Assembly (NCBI GenBank): GCA_051047955.1
Contig: JBPGPT010000046.1
Location: 1 to 64,000 of the forward strand
DNA: 64,000 bases
Origin: Cystobasidiomycetes sp. EMM_F5
Taxonomy: Eukaryota
Reading direction: 5' to 3'
Part shown: one piece after another, positions 1 to 64,000 of the stretch
How positions within the stretch are numbered: the first letter of the stretch is position 1
Layout: every line of letters begins with the position of its first letter
The notes under the pieces: model-generated
Told to the model about the DNA's origin: nothing
What the model saw: the letters and a program-made list of their open reading frames with translations, nothing else
The model's database searches: none
Program-made: the position numbers and the translations under genes

Positions 1-94
1 CGTCGCCCTTACGGCAGCAAACCTGTTTACAATAATCCGATACGTTGTTTTTTGCGTCAGATCCCGCGGAACCTATCCACCAGTCACAGAAAAG

Positions 95-1754
95 TCATCG
101 GAAGCTGGCGCACGAGTCGAGTTTGGCAGTGGTGCAAACACGAAATGCTCGGCAAATGCAAAGTGATCTTGGAGAGCGGCAAATGCAGCCGCAAATCCCC
201 GCGCTCATAAAACATGACATAGTACAACTCTTGGACAGGGCGGAATGCTCATACAAACATGTTATATTGGGCTGAACGTTTTTGCTCACCGTCACGCTGA
301 CGTCCGACGAGGAGGACTCGTAGTCGGTGATCTCTGCTGTACATTCTGCAGAAGACTCTTTCGTCGTTGACGAGGTCGCTGCGGTGTCTGCTTGCTTTCC
401 TTTATAGCACCCTCCTGGATGACTGCAGTCCGCGGGGCATTCGAAGTCACTACATCACGTGTTAGCTATTGTCCCTGAATGACACCGTGGTCGTCAAAAA
501 ACGTACGGGTTTCAACTCTGTAGTGTTGCACTTGTCTGGTTGGAGAAGACTTTTTGAGCCGAGGCTTTGTGTCCGCTTGGCTTTGTTCAGTTTGAAGACG
601 TTGGGAATATTCTGCTTCCTCCCGAGCGGCCTGCATAGCTGACTCCCTGATTTCTTTCCTTTCTTGCTCCTTCATCAGTGCTTTTCTAGCTGTTGAGGGA
701 GCGCAGATTCAATCAGTTCCCGACCACGGTATCGTAGATCTAGCCTCACCTTTCTCGAGCGCATCGCTAGCAGCTCGTTGGGTGAAGGACATAATTTCCA
801 AAAGGGCTCGAAGACAATCAGTACTGGGGACTAAAACCAAGCCGGAGAGTCGCCAATGACTGCCAATGTAGGGAGCTCGGAATACTGTTGGCCTCGACAA
901 AGATTGACGCAGCAAGAAATAGGAGCGAGTTATCAATGTACGTCAGCCTCTGGGCTGGAATCGAGTGAGGCAGCCCGCGTTCATAATGGCGATGCTGTTT
1001 ACACTGGTGACATGTAAGCGCAGCGTCCCGGCGGTTCTTTCAGCCTTACAGCGCGCCACACAGGCAATTAGTCACGGGTTCAAGTGGACACTTTTTAGCA
1101 TGCATGACGCAGACAGAGAACACTCATCAGATATTGTGCGGCCGCATTCGTCTCCCGCAGCATGTGCTAGCAAGAACATATCAGCAGTGTGTATGGCAGG
1201 GCTTGCATACTAAGATCGGCTGAACATGTTGCTACCATCGCACTTGTAGGCATACACCTTGCCGGCAAAACGAATCTCGAAAGTTCGTCCAGGAACACGC
1301 TGTGCTGGTGTCAGAGTTTCAAAGGCTTGTCGTGCCGCTTGCGCCAGTCCCGGAGGCGGCGCAGAGCGAGCTGCGTATGAAATTCAGACATCGTGTGTGA
1401 CAAATGCTATAGCTGCAGTACGTACCCTGTGAGACAAAGTCACTGTACGTGTTGCTGCTTCTTTCCGTAGTCAGGCGGGGACGAACAGCTGGATTACCAG
1501 AGCGGGTTGTCGAAGGGGTCGTCCCAGGCGAAAGCGATCTAGATGCACTATTTGCAGATGGAGGTTTCGGCTGATTCAGTCGTGCTGTGAGGTTTTGTCT
1601 TGTACGATTCGTTGCAACATCAATGCAGGCTTGGCAGACCACCTGATTTGGAGCATCTGTAATGGTTGTCAACAATAGTCCTGCATGCTACGCGTGAAAA
1701 TTGCCCACCTGGCTTGCGGGTGAAGGTATTGTCGCAGATCTTGCACTTGAGCAT
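95..1754 (-). CDS. Multi-exon hypothetical protein with an N-terminal CxxC...CxxC zinc-ribbon-like motif; 3' end uncertain
   Basis: ATG at 1754. Removing a 52-nt GTGGGC...TTACAG intron gives MLKCKICDNTFTRKPDAPNQVVCQAC. Further minus-strand ORF pieces (1319-1675, 709-936, 466-675) are bounded by GT..AG signals. No family recognised. Confidence 0.4.
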
Positions 1755-2121
1755 GCCTGAGGTGCGAATAGGATGTGGTAAGCGTGCAGCGTGAAGGCAG
1801 ATTTATGCTGCAGGTCAGCCCAAATTCGGATCGCTGACACCGCCATCAGTACAGCAATTACGTGATATTACTGGCAAAACGGACACAGACTACACGTGAC
1901 AGCAGTGCAGTATGGAATGTGAGAGTGATGTGTATCGATTAAATGACATTTGGGTCAGTGATGCCGCTGCTGGCTAGTACTGCAGACCGATCCATCGGGG
2001 GTTGCAACTTATTCGTACAGACCCGATAGTCATGCCGCGTAGCATCAAGCAGCATTTGTGTACAAGCAGTCGCAGTCGTGTCCGCCACCTCGAAGTGCCC
2101 TCCAGCTGTTGTCGGCCCATC

Positions 2122-3273
2122 TCAAGCAGTAGCCGCCCATTTCGCCCGTAGTCCGTAGAAAGAAACAAGTGATCCGAAGATGCCAGTCCAAAGCTCCGCA
2201 TTCGCGTAAAGACCATTAGGAAGTACCCTGTGTGACACCGTCTTAGCTCCCGATCGCATTAGATATATATGCGTAGACTTGCCAATGAATGCTTGGCGGC
2301 AGGTAGGCAAGATTCGAGGAGATGGCGTTGATCAGCGCCTTGCTCTGCTCGATGCAGTCTTTCTCATTCATGGCCAATGCAGCTTCTTCGACAGCTATGG
2401 TGCCTTGTTCTACCAGAGCATCAGAGTCGACTTGACCAGCATCGATTTTTTCCGACGTTGTCGATGCATGGCGGTCCGTGATCTTTTGATGATCTCGCTG
2501 TCTGCGACTGCTGACATACGACATTCGCTTCGAGAGCACGCGGGCTTCTGAGGACTGTTTGTACAGATCAAGTGCAAGATAGGCGAGCCAGGCACGGCAG
2601 GCCCAGAGCAGGCTCTTCAGTCGTTTGTCAGCTGGGATATCCAGAACACCATGTGCGCCCAGGTAGTCTGCATTACTACGGCATTAGTGCGTCGGTCAGC
2701 GATCTCTTATATGGGTCCACTAACACGCGTGCTCCAGCGGGTAGTAGATTAGCATCGACAGCATCTGTAATCGCTGGATATTGAGCATCTTCCAGTCGCT
2801 TGTTTTGGATTGCGCAGCTTTCTGCTCCAAGCTGATAGTGCCGGCAATAATGCTCAGCAGGCCGAACATCCGCATTCCCATGCGGAGATCACTGGCTTTG
2901 GCGGCCGCTGCTCGTAGACGGACGGCAAGGTTGAGCCGACGCAGCCCCGTAACAGATAGCTTGCCTCCAAGGTATGGCGAAAGCGTCTTGGACAAGCCTA
3001 CGGAGCGGGTTGCGAGTTGGGCCAACAATGGAAATCCGTACTATGACAGAAGAAGGGTCAGCCATAGCCTTCGAGATGTCGGAGTGATGGTATGCTCACG
3101 TTTACAAGCATAAAAGCCCTGTCGAGGCCAGAAACGCTCGAGAGCAGCACAATCAGACGCCGCAGGATAGCCGAGAGCCGTGCCGAAGCTGGAATGAAGC
3201 GACCGACAGCCAGCGGATTGTACACATCAAGCTTCTTCATGATGCTTTCATCTTTTGGCTTCGACAGTGACAT
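2122..3273 (-). CDS. PEX11: Peroxisomal membrane protein, PEX11 family (PEX11C-like)
   Basis: Spliced ORFs 3058-3273, 2720-3028, 2243-2539 and 2122-2310. Motifs GLDRAFML, SDLRMGMRMFGLL, LIYYPLEHA-YLGAHG, WACRAWLAY and NLAYLPPSIHW match PEX11C-type peroxins. Confidence 0.7.
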
Positions 3274-3425
3274 TTTAGCAAAGACTTGGTGTGGTCACAA
3301 AATGCAGCGAGTCCGGTGACCTTGTTGGTGTCCAGCAGCCGGTTTCCGACGAACAACGCCCGGAGTCTATATTGACAACATACGCCGCTGCTACTACTCA
3401 AAAGCATGAACTCCTCGACACTGAT

Positions 3426-6400
3426 TCATCTCCGCTTGCCCTTGTTGACAATGTTGACGTTGGCGTTCTTTTTACCGGACGAGAGCGGGACATACGCATA
3501 TGGGTTTGGCCCGTTGGCCTTCTTGATATCACCACCGGCTCTCTTAGCTTTGAATTCCTGTCCGATGGCTTCTTTGCTTCTTTTGGGCTTCTTCTGATTA
3601 CCTCGCTGCTTGGCGACTCCCAAATCCGCTAGCTTGTCTTTGACATCTTCGACGAGCTCGTCCTCCTCAAGTTGTGCTCTGGACCGCTTCGTAGACTTGT
3701 TAATCTTGACGCGACCTTTATCGTCCCGTCTAAAGCCGTCTTCGCCCATGATAGCTTCCAGGTACGCGTTTGTGCTATCGATAGGTCCCTGTTTACCGGC
3801 ATCTTCCGCGTGACGGTCTTCATCGCTGTCTGCAAAGATCATTTTGCCCGTCTTTGAGTCTGTCTTGTATCCTCTGCCACCTTCGGCATCCGGATCGGCA
3901 CGCTTTGCGCGTCGTGCACTGTCGATATTGGGGTTCGCGCGAGAAATGCGGCCAAGCATACGATCGTCAAGCAAGTCGAGAGGCTCGTCGGCATCTTCAC
4001 GGATGTATGCAGAGCCTGCTTCCTCATCAGCTTTCCCCTTCTTCCGGCCAATTGCATTCTTCCGGAGACGAGGCTGTTCCGCCTGACCCTTGTCTACTCT
4101 GCCGGACTTGCTCGGCTTTGCCTGCGCTTCGTCTTCGCTCTCGCCCTCTTCATCTTCACTGCCGTAGAGAGCGTCTTCATATGCATCTCTTGTCGCTTGC
4201 GGTCGATTGACGTCTTCGACAACATCACCTTGCACATCGTTCTGCTCCTTCTTTCGCTTGGCTCGTATTTGCCGCTTGCGAATACTCTGTAACAGCTTCC
4301 TGTCGTCTTCTTGTGTCAACTTCTCGATGGTTTCATAGCCAAATTTGCGAATGAGTCGCTCGAAGATATGCCGAATATTCAGTTTAAAGTGGTTCTTGTG
4401 CTCATGCGACCATTCTAGTAGCGCAGGGATCAGCTGACTCAGATGCGGCTGTATGTCCTTGGCTGGCAGCGCAACGACGGCAACTTTGACGAATCCAATT
4501 GTCGACTTTACTACTTCGCGATTCGGCGAAGCAAGAAAGACGAGAACTGTCGCAACAAGCTCCTGTACTGTCTCAGAGGGCACTTGAGCTGACAATTCCG
4601 GAGTCAGTATACACGAAAGAGTATGGAATCGTTTGCCAACCTACTGTTGTACTCAAACAGTAGCCTTGACAGGGCGGTGATTGTAGCACTGATCATGTGT
4701 GGAGATTTGCCAGCCAAACCTGCGGCTACCATGGTCAAGTATTCCGAGACCGAGCCTTCGGTGGTGTCGTCCATTGTTTCATCGCCTTCGTTATCAAAGC
4801 CTGTAATTAAGCTTCGCTTGACTACGCCACCCTGCTTCATTTTCTCGCCCATACCGACCAGGAGGTCATACGCGGCCGACCGTGCGGCTTCGTTGGCTTC
4901 CTTGGTAGCTAACACCGCTTCCGGAATAATGGATGGTATGACATGCAATCTGTCTGTAGGCAACATCGGTATGATGGTTGCCAACAGGCACGTACGATCC
5001 TTCTTGGCGGAAGCTGCCACTGCGGAATTCTTTTCGATAAGAGTCTGCACCACCAGCTCTAGATTGTCCCGCATACAGCGTTCTCCGGTAGCGTTGCCGG
5101 GCTCACATAGGCGAACGAGAATACGGTACGCCTTCTTCTGAACCGCAGTATCGGTGTTTTGCAGGATCGCATCCGATAGCACTAACTTCAGCAGAGACTC
5201 GGCAGTCTGCACATCTGGTAAGAATGGCACCATTTGAACCATGAAATCAAGCATTGTTTGCGGGACTGCCGCGGCATCCTTGCCTGTTTTGCTTGAGGCT
5301 GCTTCTGCCAACGCCTGAGTCAGAAGACCCTGTATCTTCGTGAATGTTGCTTTGCGATCCTGTAACGGATGGTTCAGTACCTCAGGATTTGAGTTCACAT
5401 TAATTTGCGAGAGGCTCACCTCGGGTGATAAAATACCAAGATAAGCAGCAATGCAGTCCAAGATGTAGCCCCTTCCTTCTTTACTGGCACTGCTGAAGAC
5501 GTTGAACATCACAGCCAACAAGTCAGTCGCCAGTCTCGCCAGGAGCGCGAGGTTCGCTTCGCCATCTGCTTTTTCTAAGCCAAATGTGTCCAAAAGGATT
5601 TCGCGAGGTGAGGCGGATGCCACTATACTTGCGTTACGCTCTACTAATAGCTGAAGACCGCGAAACACGGGTGGCCGGAGATGTGATTGAGAGTACATGA
5701 CGTTCGAAAGAATTTCGCAGAATGCAGGCGTGAAAGCATTCGGTAGGTCAACGGGCAGGTCACAGTAACCTGGGAAGAGAGCCCAAATCTGCGCAACGAC
5801 CGCTTCGTAAACTTTGGCTTCGATGCCTGCACGCTTTTTGACCGCTTCACTGGCTGATGGAGCATCCGCTCGACCTTCAGCTTCGCGGTATTTAATGTAT
5901 ATACTCTCGCTTAGCGGCACGAAGTAGCTTGTGAAGTGAGAGAGATGCGTATTTGTGACCTTCGAGCGTAGGATCGGCAAAAGCCAAGCACGTCCAGCTT
6001 CTTCCGGATCCAGCTTCTCCGAATCTATCAGATTCAAAGGTATAAGATGTAGAAGCCACTCTGGCCCGCAAACCTCAGTAGCGGCTCCTAGTACAAGCTC
6101 TGCGGCCTCTCGGTATTCGAAACCTTCGGTGCCACGGAGATGGCCTGCAACCTTTATGTGCTCCGCCAGAAGCGCAGAAGCAGCTGGCACCCGCTTGCCG
6201 GTCATTGGGTCATCGACTTGTACCCGCAGCTTGAGTACGGTAGACGCGATGACTTGCAAAAGATGTGGCATTGCAACGGCTTGATTCTTGATGTTACGTA
6301 CAGCAGACAGTAGAGCGTCACATATCGCATGTAGCGGATGCTCAGGGTCGACTTCGCCGGTAGGAGCATACGAGACGGAATATGTGATCTCGTTGCTGGT

Positions 6401-7610
6401 GATGCAGTACCTGACCAGAGCCGTCAGTGTTGAAGTCGCAGCCGCGCGGATCGCTGGCACAGTCGACGAAAGGTATCCCATGACGCCGCGAACTGTTGGA
6501 AAGACAGCCAAGGTGCACGCTTCAGGACTACTTCGAGCGAAGGCGACAAAGCCGTGTTCAACGGTGCCAAGCCATCCGGGTAGTATACGCTCTTCTACGG
6601 TGCCGTTGCCATCTGGACGGGCATCCAGCACCGCACTTAAGATTTCTTCAATCTTGCCTTCCTCGAAAGAATCGGAGGATTTTGTGAAAAGCTGCTCGAG
6701 AATATCATACGATGCAGAAGTAAGGTAGGCGTTACTCAAGCGAGGTAGTGTGAGCAACAGCGCGCAGAGTGGGCCAATAGCCTGGAAAATATGCAACCAT
6801 CAGGAACGAGTGCAGCCGAAACCATCCTGGCAAGCTTACACTGGCTGGCCAGTCTTTTCCGATCATCTTTATGATTGCGCACAAAGCAATGGCACGCGAT
6901 GCCTCTTCCGATGCTGCTCCACCCTTATTGTCCTGGTTTGCTGCCCTCTTTTTGCTTCCTTTCTTACCCTGCTGTAGCGAGTCTTTCAGGCTTTCCATAA
7001 TGAATTCAGCAGTTCGTATGGCATAAGGGTGCTTGATGCTCGGTGCGGGTGGACTAGCGAGGAGCATACAGACAGCTTCCTGCGCTTTACGGCGAACTTT
7101 CGGTCGTGGATCGATGATCAGGCTCAGTACCGAATTGAAGACTTGCGTCGTGTACAGCTGATTGAGCGCAGTAGCGTCCATTGCGAGAAGAGCGCATTGT
7201 ATGATGGTCAGGAGAGATTTTACAGCTGGTGCTTGGTCGTTGAGCGATGCGAGCAATGGGGCGGAGAGTTGAAGAAGGGCACTGCTCTTGCTTCTCACGA
7301 CGGGCGATGGAGAGAACGGGAGAACCAGCGCTAGAAGATACAGGGCTGCCTGAAGAGTTTCGCCATGGTCGCCACTGCCAGTCGCAACGTCGGCAGATTG
7401 TGCGAGCTGCTCCGAGGTCGACAAAAGAGCAACGAGGTATGCTACGGGCGTAACAGCAGTACCTTGCTCGTTGAGCGTGCCCTCAATTGCCAACAGCAAC
7501 GTCGCTGGCCGCTTCTGATGCACCAAATTTGACGTTGTCTGGTGCCGGATCTTGTCGAGTTCAATGGCCAGTAGTGCGCCGGCGTCGCTCGAGCCGCTAA
7601 CGGCAGACAT
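3426..7610 (-). CDS. RRP12: Ribosomal RNA-processing protein 12 (HEAT/NUC173 domain)
   Basis: ORFs 6732-7610, 4604-6796 and 3426-4595. Motifs DPRPKVRRKAQ, GRAWLLPILR, QIWALFPGYC, QKKAYRIL, EFKAKRAGGDIKK and PYAYVPL. Confidence 0.95.
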
Positions 7611-7797
7611 GGCTGCGGTATATCAGCTTGCAGAATCAGCGTTGATGACTTTAGATCAGGCTTGCATGACAATCTGTAGAGTAAACATGCTCATTCTGAA
7701 AATTATGCCTACTGGTACAGACAGCCCCTATTTTCGTATTCTCCATCTGCCCTCAGGCTGTCAGTCCGTGCTCACTAGACACTGTGCAGGAGTCTAG

Positions 7798-10158
7798 TCA
7801 CAGCCTCGCCTGCGTCTGCTCCGTCTGCCGAGCGTGCTCCGACATGTCCATGAGCATGTCTGCTGCAACAGCCAGATTGCGGGTGTATTCTGCGTTTTTT
7901 TGACTCTTCTTGGATGTGACAGTAAACACCAGGTGATTATCGTGTATACTGTACGGTAGACCTGCACGAGACCATTCAGTGATTCGGCGACAACATGTTG
8001 TGGCAGAAGGCAAAGACGCACCAAAGCCGTCTGCCGATACTTGTCCCCACCCATATCCTCTAAAATACTTCGAATAGATCAACGAGGTGCTCAAACGCCA
8101 TGTACCGCTCCTCTTCAGTAAATCATTCTGAAACAAAGGCACTTGCTCGCCTAAAGACTGCTCGGCCGCAATCATCTTCATCCCGAAAAGATGTCTGTCG
8201 CATCCCATTGCGTTACTCGCATCCTTCATATCCTTACCATGCTGTTGCAAAGCTTCCATGAAGAGCGCTCGCTTCTCGCTGTCATTCTTGCCCGAATCTG
8301 GTCGCATCGCCAACACGAAAGCTTTGCTGGCCGGGCTGCAGACGCGCACAGTCTCCGTCCGACCCAATGCATACCGACGCGTCATGGCAGCCTCATAAGT
8401 CGCCGTACAAGGTTCTTCAGGGAACGTCAGGGCATATGCAAGCTGCATCACCATCTGCACCCAGCCGTCAGGCGAGCATTTCTGCGCCTTGATACCCTCC
8501 TTGCCGTATCGAGGATAGTGCAAATATCCCATGCTTTGCTGGCCCGTTGCTTGTTGGTAGTCGGAACGAGCTTTGTTGATCGCGTCAGTGATGCGCTTGT
8601 CTGTTTGAATCGCTAAATGCTCGACGTCGATACTGTCAGCACTGCCGGATGTTGTGACATCTCGCTTCGATAAGCGTTGTCCGATGTAGTCGTTCACTTT
8701 GGCTGTCGGAGTCCCGTCCATACACGAGTGCTCTCCTATGAAGCCTGCTTCTCCGCTATCAAATACGACCCATTGTAGCGGCTTATCAAACCATCTGTTC
8801 TCCCCGTTGCCATGCAGTAACTGCTTGGAGAACTCCAAAGCGTTGTCGACGCCCTCTTTACCGTCCGAGCTGACGTAGGAGGATGGAGTTGCCGGGTCCA
8901 AGCATAGAACGAAAGAGGCACTTTCAATGGCGCTCAAACTCTTAACGTTGTCCTGTGAGATTTCTAGCAAGTGCGCTCTAGCCTGCATAACTTTACCGTC
9001 AGCCTGACCCCACCTTTGCACTCGTAGTAGAAACGCACATCGGTCCACGCATCACGATGTCCACCAGTCAATAGTCCTACTGGTTCCTCCGCTTGCACCT
9101 TTTGCTCATAAATGGCCTTAAACAGCCTATGGATGCTGACGTTAGCTTTAGCAAGAGGCGTTGTAACGCTGTCACCTACCGATGCCAGTTCTCGAGACTA
9201 AAGCTCTGGCCTCGATGGTCGAATAGAGGTATTTTGTAAAATGAATTATTGCGGATGACGATGTAATGTGCGCCTTTCGGGTCGTCTTCACTTAGTTTGA
9301 TGGCATAATCGTACGGTTTTGAGGGTATTCGACATGCATTGAACATCCTCAACAACAAAGGGCTGTCAGGAGCGAAACGTTGTTCAGATTTTAACTCCTG
9401 CTCACCATTTGTAGCTCTCCATGTCGAGCTTGATTCCACCAGCTCCATTGTCTGGATCGATCTTTCCGTCGATAAGAAGGGCTCGAAAATCGAGGATAGT
9501 GGTGATGAGTGATGCAGCTATATAAGCGGGATCCGCTTGCTCGTCATATGGAGAAGTCGTAGACGAAGTAGACGATTGCGGTAAGCGCGAAAACGCGTAG
9601 AAATACGAAACATTGATAACGACCGGGTCACGGTAGGCCATCTGTTAAGTTATGATCAGCCTGTATCCATTCCAGTACAACAAGAACACTTACATAACCC
9701 TGCGTATCCCACCATTCTGCAAGCCAGCTTGGACAATCGCTGTCATTGTATTGTTTGTGATCAGTTTCTGTACCGGCTACTAACCCAATTTGCCATACTC
9801 ACGGCTGCTCCCTCCTCGCTTTCAGCTTCCGCGTTAGCTGCTCTCCTATTCCGCTAGGCCTCGAAAAGTCTCGCAGCTGGCTTTCGAGTTCCTCCAATTC
9901 TGCTTCGTTTCGCGCTATGGCACTTGCTGACCGCAACAGTTTGTCACACGTCTGTTTCAGTTCTGGTATGGGCAAGCGCTGAAGCTCCGCATGATGTGCC
10001 AGCGTCTTTGAGCTGCTTGGGATAGCTGTAGGAGGGTTAAGTCGCCATTCTCGCCATGACGGAGCTTGCGGTGATGCCATTGCAGTGTATCGCCGGACGC
10101 ACGCTCCCAGACAACTTGTCAATGCTCGCTCTCCGCGCGCGGGAAGCAGCAGAAGCAT
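7798..10158 (-). CDS. CAT2: Carnitine O-acetyltransferase (choline/carnitine acyltransferase family) with C-terminal PTS1 -ARL
   Basis: Motifs LQRLPIPELKQT, YRDPVVINVSY, NRWFDKPLQ, catalytic EHSCMDG, TYEAAMTR..GRTETVR and GCDRHLFG. The protein ends QARL*. Confidence 0.92.
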
Positions 10159-10329
10159 CGAACGTCTTGCGCGTGGATAGATCTTGCTACGCGGTCATAG
10201 GGAGCAGAGTCAAGGCGTGTTGACGCAAGGCACGGACAATGCTCGGAGTCGCGAACCGGTTATCCGGAAAGCCGACCCAGACAAAACATGGTTTCAATAG
10301 GTTTATAGATGTTACAACGCTACACAGAA

Positions 10330-11973
10330 CTACAGACGTACATTGACAGCGTCCAATAAACTCCTCTCGCTCGCAGTCTCCGCCGAGTTTGGATCGAATA
10401 TAGCGAATCCCATGGCTTTCCGCGCATCCTCACCGACGATATCGTCCACCTGTGCGCGTCCTGTGCAGGCCTTCTCGCCATCTCCACCCGGAAAATCTGC
10501 CGGTGGTGTTCCCTGCAGGAACGCCTCCCTCTGTCGCAATACGTAGTCGAAATTGTTTGCAGTGAGGGGAACAGCAGGAATGTACATGACGCTCGAATCG
10601 CCTGAACCTTGGTGACGAGCTTCCACCGCGTGCACTAAGTCAGTGTGCCACAATACAACTGAGCCTGGGGTCACTCTTGGAATCGATGTCATTGTCTTGT
10701 GCAGCGCGAGGTGCGGATGCGTGACATTGTTTAGCTCGATATTATGGCCTAAACTGCAGCCAGGGAAGCTTGCAGTAGTTGCGTCAAACTAATAGTACAT
10801 ATCAGCATCTCTCCTAGAAATCCTGACGTGGGATGACTCACTACCCAGTTACTCGCGTCTAAAAAGGCGTCCGTGTACTGCGGATCATCCTTCGACGCGG
10901 GTGTCTCTGTACGCACAGGTCGGAAGAAGGGTCGCAGCATGATATAAGCCGAAGCTTCTTTCAACAGCGGCAAGACCTTCAAGGTGCCTTCGTTCCTGCG
11001 GGTGTGAGACATGGACAACCATCCTTGAAATGGTCGGAAGACAGAACACTGGCCAGGCCCCTGGTACAGGTCTCCATTCGCTGACAGACGTTCGCCATTA
11101 TCGCCTAGACTCCAAGAATCGTGCTCACGCCAATCGCATCGCCCTTCCAGAATGCGTTTCCAGTAACTCTTGAACGCTGGATCTTCCCATCTTTCGACTC
11201 CTCCTCCATCGATATGCGGACCGAGGGCGAATTTTGCATCTCCAGGTTGACGTATACGAAGTCTGTCTGCATACATGACTGGGTTGTTGAGAGAAATTGC
11301 CAATGCCGTTGGCACAGGCGAAGACGTCTGCTGATGCGGAGCATTAAAGAGCTTCAAGAAAGCACGAGTGGTGTTTTGAAGATTAGGATGAGCGCGCGCT
11401 TCAATCTGAGGCTTCGACCAGTACATCTCGTAGACTTGCTTGTTATCTTCTGGAAATCCTCGAATCATTGGATTTGCGGCGGCATAGTCTCGAACACGCC
11501 GTTTCCATTCGAGGGCTTGAGATTCGGCAACAACCCCTGTGATGACTGCTGCTCCGCGCTGGCGGATCTCTGCGACCTTCTGAGGGGAGATCCATTGATC
11601 AAGCGGCTGACGAGCGATATTGGCATTGGTGGGATATGTAATTTCGGGAATAATGTCATCCGGTCGGGCCGCTACTTCTGCTGTAGCCCTACGAAGAGTG
11701 TGCAAGACATCTTGCCAAGCGCGAGTCACTAGCAGATTCAAATCATGTCAGCTTTGCGTTTTGCGGGGCTCCACGTCAAGTTGACTTGCAGGCATTTACG
11801 TGCGTGTCATTCTGTATAAACGAGGCTTTGAGGTCTGCAAAGCGTGCAGGGAGATTCGCTCCAAGGTCTGCATCTCCACTGAGGGATGCAAAGACCGATG
11901 CTATCGTCCCTTCGGCCTTTCCGGTTGTTGCAGCAGTGGCGAGGGAGCGTCGAGCGAGCATGCTTCCCAACAT
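10330..11973 (-). CDS. DUF1479 / Gig2 / YbiU-like putative 2OG-Fe(II) oxygenase with a predicted mitochondrial presequence
   Basis: Motifs YWSKPQIEARAHP, YADRLRIRQPG, LGPHIDGGGVERWED, CSVFRPFQGWLSMS, WHTDLVHAVE and PPADFPGG. N-terminus MLGSMLARRSLATAA. Confidence 0.85.
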
Positions 11974-12503
11974 TGCCGTTACTGGAGTACTTCACCGACG
12001 TGTGATGTCTGGTAGAAGATAGAGATGTTGCGGAAAAGAGGAGGATGCAGCACAGCCAGCCGTCTCTTTAAAGCTTTCTCGACCGGCGTTTCTCGGTCAA
12101 TGTCGCTCTTTTCTCGAGCAATGCCCGACAACTGACGGAACGTAGCTGTGCCCGGCGAGAAGGACCTCAATACGCTCGGTGTATGGTATGGACAGTGCTG
12201 CGGCCTGGTTGAAAAGCTCTGTCGACTCCGAAAACGGCAGAGTCATGCCTGTCAAGACAGGCACAGCCAAGGTATTTCATGTATGACCACAAAGCCTACA
12301 CGATATACTGCAGAGCATGTTAGGACTCTGACAATCTTGCGAAGCCTGACCGCTACCCCTTCCGTCCTACCGTTGTTGTCAGACGGCACCGCCTGGACCA
12401 TCCTCGGCATCAAGCCTCAGCCAGTGGCGGCGCCCTCTCTGTTTTCAGACTAACTCCTGCCCTTGCGATTTGGCGAGTGCGCTGACAGCCAACAGCTCCA
12501 ACT

Positions 12504-14448
12504 ATGGCAAAGACACACGTTCCAGTCGCCGACGCCGTCGACGCAGCCATGGCAAAGGACGCCCGGCCAGGAAATATGACGGAGGACGGCATCACTGTTC
12601 TGGATATGTCGTGAGTTCTTGACGTCCGTACATACCTGGTCGATCTGAATTGCCAGACCGCCAGCTACTACCAATTGCTGGGAATACGAGCAGATGCGAC
12701 TGATGCTCAGATAAAGTCTGCCTACAAGAAGGCTGCTCTCAAGGTGAGTGTTGGGGTTTGTGCTCGGCAGCGTCATTTCAGGCGCTGAATTGTGATTGAC
12801 GTGGCTGGTGTCGACGGTATACAGCATCATCCAGGTAAGCAGCACATTGCATGCTTACAAACGCCCATGTATGGCTCACCCCTTTCCTGCCCTGCACAAC
12901 AGACCGAAATCGTGATGATCCAACCGCCGAAAAGCGGTTTCAGGAGATTGGCGAAGCATTTCAAGTACTGTCAGACGGTAACCTACGACACATCTACGAC
13001 CGTAAAGGCAAAAAGACTGCCGAAGCGCATGCCGAGGAGACGTTCCAGGATCCTGGACAGCTATTTGCGACGCTGTTTGGGGGAGAGCGTTTTGTAGACT
13101 GGATTGGCGAGATTAGTCTGGGCAAGGATTTCAGCAAACTGGCAGACATTTCCATGACGGAGGAAGAGAAGGAACAGGTTGCAAAGGAGGAAGCGGCGGC
13201 ATTAACTGCCAGACGGAATAATGCAACTGGTACATCTACCCCTGTGTCGGTTATCCCAGCAGCGAGTGCGATACCGGCCACAACAGCTACCACAGCAGCT
13301 TCATCACCAATGCCTGCAGCGTCATCGACTCCTTCTGTTGCGTCGAATGAACCGACAGTAGCGGCATCTCTTGATGTACACAAGGCGAATGGAGGTAGTG
13401 AGAACAACGGTGCGACCACACCCACGCCCAGTCCCATAGCATCTGCAGTGTCGAAAGCCAACAGCAAGCAGTCTTCCAAGATGAGTGCAGAACAACGCAA
13501 GCAATTGGAAGCGCTCGCACAAGAGCGGAAAAGGGCGGAAATTGAGCGAATTCAGGGTTTGACAAACAAGCTGAAAGACAGGATACGCCCGTACGTTGAA
13601 GCAGAATCATCGTCTGGCAGATCGGATGCGGAGAAACAGGAAGAGATTCGAAAGTGGGAAGCGAGATTGCGAGAGGAGATTGAAGATCTCAAGGAGCAGA
13701 GTTTTGGATTCGAGCTGTGCAAGCTGATTGGTCAAATCGTGAGTGCAAAGTAATGCCACTTGTATTTCTGAAATTATGTTCGTCTAATTCTCTCTCGTCT
13801 CCCCCTTTCAAAAAGTATGTCACGAAATCTGCAAACTACCTCAAAGCGCACAAGTCACCCGTGTCAAACTTGTTTGGCATCAGTACGTGGTGGGGGCGGA
13901 TGAAGGACAGAGGCGCAACGGTGAAAGAAGGCTGGTCGTTCCTTTCTTCGACGCTTGACGTACAGAGCGCCATGACTGCCATGGAGAAGCAACAAGCTGC
14001 ACTTGGCGATAATCCGAGCGAAGCGGATATGGCCAAGATGGAAGAAGCCATCATGGGCAAAGTCATGCTTGTCACTTGGGTAAGCCATCGTTTCGAAGAG
14101 TCTGATTCTGCAAAATCATTCTTCTGACTTTGCCAAACGCCGACAGAGAGGGACACGCTTCGAGGTCGCTTCCGTGCTACGACAAGTTATTGAAGGAGCT
14201 TTGACAAAAGAGCCAGGAGTGTCGCAAACTACAATGGTGATACGAGCGAAAGCCATTCTCGTCATTGGCTCAATATTACAGAATGTCAAGGTGGACGAGT
14301 CCGATGAGGAACGACGGGAGATGGAGAGGTGAGAGACAATAGGTCAGTGTCTGCGGAAGGAGTAGGCTGATGCAATGCTTTTCGCCAAAGATTGGTGGCT
14401 GCTGCTGCACAGAAGAAGCCAAAGAAGGGTAGCAAGCAGAAGGCTTAG
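12504..14448 (+). CDS. DJP1: DnaJ/J-domain protein with C-terminal DnaJ-X domain (DJP1/CAJ1 type)
   Basis: Spliced J-domain YYQLLGI..DAQIKSAYKKAALK-HHPDRN..AEKRFQEIGEAFQVLSD..R..YD, then FGGERFVDWIGEISL, LKEQSFG and W(R)GTRFEV. Stop at 14446-14448. Confidence 0.85.
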
Positions 14449-14680
14449 CTTCTTTCCTATCGCCATCACGTGGAACATGCCGGACTGTGGTCTCTCGATA
14501 CTCTAATAATGCTTCGTAATGAGGAAATGCTGTAATGCTTGTGTTGTCACCACCATATACCTAGATCAACGAGGCTACTAGCTCGTTGCGAAATGACAGA
14601 ATTACCGATACCTGCCATACAAGTCCTGTTGCCGGGACCCATCGTCCACTGCCTTACAGTTTGCTCGAACTACCATGTAG

Positions 14681-16269
14681 TCAGTTGTCGACTTCTACGT
14701 AGGCTCGGTATGCTACCATGCTGCCTTCAAACTCTACTGGCGTTCCAGCACCGACAAAGAAGGTCTGTCCCGCTTCCTCGATTGGCAGGCTCCCTCCTTG
14801 AAACTTGAGGTTGCCACTCCCCTTCAGTTCAGTGACAATGAGGATGCTTGGCCCATCGACAGCCGGATGTTTTTCCGAACCAGACTCTAGCGTATCGACG
14901 AGGAGGACTGAAAACTCTTCGATGGGAGGATTGTACTCTGTCGTGTGTTTTGCGGGCGAACGGAACGGTTTCGGCGTCATTTGTTGAGAATCTGCGGGAC
15001 CGTACGTATATGTGAGCATGGTTGTGAGCGTCTCTACGTCCCGCAGCTTTGGTGTCAGTCCAGCTCGAACAACATTGTCGGAAGTAGCCATGCATTCGAT
15101 AATATCTAGTCGAGAGAGCTGATCAGCTTGCATGTTGCAGAAAATCAGAAGACGGGGACGTGCTCACCTCCTGTCAGGTAGGCATGCGGTTCATTTGCCT
15201 TTAGGAAAACAGCTTCTCCCTTCTTGAGCGTAACGACATTGAGCATGTATGTGCAAAACACGCCAACGTCATCCGGGAATTGCTCGTTGAGTCTGACAGC
15301 GAGCTCCTCGACACTCCCCGGCTGCATGTCCGCACTGTTCTGCTTGCCCGTTTCCTTCTGATACCTCTGAATCAGCTTTCCTAGCTCCTGTTTGACCAGA
15401 GCTGGATCCGCCTTCATCAGAGCGGTAAAGAGCTCTTTTAACGCTTTTTGCAATTCGAAATATTCGCTCGATGGACTTTCGGCTGGGGGAGAACGCTCGA
15501 GAAGAGAGGGAGATGCTGATTCAGTAGCACTGATAAACGCCTTGCTGGCACTGTCCGAGACGACAGCAGCGAATTCTGGAACAGTCTTGAGAAAGTTTAC
15601 GATTTGCGGAAGTGGTCTGAAACCGCAGAATCCGGAAAAGTCGGTCAAGGCGATGGCCATCTCCGGCTGTGGTATAATAGAGTAGAAGGTAGAGTGATAA
15701 ATTCACATAAGCGAAGGCATCCTGGAGAATCCAGTCTCTTCATTACCTTGTGATTGTCATCTATTCATTCATGACCTCAATTTAGCGGATAGTACAACAG
15801 CAGAACGAGATGTTGCCCCCGCCTACCCTTGTACACATCTGGCTTGTCCTTGAAGAGCTTCTGAGCGAGCTTCTTGTCTGGGTGAGCCTGGATGGACAGT
15901 GCTTTCCCGATAGCGAGGACCTTGAACAGGAAGGGGAGCTTGTCTGAATTGTAGTGCTTCCTCACGCTGTCGCCTAGGAGGGAATGGTCATTTGCCAGGA
16001 CGTCCTTGAGCGATGTACCTTCCGACGCGACTTTTGAAGGCAGTGTAGGATGATCTCCCATCCACAGCTGCAATTTCAAAGACAGCATCAGGCGTATGTC
16101 TGAGTGATAATCTGGACAGACCCACCTCGGCGTAAGGCTTGCTCTCGTCGTACTTGAACCCGGGAATCTGTTTTCCAAACTGTGCGCACTTTGAGCCATC
16201 CCTGCCGAGCGTACCCCAGTCATACGACTGCACGCCGCCGTGGATCTGGAATACTGGCTGCGATGGCAT
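14681..16269 (-). CDS. PMI40: Mannose-6-phosphate isomerase, type I
   Basis: Motifs QSYDWG, PYAE-LWMGDHP, LPFLFKVL..KALSIQAHPDK, YKDDNHKPEMAIALT, ANEPHAYL and ECMATSDNVVRAGLTPK. Confidence 0.96.
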
Positions 16270-16670
16270 ATTTGTAGATATCTCAAAGTGAGCGCGGGTG
16301 GTGTATGCGACACAAACACCTGCACGCTCTGTACGCGAGAGGCAATACGCGATCGACGTGGACTATTGCTTGTTGACGAGCTTCAAACAAGGTCTGCTTT
16401 GTTTAATGCACACAAGAGATGGCATCCACAACGAAGCAAGCTGGATGCTGTCGAGTCGAGTCGAGTCTGACAATTCCACCAATTGCAGGACTTGTAAATT
16501 GAAGGATGGCAGCTCGACACTAATTCAGATCAAAGCTGCAATGAGCCTGTATCCTAGTACTGCATCATACAGTAGACCTGTTAATCCTCTGCCTCTGTCG
16601 CTTATTGCTTAGACCTGTCTAGCTGCAATGACCGCATGTCGCCGGCTGATCGCTGTATGTTCCCGATGGC

Positions 16671-16692
16671 AGCCAGCCAGCCAGCCAGTCAG
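16671..16692 (+). repeat. Short (CCAG)n microsatellite upstream of CHS4
   Basis: Sequence agccagccagccagccagtcag. Confidence 0.6.
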
Positions 16693-16861
16693 CTTCCTGT
16701 ACAACACCCTGTTGGCAACTGCCCAGCCTGTCTGTGGTTTGGTTTCCGAGCTGCGGCGTGTCCGTAAACACTGCAGCAGTCTCCACAGCAAAGACTAGCC
16801 ATCGCCCGTCAAGACCAATCCTCACGGATCCTTTTCAGACGCATCGCAGTATTGCGCTCGC

Positions 16862-19777
16862 ATGTCGGCAGCAGCGTCCCCGCCTCACCAGCCTCACTAT
16901 GGAGTTGCACCAGGCCAGTTTGTACCAAGTCCCAGCGCAAACAGCTTGACGAGCCTGCGGGGGCAGCAACCGGCGAATCCACAGCAAAACGGCTGGCTCC
17001 AGCCCCAGTCCAACGAGTCCACGCTCAGACGGCAGGGAACGCAGTACACGCAGGCAACCCAGCACTCGGTGTACAGCCAGGACAGCTACAGCGAGCCAGA
17101 CAAACGGGCGAGCTATCCCGAAGGTGCGCTTGAACGTAATGCCCAAAGTGGATACACGGGTCGCAACTTTGGTCTGAGTGTTCGGATTACTGACGGAGTG
17201 ATTGACTACATTCTCTCCCTTTGTGTGCGATGCATACCAAACTACGTCAAATTACCGTTATCAGACCTCTCAAACAGCCCGGTACGAGAGCAGCCGCAAC
17301 ACCCCAGCGGCGCGACAAGCGGGAACGCTCACAGATCGTACCCTGGCTCATCGACTGCGCGGAATGGGAGTATAGACGCAACAAATGTCTCGACTATCGA
17401 TTTCACTGCGCTGAGCCTGAATGACCAAAACCACGACCAACCTACGCCGCTCATCCGACAACGGCAGTACTCACAACCTTTGCCTGTTCCCACACAATCA
17501 TACTCACACCATCCTCCGCCACCTACGCCTGCTCAACTTATCGCTGCAGACTATCAACGCTCCCACTCTCGGCAGGCTCGACATCCCCCGAATCGCGCAA
17601 TGTCGGTAAACTCAAACTTTTCCGATTCTCAGCTCACGCAAGGTGCAGGACAACCGTCGAATCAGCAGTCGTTTGATGAGGTCTATCATAATTCACGCGA
17701 TAGTGACGGCTTGCAATACGAACATGCAGCTGGTCCGCCTTCGACATCTAGCGTACCCTACGGTACTCCGCAAGAAGCGGGGGCAGGGTATGACCCGCAA
17801 TACGGTCCTCACAATGGATATGACAGCCATGGACATATATATGATCCGCATGGTCAGCAGCGATCATCTGGATACGGCAGTCCCGAAAACGCCAAGCTGT
17901 TCGTAGACCCTCATACTGGGCAGCAATATCCATACCCTCCAGGTCAATATGATCAGCATGCACAGTATGGGTACGGAGGACCTGTTCCTGGCCCGTCGAA
18001 TCAGCCATACCAGCCATACCCGGTTCAACATCAAGGCAATGTCGGGCAGTGGGGCGATCCGTATGCAGCAGGTGGTGCACTGACCAACGCCTATGGCATG
18101 CAAGGGTACCCTCAGCCTGGTTTCGACCCATATCAAGGGCATGGCAGCGGTGCTCCTGGCTCTGGCGCAGGTTCAGAAGCTCATCGTATGGTATCAGGCG
18201 CAAGTTCAATGAGCAGTCTTCAACATCCATCGCTCAACCGTAATCGGACAACGACGAGTGGGAAAACATCTACATCTGCCGCGTCTGCTTCCGAGCGTGA
18301 CAAACCACCCATTACCAAAGTCGCCGTAGACGAATATCGTAATCGCATCAAGAATGATATGGACGCAGAGACGCAGTTCAACTTTGCCCGATTCCTCATT
18401 GAAGCCGCTAGGCGTCTGGCGGTGGCAGAAAAGCAGGGAACAATGTCAAAAGACGAGGATTTCAAAAGCGTAAAAAAGTATAGGGATTCGCTGCTTCAAG
18501 AAGCGCTAAAACTCATCAAGCGCCTCGCGACACAAGGAAACGGTCTTGGGAAACCTGCATATGCCGATGCGCAATTCTTTCTTGCCAACTGTCTTGGCCA
18601 TGGCGCGCTGGGACTCGCTATCGACCACGAGAAGGCGTACAATCTGTACGTGCAGGCGTCCAAGCAGAATCATCCGGCTGCTACATACCGGACGGCTGTA
18701 TGCAACGAAGTAGGAGCAGGGACGCGCAGAGATCCAGCTCGTGCTGTCTTGTTTTATCGGAAAGCGTCAGCGCTGGGCGATACGGCCGGCATGTACAAGC
18801 TCGGCATGATACTTCTGAATGGCTTGCTGGCTCAACCAAAGAACCCGAGGGAGGCTGTCATGTGGCTCAAGAAGGCAGCCGCTCAAGCCGACGAAGAGAA
18901 CCCGCACGCACTGCATGAGCTGGGCGTCTTGTATGAGAAACAGCAGGAATTTACGACTAATGGTCAGCCTGTACCCGCTCCCGTCATACGCGACGAGGCA
19001 CAAGCTAGAGAATTCTACACCCAAGCTGCCCAGTTGGGCTATCCTCCCAGCCAATACAAGATGGGGTCCAGCTACGAGTACGGAGTTCTGACGTGTCCAG
19101 TTGACCCACGAAGATCTATAGCTTGGTATAGTGTGCGTGGCAACGTATTGTGAATACATGCGTGATGCTGATGTTTTCAATTCTTAGCGTGCAGCCGAGA
19201 AAGGGCATGCCGAAAGCGAGCTGGCATTGAGCGGATGGTACCTAAGTAAGCAACCTTGCCGCCGCTCACCTGACTGTTCATGCTGACGCGTATCATTCTG
19301 CAGCCGGTAGTCAAGAGTGCGTGTGCGGGATCATTCGTGCATAAATGCATAGCTAATCTATCGTTCGAAATCGACGCAGCGTGTTGAAGCAAAGCGATAG
19401 CGAAGCTTACCTATGGGCACGGAGAGCAGCCAACAAAGGTCTTTCAAAGGCTGAGTATGCTGTTGGGTGGGTAAAGCTTAACTAGATATGTACGCTTCGC
19501 TGAATATTCTTTATTCCTACAGATACTACGCGGAGACTGGCATCGGAGTCAAGATTGATGTAGACGAGGCTAAGACATGGTACCTTCGCGCTGCAGGTGC
19601 GATCTTGTTTCAGTCTGCACAGAGAAATGCTGATCTGTGGCGTCCTGCGTTGCAGCGTCTGGTAACAAGCGAGCAATGCAGAGACTGTCGGAGCTAAAGA
19701 AGCTTGGAGCTAAGAAGGCTGGCACTGGACAACGACCTACGCGCCAACAAGCACAAACAGAATGTATCATATCTTGA
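16862..19777 (+). CDS. CHS4: Chitin synthase activator with SEL1-like repeats and a C-terminal CaaX box
   Basis: Low-complexity Q/P/G/Y N-terminus, then SEL1 repeats (YADAQFFLANC, ASKQNHPAATYRTAVCNEVGAG, AMYKLG-like GMYKLG, PHALHELG, SELALSGWYL, KAEYAVG). Ends ECIIS* (stop 19775-19777). CHS4/SKT5/CSR family. Confidence 0.92.
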
Positions 19778-20383
19778 TAGTCGGGCCGCGTTCTTCAAAG
19801 GCGAGACGGGCAATTTACGTCTTCTTCCTCTCCAAGCATTGACAGGTGTCGTTGAATACCACCAGAGGCTGATATAGCTGACACTCGGACAATTGAGAAT
19901 AGTAGCGCTGACTGGGACGCCGGAGTCCCGTTTATCCCATGCTTGACATTCAGTCATGACCTTGCGTGTGCAGATCAATTTCTCGAGTCTGGCACAGACG
20001 CAACTATATTGCATTGCATTGCGACAATGTCGCTGACGGTCGACAATGGCGCGCACAAACTGCTGAACATCTAACGGGCGAAGCTGCACCGGTACTGTAT
20101 ATCGATACATAATCGGCAGTACGCCAACAATGCGATGTACAGCGCGGCGTAGGGCAGTGTCAGGGCTCACTAAGCTCACGAATGCAGTCGGCAGAGTCTA
20201 CACAGCTCTCAGTAGCGTATCTTGTTCGACTTATATTCTTCGGCAGTGGCTGTGTTGCCACTTCGGCTTTACTGCAGACCGAGAAGCATGACATGATATT
20301 TATAACTGGTTTAGCGACCATCCCACAGCATGACGGCAGTGCCAACAACACCGCTCAATCGTCATATACCTCGCTGACAGTCG

Positions 20384-20390
20384 TATAAAA
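20384..20390 (+). promoter_or_regulatory. TATA box of the small secreted protein gene
   Basis: TATAAAA followed by a pyrimidine-rich stretch, about 100 nt upstream of ATG 20491. Confidence 0.55.
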
Positions 20391-20490
20391 GCCAGTCCAT
20401 GTGCCCTTCTCTCTTCTTTTTCTCATTCACATTCAAACCTCTTTGACGATATCTTACAGTAGCGCCAAGACACCTCACTATTCGTACATC

Positions 20491-21115
20491 ATGAAGACCA
20501 TCAGCACCGTAGCCGTAGTCTTCGCCCTCTTCGCATCTTTATCAGCTGCCTCGCCTGTCAAACGCAATGCGGTACTTTCATTCGACGACAGCTCTCCGTC
20601 AATCCACTATTACCCATCGTCGAAATGGCATCATTTGACTGGCTTGGGCAGCACATATATGGCAGGCACCGAATCATACTCGGACAATGTTGGCGATGCA
20701 TACTATACGTTCACTGGCTATAACCTTCCCTTTGGTATCAGTGCTGCGAAGAAAGCCGACCGTGGTCTGTTCATCGGTGGGTCATGATGACATATAGTAG
20801 CCGGGCTCCAACAATTCTGACCACCTTGTACTATAGTTTTCGCTAACGATGTGTACGTGGGTACGGGGGATGCACACGGTACCTGCACTGGAAATAACTG
20901 CCCTTCCGTGGAGGTTTTCGCCGGAAAGTAAGACTCCTGAAATTCCCGTGCATGCTTTTAGCCTTGTTCTAATAGCTCATACTCTCAGCGCAACTGGCCT
21001 CGGTAACGGAGGTGCAGTCAACATCACTGTACGCAACGTTGCCTACGACCAGCGTATCAACGGCACACCTTATCTTGGCTTCGATGCTGCCTTCTTCTAC
21101 TCCATCCACCAATGA
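20491..21115 (+). CDS. Small secreted protein (signal peptide, KR propeptide site, predicted beta-sandwich domain)
   Basis: MKTISTVAVVFALFASLSAASPVKR-NAVLSFDDSSPSIHYYPSSKW. Three exons join in frame (introns 20777-20836 and approx. 20929-20988). Contains a CTGNNC pair and ends GFDAAFFYSIHQ*. Confidence 0.75.
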
Positions 21116-21278
21116 GCGCGGGAGAACAAGCCTACGATCTTATTTTTCGGCGTACAAGGCCATTTCAAACAAACGGACAATCGAACAAATTTGAGTAATC
21201 TAGCATTTCATAATATCTTGTATTTAAGAACCTGTGTAGCCAGACGAGACCCTTACAGATGCAAGAAGTTTTTGCTGA

Positions 21279-21881
21279 TTATGACGGCGCGATTTTGAGA
21301 TGATTCTGTTGCCGATTCTCGCCCGCAGCCTCTTGCATATGCTGTGCATGCAGAATGAAGGCAATTTTCTTTGCTTCGTATTGAGCGGACGTTGTCATCT
21401 CGAATGTGATACTGCCATCCGTAGCCTTGCCGCTTGACAATTCAGCCTCGGAGATCCAGTAGAAGGCTGAATGTTCTTCAGGATTGAGTATGACGATTGG
21501 AGGCATGCCTTTGTCCATGGTGAGATTATCGACTTCCACGATGAAGGACAACTTGATCCAATTCTCGTCTCCGCTTTGCAAAATGTCCTTGTTGCCAACC
21601 GTACATACCACTCGAGTGGCAACGAGACCAGCTTCTTCCTGCAACTCCCGTACAAGGCCGTGCAGGATAGTCTCATCTTCTGCATCGACTCCCCCTCCAG
21701 GAGTTTCCCACAGATTCGGTAGGAACGTCTCGCTTGCAGCTCGTTTCACGATGAGTAGCCTGTTATCGTGAAAGACGAAAGCCCCGGTAGCTACGTGTGT
21801 ATATTCTGGGTTTTGACGGAGGAAAGTGTGCAGCGATATAGCGAAGGGCTTGACAGCGTCGTCGAATGTGAAGGGAGTCAT
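21279..21881 (-). CDS. NUDIX hydrolase, copy 1 (intronless)
   Basis: Nudix box WETPGGGVDAEDETILHGLVRELQEEAGL and downstream LNPEEHSAFYWI. Confidence 0.9.
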   Translation of the reverse strand: MTPFTFDDAVKPFAISLHTFLRQNPEYTHVATGAFVFHDNRLLIVKRAASETFLPNLWETPGGGVDAEDETILHGLVRELQEEAGLVATRVVCTVGNKDILQSGDENWIKLSFIVEVDNLTMDKGMPPIVILNPEEHSAFYWISEAELSSGKATDGSITFEMTTSAQYEAKKIAFILHAQHMQEAAGENRQQNHLKIAPS

Positions 21882-22158
21882 GGCGTGCGTAGTGTTTGTG
21901 CACCTTTTGATGTAGCCGCAGTCTTGCAGGCTTACGAATGGGTTGAATGAAGCAGAGGGTGCATGGGCACTGTCAACAGGTCAAAGAGGGAAAAACAAAG
22001 CCAAGAACATCTACTTACGCACTGTGGCCTTCATTGTCACGAGTACAAATGTACTGCTGCGCTTCTGCTTTACCGTTCGTCGAGAGTGGCGTCCCGTCGG
22101 ATGCTCGTCCTGCGCACGGGCCCTCTGTGTCGGTGGAGGAGTGAGAAATTTTGCAGAG

Positions 22159-22710
22159 TCAAGACTGATGTCGGAGAGTGAAGGCCAATCTCATCAGGGC
22201 ATACTGCTCTGGCGAAGTTATGTCAAATGTAATCTTTCCGTCATCTGAGTCGCCGTGGATGAGTTCCTTTTCCGAGATCCAGTAGTAGGCCTGATGCTCC
22301 TTGGGATCTAGTCTGACAGCCAGTGCCTCCGTAGAGGAATCATTCTCCACTTCGACTATGAAGGATGCCTTGATCCACCTCTTGTAGTTGTGCTTGCCTG
22401 TCATGAAACGCGTGCCATTACCCAGTTGACGCACGACTCGCTTGACAACGAGTCCGGCCTCTTCACGCACTTCCCTTGCCAAGCCGTGCAGAATAGTTTC
22501 ATCCTCGGCATCCACCTGTCCGCCAGGAACCTCCCAGAGGTTCGCTCCGAACCCACGCTCTTCAGCAGAGCGCTGGACGATGAGTAGTTTATCGTTGTGA
22601 ATGATGAATGCGCCAGTCGCTACGTGCGTATTTTGCGGATTCTCGCGCAGAAACTGGCTCAGCGGAATAGCCAAGTCTGCGACGCTATTTCCGTACTCCA
22701 GCGCGGACAT
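22159..22710 (-). CDS. NUDIX hydrolase, copy 2 (intronless, tandem paralog)
   Basis: Nudix box WEVPGGQVDAEDETILHGLAREVREEAGL and LDPKEHQAYYWI. Co-linear similarity to the 21279-21881 protein. Confidence 0.9.
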   Translation of the reverse strand: MSALEYGNSVADLAIPLSQFLRENPQNTHVATGAFIIHNDKLLIVQRSAEERGFGANLWEVPGGQVDAEDETILHGLAREVREEAGLVVKRVVRQLGNGTRFMTGKHNYKRWIKASFIVEVENDSSTEALAVRLDPKEHQAYYWISEKELIHGDSDDGKITFDITSPEQYALMRLAFTLRHQS

Positions 22711-23050
22711 TGCAGAATGATTAGTCGTTTAGCGAATAAGAATGGCTTCGGCGTCAAATTGACCTCTGGTCAAACCGGCGCGCAAGCTGATCACGATAAA
22801 TGACGATGACCTTGTTTGCGGACCTGGCAACCGCCGACGCAAGCTCCGAATATCTGATTCTTGAAAGCCTTGCGCATGTCTTCACGGCTGCCCACTGCCT
22901 TCGCACTGGTCATATTCCGGCAGTCGGCCTGAGTTTGAGCTCTGGTCAAAGGGCCTGTTACCCTTGAAAGGCAGAGTACGAATTTCAAATACGGACGACA
23001 TACCCGAACACCATCAAGTATCACAGCGCACGCCAGTCTCGGCGCACGAA

Positions 23051-24666
23051 ATGGCGTTTTGGCGGTCCAAGACGCGTTCACCGTCTGAACTGGTGCGCGC
23101 CCTGAAGGACTCTATCGTCAGATTGGACGCCGGACCGCCTGGAAACGATGCTAGGAAAAAGGCAAGTTGATTGTACCTCATATACAAGGCCTGTCCAATG
23201 TGCGAACCCGCGCCGATAGTGGTTAATTGGGCTGCTGCGACGCTGCGCGCACCATTGCTACGCCACCAATCCTTACCAAAACATGACGTTGGAGATGCAC
23301 TGCGGATGGAACACAGTTGCTAACACGCAGTTCATGTGTCATCTCCTCAATAGGCTACCGAAGACATCTCGAAAGTACTGAGTCAGATGAAAGTGCTGCT
23401 TTACGGAGACGGAGGTAAATGCATACGGGCGAAATGGCCGCTAGGTGCAATCACCGTTGACAATGATGATTTCGTGTCTTGCAGAAAGCGAACCTCAACC
23501 GGAGTTGAATGCTCAGCTCGCTCAGGAATTCTACAGCAACGACACCTTTCTGTTACTACTGGACAACATTTGGCGCTTCGAATTTGAGGTAGACTTCCAG
23601 GCACGTGTAATGCGGATGTTCCTAATTATGATTATGCTATCAACATTACAGGCGCGCAAAGACGTCTCGCAAGTATTTAACCACCTCCTGCGGCGGCAGA
23701 TCGGAACTCGGCACCCCACAGTGGAGTATCTAAACGGAAGACCAGATGTCGTACTATCAGCCTTACGAGGGTAAGAGACCTTTCCTACGTTTGCTGAGAC
23801 GATTGATGAACTGATTGTTGTCGCCTGTCAGATATGAGAATAGCGAGACGGCTCTGAACACTGGCGCAATATTGCACGAAATGCTTCGGCACGAAACGCT
23901 GGCTAAGAAGGTTCTATACTCAGAAAACCTCTATTCATTCATTGACTACATCGACAAGACCACTTTCGGCATTGCGTGCGACGCGATGACAAATTTCAAA
24001 GTAGACAGACCCGTTCATTTGCTAAAGGTACTTCACACTGACCTCACTCCCAACAGGAATTACTGACTCGGCACAAACCGCTTGTCGCGGAATTCTTGGA
24101 CAACAACTATGACAGGGTACGTCCGCTCATAATCAAGCCTCGCATCAACTTGCTTCATCTTACTACGTTTATCAAAGTTTTTCCAAAACTTCAATCTTCT
24201 AATCACTTCCCCAAACTATGTCACTCAAAGGCAGTCGTTGAGGTTGCTTAGCGAACTTCTTTTGGATCGTGCCAACTTTACCGTAATGTCCCGTTATATT
24301 TCGTCCGAGGAGAACCTCAAAACCATCATGAACCTGCTGCGAAGCAAAGCCAAGAACATATCCGTCGAAGCCTTCCATGTCTTCAAGGTCAGTCGTCGCA
24401 GCGTTGAGCCATTTGGCGCACCATACTGATACATCGCTCAGATTTTCGTAGCAAATCCGCGCAAACCCCCTCCCATCGAGTCTATACTTCGCAGAAACAA
24501 GGCCAAGCTTACTACGTTCCTGCGTGGCTTCAATCCCGATCGCGAAGATGAGCAATTTGCAGTACGGATAACTTACCCTTTTGCGAAGACGACGAGAATG
24601 ACTGACATCGTTTGCCGTACGTAGGACGAGAAGGTCTTTTTGCTGCAGCAGATCGAAGCGCTGTAG
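23051..24666 (+). CDS. HYM1: MO25/CAB39-family scaffold (RAM/MOR network)
   Basis: [90 protein letters not shown] and DEKVFLL. Many exons; stop at 24664-24666. Confidence 0.95.
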
Positions 24667-24878
24667 AAATATCTGACCGTATTGTAGTGCATCTTGAGTG
24701 ACACTCGCACAACCTCTGGCACATGCAGTAGTTGCAATTTTTGTATTTCGTTTAGCATTACGCATGCAGCGGCGCTGCCACTGTAGACTAGTCTATCCTA
24801 CTTTGCGTCTTGATGTTGTTGCAATTAGCAATCTGCCATACTGTGCTGCACTCTCACACTCCTGCAAATGCGAGATGA

Positions 24879-27139
24879 CTATTGTGGCCACAAGGAAAGC
24901 AAACCTTCCCCAATGCCTGTGTAGAATGGGTTGGACAAATCGTCATTCATGAACAGAGCAAGTGGATCGTCAAGGAGCCATTGCCGCTCGGTATCTGAAA
25001 AGGCCGCTTCTTGTGAAGCAATTCCAGATGACCCGGTACCAGAATGTGCCTGGAGCAAGTCCAGCCAGGATGTGTCCAACGCAGATATCGTATCATCTTG
25101 TGAGACTTCGATGGCTGGCTGCGGTTCTGTGCGGACACCGCCTTGCTTGCTCCTACTTTTCCAAACGGCAAGCAGCGTATTGATTCGGACAAGACACCAG
25201 GTCGCGCCCGTGTGAACAAGGCCATGCGACGGCGAGCTTTGCTGCAAGCGAATTGCAATTTGGTGTGTGTCGTCGGACAATCTCTTGCTGTCTGCTAGCG
25301 TACGGTTTTCCAGCTTCAGATGCAGCTACATGATGTTATGCGGTCAGCGCCCAAACGTAACAACGACCGCTTGGAACTCACCTTGTAGCAGCAATGAAGA
25401 CAGTACAGCAACATCGTATAGAAACTACAAAGTACAAGCCTAATGGATTAGCATTGACCGGTCGGAATAGAAAGCTTAGCCCGCACCTGTTGTGTGCATA
25501 TTGCAGCACCTCACCATTCACGCTCTCCGCAACGTGAGTTATCATCGCGGCAGCAGACTCGAAAAGATCGTTCTCCGCGCCCAACACACTTAGGGCTGAT
25601 CTTCTTGCGTGCAGTAAGCAATTTGCATATAGATGATATACGAACGTCATCTGGCCAAGCCTTGAGCAAGCTGGTAGGAGGACTCAGCGAAACCCACACA
25701 TTTATGATTGAGTCGTGCATACTATGGTATGTCCCTGCAGACCACGTTCGCTTCCAGACTTCGAGATCTCGTTGAATCAGATCTGTGTTTGAACGGACTT
25801 TACGATCAGCCAGCTGCGCATTGTCTGGTAGTCTCTCCAGTATACGGCGCAGCTGTATTAGTGCGACAATCGAAGCGTCGTCGGCATTCGCTTGCGTTTG
25901 AATAAGCCAATTCTGCGCATCGAGAGTTGTCTCGTTCTCTGGGATCAGCGCGGGACGAGCCGACTGTGCAGACCAGCTGCGGTCTGCAATCCAGCATGTC
26001 ATCCAACATCTCTGAGCATCACGCAAAACAGCTTTAGAGTGACTATCGTGGGATTCTGAGTGTTTCAGTTCGCGAGATAAGCCGAGTTCCACTGCGATCC
26101 GGACTATCGACATGGATGAATTCGATTCAACCCATGATGAGCGATTGGAAAACGACTTACGGGCATGCCCGAATAGGAACCAGCTTGGCTCTTCGTCTGT
26201 GATGTCTTTACTATCAGTGAAAGTGGTCCAGATCATACAGGCTTGACAAATCTGCACGCTCCGCATATTACGCAGCAGCACCATTGGCCAGATGGTGTCT
26301 TTGATATGCTGCAGTATCGTTCGTGCAATGTATGCTGAGCGTGCTTGTGAGACGGGATTCAGGTCCCGCCCAGCAGCAGCTTGGATAGTCACACTCAGCA
26401 GGAAGAACGATGTTGACCGTACATATTCGTATGTATGCAATGCTTTGTCAAGTAGGCCAGTGTAGCCATTCATTCTCTCGATGAAACTGAAGGTCACGGT
26501 CAGGGTTGGTTTGTAGTTAGCGTCAACTATCCACACACGTTGTATATAAAGCCCGACACTCCGCGTCGGTAAGGTATCCTAATTTCACCGGATCCAAGTC
26601 TGACTGAGTGTCAGGCTTAACCGAGAATGGACGAGGCTGCGTTCGAACGTTTCTTCCTTGGCGTTTCGCTGGATTGTTTTCACCATTGTCACCAAATATG
26701 ACTGAAAGAGGCGAGTCCAGACTACCGCCTGGGTATGATGAACCCTCACTGCCAGGAAATTGAGAGCTTGATGCCGCGGCCATGGATAACAGGCTGTTTG
26801 CAGTAACATCGTCCGGCAAATGAGCCGGATGGCGCAGCAAGCGCTCAGTTCTGAATCAAAATGAAATCAGACCCTGTTCGCATAGCACTCAGTGCCACCG
26901 TGAAGCGCATTGTCACGGACTGTCGTCCAATAGGTCGACCCCGCTTCACCGGATCAAATGCGCAACGTAGGCCGAGCTGAAGGCACTTGTTGCAACCGTT
27001 CTGGCCAGGAGGTCCTCGACCTGAGCATTTGACTTCTGTAAGATACATTAATACATCAGCGTTCGACAATCCCATCCTGTGGATAATCCCCACTTCGTTG
27101 CCGGCATGGCGTGCAAGTGTTTGTTTTGGATGAGTCCAT
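24879..27139 (-). CDS. Zn(II)2Cys6 transcription factor with fungal-specific TF middle domain
   Basis: Spliced N-terminus MDSSKTNTCTPCRQR-KVKCSGRGPPGQNGCNKCLQLGLRCAF (six Cys). Middle region DPVKLGYL, RIAVELGL and QRCWMTCWIADRSWS. Confidence 0.88.
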
Positions 27140-27414
27140 CACTTCGCATGCCCATCGAACTTGTTGCGTCTGGGGCAACACCGGGTGCGCGTCATATGTC
27201 GTTTGCAATATCTTCGGTTATGTTTGCCGTCTCGCTTTACGCGTCCGCTCTACCCCGGTTTGCAGCAGGCAACACTCGGCTGAAAAACGTGCCTCGGTCA
27301 AGTCAAGCGCACGAAAATTCAGCGCTGCTCTCCCCTTCCATAAACAACGACAAGTCCTGCTCTGAATTCTGAACACACGCGTACTGGGCTGCACTCGCAG
27401 TGCAACGTGCAGCC

Positions 27415-28658
27415 ATGTTCATCAGCACGCTCGTGTCGTTTCTGGGCGCTGGTGGCAAGGGCAAAGACCCTGCTGAGATAGAGGAGATTAGCCAGCACGA
27501 CGAGCAGCTACTCGTGTCGCGGCTCATAACGTATCCCATCAAGTCCTGTGCTGGTGTACAGCTCGATGAGAGCTCATACAGCCTGGAAGGGCTGGAGTGG
27601 GATAGACGTTGGTGCGTCCTTGATAGTCGAACTCGCAAAATGATAACGGCACGAACACATCCCAAGGTGAAGGCCATGCACAACTACGCGCGGACTCATT
27701 GCTGATTGCGATACAACCTGTGTGTAGCTCTTTCTTATCCAGCCCAAGCTTGACCTAATCAACCGCAACCTCGAAGTGCATATTCCTTATCATGGGACTT
27801 TTATGACGCCCTTGGAGCCGTCGAAAGACATAGAAGAGCTCACAGATCTGCAACTATGGGGCTCATACGATATGTGTGGCAGAGTAGTCGCGCCAAAAGG
27901 CTCAGAACTCGCTCAAGCCATTTCATCCTTTATCGAAGCGGATGCGGAACTCGTATACGCGACTCAGACCCAGCCGCGCATTCTCGGCAAGCAGAGCTTT
28001 CTAGACGATCTGTTTAGCTCAAATACAGATGCGCTTGACTATCCTCTTGAAGAATGCACGACACGCTATGCGGACGGCTATCCGATCCTCATCGCTACTG
28101 AAGCGACTTTCCGCGAAGTCGGGCAATGGCTAGAAGCAGAAACCAAGGATATTCGTATGGGACAAGACGAGCTAATTGCGCGGTATCGACCAAACATAGT
28201 CGTGACGGGCAACCGAGAGGGCTTCTTGGAGGAGTCTTGGGAGGAACTGTGTCTGGATGGAAAGGATATCCTCTACCCTGTCAGTCGGTGTCCAAGGTGT
28301 CCAGTAAGTCACATTAGTCTTCAGCATCGCTACGAGCCTGATATCGTTTTCCCTCTGGCTAGATGCCAGATGCTTCGCCCGTAACTGGCGTAATGTCACC
28401 CCGTCGCATGCCCGGAAAAATTGTCGAAGGCCATAGAAGCCGAGTTGACCGTATTGTGAATACAATTAAAGCCGATGCCCGTCTACGAAGCTGACTTTAC
28501 GGCTTCAGAACAAGGGGCCTTGCTTGGGCATGAATACCATTACGAAGGCGCGGAGCGGTCGCTTGCGAGTAGGCGCCACAGTCACCGTCACACGAGCGTC
28601 TGCTCGCACAGAAGGCTTCAGCCATGGACGCTTCGACCGACCCGAGGATGCGTGGTGA
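27415..28658 (+). CDS. MOSC-domain protein (mARC/YcbX-like)
   Basis: MOSC_N motifs LITYPIKSCAG, GLEWDRRW, MITARTHPK. MOSC motifs YADGYPILIA, RYRPNIVV, CPRC and CLGMN. Confidence 0.9.
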
Positions 28659-28940
28659 CGATCACACATACATATTAGACATCGCATGAGAAGCCAATGC
28701 GGCTAACATAGCTACACTCTATTGAGCACCTCATTGGGGACGCCTCCTCGCATCACGATACCACCTCAAGTATTTAAGCATTGCAATTCGTTCACCGCAG
28801 TTGCAACAGAAGGCTAGACAAAGTACATAATTCATGGGTTGTAAGGGTTTTAAGGATAGGGACTCTCGCACTGTATCGTCTCGCAAAGCATGAGCTGCGA
28901 CACACTGCGGTTATCTTTGCTTCAGCCCCCGGAGTGTTCT

Positions 28941-29043
28941 TTCTCCATGATGACCCGGGCTCGAATGCACTCGGGTTGACGGAAGTGCAACCGTATTGAT
29001 TCCTGCCAGCTGGATGGGCAATACCTGGGTGCTTCCCTGAGAA
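28941..29043 (+). ncRNA. Candidate box C/D snoRNA-like element (unconfirmed)
   Basis: Box C ATGATGA at 28947-28953, box D CTGA at 29037-29040, short TTC/GAA closing stem, internal hairpins. No rRNA guide recognised. Confidence 0.25.
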
Positions 29044-30193
29044 TGGCACCGAACAAAGCGCCAGCTATGAATCCTGCGCGGGCCAGTCATCTGGCAACCA
29101 CCACCTTGACAAAGATTCTAGAGGTATTTATTTGGATAGCTGCAATTCGCCTTGTGCCGGGAAAGCTAAAGGGCGGTACTTGCTCAGCTTACGCGGCTCC
29201 ACAAGCAAGGCCATGCTCTGCCTTCGTCGCTGACATCTGGCGTATCGAAATCGTTACTCCAGCTGCGAAATGCGGTCATTGCACTGGAGGCGGAACAACG
29301 GGAGCTGGAAAGCACGTCACAAAACAGTCAACACAACAGAACGGGGCGCATAAGGAGTCAAGAAGAGCTCAAAACTCGCGAGGATCTGCTCGTTGGCCTT
29401 AGCAAGCAGTATCATCGTCTCGTCGGGCTGTGTGATGGCCTTGGCATTCCCGCAGAGGGTCTACACACGGCACAACACAGGCAATCCGTGCAAGAAGCGG
29501 ACGATACTAGCACACCGGAGACGCACTTATTGATCGATAGGTTGGTCTGTCAATACATGTGGATCAGCGAGATTGATGAGCTGATGTTTACCCTGACACA
29601 AGCCGAACAAGCATAGACGCAGACGTACCACTACAAGACTTGCACCAAAAATCGTCCAATAGAGCCAGTACATCATCCACTTCAAGCCCTCACGCCTCTC
29701 TCCGCATAGATGCAGACGATGAACAAGAGCAATCACGCATGGACGAAGAAGAAATGCGAGCAGCAAATCAGGATGTCATGCAGATGCAACAAAAAATGAT
29801 GAGCGGTATGTTGATTCATGTGATTGCGTTCACATCTTCGCGAATTGATTGGGATGTTTGCTTAAGACCAAGACGATACGCTTGAAGCGCTTGCAAAAGC
29901 CATCTCTAGGCAAAGAGACTTATCTCTGCATATATCATCGGAGTTGGAGCTACACGAGAACTTGCTCGAGGAGACGGACCGTGCTGTAGACGGGTATGTA
30001 AGATTCCGTCTTACATTTCGACAGTCGAAACTGACCTGGATGTTTTCTGATTGGCAGCACCGAAGCTCGGCTGAGACGGGCGAGTAAACGCTTGGATAAC
30101 GTCGCCCAGAGATCTCGTGAAAGCACAACAGCGTGTGCAATCATTACAATCATTGTGGTACTTCTAATCTTGGTAGTAGTTATCAAGCTGTAA
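29043..30193 (+). CDS. SYN8: Qc-SNARE, syntaxin-8-like
   Basis: Helical N-terminus. SNARE motif QQKMMS-DQDDTLEALAKAISRQRDLSLHISSELELHENLLEETDRAVD-TEARLRRASKRL. C-terminal TM anchor CAIITIIVVLLILVVVIKL*. Start is ATG 29043 or 29067. Confidence 0.85.
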
Positions 30194-30551
30194 CGAGGCA
30201 AGAGGGGCGTGGAAACGAACTGGCAGCACGATCATGTACGCATGTAGCATAGATATCAATATGGGCATTCATGTAGCGATGATCTAACATCAGTTCTGCA
30301 TACGTGTTCTCTATTTACCGCTATCAACATCCTGCTTCTGAAGCAACTTGAATCATCGAACAACTAGCTTCGAGTGTCAATTGGAAGTGGAAGTGTAGTT
30401 GTCTGGCAATGTGTTTGACCTCTCCTCCTGCGTAGATCACAGCCTTTGAATTCCTAGCTATGGGGTTGGTTCCGCACCGACTCTTGAAACACGATCTGGC
30501 TAGCCCGAGCAATGGGAGTAAGGAACGGTAGCATGCTGCTGCATATCCGCA

Positions 30552-31702
30552 ATGGCATCCACAGCTCCTCTCCGCTCGTCCTTGCTTTGGCTGCCAACTG
30601 AACTCCTCGAAGTCATCGTATACCACGCCGTGTGGACACCATGGCCGCAACACGATATCCACGAAAGGAGTGCCATACTACGTGTCTGTAAACGGTTTCA
30701 CACCCTTGCACGACGTGCTTTGTACAGGAATGTTGTCCTTTCCACCCTCCAAGGTTTTCACTCCTTCTTTATGGTGGATACCGAGGATTGGGAAGCTGCA
30801 AACATGGCTACGCTTGGTCAAAGCGGATTCAACATACCGTCGGGGAATATCAATGGACAGCATTGGCGAGAGCAATCGGATGCCTTCTCTAGGAGGATCG
30901 ATGACTGGTCCAGGGTTGGCTTTGGCGTATGGATCCGTCTTACGCGAAAGCTGATTCTTAGGTATATCAGGTGCGCAGCCTAACGATTGACCTCAACTTC
31001 GTGTCCATGTTCAATCGACCTGCAAGACACGTCATGCCACACCTAACAAACTCGCTAGGACAAGCAGTCACTCTTGGATCTCGCTTCGGGCTACCTAACT
31101 TGCTCCCCAACCTGCTAAATCTAAACGAACGCAGCACCAACGAATACGAAGATCTGCACACCTTCGAAGTACAGACAGGTTTTCGATTACGATTCTACAG
31201 TAATTTCTCGCCTCGTGCCTTCTCCTCTCCTGCTGCTCCGGATAGATTGGTTCAAGCGAGCGTATTTCGATTTCCGCCGTCGTTGCTATCACATACTCGC
31301 AGTTTGTCGGCTCGAAATCTGCTCGAAGTACTCATACTGTTCCCACTAGAGATGGTTAGTATTTCACAACAAGCGAGGTCTGTCACTTCGATTCATCGAC
31401 CAACGAGTCAAAGCATCGACACGATATACTGCCTCAACGAAGACTTTGTGTACGAGTATTACGACGACGAATACCAAACGTATCTATGGACGAGTCTTCA
31501 ACATCTGGTATGGCGTTTTCCGAACCTAAAACATCTACACCTGCCGACAAAGGACAGCTTCTTCCTGTATCTGACAACCGAGCTGCGTGGCACGGCCTCA
31601 ATGGCATTGTATGACGAGGCGGTGAGTAGCCTGTCGAAGCATCCCGATGTGAAGGTCAGAGCAGTCCAAGTGCACTTGGATCAAACGGCCTATCTGCCAT
31701 AG
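30552..31702 (+). CDS. F-box-like domain protein
   Basis: N-terminal LLWLPTELLEVIVYH...AILRVCKRFHTLARRALYRNVVL pattern. One intron (approx. 30914-30971) joins ORFs 30552-30983 and 30971-31702. Confidence 0.65.
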
Positions 31703-32691
31703 CCCGTACGCAGGTTGAGACAAGTGGGAATGTAGTGCTGACTTCGTAGACGACGTGGGAGTAGCAGTCGTGTTACATTTTCGCTATTGAGTCAATACCA
31801 ACCGCATGCCTTTTAGCTCGTCACGGTCTTTTCGCGGATATAGATATTTGCCACCGAGTGGAGCTCAGACCTCTCAAGGCTGAATGCCGGCATGCACGAC
31901 GGTTCAGCGAGGGCATGCTAGTCGATCCTGTTGGAGTGTCACATTGTGCCAGACTGTCGCTCTACTTGCTGCCTCCCAATTCGCATTACTGTCTTTGATG
32001 CCCGGCTGAAACAAGATGCATACTAATCTGCTGAACCCCTGCAGGAGATCACAGGAGAACGGCTAACTTATCGCGACGCTGCACACAGCGAGGCCTTTGG
32101 ACTTTTACTAAACAGTCCTATGACAAACGATGAGCTAGACAATCTGGTCATTTCATCGATATCGGATGACGGGTGTAGCAGCAACGACGTCCGAGCGCGG
32201 CGATCAATAGCGGAACATTGGAACATTGCTAGCGCCATTGCATACAAGAACCATATGCAACCGCAAACGACATCTCTTTGCTGAGTACAGGAAAACATCA
32301 CTTTTATGGAACTACGCAGCAACGACACAACCGAGAATATCGACCTAGCAACGCGCACCCCTGGTCTCCCGACCCTCTGAACTGTTCATGTACTGATGCA
32401 GCACTAATAGCAGACAAAGAAGAAATCGGATCGCGGATGTAGGCCCTCTCGTGCTGTAGTGCCGCTCTTGCATGCGAAGTTTCGTCCGCGTACATCATCC
32501 GAAGGCCACTGCAGCTTTGTTGACAATTCCGGGGACCTCGAACGCGACGACGCGACTGAGCTCAAAAGGCCGATTGCCACACGTCATAATCCTTTGTGGC
32601 CAAGAGCAATTCCCACAGCTGTCACGTCCATTACGACGGATGCAGAGAGCAGCGTAGCACACAGGTGTAGGCGCACGAAGCGATACTTATG

Positions 32692-32797
32692 ACGCGTTTA
32701 CATTCCTTCTTGTGGTGTCGTGTAAACACGGCGGTCTCTTGAAATTTGAAAGGAATGCTAATGATGCAATCGAGAAATCTTACAATTTTCAACGCGT
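32692..32797. promoter_or_regulatory. Cluster of two MCB (ACGCGT) and two TEA-consensus (CATTCC/GGAATG) sites upstream of the TEA gene
   Basis: ACGCGT at 32692-32697 and 32792-32797; CATTCC at 32701-32706; GGAATG at 32752-32757. Confidence 0.4.
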
Positions 32798-33348
32798 CGA
32801 TAGCTGTGAGATTTGAGTGCTAATAGCGCGGAAGTCTTCCGTGTGTGTTTTGAAAAGCAGAAAGTAGCCGCCAACGCGGTCGCGTCGTGAAGGTCGGACT
32901 ACGCGACGGGCGGCGGCTCTCGATTGCCTCACTCGCAACTTAGCGCATGCAGGCGAACGCGCTGCTCTCTCGCTCAAATCGTCAAACATCAAGGCAACCA
33001 GGCAAGAAGCCTTTCTTCCCCTCCGCACATAACGACGTACAAGGACTGGACCATACTGTATCAGTGCGGACGCGTGCGAACGATCTCGTTTGGCTTTCTT
33101 TTCGGCTTTTCGCGAAGCGCCTCTTCGACCGCACAGTCCTCGTCGAAAGGCTATACCAACAATAGTGCACCATCACATAGTCAGTAGTACTCAGTGGCAT
33201 CCGCTCCAACCAGCGGTTAGCATAGGTAAAACTCAGCGTTGCTGCGCCGGGGATCGCGGGCTGACGTCTTTCGCGTCGCGTGTCGCGCTGCACCACTAGG
33301 ACTCGAAGATAACATCCTGCTCGCGTTTGCAGGCGTGCAAAGCATAAG

Positions 33349-35390
33349 ATGCTCGCTACACATTCTCAGCATTTGAATCACCTTCTTGGTCCGGTCTCGC
33401 CCTACCACGAAGCTGGTCCTATCGCAATGTCCTCCTCGCCGAGCCATTCCCCGGCATCCGAGATCCCTCGATACTTCAGCGAAAGAGAGTACGATGACTC
33501 ACTGCAGTCTTACTCATCACCTCCATCTAGCGTCCCATCGTCTCATAATGCATCATTTAGCGCGTCGGGACCCTATCCTGCCTATACCGACTTTTGTCAG
33601 GATCCGTCGTATGCTTTTGCCTCTTCTCCGCTGTCGCACAATGGCAGTCAGCAGCAACATCAGCCACAATACCTGTTTCAAGAGCTTCCGCAGATGCCAA
33701 TGGCAGAACAACATATCATGCATGAGAAGCAGCAAGCCCCCTTTGTGCCGCCTTACCTGCCGCCGCAACAGCATGCGCATTTACAACACCTCCCGCCTCT
33801 TCCAGGCTTACCGCCGATGCATCACTCCATGATGCCTATGCCTCATGGTCAACCTATCCTCCCATATGGCGAAGATCTTTTCATGCCTGCATATCAAGCG
33901 CCCCGTGCGGCAATGATTCCAGGACTGTCCATGGACCGTCCAGAAGCGAAGCGCAGAAAGACCTGTCCGGAATTAACTGTGGCACAGTCGTCTCCCACTC
34001 CGCAGCGGTATGAGAGCAGGAGGTATGAGGAAGGTAAAAAGGGAGCTGGTAAAGACGGCGAAGATGTTTGGCCAGAGGATGTCGAAGTCGCCTTCTTTGA
34101 GTGTAAGTCATTTCCAACTGCATCGTTTGCCGGAACTGACAGATCCTCCATTTATCACATACTTGCAGCCATCCGCTTGGTACCTAAGCTTGGTCGAAAG
34201 AAAATTGTCGTCAACAGCAAACCCTGCGGACGGAACGAACTCATCAGCGACTATATTCGCCGCAAGACGGGCAAAATCAGATCGCGAAAGCAGGTGTCAA
34301 GCCATATTCAGGTTTTGAAGAATATCAGGACCCATGATGAAGAATGTTTGTTTGAAGTCCGCTATTGATGCTGGCGTAGAGCTGACCCTGTATTGCAGTC
34401 ATGGACCTTGTCGCCGAGCCTAAGGCAGGGGAAGGCGAAGACGATTTCTCCCCTGAGACGCACAGACTGTTCTTCCTGCCGCAGGAATTTGCGCACGTTC
34501 CGTTCGAAGCGCCCCGCAGTGCATCGTCATCAAGCTTGTCTCCAATGCCTTCCTACCCTATGGAGGGTCTGACGCCTGCGTCTATGCCAGCCCGTGACGG
34601 TCTGCTCTCGCCGTACTGCGGAGGATCATTCTTTGCGCCATCCTCAGGATCCTCGTCGCCTGCCCTCTCGTCGTGCTCAAGCATTCCGCCTACCCGTTCC
34701 GTCTCACCTTATCCAATGATGGTTCAGACGCCGAGTGATGAACTGCCTCAACCACTTCAGGTATTCCAATTGAAATTAGCACCTCCGTCTCCTGCAGCGC
34801 CTGCTCCAAGCGGTGCAATTACTGGTTCTGTAAATGCTGCTGATGCCAATGCCACCCCAAAAAGCTCTCCCAGCAAGCTTGGTCATCGTCGTGTAGCATC
34901 CCGAGGTCTCACTCTCACCATCCCACCCAACGCTTTTGCTGCTAGTCAGTCCCAACAAGCCCCGCCGACGATCGAAGAACCATCCTTGATACTTCCGGAA
35001 GGCGATGGCTCCGCTTGTGCTTCGCATCCTACCACGCCTTGGCCACAAGTCTTGCATACTCCCACTTGTGCACCACCCGCACCCGCGATGCTAGGTAGCC
35101 CCACTCAGAGGCGCAGACTGCCGCAAATCTGGGCAACCACGACTGCTGATTGGAATAAGGCTTCGCCTGCCCTAGAAAACAATTTCGAGCATGAGCTGGC
35201 TGCAGCAGTAGCATCATCAAAGTCCATGCAAGATGCCGCTTCACGAACGTCTGCACCACTCAAGCGATCCTACACCGATATGGGTGCTTCAACAACTTAT
35301 GACCCCTTTGAGCACAATGATAACTTGCACTCAAACAAGAATGACGCAGACAGATTCTTCAGTAATCTTCTCGGATCCAGAGACTATTAG
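33349..35390 (+). CDS. TEA/ATTS-domain transcription factor (Tec1/AbaA family)
   Basis: EDVWPEDVEVAFFE-SIRLVPKLGRKK...KPCGRNELISDYIRRKTGKIRSRKQVSSHIQVLK after removing intron 34103-34168. Second intron at approx. 34346-34398. S/P-rich C-terminus. Confidence 0.95.
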
Positions 35391-35670
35391 ATGATACCGC
35401 GACACCAGGCTGTGCCTGTGCATTCAGTATTTGGTAGCATATCAGTCTGCGTTATCTACTCTCATTTTTACGACATCGTTTTAGCATTCACATGACGAAA
35501 TTTGTGGCATACCGGTACTGTTGTGGTTCTAGATGGCTCGAAGCCGCTCTTCCTGTTGTACGAGTAATTGAGATCAACTACATCAGCTCTGTGCTGTCGC
35601 TGTGATGCATTCCGTGTTGACACTACTGTATCCCGCATCCGCCACTGCAGGTGGATCTTTGGCTTTCACC

Positions 35671-37166
35671 ATGAACGACAATGATGTCCTTTTGAAACCT
35701 TCCGGTTCCACCAGTACTGCGAGTAGATGCCAAATGTAAGCAAACATGCACTTCGGAGCGTCACGTACTTTTGGTCTGACGAGCGTCTGGCTGCAGATGT
35801 AAGAAGCAAGTCGCCAAATACACCTGTCCAACCTGCAACCTTCGATACTGTTCACTCAGCTGCTTCCGGGATGAAGTGCGCTGTCAACTTCGTCCGGTAT
35901 TGGTGATGGCTGACATCTAGCACAAAGAAACATGGCAATTGCTCGGAATCCTTCTATAAACAGAGCATTGTTGACGAAGTTCAAGGTCGCAACGATGTCT
36001 CGAAAGAAGACAAACAGAAAGTGATGGATATGGTGCAGCGTCTGCAGCAAATGGATGAGAGCAACGACAACGATAGCGAAAGCGAGAGTGGAGTCGATGA
36101 GGGACCTCTAGCAGCATTGAACGTTGCGGACCTCGGTGCGCTTGCTTATCCTTGATCGCTGATGACACTGCTGAGGTTCAAATGATGCAGACAATATGTC
36201 CACGGAACAGCTACTGGCCCAATTGACTGAATCGCAAAGATCGGCTTTCGCGAAAATGCTGCGTGATCCAGCCAAAGCTACGGAACTGCTGGATGACGAC
36301 ACTCTGCAGCAGTTGGACGCATCGTCCTCATCCTCTTGGTGGAATGTCCATACTGAGGCATCAACGCAATCTGCCAGTAGCAAGGGGAAGGGTCGAGCGG
36401 TGCCAACACCCATTGCGCTGGAAGCCTTGCTGCCAGTGAAGAACCAGGACGTGGAACTACCTCTTGCATATAATCTGCTCGCTGTGCTGTAAGAGAGGCA
36501 GCTATGTTTTGCTATGGACAAAAACGCTGACAGGACGCCCATAGCTGTGCATACGCATTACAGTACCATGTCCTTCCAGACGATGCATCGTTCAATGAGA
36601 GATGTCTCATGCTGGTTAACTTGTTACCGTTCGTCGTTGAGCAGTCGACTATGGTGCTGCAGAGCGTGCATGAAGCATGCGAGTATGTTCTGTCACGGAT
36701 AGAGCGTCACTCGGTGCGTACCAGTTTCTCAGCCAATATAGCTTTACTGACGTGACCCTGATAGGTTGTAGACCGCGCTAAGCTGTCTATACTTTTGTGC
36801 CGTGATACTGCGGCCATGCTGTACGAGAACAGTAGGATACAGGATCTCGAGCAAGGCCAACGAGTTTCAAAAAACAAGACATTCTTGGCACTTTCCGACG
36901 TGTACAATATATTCATGTCAAGTGCTGCAAAGTCAGTCAAGAAGAAGACTTCTACGCTAGGCGCTTCCAAGATCCTGTTTTATGCGTCGAATCTGGATCG
37001 CATCCCGCGCAGCCGAGTGACTCGAGATCTAGACGCGTATATTGCACAAATGGAGCGGCAGAAGGTTCTGGAGGAGGAGCTGCAACTTACGGCAACGCAA
37101 CGGCTGAACATTGATACTCCAACGAACAATAACAAGAAGTCTAAATCCGAGGTACAAATACTGTAG
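35671..37166 (+). CDS. Zinc-finger HIT domain protein (ZNHIT2-like)
   Basis: Spliced CQI-CKKQVAKYTCPTCNLRYCSLSCFRDE-KHGNCSESFYK. Later motifs LAYNLLAVL, LALSDVYNIF and KILFYAS. Confidence 0.8.
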
Positions 37167-37201
37167 CCATAGTAATGTTGAACATAAGCATCAGCGAGCT
37201 G

Positions 37202-38993
37202 CTAGTATGCCGTTGTCTTCCGCCTGCCTTGCAGACCATACACAGTCAGAGATCCGCTTGACCAGCGGTCCCCTTCCTTCACATCATATCCTTCGCGAGC
37301 GAGAAGCTTCTTGACGGCTGGTAACAGAACCGGGTTTTGCCCACTTGAATGTTTGCCTGCTCCTGTTATGATGGTAAACGTGGTTGGTCCAGATGGAGCT
37401 GCATTGGCGATACATGTCAGCTTGCAAAGAACGGTGTTGTGTAATCAAAACTCACTCGTCCACCAAGAAACCAAGCATTCTTGGGTGACCGTTAGGGCTT
37501 GACTGACTGTGAGGCCATGCAGATCGATGAATTGCATAGTGCGCGCTTGAGTCCTTCGCTCGTCCACGAGGGCACGGGCGCCTCGCAGGTCCCACTGTCG
37601 TGCTTGGCGATCAAGCTGCCGTCCATGGTCCGCCCAATATGCTGCCACTCCGGAATTGCCAATAGCGGTTTTCCTCTGCCAGGTACGTGCAGCATTGCGA
37701 TAAGCTTCGTCCCGCTTGTCTCGTAGGGTGAAAGCCAGTGTCACGCAGTCAATCGCGGACGGCGGTCGCTCAAAGGGAGCGGCTTGCTTCTGGGCAGCGG
37801 GAACTCTACCGTTTTGTACGCCAGCGGCGGGATTCGGCTTGTGCACTAATAACGCCGAGTTCCTCATCGACTTGGAGGAATTGTCATCTAGCAAAAGGGC
37901 GTGTGCTAGCGGAGTGCCTTGACGTGCGTGTAGGTCGGTCAAGGTTTGAAACAGCTCAATAGCTTTTGTGACGTCGCCTTTGGTAGACGTCAAGCATCTA
38001 CGCAGGGCGGAGACGGGTCGATCGGGAAAGAGCGACTGTAGTTGTCCGAGCTTGCCATGAGCATCTTCTATAGTATCAAACGACTCTTCAACGCTGTCCA
38101 TCAACTTGGACATTGCCAGCGGTAGAGAGTTGTTATTTTGGTAAAACAATGATGACAGTTGTCCTGGTGGAATCCCGACCAGCGTAGCAAGATACAAGAC
38201 GGTAGAATCAGTCTTCGCCCAGACATTCTCAGGAGGCTTCGGCTGGAAGATATCGATGTTGTGCATAGCTTTATTGGAGTGACCTCGCGGAGTCGCCGTC
38301 AAAGACACAGTCTGTTTCCCTCGCTTGCCTTGCTGTTTAACAGACTATATCAACGCGGTCCCATCTCATATTGTCATATTGACACCAACCTGACGATGCT
38401 TGCGCCTAGCTGGCTGATCTGAAAACTCTTGTTCGCCAGAAGTCAGCCATTGTATGTATTCTTGCTCCTCCTCTCGTATCAGAAAATCTTCCGTCAACAG
38501 GGTTTCTATGGCAAGCTTAATATGAGTTAGTACCACTAAGCAGGTCCCTTCGGTCGTTGACAGAGATTACCTCGACATCGAGCTTGGCGTCTTGCAAAGC
38601 GAGATCCAACTCCAAACGATCTCGTTTCGGGAAGAGACGTTTCAAAAATCCAAGAGGATCCAACTCATCATCAGAGTACGAGGCTTCGCTGTCTTTGCCA
38701 TTTTGAGATTCTGATGTTTCGTCGGACCAATTCTTGAATGCATGTTCTACCTCATCATCGTCGGTAGCCAGTGTGCTTGCGGCCAGCGAGCTCCCCGAAT
38801 CATCGTAGACTGCCATATCCAGGGTGTGCGAACTCGTTGATGCGCTCGCTGCGTCCCTCAGCGCCGTCAACGTTGCGCGAGCTGCATCTTCGCTAGCAGC
38901 GGTGCCGTCATCGTATTCCGAGCAGATTGCAAAGACGAGCGCGCTGTCCAGATGGCTCGAGTAATCAGGCAGCAGCTTCTCAGCGAGCGACAT
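37202..38993 (-). CDS. CUE2: CUE + DUF1771 + Smr domain endonuclease (Cue2/N4BP2-like)
   Basis: CUE-like segments LGFLKRLFP and LQSLFPD...LTSTKGDV; AARTWQR...GVAAYWAD; Smr motifs IDLHGLTVSQAL and TIITGAGKHS. Stop at 37202-37204. Confidence 0.8.
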
Positions 38994-39275
38994 AGTCCGG
39001 CAATGTTAAAGCTGAAGTCGATAATTGCGACCGCAGCGACAGCATGCTACTTTGAAATCTGAGACACCGAAGGACGACGATCGAGGTATCGCAGAGGGCC
39101 AAAAGCATACGCATGATATCGAGGCCTGAAGTATGCCTGATTACATGCCAAATTCTATCACAATATTGGTATTCATCTCCGCTAAAAAGCTAGGGCGGAT
39201 CGGCCCATTTTGTACAAGAGATCTTCGAAAAGGCTGTTTTTCACAAGAACAACAACAATCGCCGCCTTTCCCGAG

Positions 39276-42169
39276 TCATCTCCAAGCTGGCTTATTGAGA
39301 GAGCCTCCTCTCGAGCTGACAGAGCCCGAGGGAGATCGCACGTGCTGAGGCGATTTGACTGGCAGTGTATTGCTAAACGGAGATCCGGTACGAGCCATTT
39401 CATCCTTTTGTCCGGCTAGTCTGCCTGCCTTGAGGTGCACCTTCTTCGCTTCAGAGACGCGCTCCACTGTGCGCCCGGATCCTGGACTCCTTGCAGCCTG
39501 CGAGATGGACGACATTCGTTTCTTGGGCGAGTCTTGACGTGGCAGCAGCATTGACGGATGGGTTTTGACTGTACGTGGTGGAATGGGCGGTCGGCTAGAC
39601 AGGGAGGTGGTTGGCACGGACGGTAGAACCAGACGCGAAGACGTGTCAACTTTGTCCACCATGCTCAAGACATGCTCCGCCGAGACATGTCTGTTCTGAG
39701 GCGGCGAGATGTTGACTGATGCCCTTTCTGACGACTTGGCGGTTATATTTACGTCTGGTGCCTGCTTCAGCCAGCCTATCGAGCTAGTCCTCGCCAGAGA
39801 CGCCTGCGTCGGACGAGCAAACGAGCCAAGCTGCTGCGTGGATGTGCTTGGCACTCGCAGTGGACCAGTAGGAGCAGCCGGCGCAGCTTCAAGAAGTGCT
39901 GATGCATCCTGTGAAACGTGGATCTTCTGATCGGAAATAGAAGATAGAGAACCCGTTGTGGCCAAGGAGCGGAGACTGCTGAATGATTTTTTGAAGAGAC
40001 TGGATGTTGAAGTTGTTCGGGCAATTATCTTATTGGGTGAGTTAGATCCAGCCAACGGAGGCAACTTTCGTGATCCAGCTGCTTGAGCATTCACTTTGCG
40101 GGGACTGCCATAGGCGCCCGCTGGTCGTGCACTTGAACGCTTGACGGGTACGACATCCTGTCCATATTTCAGTGCTCGTATGCGTTCCCTGTCCAATTCT
40201 TTGCTAGCAGCAGACTTGTCTGGCTTTGGACCAGGTGGTCCCGAGCTCTCATTCGCGAAGATGCTTGGACGATGCGAGAAACTGCCAGCCAACGGGACAC
40301 CGAGCCTAGAGGGATTCGAAATCTTGCTACCGAGGGAATCGTGAGACGGACCAATTAACGTAGTGCTGGATGTTTGCTCAATTTTTGCCCTTTTCTGCGG
40401 AACTTCTACGGGAGCAGACCGCTTTACGGCATAATGACCAGCAATGGAATCCATTCTATCACACATGATTTTAATGCCATCAGCTGTATGTCTTGAAGCA
40501 TATGACCCAACATGACCCACTTTGCGAACTCCTTTTCGTGATGATCAGCAAATCTGACAGCCGTTGACGAAGTCGACCGTGGCATAGGCTTAAACATTGC
40601 TCCTCCTGCTTTATTGAAGATAGACGTATCGAGTCGAAGGTCTGTTCCCGCTCGTCGGTTAAGCTCCTCGAGCATCTTCTCTCGTGTTCCGATACCTAGC
40701 ATGCGCTGTGCTGATGCCTCGAACGCATCTCTGCTCGCTGTATCCTGAGCGGCAGAGGGTGTCCCAAACACAAAGACAGGAGGACGAGCGGCTGCTCCTA
40801 GTCTGACGGGACTATCTGCCAAACGAGCAGGACCATCATTTGTAATGAGATCATCCGAAGAAGGGTTTGCAGTCTCTTGCGGGACTTGAGTCTCGATGCC
40901 GTCACTATTCATTTGCTCTTGTTGGGTTAGGTCTTGAGGTTGACCCCTATCCGGGATAGTCAATGCTAGAGCAAAGGATGGTAGAGGGGGGACGACGCCA
41001 TCGAATTTGGGAGGTCTGGAAGCGATATGACCAGCACGTTTCGGTATACCGGCAATGCGTCTCGCTTTTTCTGAGCCGGGTGTCGCTGGATTGAGAGGTG
41101 AGGCGGGGTTGTTTGCACTGGGCGGGACGAGGCGTATCGTATTTAGCGCTGCAAAGTAGCCGTCCAGCCTCGTTTCATCACACCCTTCCTCATCCTCCTC
41201 TTCTTGACGAAACTCCTCGAATCGACGCTTGTAGGCACTCGTAGGAACTAGGTGACTTGCTTGCGGAAGGGGCGATTTGCACGGGGAAACAAAGATGACA
41301 CCAGCGGGGCTATTTGGACATGGCGGCCATTGCTGTACGCGATCTACCAATGCTGAATAGCCATCGAGGCTCGGTCGAGCAATGTAGGATTCGTCGATAC
41401 AGGTATGGTTGGGCATCGTATTGTCCACGACACGATATTCGTATGTCATGTCGGGAGCAATAGATTGAACTGATCTTGTACTCTCGTACGATTTGCGACG
41501 ACTTGGCATGCTGCCCGGTATCTGCACCACGGTATCGAGCGAAGTTTGTGTGCTGTCTGAAATGGTGGCATCACATGTCCCCTCGACTGTCGCGCGAGAA
41601 GCAAGAGAATTGCAGGAAGCAGCCGATGCTAGGGATTTACTTGATCCTCCGAATGCTCGAGATGCAATATCCTTCAGACTTCTCCAGCTTGAAGTCTTTG
41701 ATATTTCGCAGACTTCTGAAGCAGGGTGGCAAGTCAACATCCACAAGACATTCTCACAAGCAGCAAGAGCCTCACGCGACGACCCAGCAAATGATCCAAA
41801 CTCGTGCGTATTGCAAATCAGTTCCTCGTGCTGTAAGCCGTGCTGTTGTTGCCCGTCTATTGTTTCCCGGCCATCGTCATTGTCGTTGTCGCCATTGCTC
41901 AGCACAGCCGTCAGCTTTGACGGGGACAAGTCTCGCATGCTCTTGAGACGACGTAGCAGTGCATCCTTCTGCAGACATCGATACAAATATCAGCTGAATT
42001 GGCTATCAATTTGCAATACTAGTCGCGGTTCGTAACGGACCTTGCCGGTACTCTTTAGGCCATACCGCGAGCACATGGATCGCAGCTGCTGATGCTTGAG
42101 CGAGTCGAGTGCTGGCGAGTTGAAGATGATGAGCTGCACTGCATGGCTCGTTGATGGTCGGCTGTCCAT
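39276..42169 (-). CDS. SAP-domain, low-complexity basic protein with a NuSAP-like motif
   Basis: Spliced N-terminus LDSLKHQQLRSMCSRYGLKSTGK-KDALLRRLK (SAP-like). Motif RFADHHEKEFAK-MDSIAGHYAVKR spans intron 40456-40520. S/P/K/R-rich tail. Confidence 0.65.
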
Positions 42170-42697
42170 GGTTGGCCAGGGTTGGTCGGGGAGAGCGAAA
42201 CAGCAAGCAGCACGATACGCAACAAGAAGCATATGAATTCTCAAGCACAATCGCATCTACTGCTTTCAGATACTGTTACTGTACATTCGCCGATGTTGCA
42301 CTACTACTCAGGCTCCATTTCGACCATTGCAGCGGTTATCGCCCTCTTCCATCGCTAAACGGTAGAAGACTTCGGTCAGGCTGTCTCTGTCACCATAGGC
42401 GACGAGTGGCACAGTTGCTGGCCGTATATGGTATTTTGAAGTGTAGGGCGCGGATTCCTTTACAGCTTCTCGTGGTTTCAAGCCGGCCGCTTGAGGTCGA
42501 GCTGCATTGCGACCGAAAAATCAACGACAAATGTCAGAGCGCGCAGCATGCTGTTGTTGAAATTGCCGATGCATGCATATGTCTACGTCCTGCATGTCGA
42601 GTCTTGCTGCTCCTGCATTGCCTTCGTTCAGTCGGCACAAAGTCGAGGCGAGTCTCGAATTTTTGGCTTGCTCTCGCTCAGACCATCTGCGCGATAA

Positions 42698-43875
42698 ATG
42701 GCCTCACTTCTGGCTTCATTGCCAGTCGAGGCGAGTCAGCCATACTTACCCTACATCTCTGAACATTTCACTTACTTGTCATTATTGCAGCTCCTCCTCC
42801 AGATCCACCTCCAATCCGTCTCATCGTGGTTCCCTCTGACAAATCGCCACATCCACCAATCCATTGCAGAAAACTCGCCCCAGTCATACAGGATCCAATG
42901 GCTAGTCGCACGGCTCGCAAGGGACGGCTACACCCTTTCATGCCGAAATCCGAAACCAGCAGCATTCTTGACGCACGCCCTACGTTTCCCTCTATGTACG
43001 CTCGATATACTCAAAACACTTCAAGATAGGTGCAAATCGTGTTTTAGCGATGCTGCGGGAGCTCATCTAGTCCGCTTGGCTGAAAGTATGCGCGAAAAGC
43101 AAACAGCCGACTCACCGAGTGCCGATAGCGAACAGCTCGAGCCGCCCACGACCGCTCAGATATCAGCAGAAGCAGCCAGGCTCCTGGATACATCACTACG
43201 CTGTCATCGTCCAGACATCCCGAAACATGTCTTTCGCAAACTCCAAGCATGCGCCGTCCCATCTTCCCGTTCTCGGCTATCACTCCCTACAAGTCGTGCA
43301 TCATGTCTCAACTTCGATACTATCGACTTTCCTATACTCCGTTATATGCTCGTCGAGCTACACGCCAACCCCGATAGTAGTAAAGGGTATCCTTTGGCAA
43401 GAGCAGTTCTAGCTCGCCATATACCCCTCATCCATCTACTCTTACATCACGGTGCAGATCCGTCCGTTCGAGAAAACATGAGCGTCATGCTCGCTATCGG
43501 AAGGAACGATACGGAAATCACACGCATGCTGATAGAGTACACCGAGCCTATCGTTGACGTATTGGACGAGTTGGTCGTTTGTGACAGCACGACCACAGCA
43601 GAAGGGACAGCATGCCGGAGAAAGAGGTCGCTCAGGGATACAAGTCAGAAACCGCGCAAGAAGAAGAGGTTCACAGATCGTATAGACGTCACTTCGGCAA
43701 TGCTCGAGCTGGCAGTCAAACAAAAGCATGAACCCCTTATACAGTATTTTCTTGCCAAAGGTGACTAAACCAAATGCATTTTCCGACTTGGTAATGTATG
43801 CTAATCAAGTCGTCATGCTTTTTATCGACAGGCGCAGTGCCAAATCTACGCACTTTAGGCATGATCCAAGCGTAG
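42698..43875 (+). CDS. Ankyrin-repeat protein with an F-box-like N-terminus
   Basis: LASLPVE-LLLQIHL after a GC-AG intron at 42731-42790. Ankyrin-like ANPDSSKGYPLARAV...LIHLLLHHGADP and MLELAVKQKHEPLIQYFLAK-GAVP. Stop at 43873-43875. Confidence 0.75.
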
Positions 43876-44110
43876 TCTATACGATTTCAAATGTCATAAT
43901 CGGGAAGCAGGAAGAGATCAGAAGTGCCACAAGTCTGATAAAGTTGCTAGCAATAGTTCTACATTCACCACTCTTTGTTCACGCGACCCAGCGCGTGCAT
44001 ACAACGTGGCCTTTGCATAGGCAGCATCTTGATAGTCGTGTTTATTTTGTTAATTCATATCTGCTACACGCATTTCGAGTACCCGTACTCAGATCATCTG
44101 TCGTAGAAGT

Positions 44111-45525
44111 CTACAAGCTAACAGCACCCAGCATCTGCAGCTCGAGCGGATCGGCCAGCAGGGTATTGAGAAGCGCAGCCAGTCGTATCCCGCCCATTGC
44201 CAACAGCTTCTCCACGACCTTGTCGTTAACAATCTTGCCATGATATGCTTGCGTGTTCAACTCTCTTGGCTCTTTGACATCATCATAGTCGCTCGGGTAG
44301 ACGTGCGAGCAGCAGTACTGATGCACTTCTGGTGCCCAGGCTTCGGGACACGCAACTGCACTCAATGTGCTTGTCCGATCTGACTGTCCAAATACCATTT
44401 GAGCGTCGTTTCCACCGATTTGCGCATTAGAATTAGGGGCAGGACATTGCAGCCAGGCACCCAAGTCGTTCTTCCACCACTGGCGTATACCTTCCCAGAC
44501 GACCCAGCGGACGTAAGGATCGTAGATTGACCCAGTCAAGACAGACTCAATCTGTTTTGATGGCAGAGGCAGCGTATAGTTGCGGATCTCACGGATCGAC
44601 TTTGTCAGAAGTTGCGTGTCCCACAGACCTGAAAGAATTCATGACTTCGTAAGTCTCGAGGCTGACTTTGACTGCCAAAAGGCACAACATACCGTGAAGC
44701 GACATGTGCCTGCCCTCAAACAGCACTGGATCACCATTTCCGCCCCGCTGACGACCAGTAAGGCTGGACATCGTGCATCAGCAATATACCGTCATGCATA
44801 ACAGAATGCGAGACTCGCTGGAGTGGCTGATGAACATCGCCTACCTGTCATGACAGCGAATGTTTAGCGAGGTCATGCCTGCCTATGTGAATGCTCCGCT
44901 CACATAATGCACCAGGAAGCGAAGGTCAATGTCTTCCCGGCCAATCTCAAAGCGAGTTGTATAGTTTCCGATAGCTGTGAACATCTCGAACATCAGTAAA
45001 ATCCCTCGTCCGCATCAAACTGCTACGCACCGGCCAGAACATTCCGGTCATTGACAAATTCGCCCCTGTATGTGCAGTCTTGAGGCGGGTGTTCTGGACT
45101 GACAGGAGTGGCGTAGTGAAGCTGACCGGACCACGGCAGATGGATTCGCACTCGATCTGGCCATGATGCTATGACTGCGAGATTGCCTTTCGTGTACTCT
45201 GGTAAGATTTCCTTGATTGCCTGTCGAGCGGATGGGTGTAGATGGACTGTTTGGGTGATGGAGGGATGTCACAAAACAGTCAGAATAAGGGACTGCGGGC
45301 ACGAGTGGAAGCGATGTGTTCCTTTTCGATGAGATCTATATGCTCACTTTGCGCTATAGTCGCGACTATCTGATGGCCTGCACAGATGAGTTTGTTTTGT
45401 TTACGCCATCAGTACACGTATACGCGCTCGTTGAACGATAACCTACCAGCCACGCCCCATGCGACAGCCTGCTGTACGCCTGCAAGTCCAAGCAGAAGCA
45501 GCAACGCTCTGGAATTCGCCATCAT
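44111..45525 (-). CDS. S1/P1 nuclease, secreted
   Basis: Signal peptide, then mature N-terminus WGVA-GHQIVATIAQ. Motifs LRFLVHY-VGDVHQPL, LH-SVWD and KLLAMGGIRLAALLN. Confidence 0.9.
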
Positions 45526-45673
45526 GCTTCGCTTGGTCGGAAGCAATAATGCATTACCCATGAACGAGTCCACTTGGCAACGCTCCTTCGTTTGGTCAAG
45601 AAGTCGACATTCTGGCAATGTATTGTCGTAGGGCAAACTGTAGTTTGTAACGGAGTTTGGTGCCGTTACATCG

Positions 45674-47005
45674 TCACTGCCGCATGAATTTGCGAACCTT
45701 GCGACTAAACGTCTTTAACGGAGATGTCTCCTCCAATCTACCCAACACCAGCTTATCTCGCATGCGCTTGAGATGCTCTTCCGTTTTCATTCCGTGTATC
45801 ACGAGAACCGTTTCTGGATCATACTGAATCTCCTCTCGCCGCCAATTTCTCCACTCTCCCATCCTCCCGTCCAAATTCAGTCGGATTAGCTTCTCGCCTG
45901 GCGGTAAGCTGTATAGTAGCCTTCCAGTACGCACGTCCTCAGGTCCGCGTAGTCGTCGGGCCCCGAGATCTGCGTTTCCAATCCACTGATACAAGGGACT
46001 GGTCAAGCCGTAACCAAGGCCAGTAAAGAAGAATGGCCAACCCCGCATAATTCCGCAGCTGTGCCAGGTAACATTTGTCAATACTATAAACACGACTTGG
46101 ACTCGTAACCCACGTCGGATCTGAGCATGAGCCCATATAGTACAAGCTGCTGCAGTCCAGCGTTTTCAGAAGGTCAACAAGGTTGGCGACCACCAGTAAT
46201 GCCTGCGGAACAAACTACGTCTAGTACCTATGCATGAGTGTATGACAGTACTTACATCATCATCCACCTTGAAGGCAAATTGAGGAGCCGGTGCAGGTCT
46301 TGTGGCGAGGTAGCGAAAGAAGGCATAGGACTTCCCCTTGTTCATGTTTTCCGCCTCGTCCAGTAAGACGATGTCATCGTGCATTTCCATCTCTGCCTTG
46401 AGAGCTATGCTCTCTTCCTCCAGCTTCGGCTGCCCTAATATAAACTTAAATTCAACCTTGGCTCCGTTGACATATTCGCTGTGTGGTTTCTCATATTTCC
46501 GCAGGATGTCCCGTCGGGATGCTCGGGAAGCGATGCTGAACACTCCGACGTATAAAAGCGGGTTATCTGGCCCTCTGTCGCACTGTATAGATGAGGGAGG
46601 CTCAGAGTTTCGTAGCTCCGGAATAACTTGCAGTCTTGCATGCTGTTTGGTCAAGCCGGACTCTATCTTATATGTGACAGGCCAACGCCAGGGTCGTAAG
46701 ACTACTCCATGTTCTCCGAGCTGGTAATGGCGGAAGAAGTGGCTTGGCTCAGTGCGATCCCATACCAGCTCCAACACGTCGTAGCCATTAAGATAGATCA
46801 GCCGCAGAGCAATGAGAACGGCACAATATGCAGATAGCCGTGCGAAGGGGAACCTGCAGAGTCGCCGAGTACGTCTGCGAGTAGATGGTCGTTGAGACCA
46901 TTCGCTAAGGGAGATGAAAGGGGAACGTAATGGCAGCAATAGCGGAGATGGTCGAGGGCGCTGCGATGCCCTTGTGGCCAGATAGGCAGATTGCAATTCG
47001 GTCAT
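45674..47005 (-). CDS. Glycosyltransferase family 31 (beta-1,3-galactosyltransferase-like), type II membrane protein
   Basis: TM anchor LSAYCAVLIALRLIYL. Motifs LYVGVFS..RRDILR, EMEMHDDIVLL..ENMNKGKS, FAFKVDDD, FFTGLGYGL, EDVRTG and HGMK. Start is uncertain. Confidence 0.85.
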
Positions 47006-47280
47006 GCTGCGCTGTGAGAATTGCACGTACATCGATGTAGGACTCTGTCACTCCGGTAGCCATTCTCGAGCGACGTCGACAGCCCGGAAGCCAGCCGTTT
47101 GCTTTGGCAATAGTTCGCCACGACCCTATCTCTTTTTTGTAAAACGGCCGAGGCGAATACAGCGCCACTGTTGTTTGATTGTCAGCTTATCAGCCTCGAC
47201 CACTGCAGAAACCTCAGTACGCAGGTCAGTTTTCTTCAAAATTGGTCGCAACAACAATACGATAATGTGACTCCACTCCA

Positions 47281-49448
47281 TCACTTCCGCTTGAACGTTT
47301 TGAGCGGATCTTTTCTGCTGCCGCCAGTCTTCCCCCCACGACCCTTTCCGCGTGCTGATTTGCCCCCTCGCGCATTGTTCTTCCGGAAGGGAACGAATTT
47401 GCTGGATGTTCCATCTGATTTCGTTTGCGTTCCATCAGAGCCTGCATCCGCATTTGAAGAACTTGCGCCGCCAACAGGTGCGATTCTCGGCATGAGATAA
47501 GATGGAACGTGTTTCATATGAGGCTGAATTCGTGATGGATGTAACGGCTTGTCATGCTTGAGGAAAGCCAAGTCACGAGGGTTGTCTTCAAAATGCGCTT
47601 TGAGCTTCTCTGAGTTGAGTACCTCATTCTTCAGCTCCTTTATACGCGCTTCGCGAACGGCAGCCCTTGTCACACTGCGGAGCCCGTCTTCCATACGATA
47701 CCGGAAACCTTCGACTTGCTGCATATCAAAGCGGTACTCCTTCAGACTCTCGTTAGCAACGCCGGCAGCACGTTGACCTTTCTCTATCCGCTTCCAGATC
47801 TTCTCGTCACGTCTGGCGGACTTGAGTGACGTATCGAGACCATGCTGATGCTTCGGACCCCATTGAGCTTTTGGCACGACGAAGGACAAAGACATTCCGC
47901 TTCTGCCTGCACGGGCTGTACGCCCAACACGATGGACGTAAGATCGCGATGATGCTGGCAAGTCGAAATTGAGTACACAGGCGACATCTACGAAGTCGAT
48001 GCCGCGAGTAACGCCGTACTCGGCGGTCTTGAAAGAAGTTTTGGACTTGCGCTTCTTGCTGGAGGAAGCCGGTGGCGCCGATATTGCTGAGTGTTTTCGC
48101 TTCTGGCCGGTAGTCGATGCCGATGCTTCAGGCTCCGCGTCTTCAGCATCGCCTTCCTGCCCTTCAACCTCATCCATATCTCCGCCGTCGGGCTGTGTCG
48201 ACATCAGTGCCGTCGATGCAGCAGCCTGGTTCTCTTCGTCTCCCTCATCATCCGAATCTTGTTCAACACCCTCAAGACCACTTTCATCCGTTGCAATGAG
48301 GTACTGGAAGACGCCTCTATTGAATTCCTGTACCGCGTGGTATCGTGAATTGAAAGGGAGTTCAGCATTCAAGACTCCTGCCCTGATGCCGAACTTCTCA
48401 AGGAACAGCTTGACGCGGTAGCCTCTGTCTGTGTCGTTGACGAATATCAAGACTTTGCCCTTGACGAGCCGAAGTTTAAGCAAAACGTAGATAAGTAGGA
48501 ATTTGTCATCTTCTGTAGTATGAATGACGTATTGTGACAATGCTGAGCTGGTCGAGGAGGAAGACGTCGAGGCTGAAGAAGCTGCGTCGGATAGCTTGAT
48601 TGTCACAGGGTTGCGTAGTACAACTCCCTTGAGTTCGTCAACTTCGCCGGTAAGCGTGGCCGACATGAGAAACGACTGATACATTGTCGGCAATGACCAC
48701 TCAGAACCGCCAGACAGGATTGCCTGTATGTCTTCGCTCGAGTGACCGTAGGAAAGGATGAGATCCGCTTCATCAATGACAAGGCTCTCTAGATGAGCAA
48801 GGTCGAGTGACTGTAGAAAGAGGCTTGAATATGGCTTTGATAGACAGTGCTTGTTAAAAAATGCCCACCTTTGCTCGCAGATGCATGAGCGCCCTGGAAG
48901 GCGTTGCGACGACGACATCTGGCTTGTCAGCCAAGGCCATTCTGTACGACAACAGTCCATCAGCGTTGACATTTGAACTCTTGATGCAGCCGAGCTTACT
49001 TCTGTATCTTGTCTGAAGAAGCTTTGCCTTTGCCTTTACCACTGTTTTGCGTGCCAGAGGCCAAACTGACAACGCGGACAGCATCCTGTTCCGTCAGGAA
49101 TTGGCACAGAGTCTTGAGATGGTCTGTAACCTGCTCCGCCAGCTCCCTCGTGGGCACGAGAATGAGACATCTTGTCGCCAGATAATTTTCGTTTCCAGCG
49201 TATCCGCCCTCGAGCTTTCTCCTGGCCGTCAGGATTCGCTGGACGAGTGGAATACCGTACGCCAGAGTCTTGCCGCTGCCTGTCCGTGCTCGGGCTAGAA
49301 TGTCCTTGCCTTCTTTCAAAGCCAACGGAAATATTGCCGCTTGGATGGGTGTCGGGTGTGTGAAGCCTTGAGCAGCTAGCGACCGCAGTAGTCGGCCATC
49401 AATGCTGGAGCCCAGTGATGCAAACGAGGGCACAGCATCGGTGGACAT
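47281..49448 (-). CDS. DBP9: ATP-dependent DEAD-box RNA helicase (60S biogenesis)
   Basis: [76 protein letters not shown] and DPLKTF. Confidence 0.96.
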
Positions 49449-49672
49449 AGTCAGGCAGCACAGTCGCCAACAAAGCAGTATATGTTGCGGTCAAGTCATG
49501 ATGCAAAACCTGCATGCGAGCTGATCGGGGCCCAAGTCGAGCAATATGACCGAGCAATGCTGACGAGCTTGCTACTGACTCGAAACTAACCTGTGACTAC
49601 TGACGGTACTTGTATTGTCCTAGTCCTAAATCCTTCCACCTGTTCCTTTCCTTCCAAATATCGATACTCACC

Positions 49673-50932
49673 ATGACCAGCTCACCTCGGCCAAATCCCT
49701 CAGTCATTGACTACAACATACCTGAAGGCTGCTACCGCATTCCTGATGACCTCCTCGACTTGCGATCCGATGACGAAATAGACGCGGTGCTTCAGAATCC
49801 TCCCACTATTGATCCGGGATCCGACAAGAACATCTGGTTCTTTTGGCACTCAGGCTTCAAAAACATGCATGGCTATACACAGCGTAATGTTCGTGCTTGG
49901 CATCGTCGCTTCTCGAAGCATGGATGGGTGATACGCGTCGTCGACCGTGTGCCAAATTCGCCTTGCAACGTGTCGGAATTTCTGGATGTTACGGATATCA
50001 ATACATTTCCCAGAGCTTTTATTGATGGCACACTAGGTGGAAAGTACGGGCCTCAACACACTTCTGACCTCGTCCGCTGGCCCTTGCTCCTCAAACATGG
50101 CGGTGTATACGCAGACGTTGGCCTCTTGCAGATCGGAGATCTGAATAAGCTATGGGAAGCAACCATCGGAGATCCACAGTCGCCAATCGAAGTCGTATCT
50201 TTCAATCCCGGCGATCCCGATGTCCGGACTCTGATGAACTACTTCATGTGCGCCAAGAAGAATTCTCCATTCTTCTTACGATGTCATCAGCTGTTTCTGG
50301 TGCTCTGGGCAGAGGAAGGCGGGAAGACATCTACAGACGGCATGCACGCTAGTCCATTACTCAGAGGTGTTCCTTTACTTAAGATGGCACAAGCGTTTAC
50401 GGATGATGACGGGAAGCACTACACCGCAGACGAGGCATCCATACTGTTATCAGACTACATTACACAGGGCCAAGTCATCACCATGGTCATGTCAATAATC
50501 GACGCTGAAGATGGCTGGAATGGTCCAGAATACGTTGCGGAACACGTGTATGCCATGGAATTCATGGTCGGAGCGCAGCTTATCAACGAGTACACTCAAT
50601 GGAATGGTACGCGGGCTTTCGAGCTCATGTCATTACATCTACCAATCCGTGACCAAGCAGAATCTTCCGACCAGGAACAAGCTAGAAAAATAGTAGAAGC
50701 GTGCCTTTCGAAAAGCTTTTCCTTTAAACTGGCCCATGGTCTCATCATACGTGTGCTGGGAGAAACCCTCGGCTCGCTTTGGCGAAGTAATCCTGGCTCA
50801 GACATTGTTTCGGACACGTACGCTCACTGGTTGAGATTCGGCATAGAGCGCTGGACGCAATATGAAACGCCAGAACGCGTTCCATTCAAACCATACAATG
50901 CTATAAAAAGGGGAAAACTTTTGGCAGAATGA
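49673..50932 (+). CDS. Capsule-polysaccharide-synthesis-type glycosyltransferase (GT32/Caps_synth), intronless, no membrane anchor
   Basis: KNIWFFWHSG, SDLVRWPLLLKHGGVYADVG and NYFMCAKKNSPF. Single uninterrupted 419-aa ORF from ATG 49673. Confidence 0.85.
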   Translation: MTSSPRPNPSVIDYNIPEGCYRIPDDLLDLRSDDEIDAVLQNPPTIDPGSDKNIWFFWHSGFKNMHGYTQRNVRAWHRRFSKHGWVIRVVDRVPNSPCNVSEFLDVTDINTFPRAFIDGTLGGKYGPQHTSDLVRWPLLLKHGGVYADVGLLQIGDLNKLWEATIGDPQSPIEVVSFNPGDPDVRTLMNYFMCAKKNSPFFLRCHQLFLVLWAEEGGKTSTDGMHASPLLRGVPLLKMAQAFTDDDGKHYTADEASILLSDYITQGQVITMVMSIIDAEDGWNGPEYVAEHVYAMEFMVGAQLINEYTQWNGTRAFELMSLHLPIRDQAESSDQEQARKIVEACLSKSFSFKLAHGLIIRVLGETLGSLWRSNPGSDIVSDTYAHWLRFGIERWTQYETPERVPFKPYNAIKRGKLLAE

Positions 50933-51041
50933 TGGCATTTTTAGGAGATGCCCGCGATGTCCGCCAGCGGGTGGTCTAGGATCTCAATCCAAAGGTCTAT
51001 AGCAGCTACAACAGCACGGCGTCTCCGGATACCACGCTTGC

Positions 51042-51757
51042 TCAACGAGGTGGTATATTCGGGAGTCCCCTGGTGACGGCCACTCGGCGGAGCATGCCTT
51101 CAACGCGAAGATGCTCCAAAAAGCCACGCATATTGCTGTACCTTTGCCGTATCGATGCAGTGTGATACTTCTGATAGTAGGCGCCAACAAAACTGGTGGC
51201 ATGTTCATTAACAGATATACAAGTCGCACAACTGGAGCAGATAGCCGTACGAGCGTTAGATGCATGCAACAAATTGTATGCAGGCTGGATCTCACCGGCT
51301 GCAAAAGATCTCGACGGGTTTGCCCTGATTGTCTAGTGTCACGCCTTTGAAGGCTGCGATCGGCGCATTACCGCAGGTACCAGCTCCTCGTCTAGCGTCA
51401 CAGGCCTCTCCAGTATGAAACTCTTCCGTAAAGTCACCAGGGAATGCTAGTGCTGGGTTCCCAACTTGTAAAAAGAGCGACGTTGCTGGCACGTCATTGA
51501 CTATGTTCTTTTGGCAAGAAAGTAAGAGCGCTGTGAGATTGACCAAACGCGATTGAGACAGCCGGCTGTCGTTCCTGTCGATGACGGCGCGAGACGTCCC
51601 TGAAGTGTACGATCAGCCTCACCGTCTATCAAAGATTTGCCCTGCCTTTACTTTTGGCTACTCGGTTGTCCGCCGAAGGCAGGAGAGCATCTCGTGTTCG
51701 TGGAGACGCGCGCTGTGATGATCCTTTATTATTATTCGTGCGTCGCGTAGATGACAT
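51042..51757 (-). CDS. Orphan three-exon protein with a Cys cluster
   Basis: TATAAA about 60 nt upstream of ATG 51757. A GTGAGA...CTAAC...CTCCAG intron joins ORFs 51292-51546 and 51042-51272 in frame, giving IFCSR-CATC. Confidence 0.45.
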
Positions 51758-52879
51758 GATCTGCTTATACGAGGGGAGCTCGTGGGATTCAGATCTGATT
51801 GCTCGAAGCAGTCCTTTATATGTCTTGCCAGCGTCTTCACGTATTTAGCCTATCTTGGACCAGGCGTCGATAGTCGATAGTGTCGCTAGAGAGTCAGCTG
51901 GAAGCAGTCAACTGCCCATAAGACTCATGAAATATCACACTGTAAATCGCTGCAAAGCCTCGTGAGGCGGGGGCACCATAGCCATCAGCATAAAAGGGTT
52001 CATGCCAGACCCCAACACCGCCGGTTTCCATCGGCACGGGATTCTGATGTGAAGGAAGGAGAATCTGGTATGTATGTTCAGCTACGCAATTGGTTGCCCG
52101 CAACGCTGCAGACATTTAGCAGCCTTTACACCCTATGCTTCTTACGTGGCGCGAGATTCCAAGTCTCCCAGGTTGATCCATGGTGCTAAAGCGATCGTTT
52201 CAGTGCCGTGACGCGCTACTGACGATATATGAGATCTCTAACGATTTCGTACACGCTGTCAGGCACAGCGTTGTATCACTGCCTCGTTACTATATTATTT
52301 GTCAGTATCCTGGACGAAAGCGGAGAAAATCCAATGCCAACAGCACAGGTCACGGCGATATGGCAGGCCCTGGTTGCGAACTTTCACCGACATTGTGTAC
52401 GTTGTGAGCTATCGCGCAGGGCTGGCAATGGCCGCTCATCGTGGTTAGTCATTATCGAAATTCGGTCAATTCGGACTGCCCAATATCTTGGCACTAGGTG
52501 AGATGAATAACCATCGTCTATTCGAACACAAGCTCGCTGTCGCCGTACAAGCTGTCAAAAACATCGAGGCCGGATGACACCGGTCCGGACAATTAGGGAA
52601 CTGCGGTGAGAGCAAGTGAGACGCGAGGATGTGGATGCACATTCAGAAAGACTTTGTTGGGGAGAGCGTGGCTGCATGATCTGTTGCATCGGAGTTGGCG
52701 AAAGAATGGTTTCGGGTTGTGATGTTGGGCAAATCAAAAAGCCTCTTGACTTTGCAATGACCTAACCGGATTGCACAAGATCACGCTGCAACAGCCGATA
52801 TCCAGCTACTCAGCTACTCAGGTGCTAATCGCAGGCCTACGGACGTTACACAGGTGTACTTGCACGAGGCGCTTCAACT

Positions 52880-54823
52880 ATGACGAGCACTCCGTCCGGC
52901 TTGAGTGAAACGGCCACAGGAGCCCAGGCAGCCGTGCAACCTCTGTATAGATTCGTGCCTACGGACAAACACCGTCGCCATAACACTACGTTCACTTCGT
53001 CTAGTAGTGCCGCTGGGGGGAATCTTCCGTCTGGTCGGCCCGGCAGCCAGCTTCCATCAGCCGAACACGCTATCCCAGCACGAATCCTAACTAACCTCAG
53101 CACGCTGGTAACTCTCCTGGAGAAGCAGAACAATCGTTTCGAAGCGATAGAGAACCGATTAGAGCGCTCCGAGAATGCGATACGAAACAGTCTGCAAGCC
53201 ATTGACGAGTGTACGACCAAGCAAGCCAGCACTCTCGAAATGTTCTGTGAGTTGCGCCGGCAAGAGCAGCGACAATGAGGACCCCGGTAGACTAATTGAC
53301 CTCTTTGCAATCGTCACAACGAAACAGCGAGCGTGACCCTCAAAGTTCTGAAGGCAGACTTGCATTCGCTCGTCGCTGCTGACTTGCTCACGCTGCGAAA
53401 CGAGGCGGCTGAATTCAGAGAGGCTACCAAGAGCTCGTCGGAAACCACTTCGAAGCAGAACCAAATAGCATCCCTACAAGCTGTCGTCCAGCCACTACAA
53501 GCAGATATGCGACAGTTGGCCGACGGTATACGTCAGGTCAACGAGGTACGTACGGCTTGTATTATGATATAATCTGGGCTCTCTTGACAGTCTTGTACAA
53601 AGCGCATTGACCTAATGAGCAAGGCGAACGAAGGGACGCAACCACTCCTGCCTATACTAACACAGAGCATACTGCAACATCGGGTAGTGACCGATCGCTT
53701 CGATGCCTTTGACAGGCAATTGCAGACGCTGAAGACTCAACCTATTATCATCCAAACCGTGCCTGTTCCCGGTCCTACCGCACAAATCAAGCCTGCTCCG
53801 TCCACTGACAGAGTCTCCGTGAACGCTCCTCTCCGCCACGCTGCGACTCCTACGTCCTTTCCGCCATCACAATCTCCAATGAATCGCCTCCAGACTACAG
53901 TCGCGACGAGCATGATTCCGAACAATTCGACTAATAAGCAGCCCCATACTCCCGGTACTGTTCTTCAGCCAATCAGGACACTCAGTCAGTCCGCTTTCGA
54001 GCAGATACAGACGCAAATGTCGAGTGAAGCACGGCAACAGGTTCCCTATAGAGGGGCAACTCCGGCACAACAAGGCTCAGTAGTGTTGCAACACTCCTCT
54101 ACTGTCCCTTCGCTACTCCGAAACAACAGCATGGCTGCGGCTAATGGTAAATCCGCAACGATGACCATCGCAGCTAATCAGACACCACGGGTCGGTACGC
54201 GATTTGCAGATTTCAGCTTTTCGGCAATCGAGCAAATAGCTCAAGCCGGCTCAGTGCCTCTTTCCGCATCGAATCTGCGTGAGATGCAACGATACGACAA
54301 CCTTTACGCATCGAGCAGTAACAATACTTTTCCATTTCCCTCCCCAAACCGCCCACTTCCCAGGCCGGAGAGCAATACCGACTTACCGGCAACAGTAGTA
54401 CCTAACTCGAGATCCGACTCCAACAACAGCGGCATCGAAGATATGCTGCGACAGTCGCAAATGACCAACTTGACAGATTTTCTCTTTCCCACATCCCCTA
54501 AGCAGGCTGGTTCTGCCAAAGCCAATGGCAACTTTTCAACAACCAATAATAAGGATGCGGACGGGTCCAAGCAAACCAGTCATTTATCTCGTAGTAAACG
54601 GCAAGAAACTCCCGTACATTTGACAAGCGCTCCACGCAAGCACCTCTCCATCTCGACCACAACATCCGGACGGCCGGAATCCAGCGGGAGCAATAAGCGC
54701 AAGAAGAGAAAAATCAACCAGAGCGAAGAAGAGGTTATGACAGAAGACATCCCGGATGACGAAAGCCTCCCAGATATCCGCAACAGTATGAACCGGAAGA
54801 AAGCTCGCATCGTTACAAACTAG
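52880..54823 (+). CDS. Hypothetical coiled-coil protein with S/T/P/Q-rich tail and basic NLS
   Basis: ORFs 52880-53278, 53333-53572 and 53615-54823 join through two introns. Heptad-like segment LEKQNNRFEAIENRLERSE...; C-terminal KRKKRK and RKKAR. Confidence 0.7.
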
Positions 54824-55304
54824 TCATACTAACATCAAAGAGCTGCTCAAGCCTCAACGGGCGCTTACGACTCAGCTTAGCAAGAGTGGAGCCTGTGCGA
54901 AAGTAGTAATCTCGCGCCGATGGGTCACGAAGACATTTGTGTACGCTTTATGATTCATCAACGCGACGAGCGATGTAATACCGCAAGAGGGGTAGTCATT
55001 GTTGTCGTTATCATTGTCGTTATCGTTAGAACTGAGCAGTCAAGAGGATTATGATACAACACTGGTGATACTCTTTGGGTGAAATTATAATTGAAAGACC
55101 ATTTCAACCAACGATTGCTGGGGAAAACGTGTATACTTAGTGCTAGATGCGTAGATAGAGGTCGTTACTTGTTTTTGGGAGGATACGTGATAGCGTGAAC
55201 GCAAGTCCATCAAGGGTATGTAGATACGCGACTTGATTTCCACAAGAGATAGACGGCAGCGGTACGTAATAGGAGATCGCATATCCGAGTATCGACACGA
55301 CACG

Positions 55305-57038
55305 TCAAGCACAATGCTTTTTGAAGAAGTTGCCCTCAAAAGAACTTTCCAATGCCGAACCGAAGCCATCTTCCGCTGCCGCATCGCGACCATGTTTGCG
55401 AGGGTTTGCAGCAAACTCTGCAAGAGATTCCCAAGATGCTATGTTTCGCATGCCACGCCCTGCCTGAACGTAGCGATGGTCCAGGAAGGTGGTGCTGTGA
55501 GCAGGTGCAGAGAATATGGTACCGCTTCCTTCGCCTTGATCGGCATTATCGTGTGCCATGCGGGTACAATGGCTAGGTTGACGAGGGGACGGCGAGGGAG
55601 TTCCAGGTGGACTCTCACACAACGCTGACCGCGAGCTGCTATCAGATCCGACTGACCAGCTGATGCTTGGCACAGAGCCTGGCGTGGAGGACTCTGGGGT
55701 ACGCGACTGTCGTGCTGGAGTCGTCTGGTTACTAGCAGCAGAGGCATGGTCGAAAGTCCGTTTACGGTGAAAAGGTGCAGCATCATCTCCTAGGTGCTCG
55801 ATGGATGGCTTACTAGAGGCAGCGGTAGATACGGATCTTGCAGTGAAGCAGGAGGATGCCACTGACGCCACGGATGAGCCGTAGATGCTGGAATTGATTT
55901 CATCATGCATTCGCATGGACTCCGTGCTACCAGCATACGATGGAGCAGAGTAAAGTCCTGGGCGGACTGGGTATGCAGATGAGAGCGAAGAAGTAGAGAT
56001 GGAGCCTGAAGCAGTACGTAGGATTGGGTGATGATTCATGTAGCTACCGCTTGCGGTAGACGAAGTCGGACCATGTAGCATGACAGGAGCGTCTTCGCCG
56101 CTGCTGATATGCGTGAAGGTCATCGAGCGTGCGAGACGATTCATGCTTGGCATGTGCTGAGCAGGGGTTGGCTTGCATCCGGACAAGCTGGAAGAGGTAT
56201 CTGAGCGAATGCGATTGGAAAAGAAGATGGACGGAGCGTATTCGCTGGATTGATTGAGCTTATCCGATAGCCTGCAGAAGAAGCAGAGTCAGAGGGTCTA
56301 ACTTGTGCGCATGCTGCTCTGATAGCATACCGAGATATGGCCGACATGTTGCGCATGATGGGCAAGTCATCAGCCGAATCATTGCGCCGCAGACGACGTC
56401 GCTTGGGCTAGACGAACCGAAAGGCATAAATCAGTGCAACACGAATGACGTTAGTAGCCTGACTCACCGTAGCGTCGATGTCCGTTTCGTCAGCGGGACG
56501 AGGGGTGGCCTCAATATGCGATGCTCCCTGTCGGGACGCTGCTTCTTTCTCTCTTGCCAAAGCTAATGCGCGTGTACGAGTGGCAGCAATGCTATGAACC
56601 CAGTCGTCGCGGTATATGCGACGACAGGCGCGGGCTATATTATGTAGAAGCTGACTCGGAGGCACGCCGCTGAACGGAGTCTCCAAGGCGGCTTCCTCCA
56701 CGCAGCGTTCATATACCTGCAATATCCACTTAGTATACGCGTCATTTCGAGATTTATTCGCGTCAGTTGCCCACCGAAGTCAGTCGCTCCACTTCCTCGG
56801 TGGTCCACTCGACCTCGTCTTCGTCATCGATACTACCAAGTGTAGACGTGCTTGACGTGCGACGGAGCAGACGCGTTCGAGGATTGAAGTTGAAGCCCGT
56901 CGCCGTGCACGGGGTTGTAGCCATGTCCGGAGTCATTGGACTATATGGCGATGGCGACGATATTTCTCGCGCGTCGTCCCCTGGAACAGACATTACTGAG
57001 CCAGACCTGCCGCGAAACATCTGTAAATGCGGCAGCAT
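55305..57038 (-). CDS. Fungal protein of unknown function, S/P-rich
   Basis: Exon ORFs 56763-57038, 56408-56722, 56141-56365 and 55305-56186. Folded-looking core EWTTEEVERL-VYE...PFSGVPPSQLLHNIAR...WVHSIAATR; also LRRNDSADDL. Confidence 0.7.
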
Positions 57039-58725
57039 GTTTGCGTCGATGAGACTGTGATGCGGATGTGTTTCTGCGCTGACGTCTTTGTTCGACTAGC
57101 GCTACTTATGATGTATGAGGTGTAGTTTTGTTTTGAATTGGGTTGGTAAGACACCAAAGTTGCGCGATTGTTGAGATTTTCCGATACGTTTTACAGCGCC
57201 TCGCCGTTCCGTTCACGCGTCGTCAGGGCGAGTTGAGTCCCAAATCGACAGAGAATCGAGTGTGGAGTGGTAAACAAAGTCGCAGGGAAGCTGAGTACAA
57301 AGTGCACTGAAGTCTTGAGTACTGTTTCGATTCTTCGTGTGCACTTGCTGCTGTTGAATGAGTGGAGCGGAGCAGCGAAGGACGCGCCTATTTTTCGTGC
57401 GACAGGCCAGAAAAGCCAGGCGCACGGTCTCCCTGAAAGCGGCTATTCGCTTGCCTCGTCGCTTGTACCGTAAGCACCGCGAAGTGTTGCCAGGGCAGAC
57501 TGAGCCAGGCCTTCGATGTGCGTGCTTTACGCGGGTTGCTGGGCCATGTCGTGCAGGGAGACTCGGGACCGGTAGGAATTTCCCACACAATTGCGACTCT
57601 GCAGATTCTGCTAACGTAAGATTAGCCTCTTTTGCAAGTCAGCATTGTAAAACGCCGCGTTTGGTTTTCTCAGTGCTCCCAGACCGCCGCAACAGTCCGA
57701 GCGAGCCGTGCGCATGCGCATGAAAAGCAGTGAAAAGGGTCAGAACGTCAAAGAATCGGAAAGCATTCGAATGGCACGAAGGCTCGTTCTTCTTAAGGTG
57801 CGGAGGTCCATATTGACATCGAATGCTTGATTGGTCTCCGCCACGGTTGGCAACCGGAGCTCGGCCGTAAATGGTCCTGCAGGCGTGCCTCCACATCCAC
57901 TACTGGCGTGGTGCAGCGTCTTCATTTGACGTGTGAGTTACTGAAGCGCTTTCAGTCTATGCAGGATGCTCAATTAAGGGAGCAAAGCGAATGTGGCATA
58001 TCCTATCTGGTTTGCAATCGGTCGAGAGTAGGCGGGCTGTCTCCACATGTACACTGACTACTTTCGCCCGACAATTCCTATAAACACAGTCATACACCCT
58101 TGCGAGCTGACTCTAGGCCTACTGACAGGGCTCGAAATGTAAATGCTAATTGATGTCCATTCGACCCTAGCATGCAATCATTATCTTCCGCAGCTGCGTC
58201 ATATGCTGTCTTCGAGCTGCGAAAATTGTTTATACCGCCTTTAAAGCTCGGCATGCATGTGTCCGCGGTGCGATCTTGCCGTTGCACGCGAAGACGAAAG
58301 CGGAGAGCCGTCGAAACTATCGAAAACAGGTGTGTTCCGTCAATGAAAGTTGGTCAGCACGATATATGCATACGCAAGGTTTCATAAGGCCGTAAGGTAA
58401 CGACTGTTTCCACGACAAGTCCCTCGCTTAGCTGAAGGTCTGAAAAGTCTTAGTTATTGGAATACTGTACTAACTCCCCTTCCCGCGTAGAGGCTGCAAA
58501 ACCGTAACAGCAGACCGATGCTTCAAGCATGCTAGATACAAGCATGGGGATTATTCGTTGTTGGCCGTAGATTCAAACAATGCATGGTTGTTGTTGAGAA
58601 ATGTATGGTCGGGAAGTGCTCGTGTTTCGGCGACCCTTGTCTTCGTAGCAAAAGCTTGGAATACGATGAATGTCATACGGCTACAGTGCTTCTAAGCATG
58701 ACTCACGTCGAGAACACCTACAATC

Positions 58726-61408
58726 ATGATTTCCACAAAGCGCAAGCGAATGGGCGATGCAGTCGTTGCAAGCGATGATATCGAGCCCGACAGATATGCG
58801 GAACTCTTCTCAAGTCAGCCAGTTGCGGAACGTTCTGGCTCGACGTCGCCCATCAGGAATAGTGACGACGATGAGGAACTGCCAGACTTGCCCACAAAGT
58901 CAAATGCTTTGGAGCCGGCTTCTTCAAAACACAACAATGGTCATACAGCACACGATCGGGGCAAAGCAGCCGGTCACAAAGGCGACAAGCCGGACAATGC
59001 GCTGGAGATGTGAGCAGGCGCTTTGCGCAGTCCGTTCACACTCTGACGTCTATGCGGCTGGCGGCCCGCAGTCCCAGCTCACCAGATGTCTCGCAGCAAA
59101 GTTCATCCACAGCCCCAACAAGCAGCTCTCTTGCGGCCAAAGTACAATCACCCCTAACACCCAGACCCATCCATCCGTTGCTCCGCCGGTTCTTGCCCAG
59201 TCCAGGCAAGGCTGCCACCAAAACAACAGACGACACAGGAAGAGTAACGTCGGCTGCGACGAGCTTGCCCAGAGAGCAAAATAAGGGAGAGGGAAAGGCT
59301 CTAGGGACTTCTGATTGGTTGTTCTCGTCGCAGTACGTATTATGACTTGACGAAGGGATTCCTTTTGACGTTGTCAATACTTTCCGTAGGGAGTCAGCGA
59401 GAGGTAGCAGTCAACGCTTGACTGAACCATCATCGTCTACACTATCAGCAGATCTTACAAGCTCCAAAGTCTGGGACTCTCGAAGCGCTGAGCTTACAGT
59501 CACAACAAAGAAGAAGACGGAGCGGTACATAGATATAGATATAGACTCTCCTGCGCTAAGGACGTCAAAGCCGCCATCGTCATCGGAGAAGTTACGACCG
59601 CAGACAGTCAAGCTGGTCTCGACGACTTATGAACAGCAGAGTCGAGCCCCTCACACTTCTGTCAGCGCAAGTCGGGACGCAGTTCGACCAAACCACGTTG
59701 AGCAAGCAGCGACACCAATGCCAAGCAGCAGCAACGCATCGCTAAGGAGCAAGATGAGAAATCTAGCCCGTGAGACTCTACCAGAACGAAGTAAATCGAC
59801 TGTTGTAACTCCGATATCTTCGAGTACTCGGTCATCGCCACGTACAACCAAAACCAAAAGCAATCTGAAGCCTACGCCGCCTGACCGCGCTCCACCACCT
59901 CGCGAGAGATTTCGAGAAGCAGCTGGCATGTCTGGTCAGCCCAAACGCCCAAAAACTTCGGCATCAACCCAGCAAAGTGTCATAATTAGAGATAATAAGG
60001 GTTGGTGTATTTCAGGTCAGGACCACACAGACGAAGACGATTCCGATACTGTCACTGTCAAGAAGTCTGTCAATATGACCCCACGTCACAATTATTCTCC
60101 GATACGACCAGCGTCTTCATCTATGGACGGCGGAAGGCGACGATCGGGAGTTGCAAATAGTTCAAGAGGCAAGCACGGCCAACCCCTTTCTACGCTTGAT
60201 AGAGTCAACGGCAGAAGCCAAGGTCGTTCAGGATCGCCAGCGGCCCGCGCTGGCTTGCGGACCTCGCCGTCTGAGTCTCCCGGCCCGTCTCTTGAGACAC
60301 AACGGTTTTACGATGAATTTGCTAACCAATTGATTGGCGGGAACGGCATGAATAGTACGGCAAGCGACGATGAGCTGTTTTCGGAAGACGATGTGAGGGA
60401 TGGTGAAGGTATGTTCAACCCTTCTTGCGAGCATATACGCCATATAACACGACATCTATACAGCGACAAGATGCGCGTTCTGCGACGAACTGCTCCCTGT
60501 AATCGTCAGCCACTCTTTTGTGCGGGCATACACGAGACTTTGCAGCCGAGCAGATCTGGTGGTCCGGCATGGTTCCGTCAATCCAAACGCTATTCGTCTC
60601 CCCGATCTGCTAGCCCCCTCGGTGTGCCGCCAGCATCGTGAAGAGCGCGACATTATACCCCAAGGTTTGCAGGAGGGATATCCAGAGCCGAACGGCATCG
60701 ACTGGAAAGCCGTACCGAGGTAAGCAGCAACTTCCGGGACCGATCGTGCGAAAGAAGGCTGATTATTAGGCGGGTCAGGCGTATGGAAAAGTACCATCGC
60801 TCATTGCTGTCCGTGGTATCTGGTGAACAGCACAGCTCGTTTCGTGAAGAGGCAATTCAAGAATGGCAAGACAAAGGCGCTAGACGCATGGGCAATGTCT
60901 TGAGTGAATGGACCTCGTTCGAACAAGAGTTGCCTGGCTAGTAAGCTCTGCCTGTCCCAACAAGATTGTTTCTAGGCTGACGCACTGACTTCTGCGAAGC
61001 TACGGTCCAAGAGGCTTCGAAATCATCATGAAGTGGCTCAATGATGCGTTCGTAGCCACCTCACTCTTGCTGGCGGATGATGTCAAGCCATTAGACGTGC
61101 AAGGCTATTTGCGACGAGTGCTGGTGCCAGAGGTCGCGATACTGCTCATACAGGAAGACAACTCGCAACCCGGCGTACCTTGCAGCCGTGTGCGAGCAGT
61201 CCGCATTCTCAAGAAATCCAGAGCGTATGGCAGTGCAGTCTTTCCTAGTAGTGGCGAGGATGCGGAGGCAGAGAATGAGGAGGAAGAGGAGCTTGAGATC
61301 GAAGTCGCGACGCGAAGGATTGCTAAGGCTCGCAATACCGGCGCAGAGGCAGGTCGGCGAGCATATAATGCATATATGGAGGTGTTCACGCTGTTTAGCG
61401 GTACATAA
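58726..61408 (+). CDS. RTC4-like domain protein with a long disordered N-terminus
   Basis: C-terminal motifs CRQHREE..IIPQG..EGYP..IDW, PG-YYGPRG, RVLVPEVAILLIQED and AVRILKKSRAYG are typical of the RTC4 domain. Upstream exons are S/T/R-rich. Last exon boundary is uncertain. Confidence 0.78.
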
Positions 61409-62026
61409 TTCGTTGCTGTCAGTACCGATCAATCGAAACTTCGTTGTTGCGTTGCAGGTGTCTTTCGACTTATTTTGTGCATTTCGGCCTCTCGTATACA
61501 ACTAGTACAACATGGCAAAGTGAACTATGCCAACACTCATTTCAAAAATCTGTGAGTACATGATCCGAGTCCGCCCGTGTGACTTCCTTCTGCGGTTGCG
61601 GCTGCCCAGCGCAGACGCCTTGGCACGCGTGCAATTATACACGAATCATTAGACGCAGCTTGGCGCGACCGCGGATACTTGCAGCGTTCGAGTCGAAGGC
61701 GATGGGTGGAGCTGGGTGGGCTGGCGGAACAGAAGGCCAGGGAATTTTGGGGACAAAATATGACCCCAAACTTTTTGTCGTATGGTTTCGCCAGACAGAA
61801 ACGCGTAAAGGGGAACCATATGATAAAGCGAAACGATGGAAATGAAGAAATTGCGAATTTTTCGTGAGCAAGGCAAATGCCACATGGGGTCATTATTCGT
61901 AAGAGACAGATATTATCTTTCATGTTGCGAGATGATCGTTGATATGCATGAGTGTCGTTATGGTACCCAGGTAGAAGGCTATCTGAGACATGCTACGGCG
62001 GCAGGGGGACCAGCGCTACCTCAGGA

Positions 62027-63832
62027 TCAGCAAAGCGTCACAGCTGGCCCAGATGTGGGTACAAGCTTGACTTTCAAAGAAGCCGCGGTGTTGGGCGGTG
62101 TAATTTCTTTCGGTTTTGAAATGAGAATTGGTTTGTCGTATCCCATAATTGGTTGCCTTGTTGCTAATGGCGACGAGTAAGCTCTTGAACCAGTATAGTC
62201 TGACTCGCTCGTGTCATACTGCGTGAGAGGAGTGCTAGGCGTAAGAGGTGCATCGTCGTCATCGGAACTGCTGCATAAGAAAGAGCTTGGCGATGAAGAA
62301 GAAGAGCTAGAGGTGAGGAAGATGGAAGATCCCGCCGAGTCCCTCCGAACTGCACACGATATGGGCGCCAAGGTTGCCGGAGTGCATGATGGCCAGTCTT
62401 CTAGAGCAAATCGATGACCGGCCAAATACCAGCCTTGAACAATATTCGAAGCGGACGAGAAGCAAGGTAAAGCATCTGCAAGCAAGTATCTTCGTCAGGA
62501 CACATGGGAAAGTCTTTCAGGCGCCGTTGACTTACATTTTTTGACCACAATCGTACTGATTTGCTCAAGGTGTCCAGCCAAATGACCATCAAGCATTTGT
62601 GCAATTTGAACCGCAACTGGCGTCTCATCTGCAACCTGTTGACAGATGATGTCAGCTAACGCGACGGGGATCTGGCCAAGCAACGCACTCTCCGCGGCTT
62701 GCTCCGTATGTAGCGAGCCAAGAGCAGACACCCGAGAGCAATGTCGGAAGACTTTAGCGGTACGAATGCGCGATGGAAGAGTGTGATCTCCATTAGGAAG
62801 CGGGCGACATGTTGCAGGCGAGAGTCAACGGCAAGAATGTGAGGATCACTTATGCTTGCCACCCGTAGCCAACTTTCGGCGGTGGGATGCCCGATGAGCC
62901 AGTTCAAGGTGGAAAGAACGTGTCCTTCCATCTGTCGTGGCGGAATTTAGCATCAGCCACTGCTTGTAAGGTGAGCTGGTAGAACTCGGCATGACCCACT
63001 TGAATGAAAGCGCTAGCATCGTAAGCGTTGCACGTCATTGCGCACAAGTCTTGAACTGTCGGTACACGATCTTTGGCGTCCTCAAATTTGGCGGCGATCC
63101 AAAGCGCGGCGCATCCGACCAGCTGGTAGTGCCGCTTGTATACGATACGTTTGCCAGTATACCTATCGGCGATATTGACTGCCAGGTAGAGTGTTTCCGG
63201 TCTCAGGCGGTATTGAGAATGTATCTCCACTAAGAAATCGATTAGGAATGGCCGCATGTACCATTCGAGTTCCGGTTGCTGGTCAATCAACTCCACAGAT
63301 GCCACTGTTTGCTCCTGAAAAACGCATTGCATTTCAGTACAGAGTCTTGCTAGATAATGGGCTAGACAAATTGACTCACCTCAACGGTCGCCATGTATTC
63401 GATGACTTCGTCCTGGTACTCGCGTTCGATAGCTGCCTCAAATTCCCGAGGGGTGGCCTGCAGTAAACTCGTTGAGGTAACGCTGTCTGTCCTTCTGCTG
63501 GACTTGCGCTGCAGACTGGCAGAAGTTGACGCTACCGGGAGAGCTGAGGTTGAAGGTACTTGAGCAGCCACTTGAGCCTCCGCAGACAGACTCGCACAGG
63601 AGGTCTGAGAACCATCTGAGCAGTGCTTTTGAGACACTGGCTCCTTGCTTGAGATTGATAGTCGCGTTGCTGGAGATATCCTCCTGCCACGCGCTGCCAG
63701 CCGGGGAACTGATCGAGAAGATGCTGCAGATGAGGAAGCAGATGAGCATACCGAAGGGGAGGGAGAAGGTCGCTTGCGGTAGGTGTAGAAGGCGTTGCGA
63801 TTACGGTTGGTGGGAACAGAGTCTGCCTTCAT
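62027..63832 (-). CDS. CLN1: G1/S cyclin (Cln1/Puc1-like) with PEST tail
   Basis: EYQDEVIEYM, IDQQPELEWYMRPFLIDFLVEIH, PETLYLAVNIADRY, HYQLVGCAALWIAAKFED and MEGHVLSTLNWLIGHPTAE. S/T/P/D-rich tail SSSDDDDAPLTPSTP. Confidence 0.93.
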
Positions 63833-64000
63833 CTTTGCAGAGCGAGACTGCTTTGAGTCGAGCTAGCAGGGTGCCTGATGCGTGTAAAACCGGACGATGG
63901 AGATAGTTGAAGGCGATGAAACAATTGTCGAAGTCAGGCTTCCTTGTGTCGTTTTTGTTTGTAATAATTGAAAGACGACTTGTTTGCTAGTCGACTGTAC

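Follow-up and report, generated by a model that had tools for sequence, protein, structure and literature searches.

The window analysed here is a 64,000-nt stretch of a contig from Cystobasidiomycetes sp. EMM_F5. Its minus strand, on which all features described below lie, carries a real three-exon fungal gene at 42169..39276 with two GT..AG introns. The coding sequence (39276..42169) comprises 918 codons and a stop codon at 39276-39278. Exon 1 (42041..42169) encodes 43 aa (P0002), and its start codon is at 42169 (aaccATGg). It is followed by intron 1 (41969..42040; 72 nt, GTCCGT...CAG), which contains an in-frame stop, and by exon 2 (40521..41968), which supplies 482 codons plus 2 nt (P0003) and encodes a mostly disordered region with short conserved blocks. 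Intron 2 (40456..40520; 65 nt, GTGGGT...TAG) lies in phase 2, and exon 3 (39276..40455) includes the stop codon. A branch-like CAGCTGAT is located approximately 25 nt upstream of the 3' AG in both introns. Joining of the exons by script gave a 2757-nt coding sequence that translates into 918 aa with a single, terminal stop. A first-pass annotation of this DNA had placed an intron at 40456-40520 and held that two motifs of the protein are split by introns. The coordinates match exactly, intron 1 cuts the SAP motif and intron 2 the second motif, and the gene and both junctions were borne out.

A wrong gene model, in which two separate genes or a non-coding exon 3 have been mistaken for a single unit, is highly improbable. 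It would agree with the fact that no annotated full-length relative was retrieved, but the two long frames are only 65 nt apart, with GT..AG borders and a branch-like motif as in intron 1, and splicing gives back one 918-codon frame. Furthermore, the sequences of two related proteins, P0010 and P0013, continue through the corresponding gap and retain MDSIANHYAA and the blocks downstream of it. Judged from its sequence, 39276..42169 is one real gene for a 918-aa protein that is almost wholly disordered and nuclear-looking.

Residues 21-54 are regarded as a SAP motif, a module of the helix-extension-helix type predicted to bind DNA or chromatin. The first part (42041..42109; residues 21-43, LDSLKHQQLRSMCSRYGLKSTGK) matches positions 2-24 of the 37-position Pfam SAP profile (PF02037) with E=5.2e-4 and 20 bits; this score is below the cut-off of 23.9 bits, but exon 1 encodes no more than the initial two thirds of the domain. 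The second part (41936..41968; residues 44-54, KDALLRRLKSM) was assigned from the letters and from an AlphaFold2 helix across residues 2-12 of exon 2 (block pLDDT 79 and 74), and the start of exon 2 fits the second SAP helix by eye. The SAP-like N-terminus that splicing had been proposed to create is recovered, by a sub-threshold profile match and a predicted helix. The protein shares the helix-extension-helix arrangement and the pattern L..L....LR..C..RGL...GKK..L..RL with known SAP-domain proteins (PF02037; SAF-A/B, Acinus, PIAS), whereas the partner domains typical of these (RRM, SP-RING, and others) were not found here. Pfam searches with the three exon translations gave no domain besides SAP.

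Relatives were sought with HMMER throughout a set of 1.84 billion representative proteins. The search returned 10 relatives, with E-values from 2e-59 to 3e-4 and 27-42% identity to exon 2, and the exon-2 alignment of these and the window's protein (11 sequences) has 25 invariant columns. No longer homologous protein was retrieved with the exon-2 query. A search for a full-length protein with an alignment of relatives gave P0010 alone, that is, itself, and residues 445-600 of P0010 as a query (E<=10) likewise recovered only P0010 among 226 candidates. Metagenome contigs scanned with two alignments yielded 112 and 598 pattern matches, none of which was confirmed by tblastn. Sequence and profile searches of the PDB with exons 1, 2, and 3 and two alignments returned unrelated chains (best E=0.96, 1.8, and 1.6). 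In the ESM Atlas, no usable match was obtained for residues 1-130 of exon 3, and the best score with P0013 (0.78) came from unnamed clusters and was below lead level.

The AlphaFold2 models of exons 2 and 3 have mean pLDDT values of 48.5 and 48.2, respectively, and predict disorder save for a few short helices. The approximately 470 disordered residues after the SAP motif carry short linear motifs, namely KRR with an acidic run, RRIA..PKR..PPKFD..LPSFA, FVFG, and an LEEL.RR helix. The block ARRIAGIPKR...PPKFD...PPLPSFA (40970..41065; residues 345-376) alone accounts for 13 of the 25 invariant columns. An FxFG-type block, FVFGTP (40757..40774; residues 442-447), is invariant at F399, F401, and G402 of P0003. 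It is followed by a predicted helix pair (40652..40732; residues 456-482, modelled by AlphaFold2 at exon-2 residues 413-423 and 425-439) with a conserved LEELNRR at its end. We know of no NuSAP counterpart of these middle blocks.

The same blocks bring to mind an adaptor of the Nup2/Nup50 type, which would bind importin-alpha at the nuclear pore basket, carry a SAP motif in addition, and engage transport receptors through RRIA..PKR and the single FxFG. The likeness to the N-terminal importin-alpha-binding segment of Nup50/Nup2 (PF08911) lies in a basic block of the R[RK]IA..P[KR]R type. One relative, P0014, has a weak match to the NUP50 profile in this region (14.8 bits against a cut-off of 22.5; E=0.045), and the FVFG block is invariant at both F and at G. 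Nevertheless, the match occurs in only one of the 10 relatives, and exon 2 of the window and the block itself give none. The single FxFG is not part of a repeat array, and neither a Ran-binding domain nor any other domain besides SAP appeared in the Pfam search of the exons. Such an adaptor is an unlikely identity for this protein, and it was set aside as the main explanation with a sub-threshold match confined to one relative.

Splicing out intron 2 yields VRFADHHEKEFA-K-MDSIAGHYAVKR, which reproduces the junction motif described in the first-pass annotation. The first half (VRFADHHEKEFA) is encoded at 40523..40558 (residues 514-525) and the second (MDSIAGHYAVKR) at 40419..40454 (residues 527-538). 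R472, H477, and F481 (P0003 numbering) are invariant, F473 is shared by at least 90% of the 11 sequences, and a VRF..H..F block stands at the alignment end in all 10 relatives. Every one of these relatives breaks off or diverges at the same place, the intron-2 site. Five stop at the exon end or within one residue of it, three run on for 5-13 unconserved residues before a stop, and the remaining two, P0010 and P0013, continue with 20 and 24 unconserved residues and then resume with MDSIANHYAAKR and MDSIANHYAARR, respectively, i.e. MDSIANHYAA[KR]R behind a retained intron. On this comparative evidence, VRF.D.H.KEF.K/MDSIA.HYA.[KR]R is a conserved element that spans a conserved phase-2 intron. 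Lack of conservation of the motif and an unsupported junction had been named beforehand as grounds for dismissing a NuSAP-like reading. Neither applies, since the first half is kept in 10 of 10 relatives and the second in both of the two that can be read there. A PP1-docking RVxF reading of 'VRF' was also considered and rejected, as most relatives have no basic residue at the required position.

An NLS-like basic pair, KR-x8-KRAK (40383..40424; residues 537-550), comes directly after the motif. All three sequences that cover it have P19, K21, and R22 (exon-3 numbering) in common. The spacer of this putative NLS is 8 residues, compared with 10-12 in a classical bipartite NLS.

Further downstream, a short charged helix (AASKELDRERIRALKY; 40164..40211, residues 608-623) is the only AlphaFold2 helix of exon 3 (block pLDDT 72-87), and its K.AA....R.R is conserved in three of three sequences. 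No helix was predicted near the C-terminus in the exon 3 model. The remainder is a basic, Ser/Pro-rich disordered tail (39279..40163; residues 624-918) with a conserved SPRK at 40095-40106. The C-terminal 393 aa have a pI of 11.3, with 59 K+R against 23 D+E, and the blocks P.KR, PK..K.AA....R.R, and [ST]PR[KR] downstream of the motif are common to all three sequences. The tail had been described as basic and rich in SP/TP sites. Its basic character holds, but the enrichment does not: 8 [ST]P sites were observed versus 9.1 +/- 2.5 in shuffled sequences, and there are 3 complete [ST]Px[KR] sites versus 1.4 expected, a count that 16% of the shuffles reach. A CDK-substrate signature through SP/TP enrichment was therefore discarded, as the sites do not exceed what composition gives. 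No KEN box occurs in the 918 aa of the spliced protein. In human NuSAP, the KEN box degron comprises residues 384-390; it is a regulatory element, and some members of the NuSAP family may do without it.

The conserved motif of animal NuSAP presumably precedes the NLS closely rather than opening the microtubule-binding region. In the form quoted in the first-pass annotation, it shares F, H, E, F, M, [DE], S, and I with the fungal motif at the same spacing. The first-pass annotation and the present analysis are not independent sources for this animal motif. Sub-strings of the quoted motif were not found by a full-text literature search or in one supplement. The pattern F...H[EQDH]..F..M[DE]SI is absent from the 127,996 residues that result from translating the window in six frames, and the spliced protein has one occurrence. 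It would be expected approximately 1e-4 times per proteome of 5 million residues, a figure that overstates the significance because the pattern was picked after the match had been seen.

In published descriptions, NuSAP consists of a SAP domain (residues 10-44), a bipartite NLS (194-211), a microtubule-binding region (243-367), and a charged helical domain (ChHD) placed at 410-430 or 407-432 (PMC12173916, PMC2172854, PMC10093842). The minimal domain for microtubule binding comprises residues 243-367, and the fragment 141-240 is described there as devoid of microtubule binding (PMC2172854). The first-pass annotation had taken the motif for the start of the microtubule-binding region. This placement does not stand: with the published domain at 243-367 and the NLS at 194-211 (PMC12173916), the motif fits an NLS-flanking element better. 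Importins bind NuSAP at an NLS that flanks the microtubule-binding domain (PMC10650578).

In layout, the fungal protein resembles vertebrate NuSAP1 and Drosophila Mink/CG11120 in several respects. The very N-terminus holds a SAP motif, a conserved mid-protein motif that may correspond to the animal one is directly followed by a basic NLS-type pair, and a long basic disordered C-terminal region and a short charged helix occur in an overall disordered protein (compared with PMC12173916, PMC2172854, and PMC4659922). There are also clear differences. The fungal protein has 918 aa instead of the 441 aa of NuSAP, about 470 residues with conserved blocks of their own separate its SAP from the motif, and it has no KEN box. 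Its charged helix lies approximately 80 residues past the motif and 300 residues from the C-terminus, whereas the ChHD of NuSAP is C-terminal. Moreover, no fungal piece submitted matched the Pfam NUSAP profile, whose accession we take to be PF16006. At E<=10, this covered the three exon translations, the 10 relatives, 40-aa motif halves, and the parts of P0010 and P0013 that retain the intron, in all of which the motif is in halves. The null on pieces is a weak test, since each motif half is too short to score.

The order of SAP, conserved helical motif, NLS, and basic disordered region matches animal NuSAP, and for this reason we tentatively read the fungal protein as a counterpart, or a distant relative, of NuSAP that would link chromatin to spindle microtubules in mitosis, a reading to which we give somewhat less than an even chance. 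The kinship would rest on the layout and on the animal motif as quoted, and microtubule binding by the fungal protein is something that we purely infer, by analogy. The divergent fungal NuSAP homologue that had been proposed retains its gene, junctions, SAP motif, conserved motif, and basic tail, and falls short of a NUSAP profile match on the pieces.

The other serious candidate, to which we assign a probability a little below one half, is a lineage-restricted nuclear SAP scaffold unrelated to NuSAP. Its SAP motif and basic tail would bind chromatin or RNA, its short motifs would recruit partners from transcription, RNA processing, or repair, and the likeness to the NuSAP motif would be due to chance or convergence. 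The lack of a NUSAP profile match on any piece submitted is in line with this explanation, as are the small number of relatives among the 1.84 billion representatives, the position of most invariant columns in exon-2 blocks without a known NuSAP counterpart, and the missing KEN box, terminal charged helical domain, and SP/TP enrichment. SAP modules are also common among transcription, repair, and RNA-processing proteins (PMC10650578). Two observations argue against it. The eight-position agreement with identical spacing would arise by chance at approximately 1e-4 per proteome, with the pattern chosen post hoc, and the motif is ordered relative to SAP, basic pair, and basic disordered region as in published NuSAP. 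This counter-argument depends on the quoted animal motif being correct.

The original NuSAP paper reported no clear homologues even in invertebrates (PMC2172854), and the Drosophila homologue Mink was named later (PMC4659922). Our literature search found no work that ties NuSAP to fungi, and NuSAP has been studied almost only in vertebrates. That the fungal family is an orthologue of animal NuSAP/Mink appears possible, at a probability somewhat under one half. If true, the last ancestor shared by fungi and animals already had a linker that is anchored by SAP, regulated by importins, and joins chromatin to microtubules, and the motif across intron 2 together with the adjacent NLS is the true signature of the NuSAP family. 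We speculate that fungi whose nuclear envelope opens at mitosis, and which hence need chromatin-driven spindle assembly, may have retained the protein. A genuine fungal counterpart would give access to tractable genetics of a disordered SAP protein that couples chromatin, importins, and spindle microtubules, and would reveal which short motifs the family conserves as its core. Should the likeness be no more than convergence, the protein is still a conserved uncharacterised SAP-domain protein of short linear motifs, which is of ordinary interest.

As a NuSAP counterpart, the protein would dock on chromatin via its SAP motif. Importins would import it, and probably hold it inactive, via the basic pair beside the conserved element, and its basic tail would make electrostatic contacts with an acidic polymer. 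A functional analogy, inferred from the layout, can be drawn with TPX2 and NuMA, which are nuclear proteins with basic microtubule-binding regions beside NLSs. Factors of this type are masked by importins until RanGTP frees them near chromatin (PMC2172854, PMC4659922).

The SAP gene, earlier proposed to encode a fungal relative of the animal chromatin and spindle protein NuSAP, reads from the sequence as a single gene of three exons on the minus strand (42169..39276). Exon 1 (42169..42041) opens with an ATG (context aaccATGg) and accounts for 43 residues; exon 2 (41968..40521) contains 482 full codons and two bases, and exon 3 (40455..39276) completes the interrupted Lys codon with its third base and adds 392 further codons and the stop. 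Intron 1 (42040..41969) is 72 nt long, with GTCCGT at its 5' end, CAG at its 3' end, and an in-frame stop inside. Intron 2 (40520..40456), a phase-2 intron of 65 nt with GTGGGT and TAG at its ends, lies exactly where the first-pass annotation had placed it. The exons were joined by script, and the resulting 2757 nt encode 918 residues with a single, terminal stop. In both introns, the octamer CAGCTGAT lies approximately 25 nt ahead of the 3' AG. It is a plausible common branch site and could act as a branch-site consensus for annotating other genes of this genome. Two more in-frame ATGs are found 5' of the chosen, putative start (42170-42256, minus strand; frame MRLCLRIHMLLVAY...), in a hydrophobic stretch that looks non-coding. 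On the plus strand, opposite exon 2, two frames stay open for 160 and 188 codons (41464-42035); no gene signs were seen in them, and they are probably fortuitous antisense frames.

Intron 2 splits a conserved motif (the junction motif, protein residues 514-538), and splicing yields VRFADHHEKEFA-K-MDSIAGHYAVKR, as had been claimed. When exon 2 was run with HMMER against all 1.84 billion cluster representatives, 10 proteins were retrieved at E<=0.001, seven of them at E<=1e-10, the best with E=2e-59 and 45% identity. Rather than clean, full-length annotated proteins, the 10 look like open reading frames called on DNA that still contains introns, and annotated fungal gene models for this family are evidently few or absent in the scanned library. 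All 10 relatives align up to the VRF..H..F block, where R472, H477, and F481 (exon-2 numbering) are invariant and F473 is kept in at least 90% of the alignment. Five (P0005, P0007, P0008, P0009, and P0012) terminate no more than one residue from the exon end, and three (P0006, P0011, and P0014) continue for 5-13 unconserved residues before a stop. In P0010 and P0013, the frame stays open across 20 and 24 unconserved residues before the motif resumes as MDSIANHYAAKR and MDSIANHYAARR, respectively. Since the relatives break off or resume at the site of intron 2, the intron position and both motif halves are conserved, which supports junction 2. The gene and its junctions are real, as are the two split motifs, and all of them are conserved; a faulty gene model is unlikely. 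Word-index protein searches for the uninterrupted motif in relatives gave nothing new, and two metagenome scans for the relatives' DNA found no locus.

The second split motif is a SAP motif across junction 1, where exon 1 ends in LDSLKHQQLRSMCSRYGLKSTGK and exon 2 starts with KDALLRRLKSM. Pfam SAP matched exon-1 residues 21-43 over profile positions 2-24 of 37 (E=5.2e-4, 20 bits; cut-off 23.9 bits), exon 1 lacking one third of the domain. AlphaFold2, run with the family alignment, predicted a helix at the start of exon 2 with the highest confidence within that exon. Mean pLDDT was 48.5 for exon 2, with helices only at residues 2-12, 16-24, 64-79, 98-105, and 413-439 besides short turns, and 48.2 for exon 3, whose sole confident helix is at residues 82-97 (AASKELDRERIRALKY, block pLDDT 72-87). 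Pfam recognized no domain besides SAP, and no relative was found in the PDB by sequence or profile. The low pLDDT, the single Pfam domain, and the lack of a PDB relative indicate a SAP motif on a long chain that is disordered as modelled and strings together conserved short motifs.

In exon 2, the invariant blocks are KRR followed by an acidic run, TIR.[LIV]P, RRIA..PKR...PP[KR]F[DN]...P.LPS[FL]A, F[VT]FG, and a LEE[LM].RR helix. Downstream of the junction, P.KR.[KR], PK..K.AA....R.R[IV], and [ST]PR[KR] are common to the three available sequences. At 41020-41040 (minus strand, residues about 353-358), 8 of the 10 relatives have P[KR]R.S.[IL], a putative basophilic-kinase-type site; the Ser position is N in P0009 and P0014 and Gly in the window protein (PKRAGH), in which the putative site is thereby lost. 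The last 393 residues have a pI of 11.3, with 59 K+R versus 23 D+E, and one third are Ser, Thr, or Pro. This tail had been described as rich in SP/TP sites; such sites are present without enrichment (8 versus 9.1 +/- 2.5 in same-residue shuffles). Full [ST]Px[KR] sites number 3 versus 1.4 expected, a count reached by 16% of shuffles, and SPRK at residue 643 is common to both relatives that extend that far.

If the putative animal NuSAP1 motif given in the first-pass annotation is taken at face value, the fungal family shares its F, H, E, F, M, [DE], S, and I, and the spacing between them is identical. Sub-strings of that animal sequence had no match in the paper texts or the one supplement searched. 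By chance, the motif pattern would be expected about 1e-4 times per proteome, a significance inflated by its definition after the match was seen, and it is absent from the six-frame translation of the window. At E<=10, Pfam NUSAP gave no row for the three exon translations, among which the motif is split, for the 10 relatives, none with an uninterrupted motif, or for 40-residue motif halves and the parts of P0010 and P0013 that retain the intron. Even a genuine relative would be expected to give no row here, because each half offers only about four conserved positions and the 20-24-residue insertion is costly.

We take the animal motif to lie just before the NuSAP NLS; if so, it would belong to the helical region that bears the NLS and, contrary to the earlier view, would not start the microtubule-binding region. 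Human and mouse NuSAP have a SAP domain (residues 10-44), a bipartite NLS (194-211), a minimal microtubule-binding domain (243-367), and a KEN box (384-390) (PMC12173916, PMC2172854, PMC10093842), together with a charged helical domain at 407-432 (PMC10093842) or 410-430 (PMC12173916). Fragment 141-240 is nuclear without microtubule binding (PMC2172854), importins bind at the NLS flanking the microtubule-binding domain (PMC10650578), and Mink is the Drosophila homologue on record (PMC4659922).

In the fungal protein, the motif (514-538) is followed by the basic pair KR-x8-KRAK at 537-550. This local order of motif and NLS-type basic pair is the same as the one taken for NuSAP and is the best structural argument for kinship. 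However, the fungal protein has no KEN box in its 918 residues, is twice as long as NuSAP, and carries its charged helix about 80 residues past the motif, whereas that of NuSAP is C-terminal. Most of its invariant positions are also in blocks other than the motif, for which we know of no NuSAP counterpart. All of these differences count against kinship, and a literature search found no paper linking NuSAP with fungi. A lineage-restricted SAP-domain nuclear scaffold unrelated to NuSAP, with the motif likeness due to convergence or chance, is about as likely as the NuSAP reading, at somewhat below an even chance. An importin adaptor of the Nup50/Nup2-like type, based on one sub-threshold match, is a much less likely candidate. 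The leading reading, a distant fungal counterpart of NuSAP, is held tentatively, likewise at somewhat below an even chance. In such a counterpart, the SAP motif would provide chromatin attachment, the conserved helical motif and NLS may form a switch under importin control, and the basic disordered tail could be the polymer-binding part.

Several neighbouring genes were also recognized. The gene directly downstream (37445-39005, minus strand), which starts about 280 nt from the SAP-gene stop, matches a CUE domain (E=1e-6) and, below the cut-off, DUF1771 (E=2e-4), a layout typical of CUE/Smr-type proteins. On the other side, an ankyrin-repeat gene (42698-43768, plus strand; Ank_2/Ank_3/Ank, E about 1e-4) is transcribed divergently across an intergenic region of about 530 nt. 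Two adjacent long frames at 33313-35390 (plus strand) look like parts of a single gene separated by a short intron; a TEA/ATTS domain for DNA binding in the first of them (Pfam TEA, E=3.5e-25) indicates a Tec1/AbaA-type transcription factor. A frame at 46166-47047 (minus strand) matches galactosyltransferase (PF01762, E=2.5e-6).
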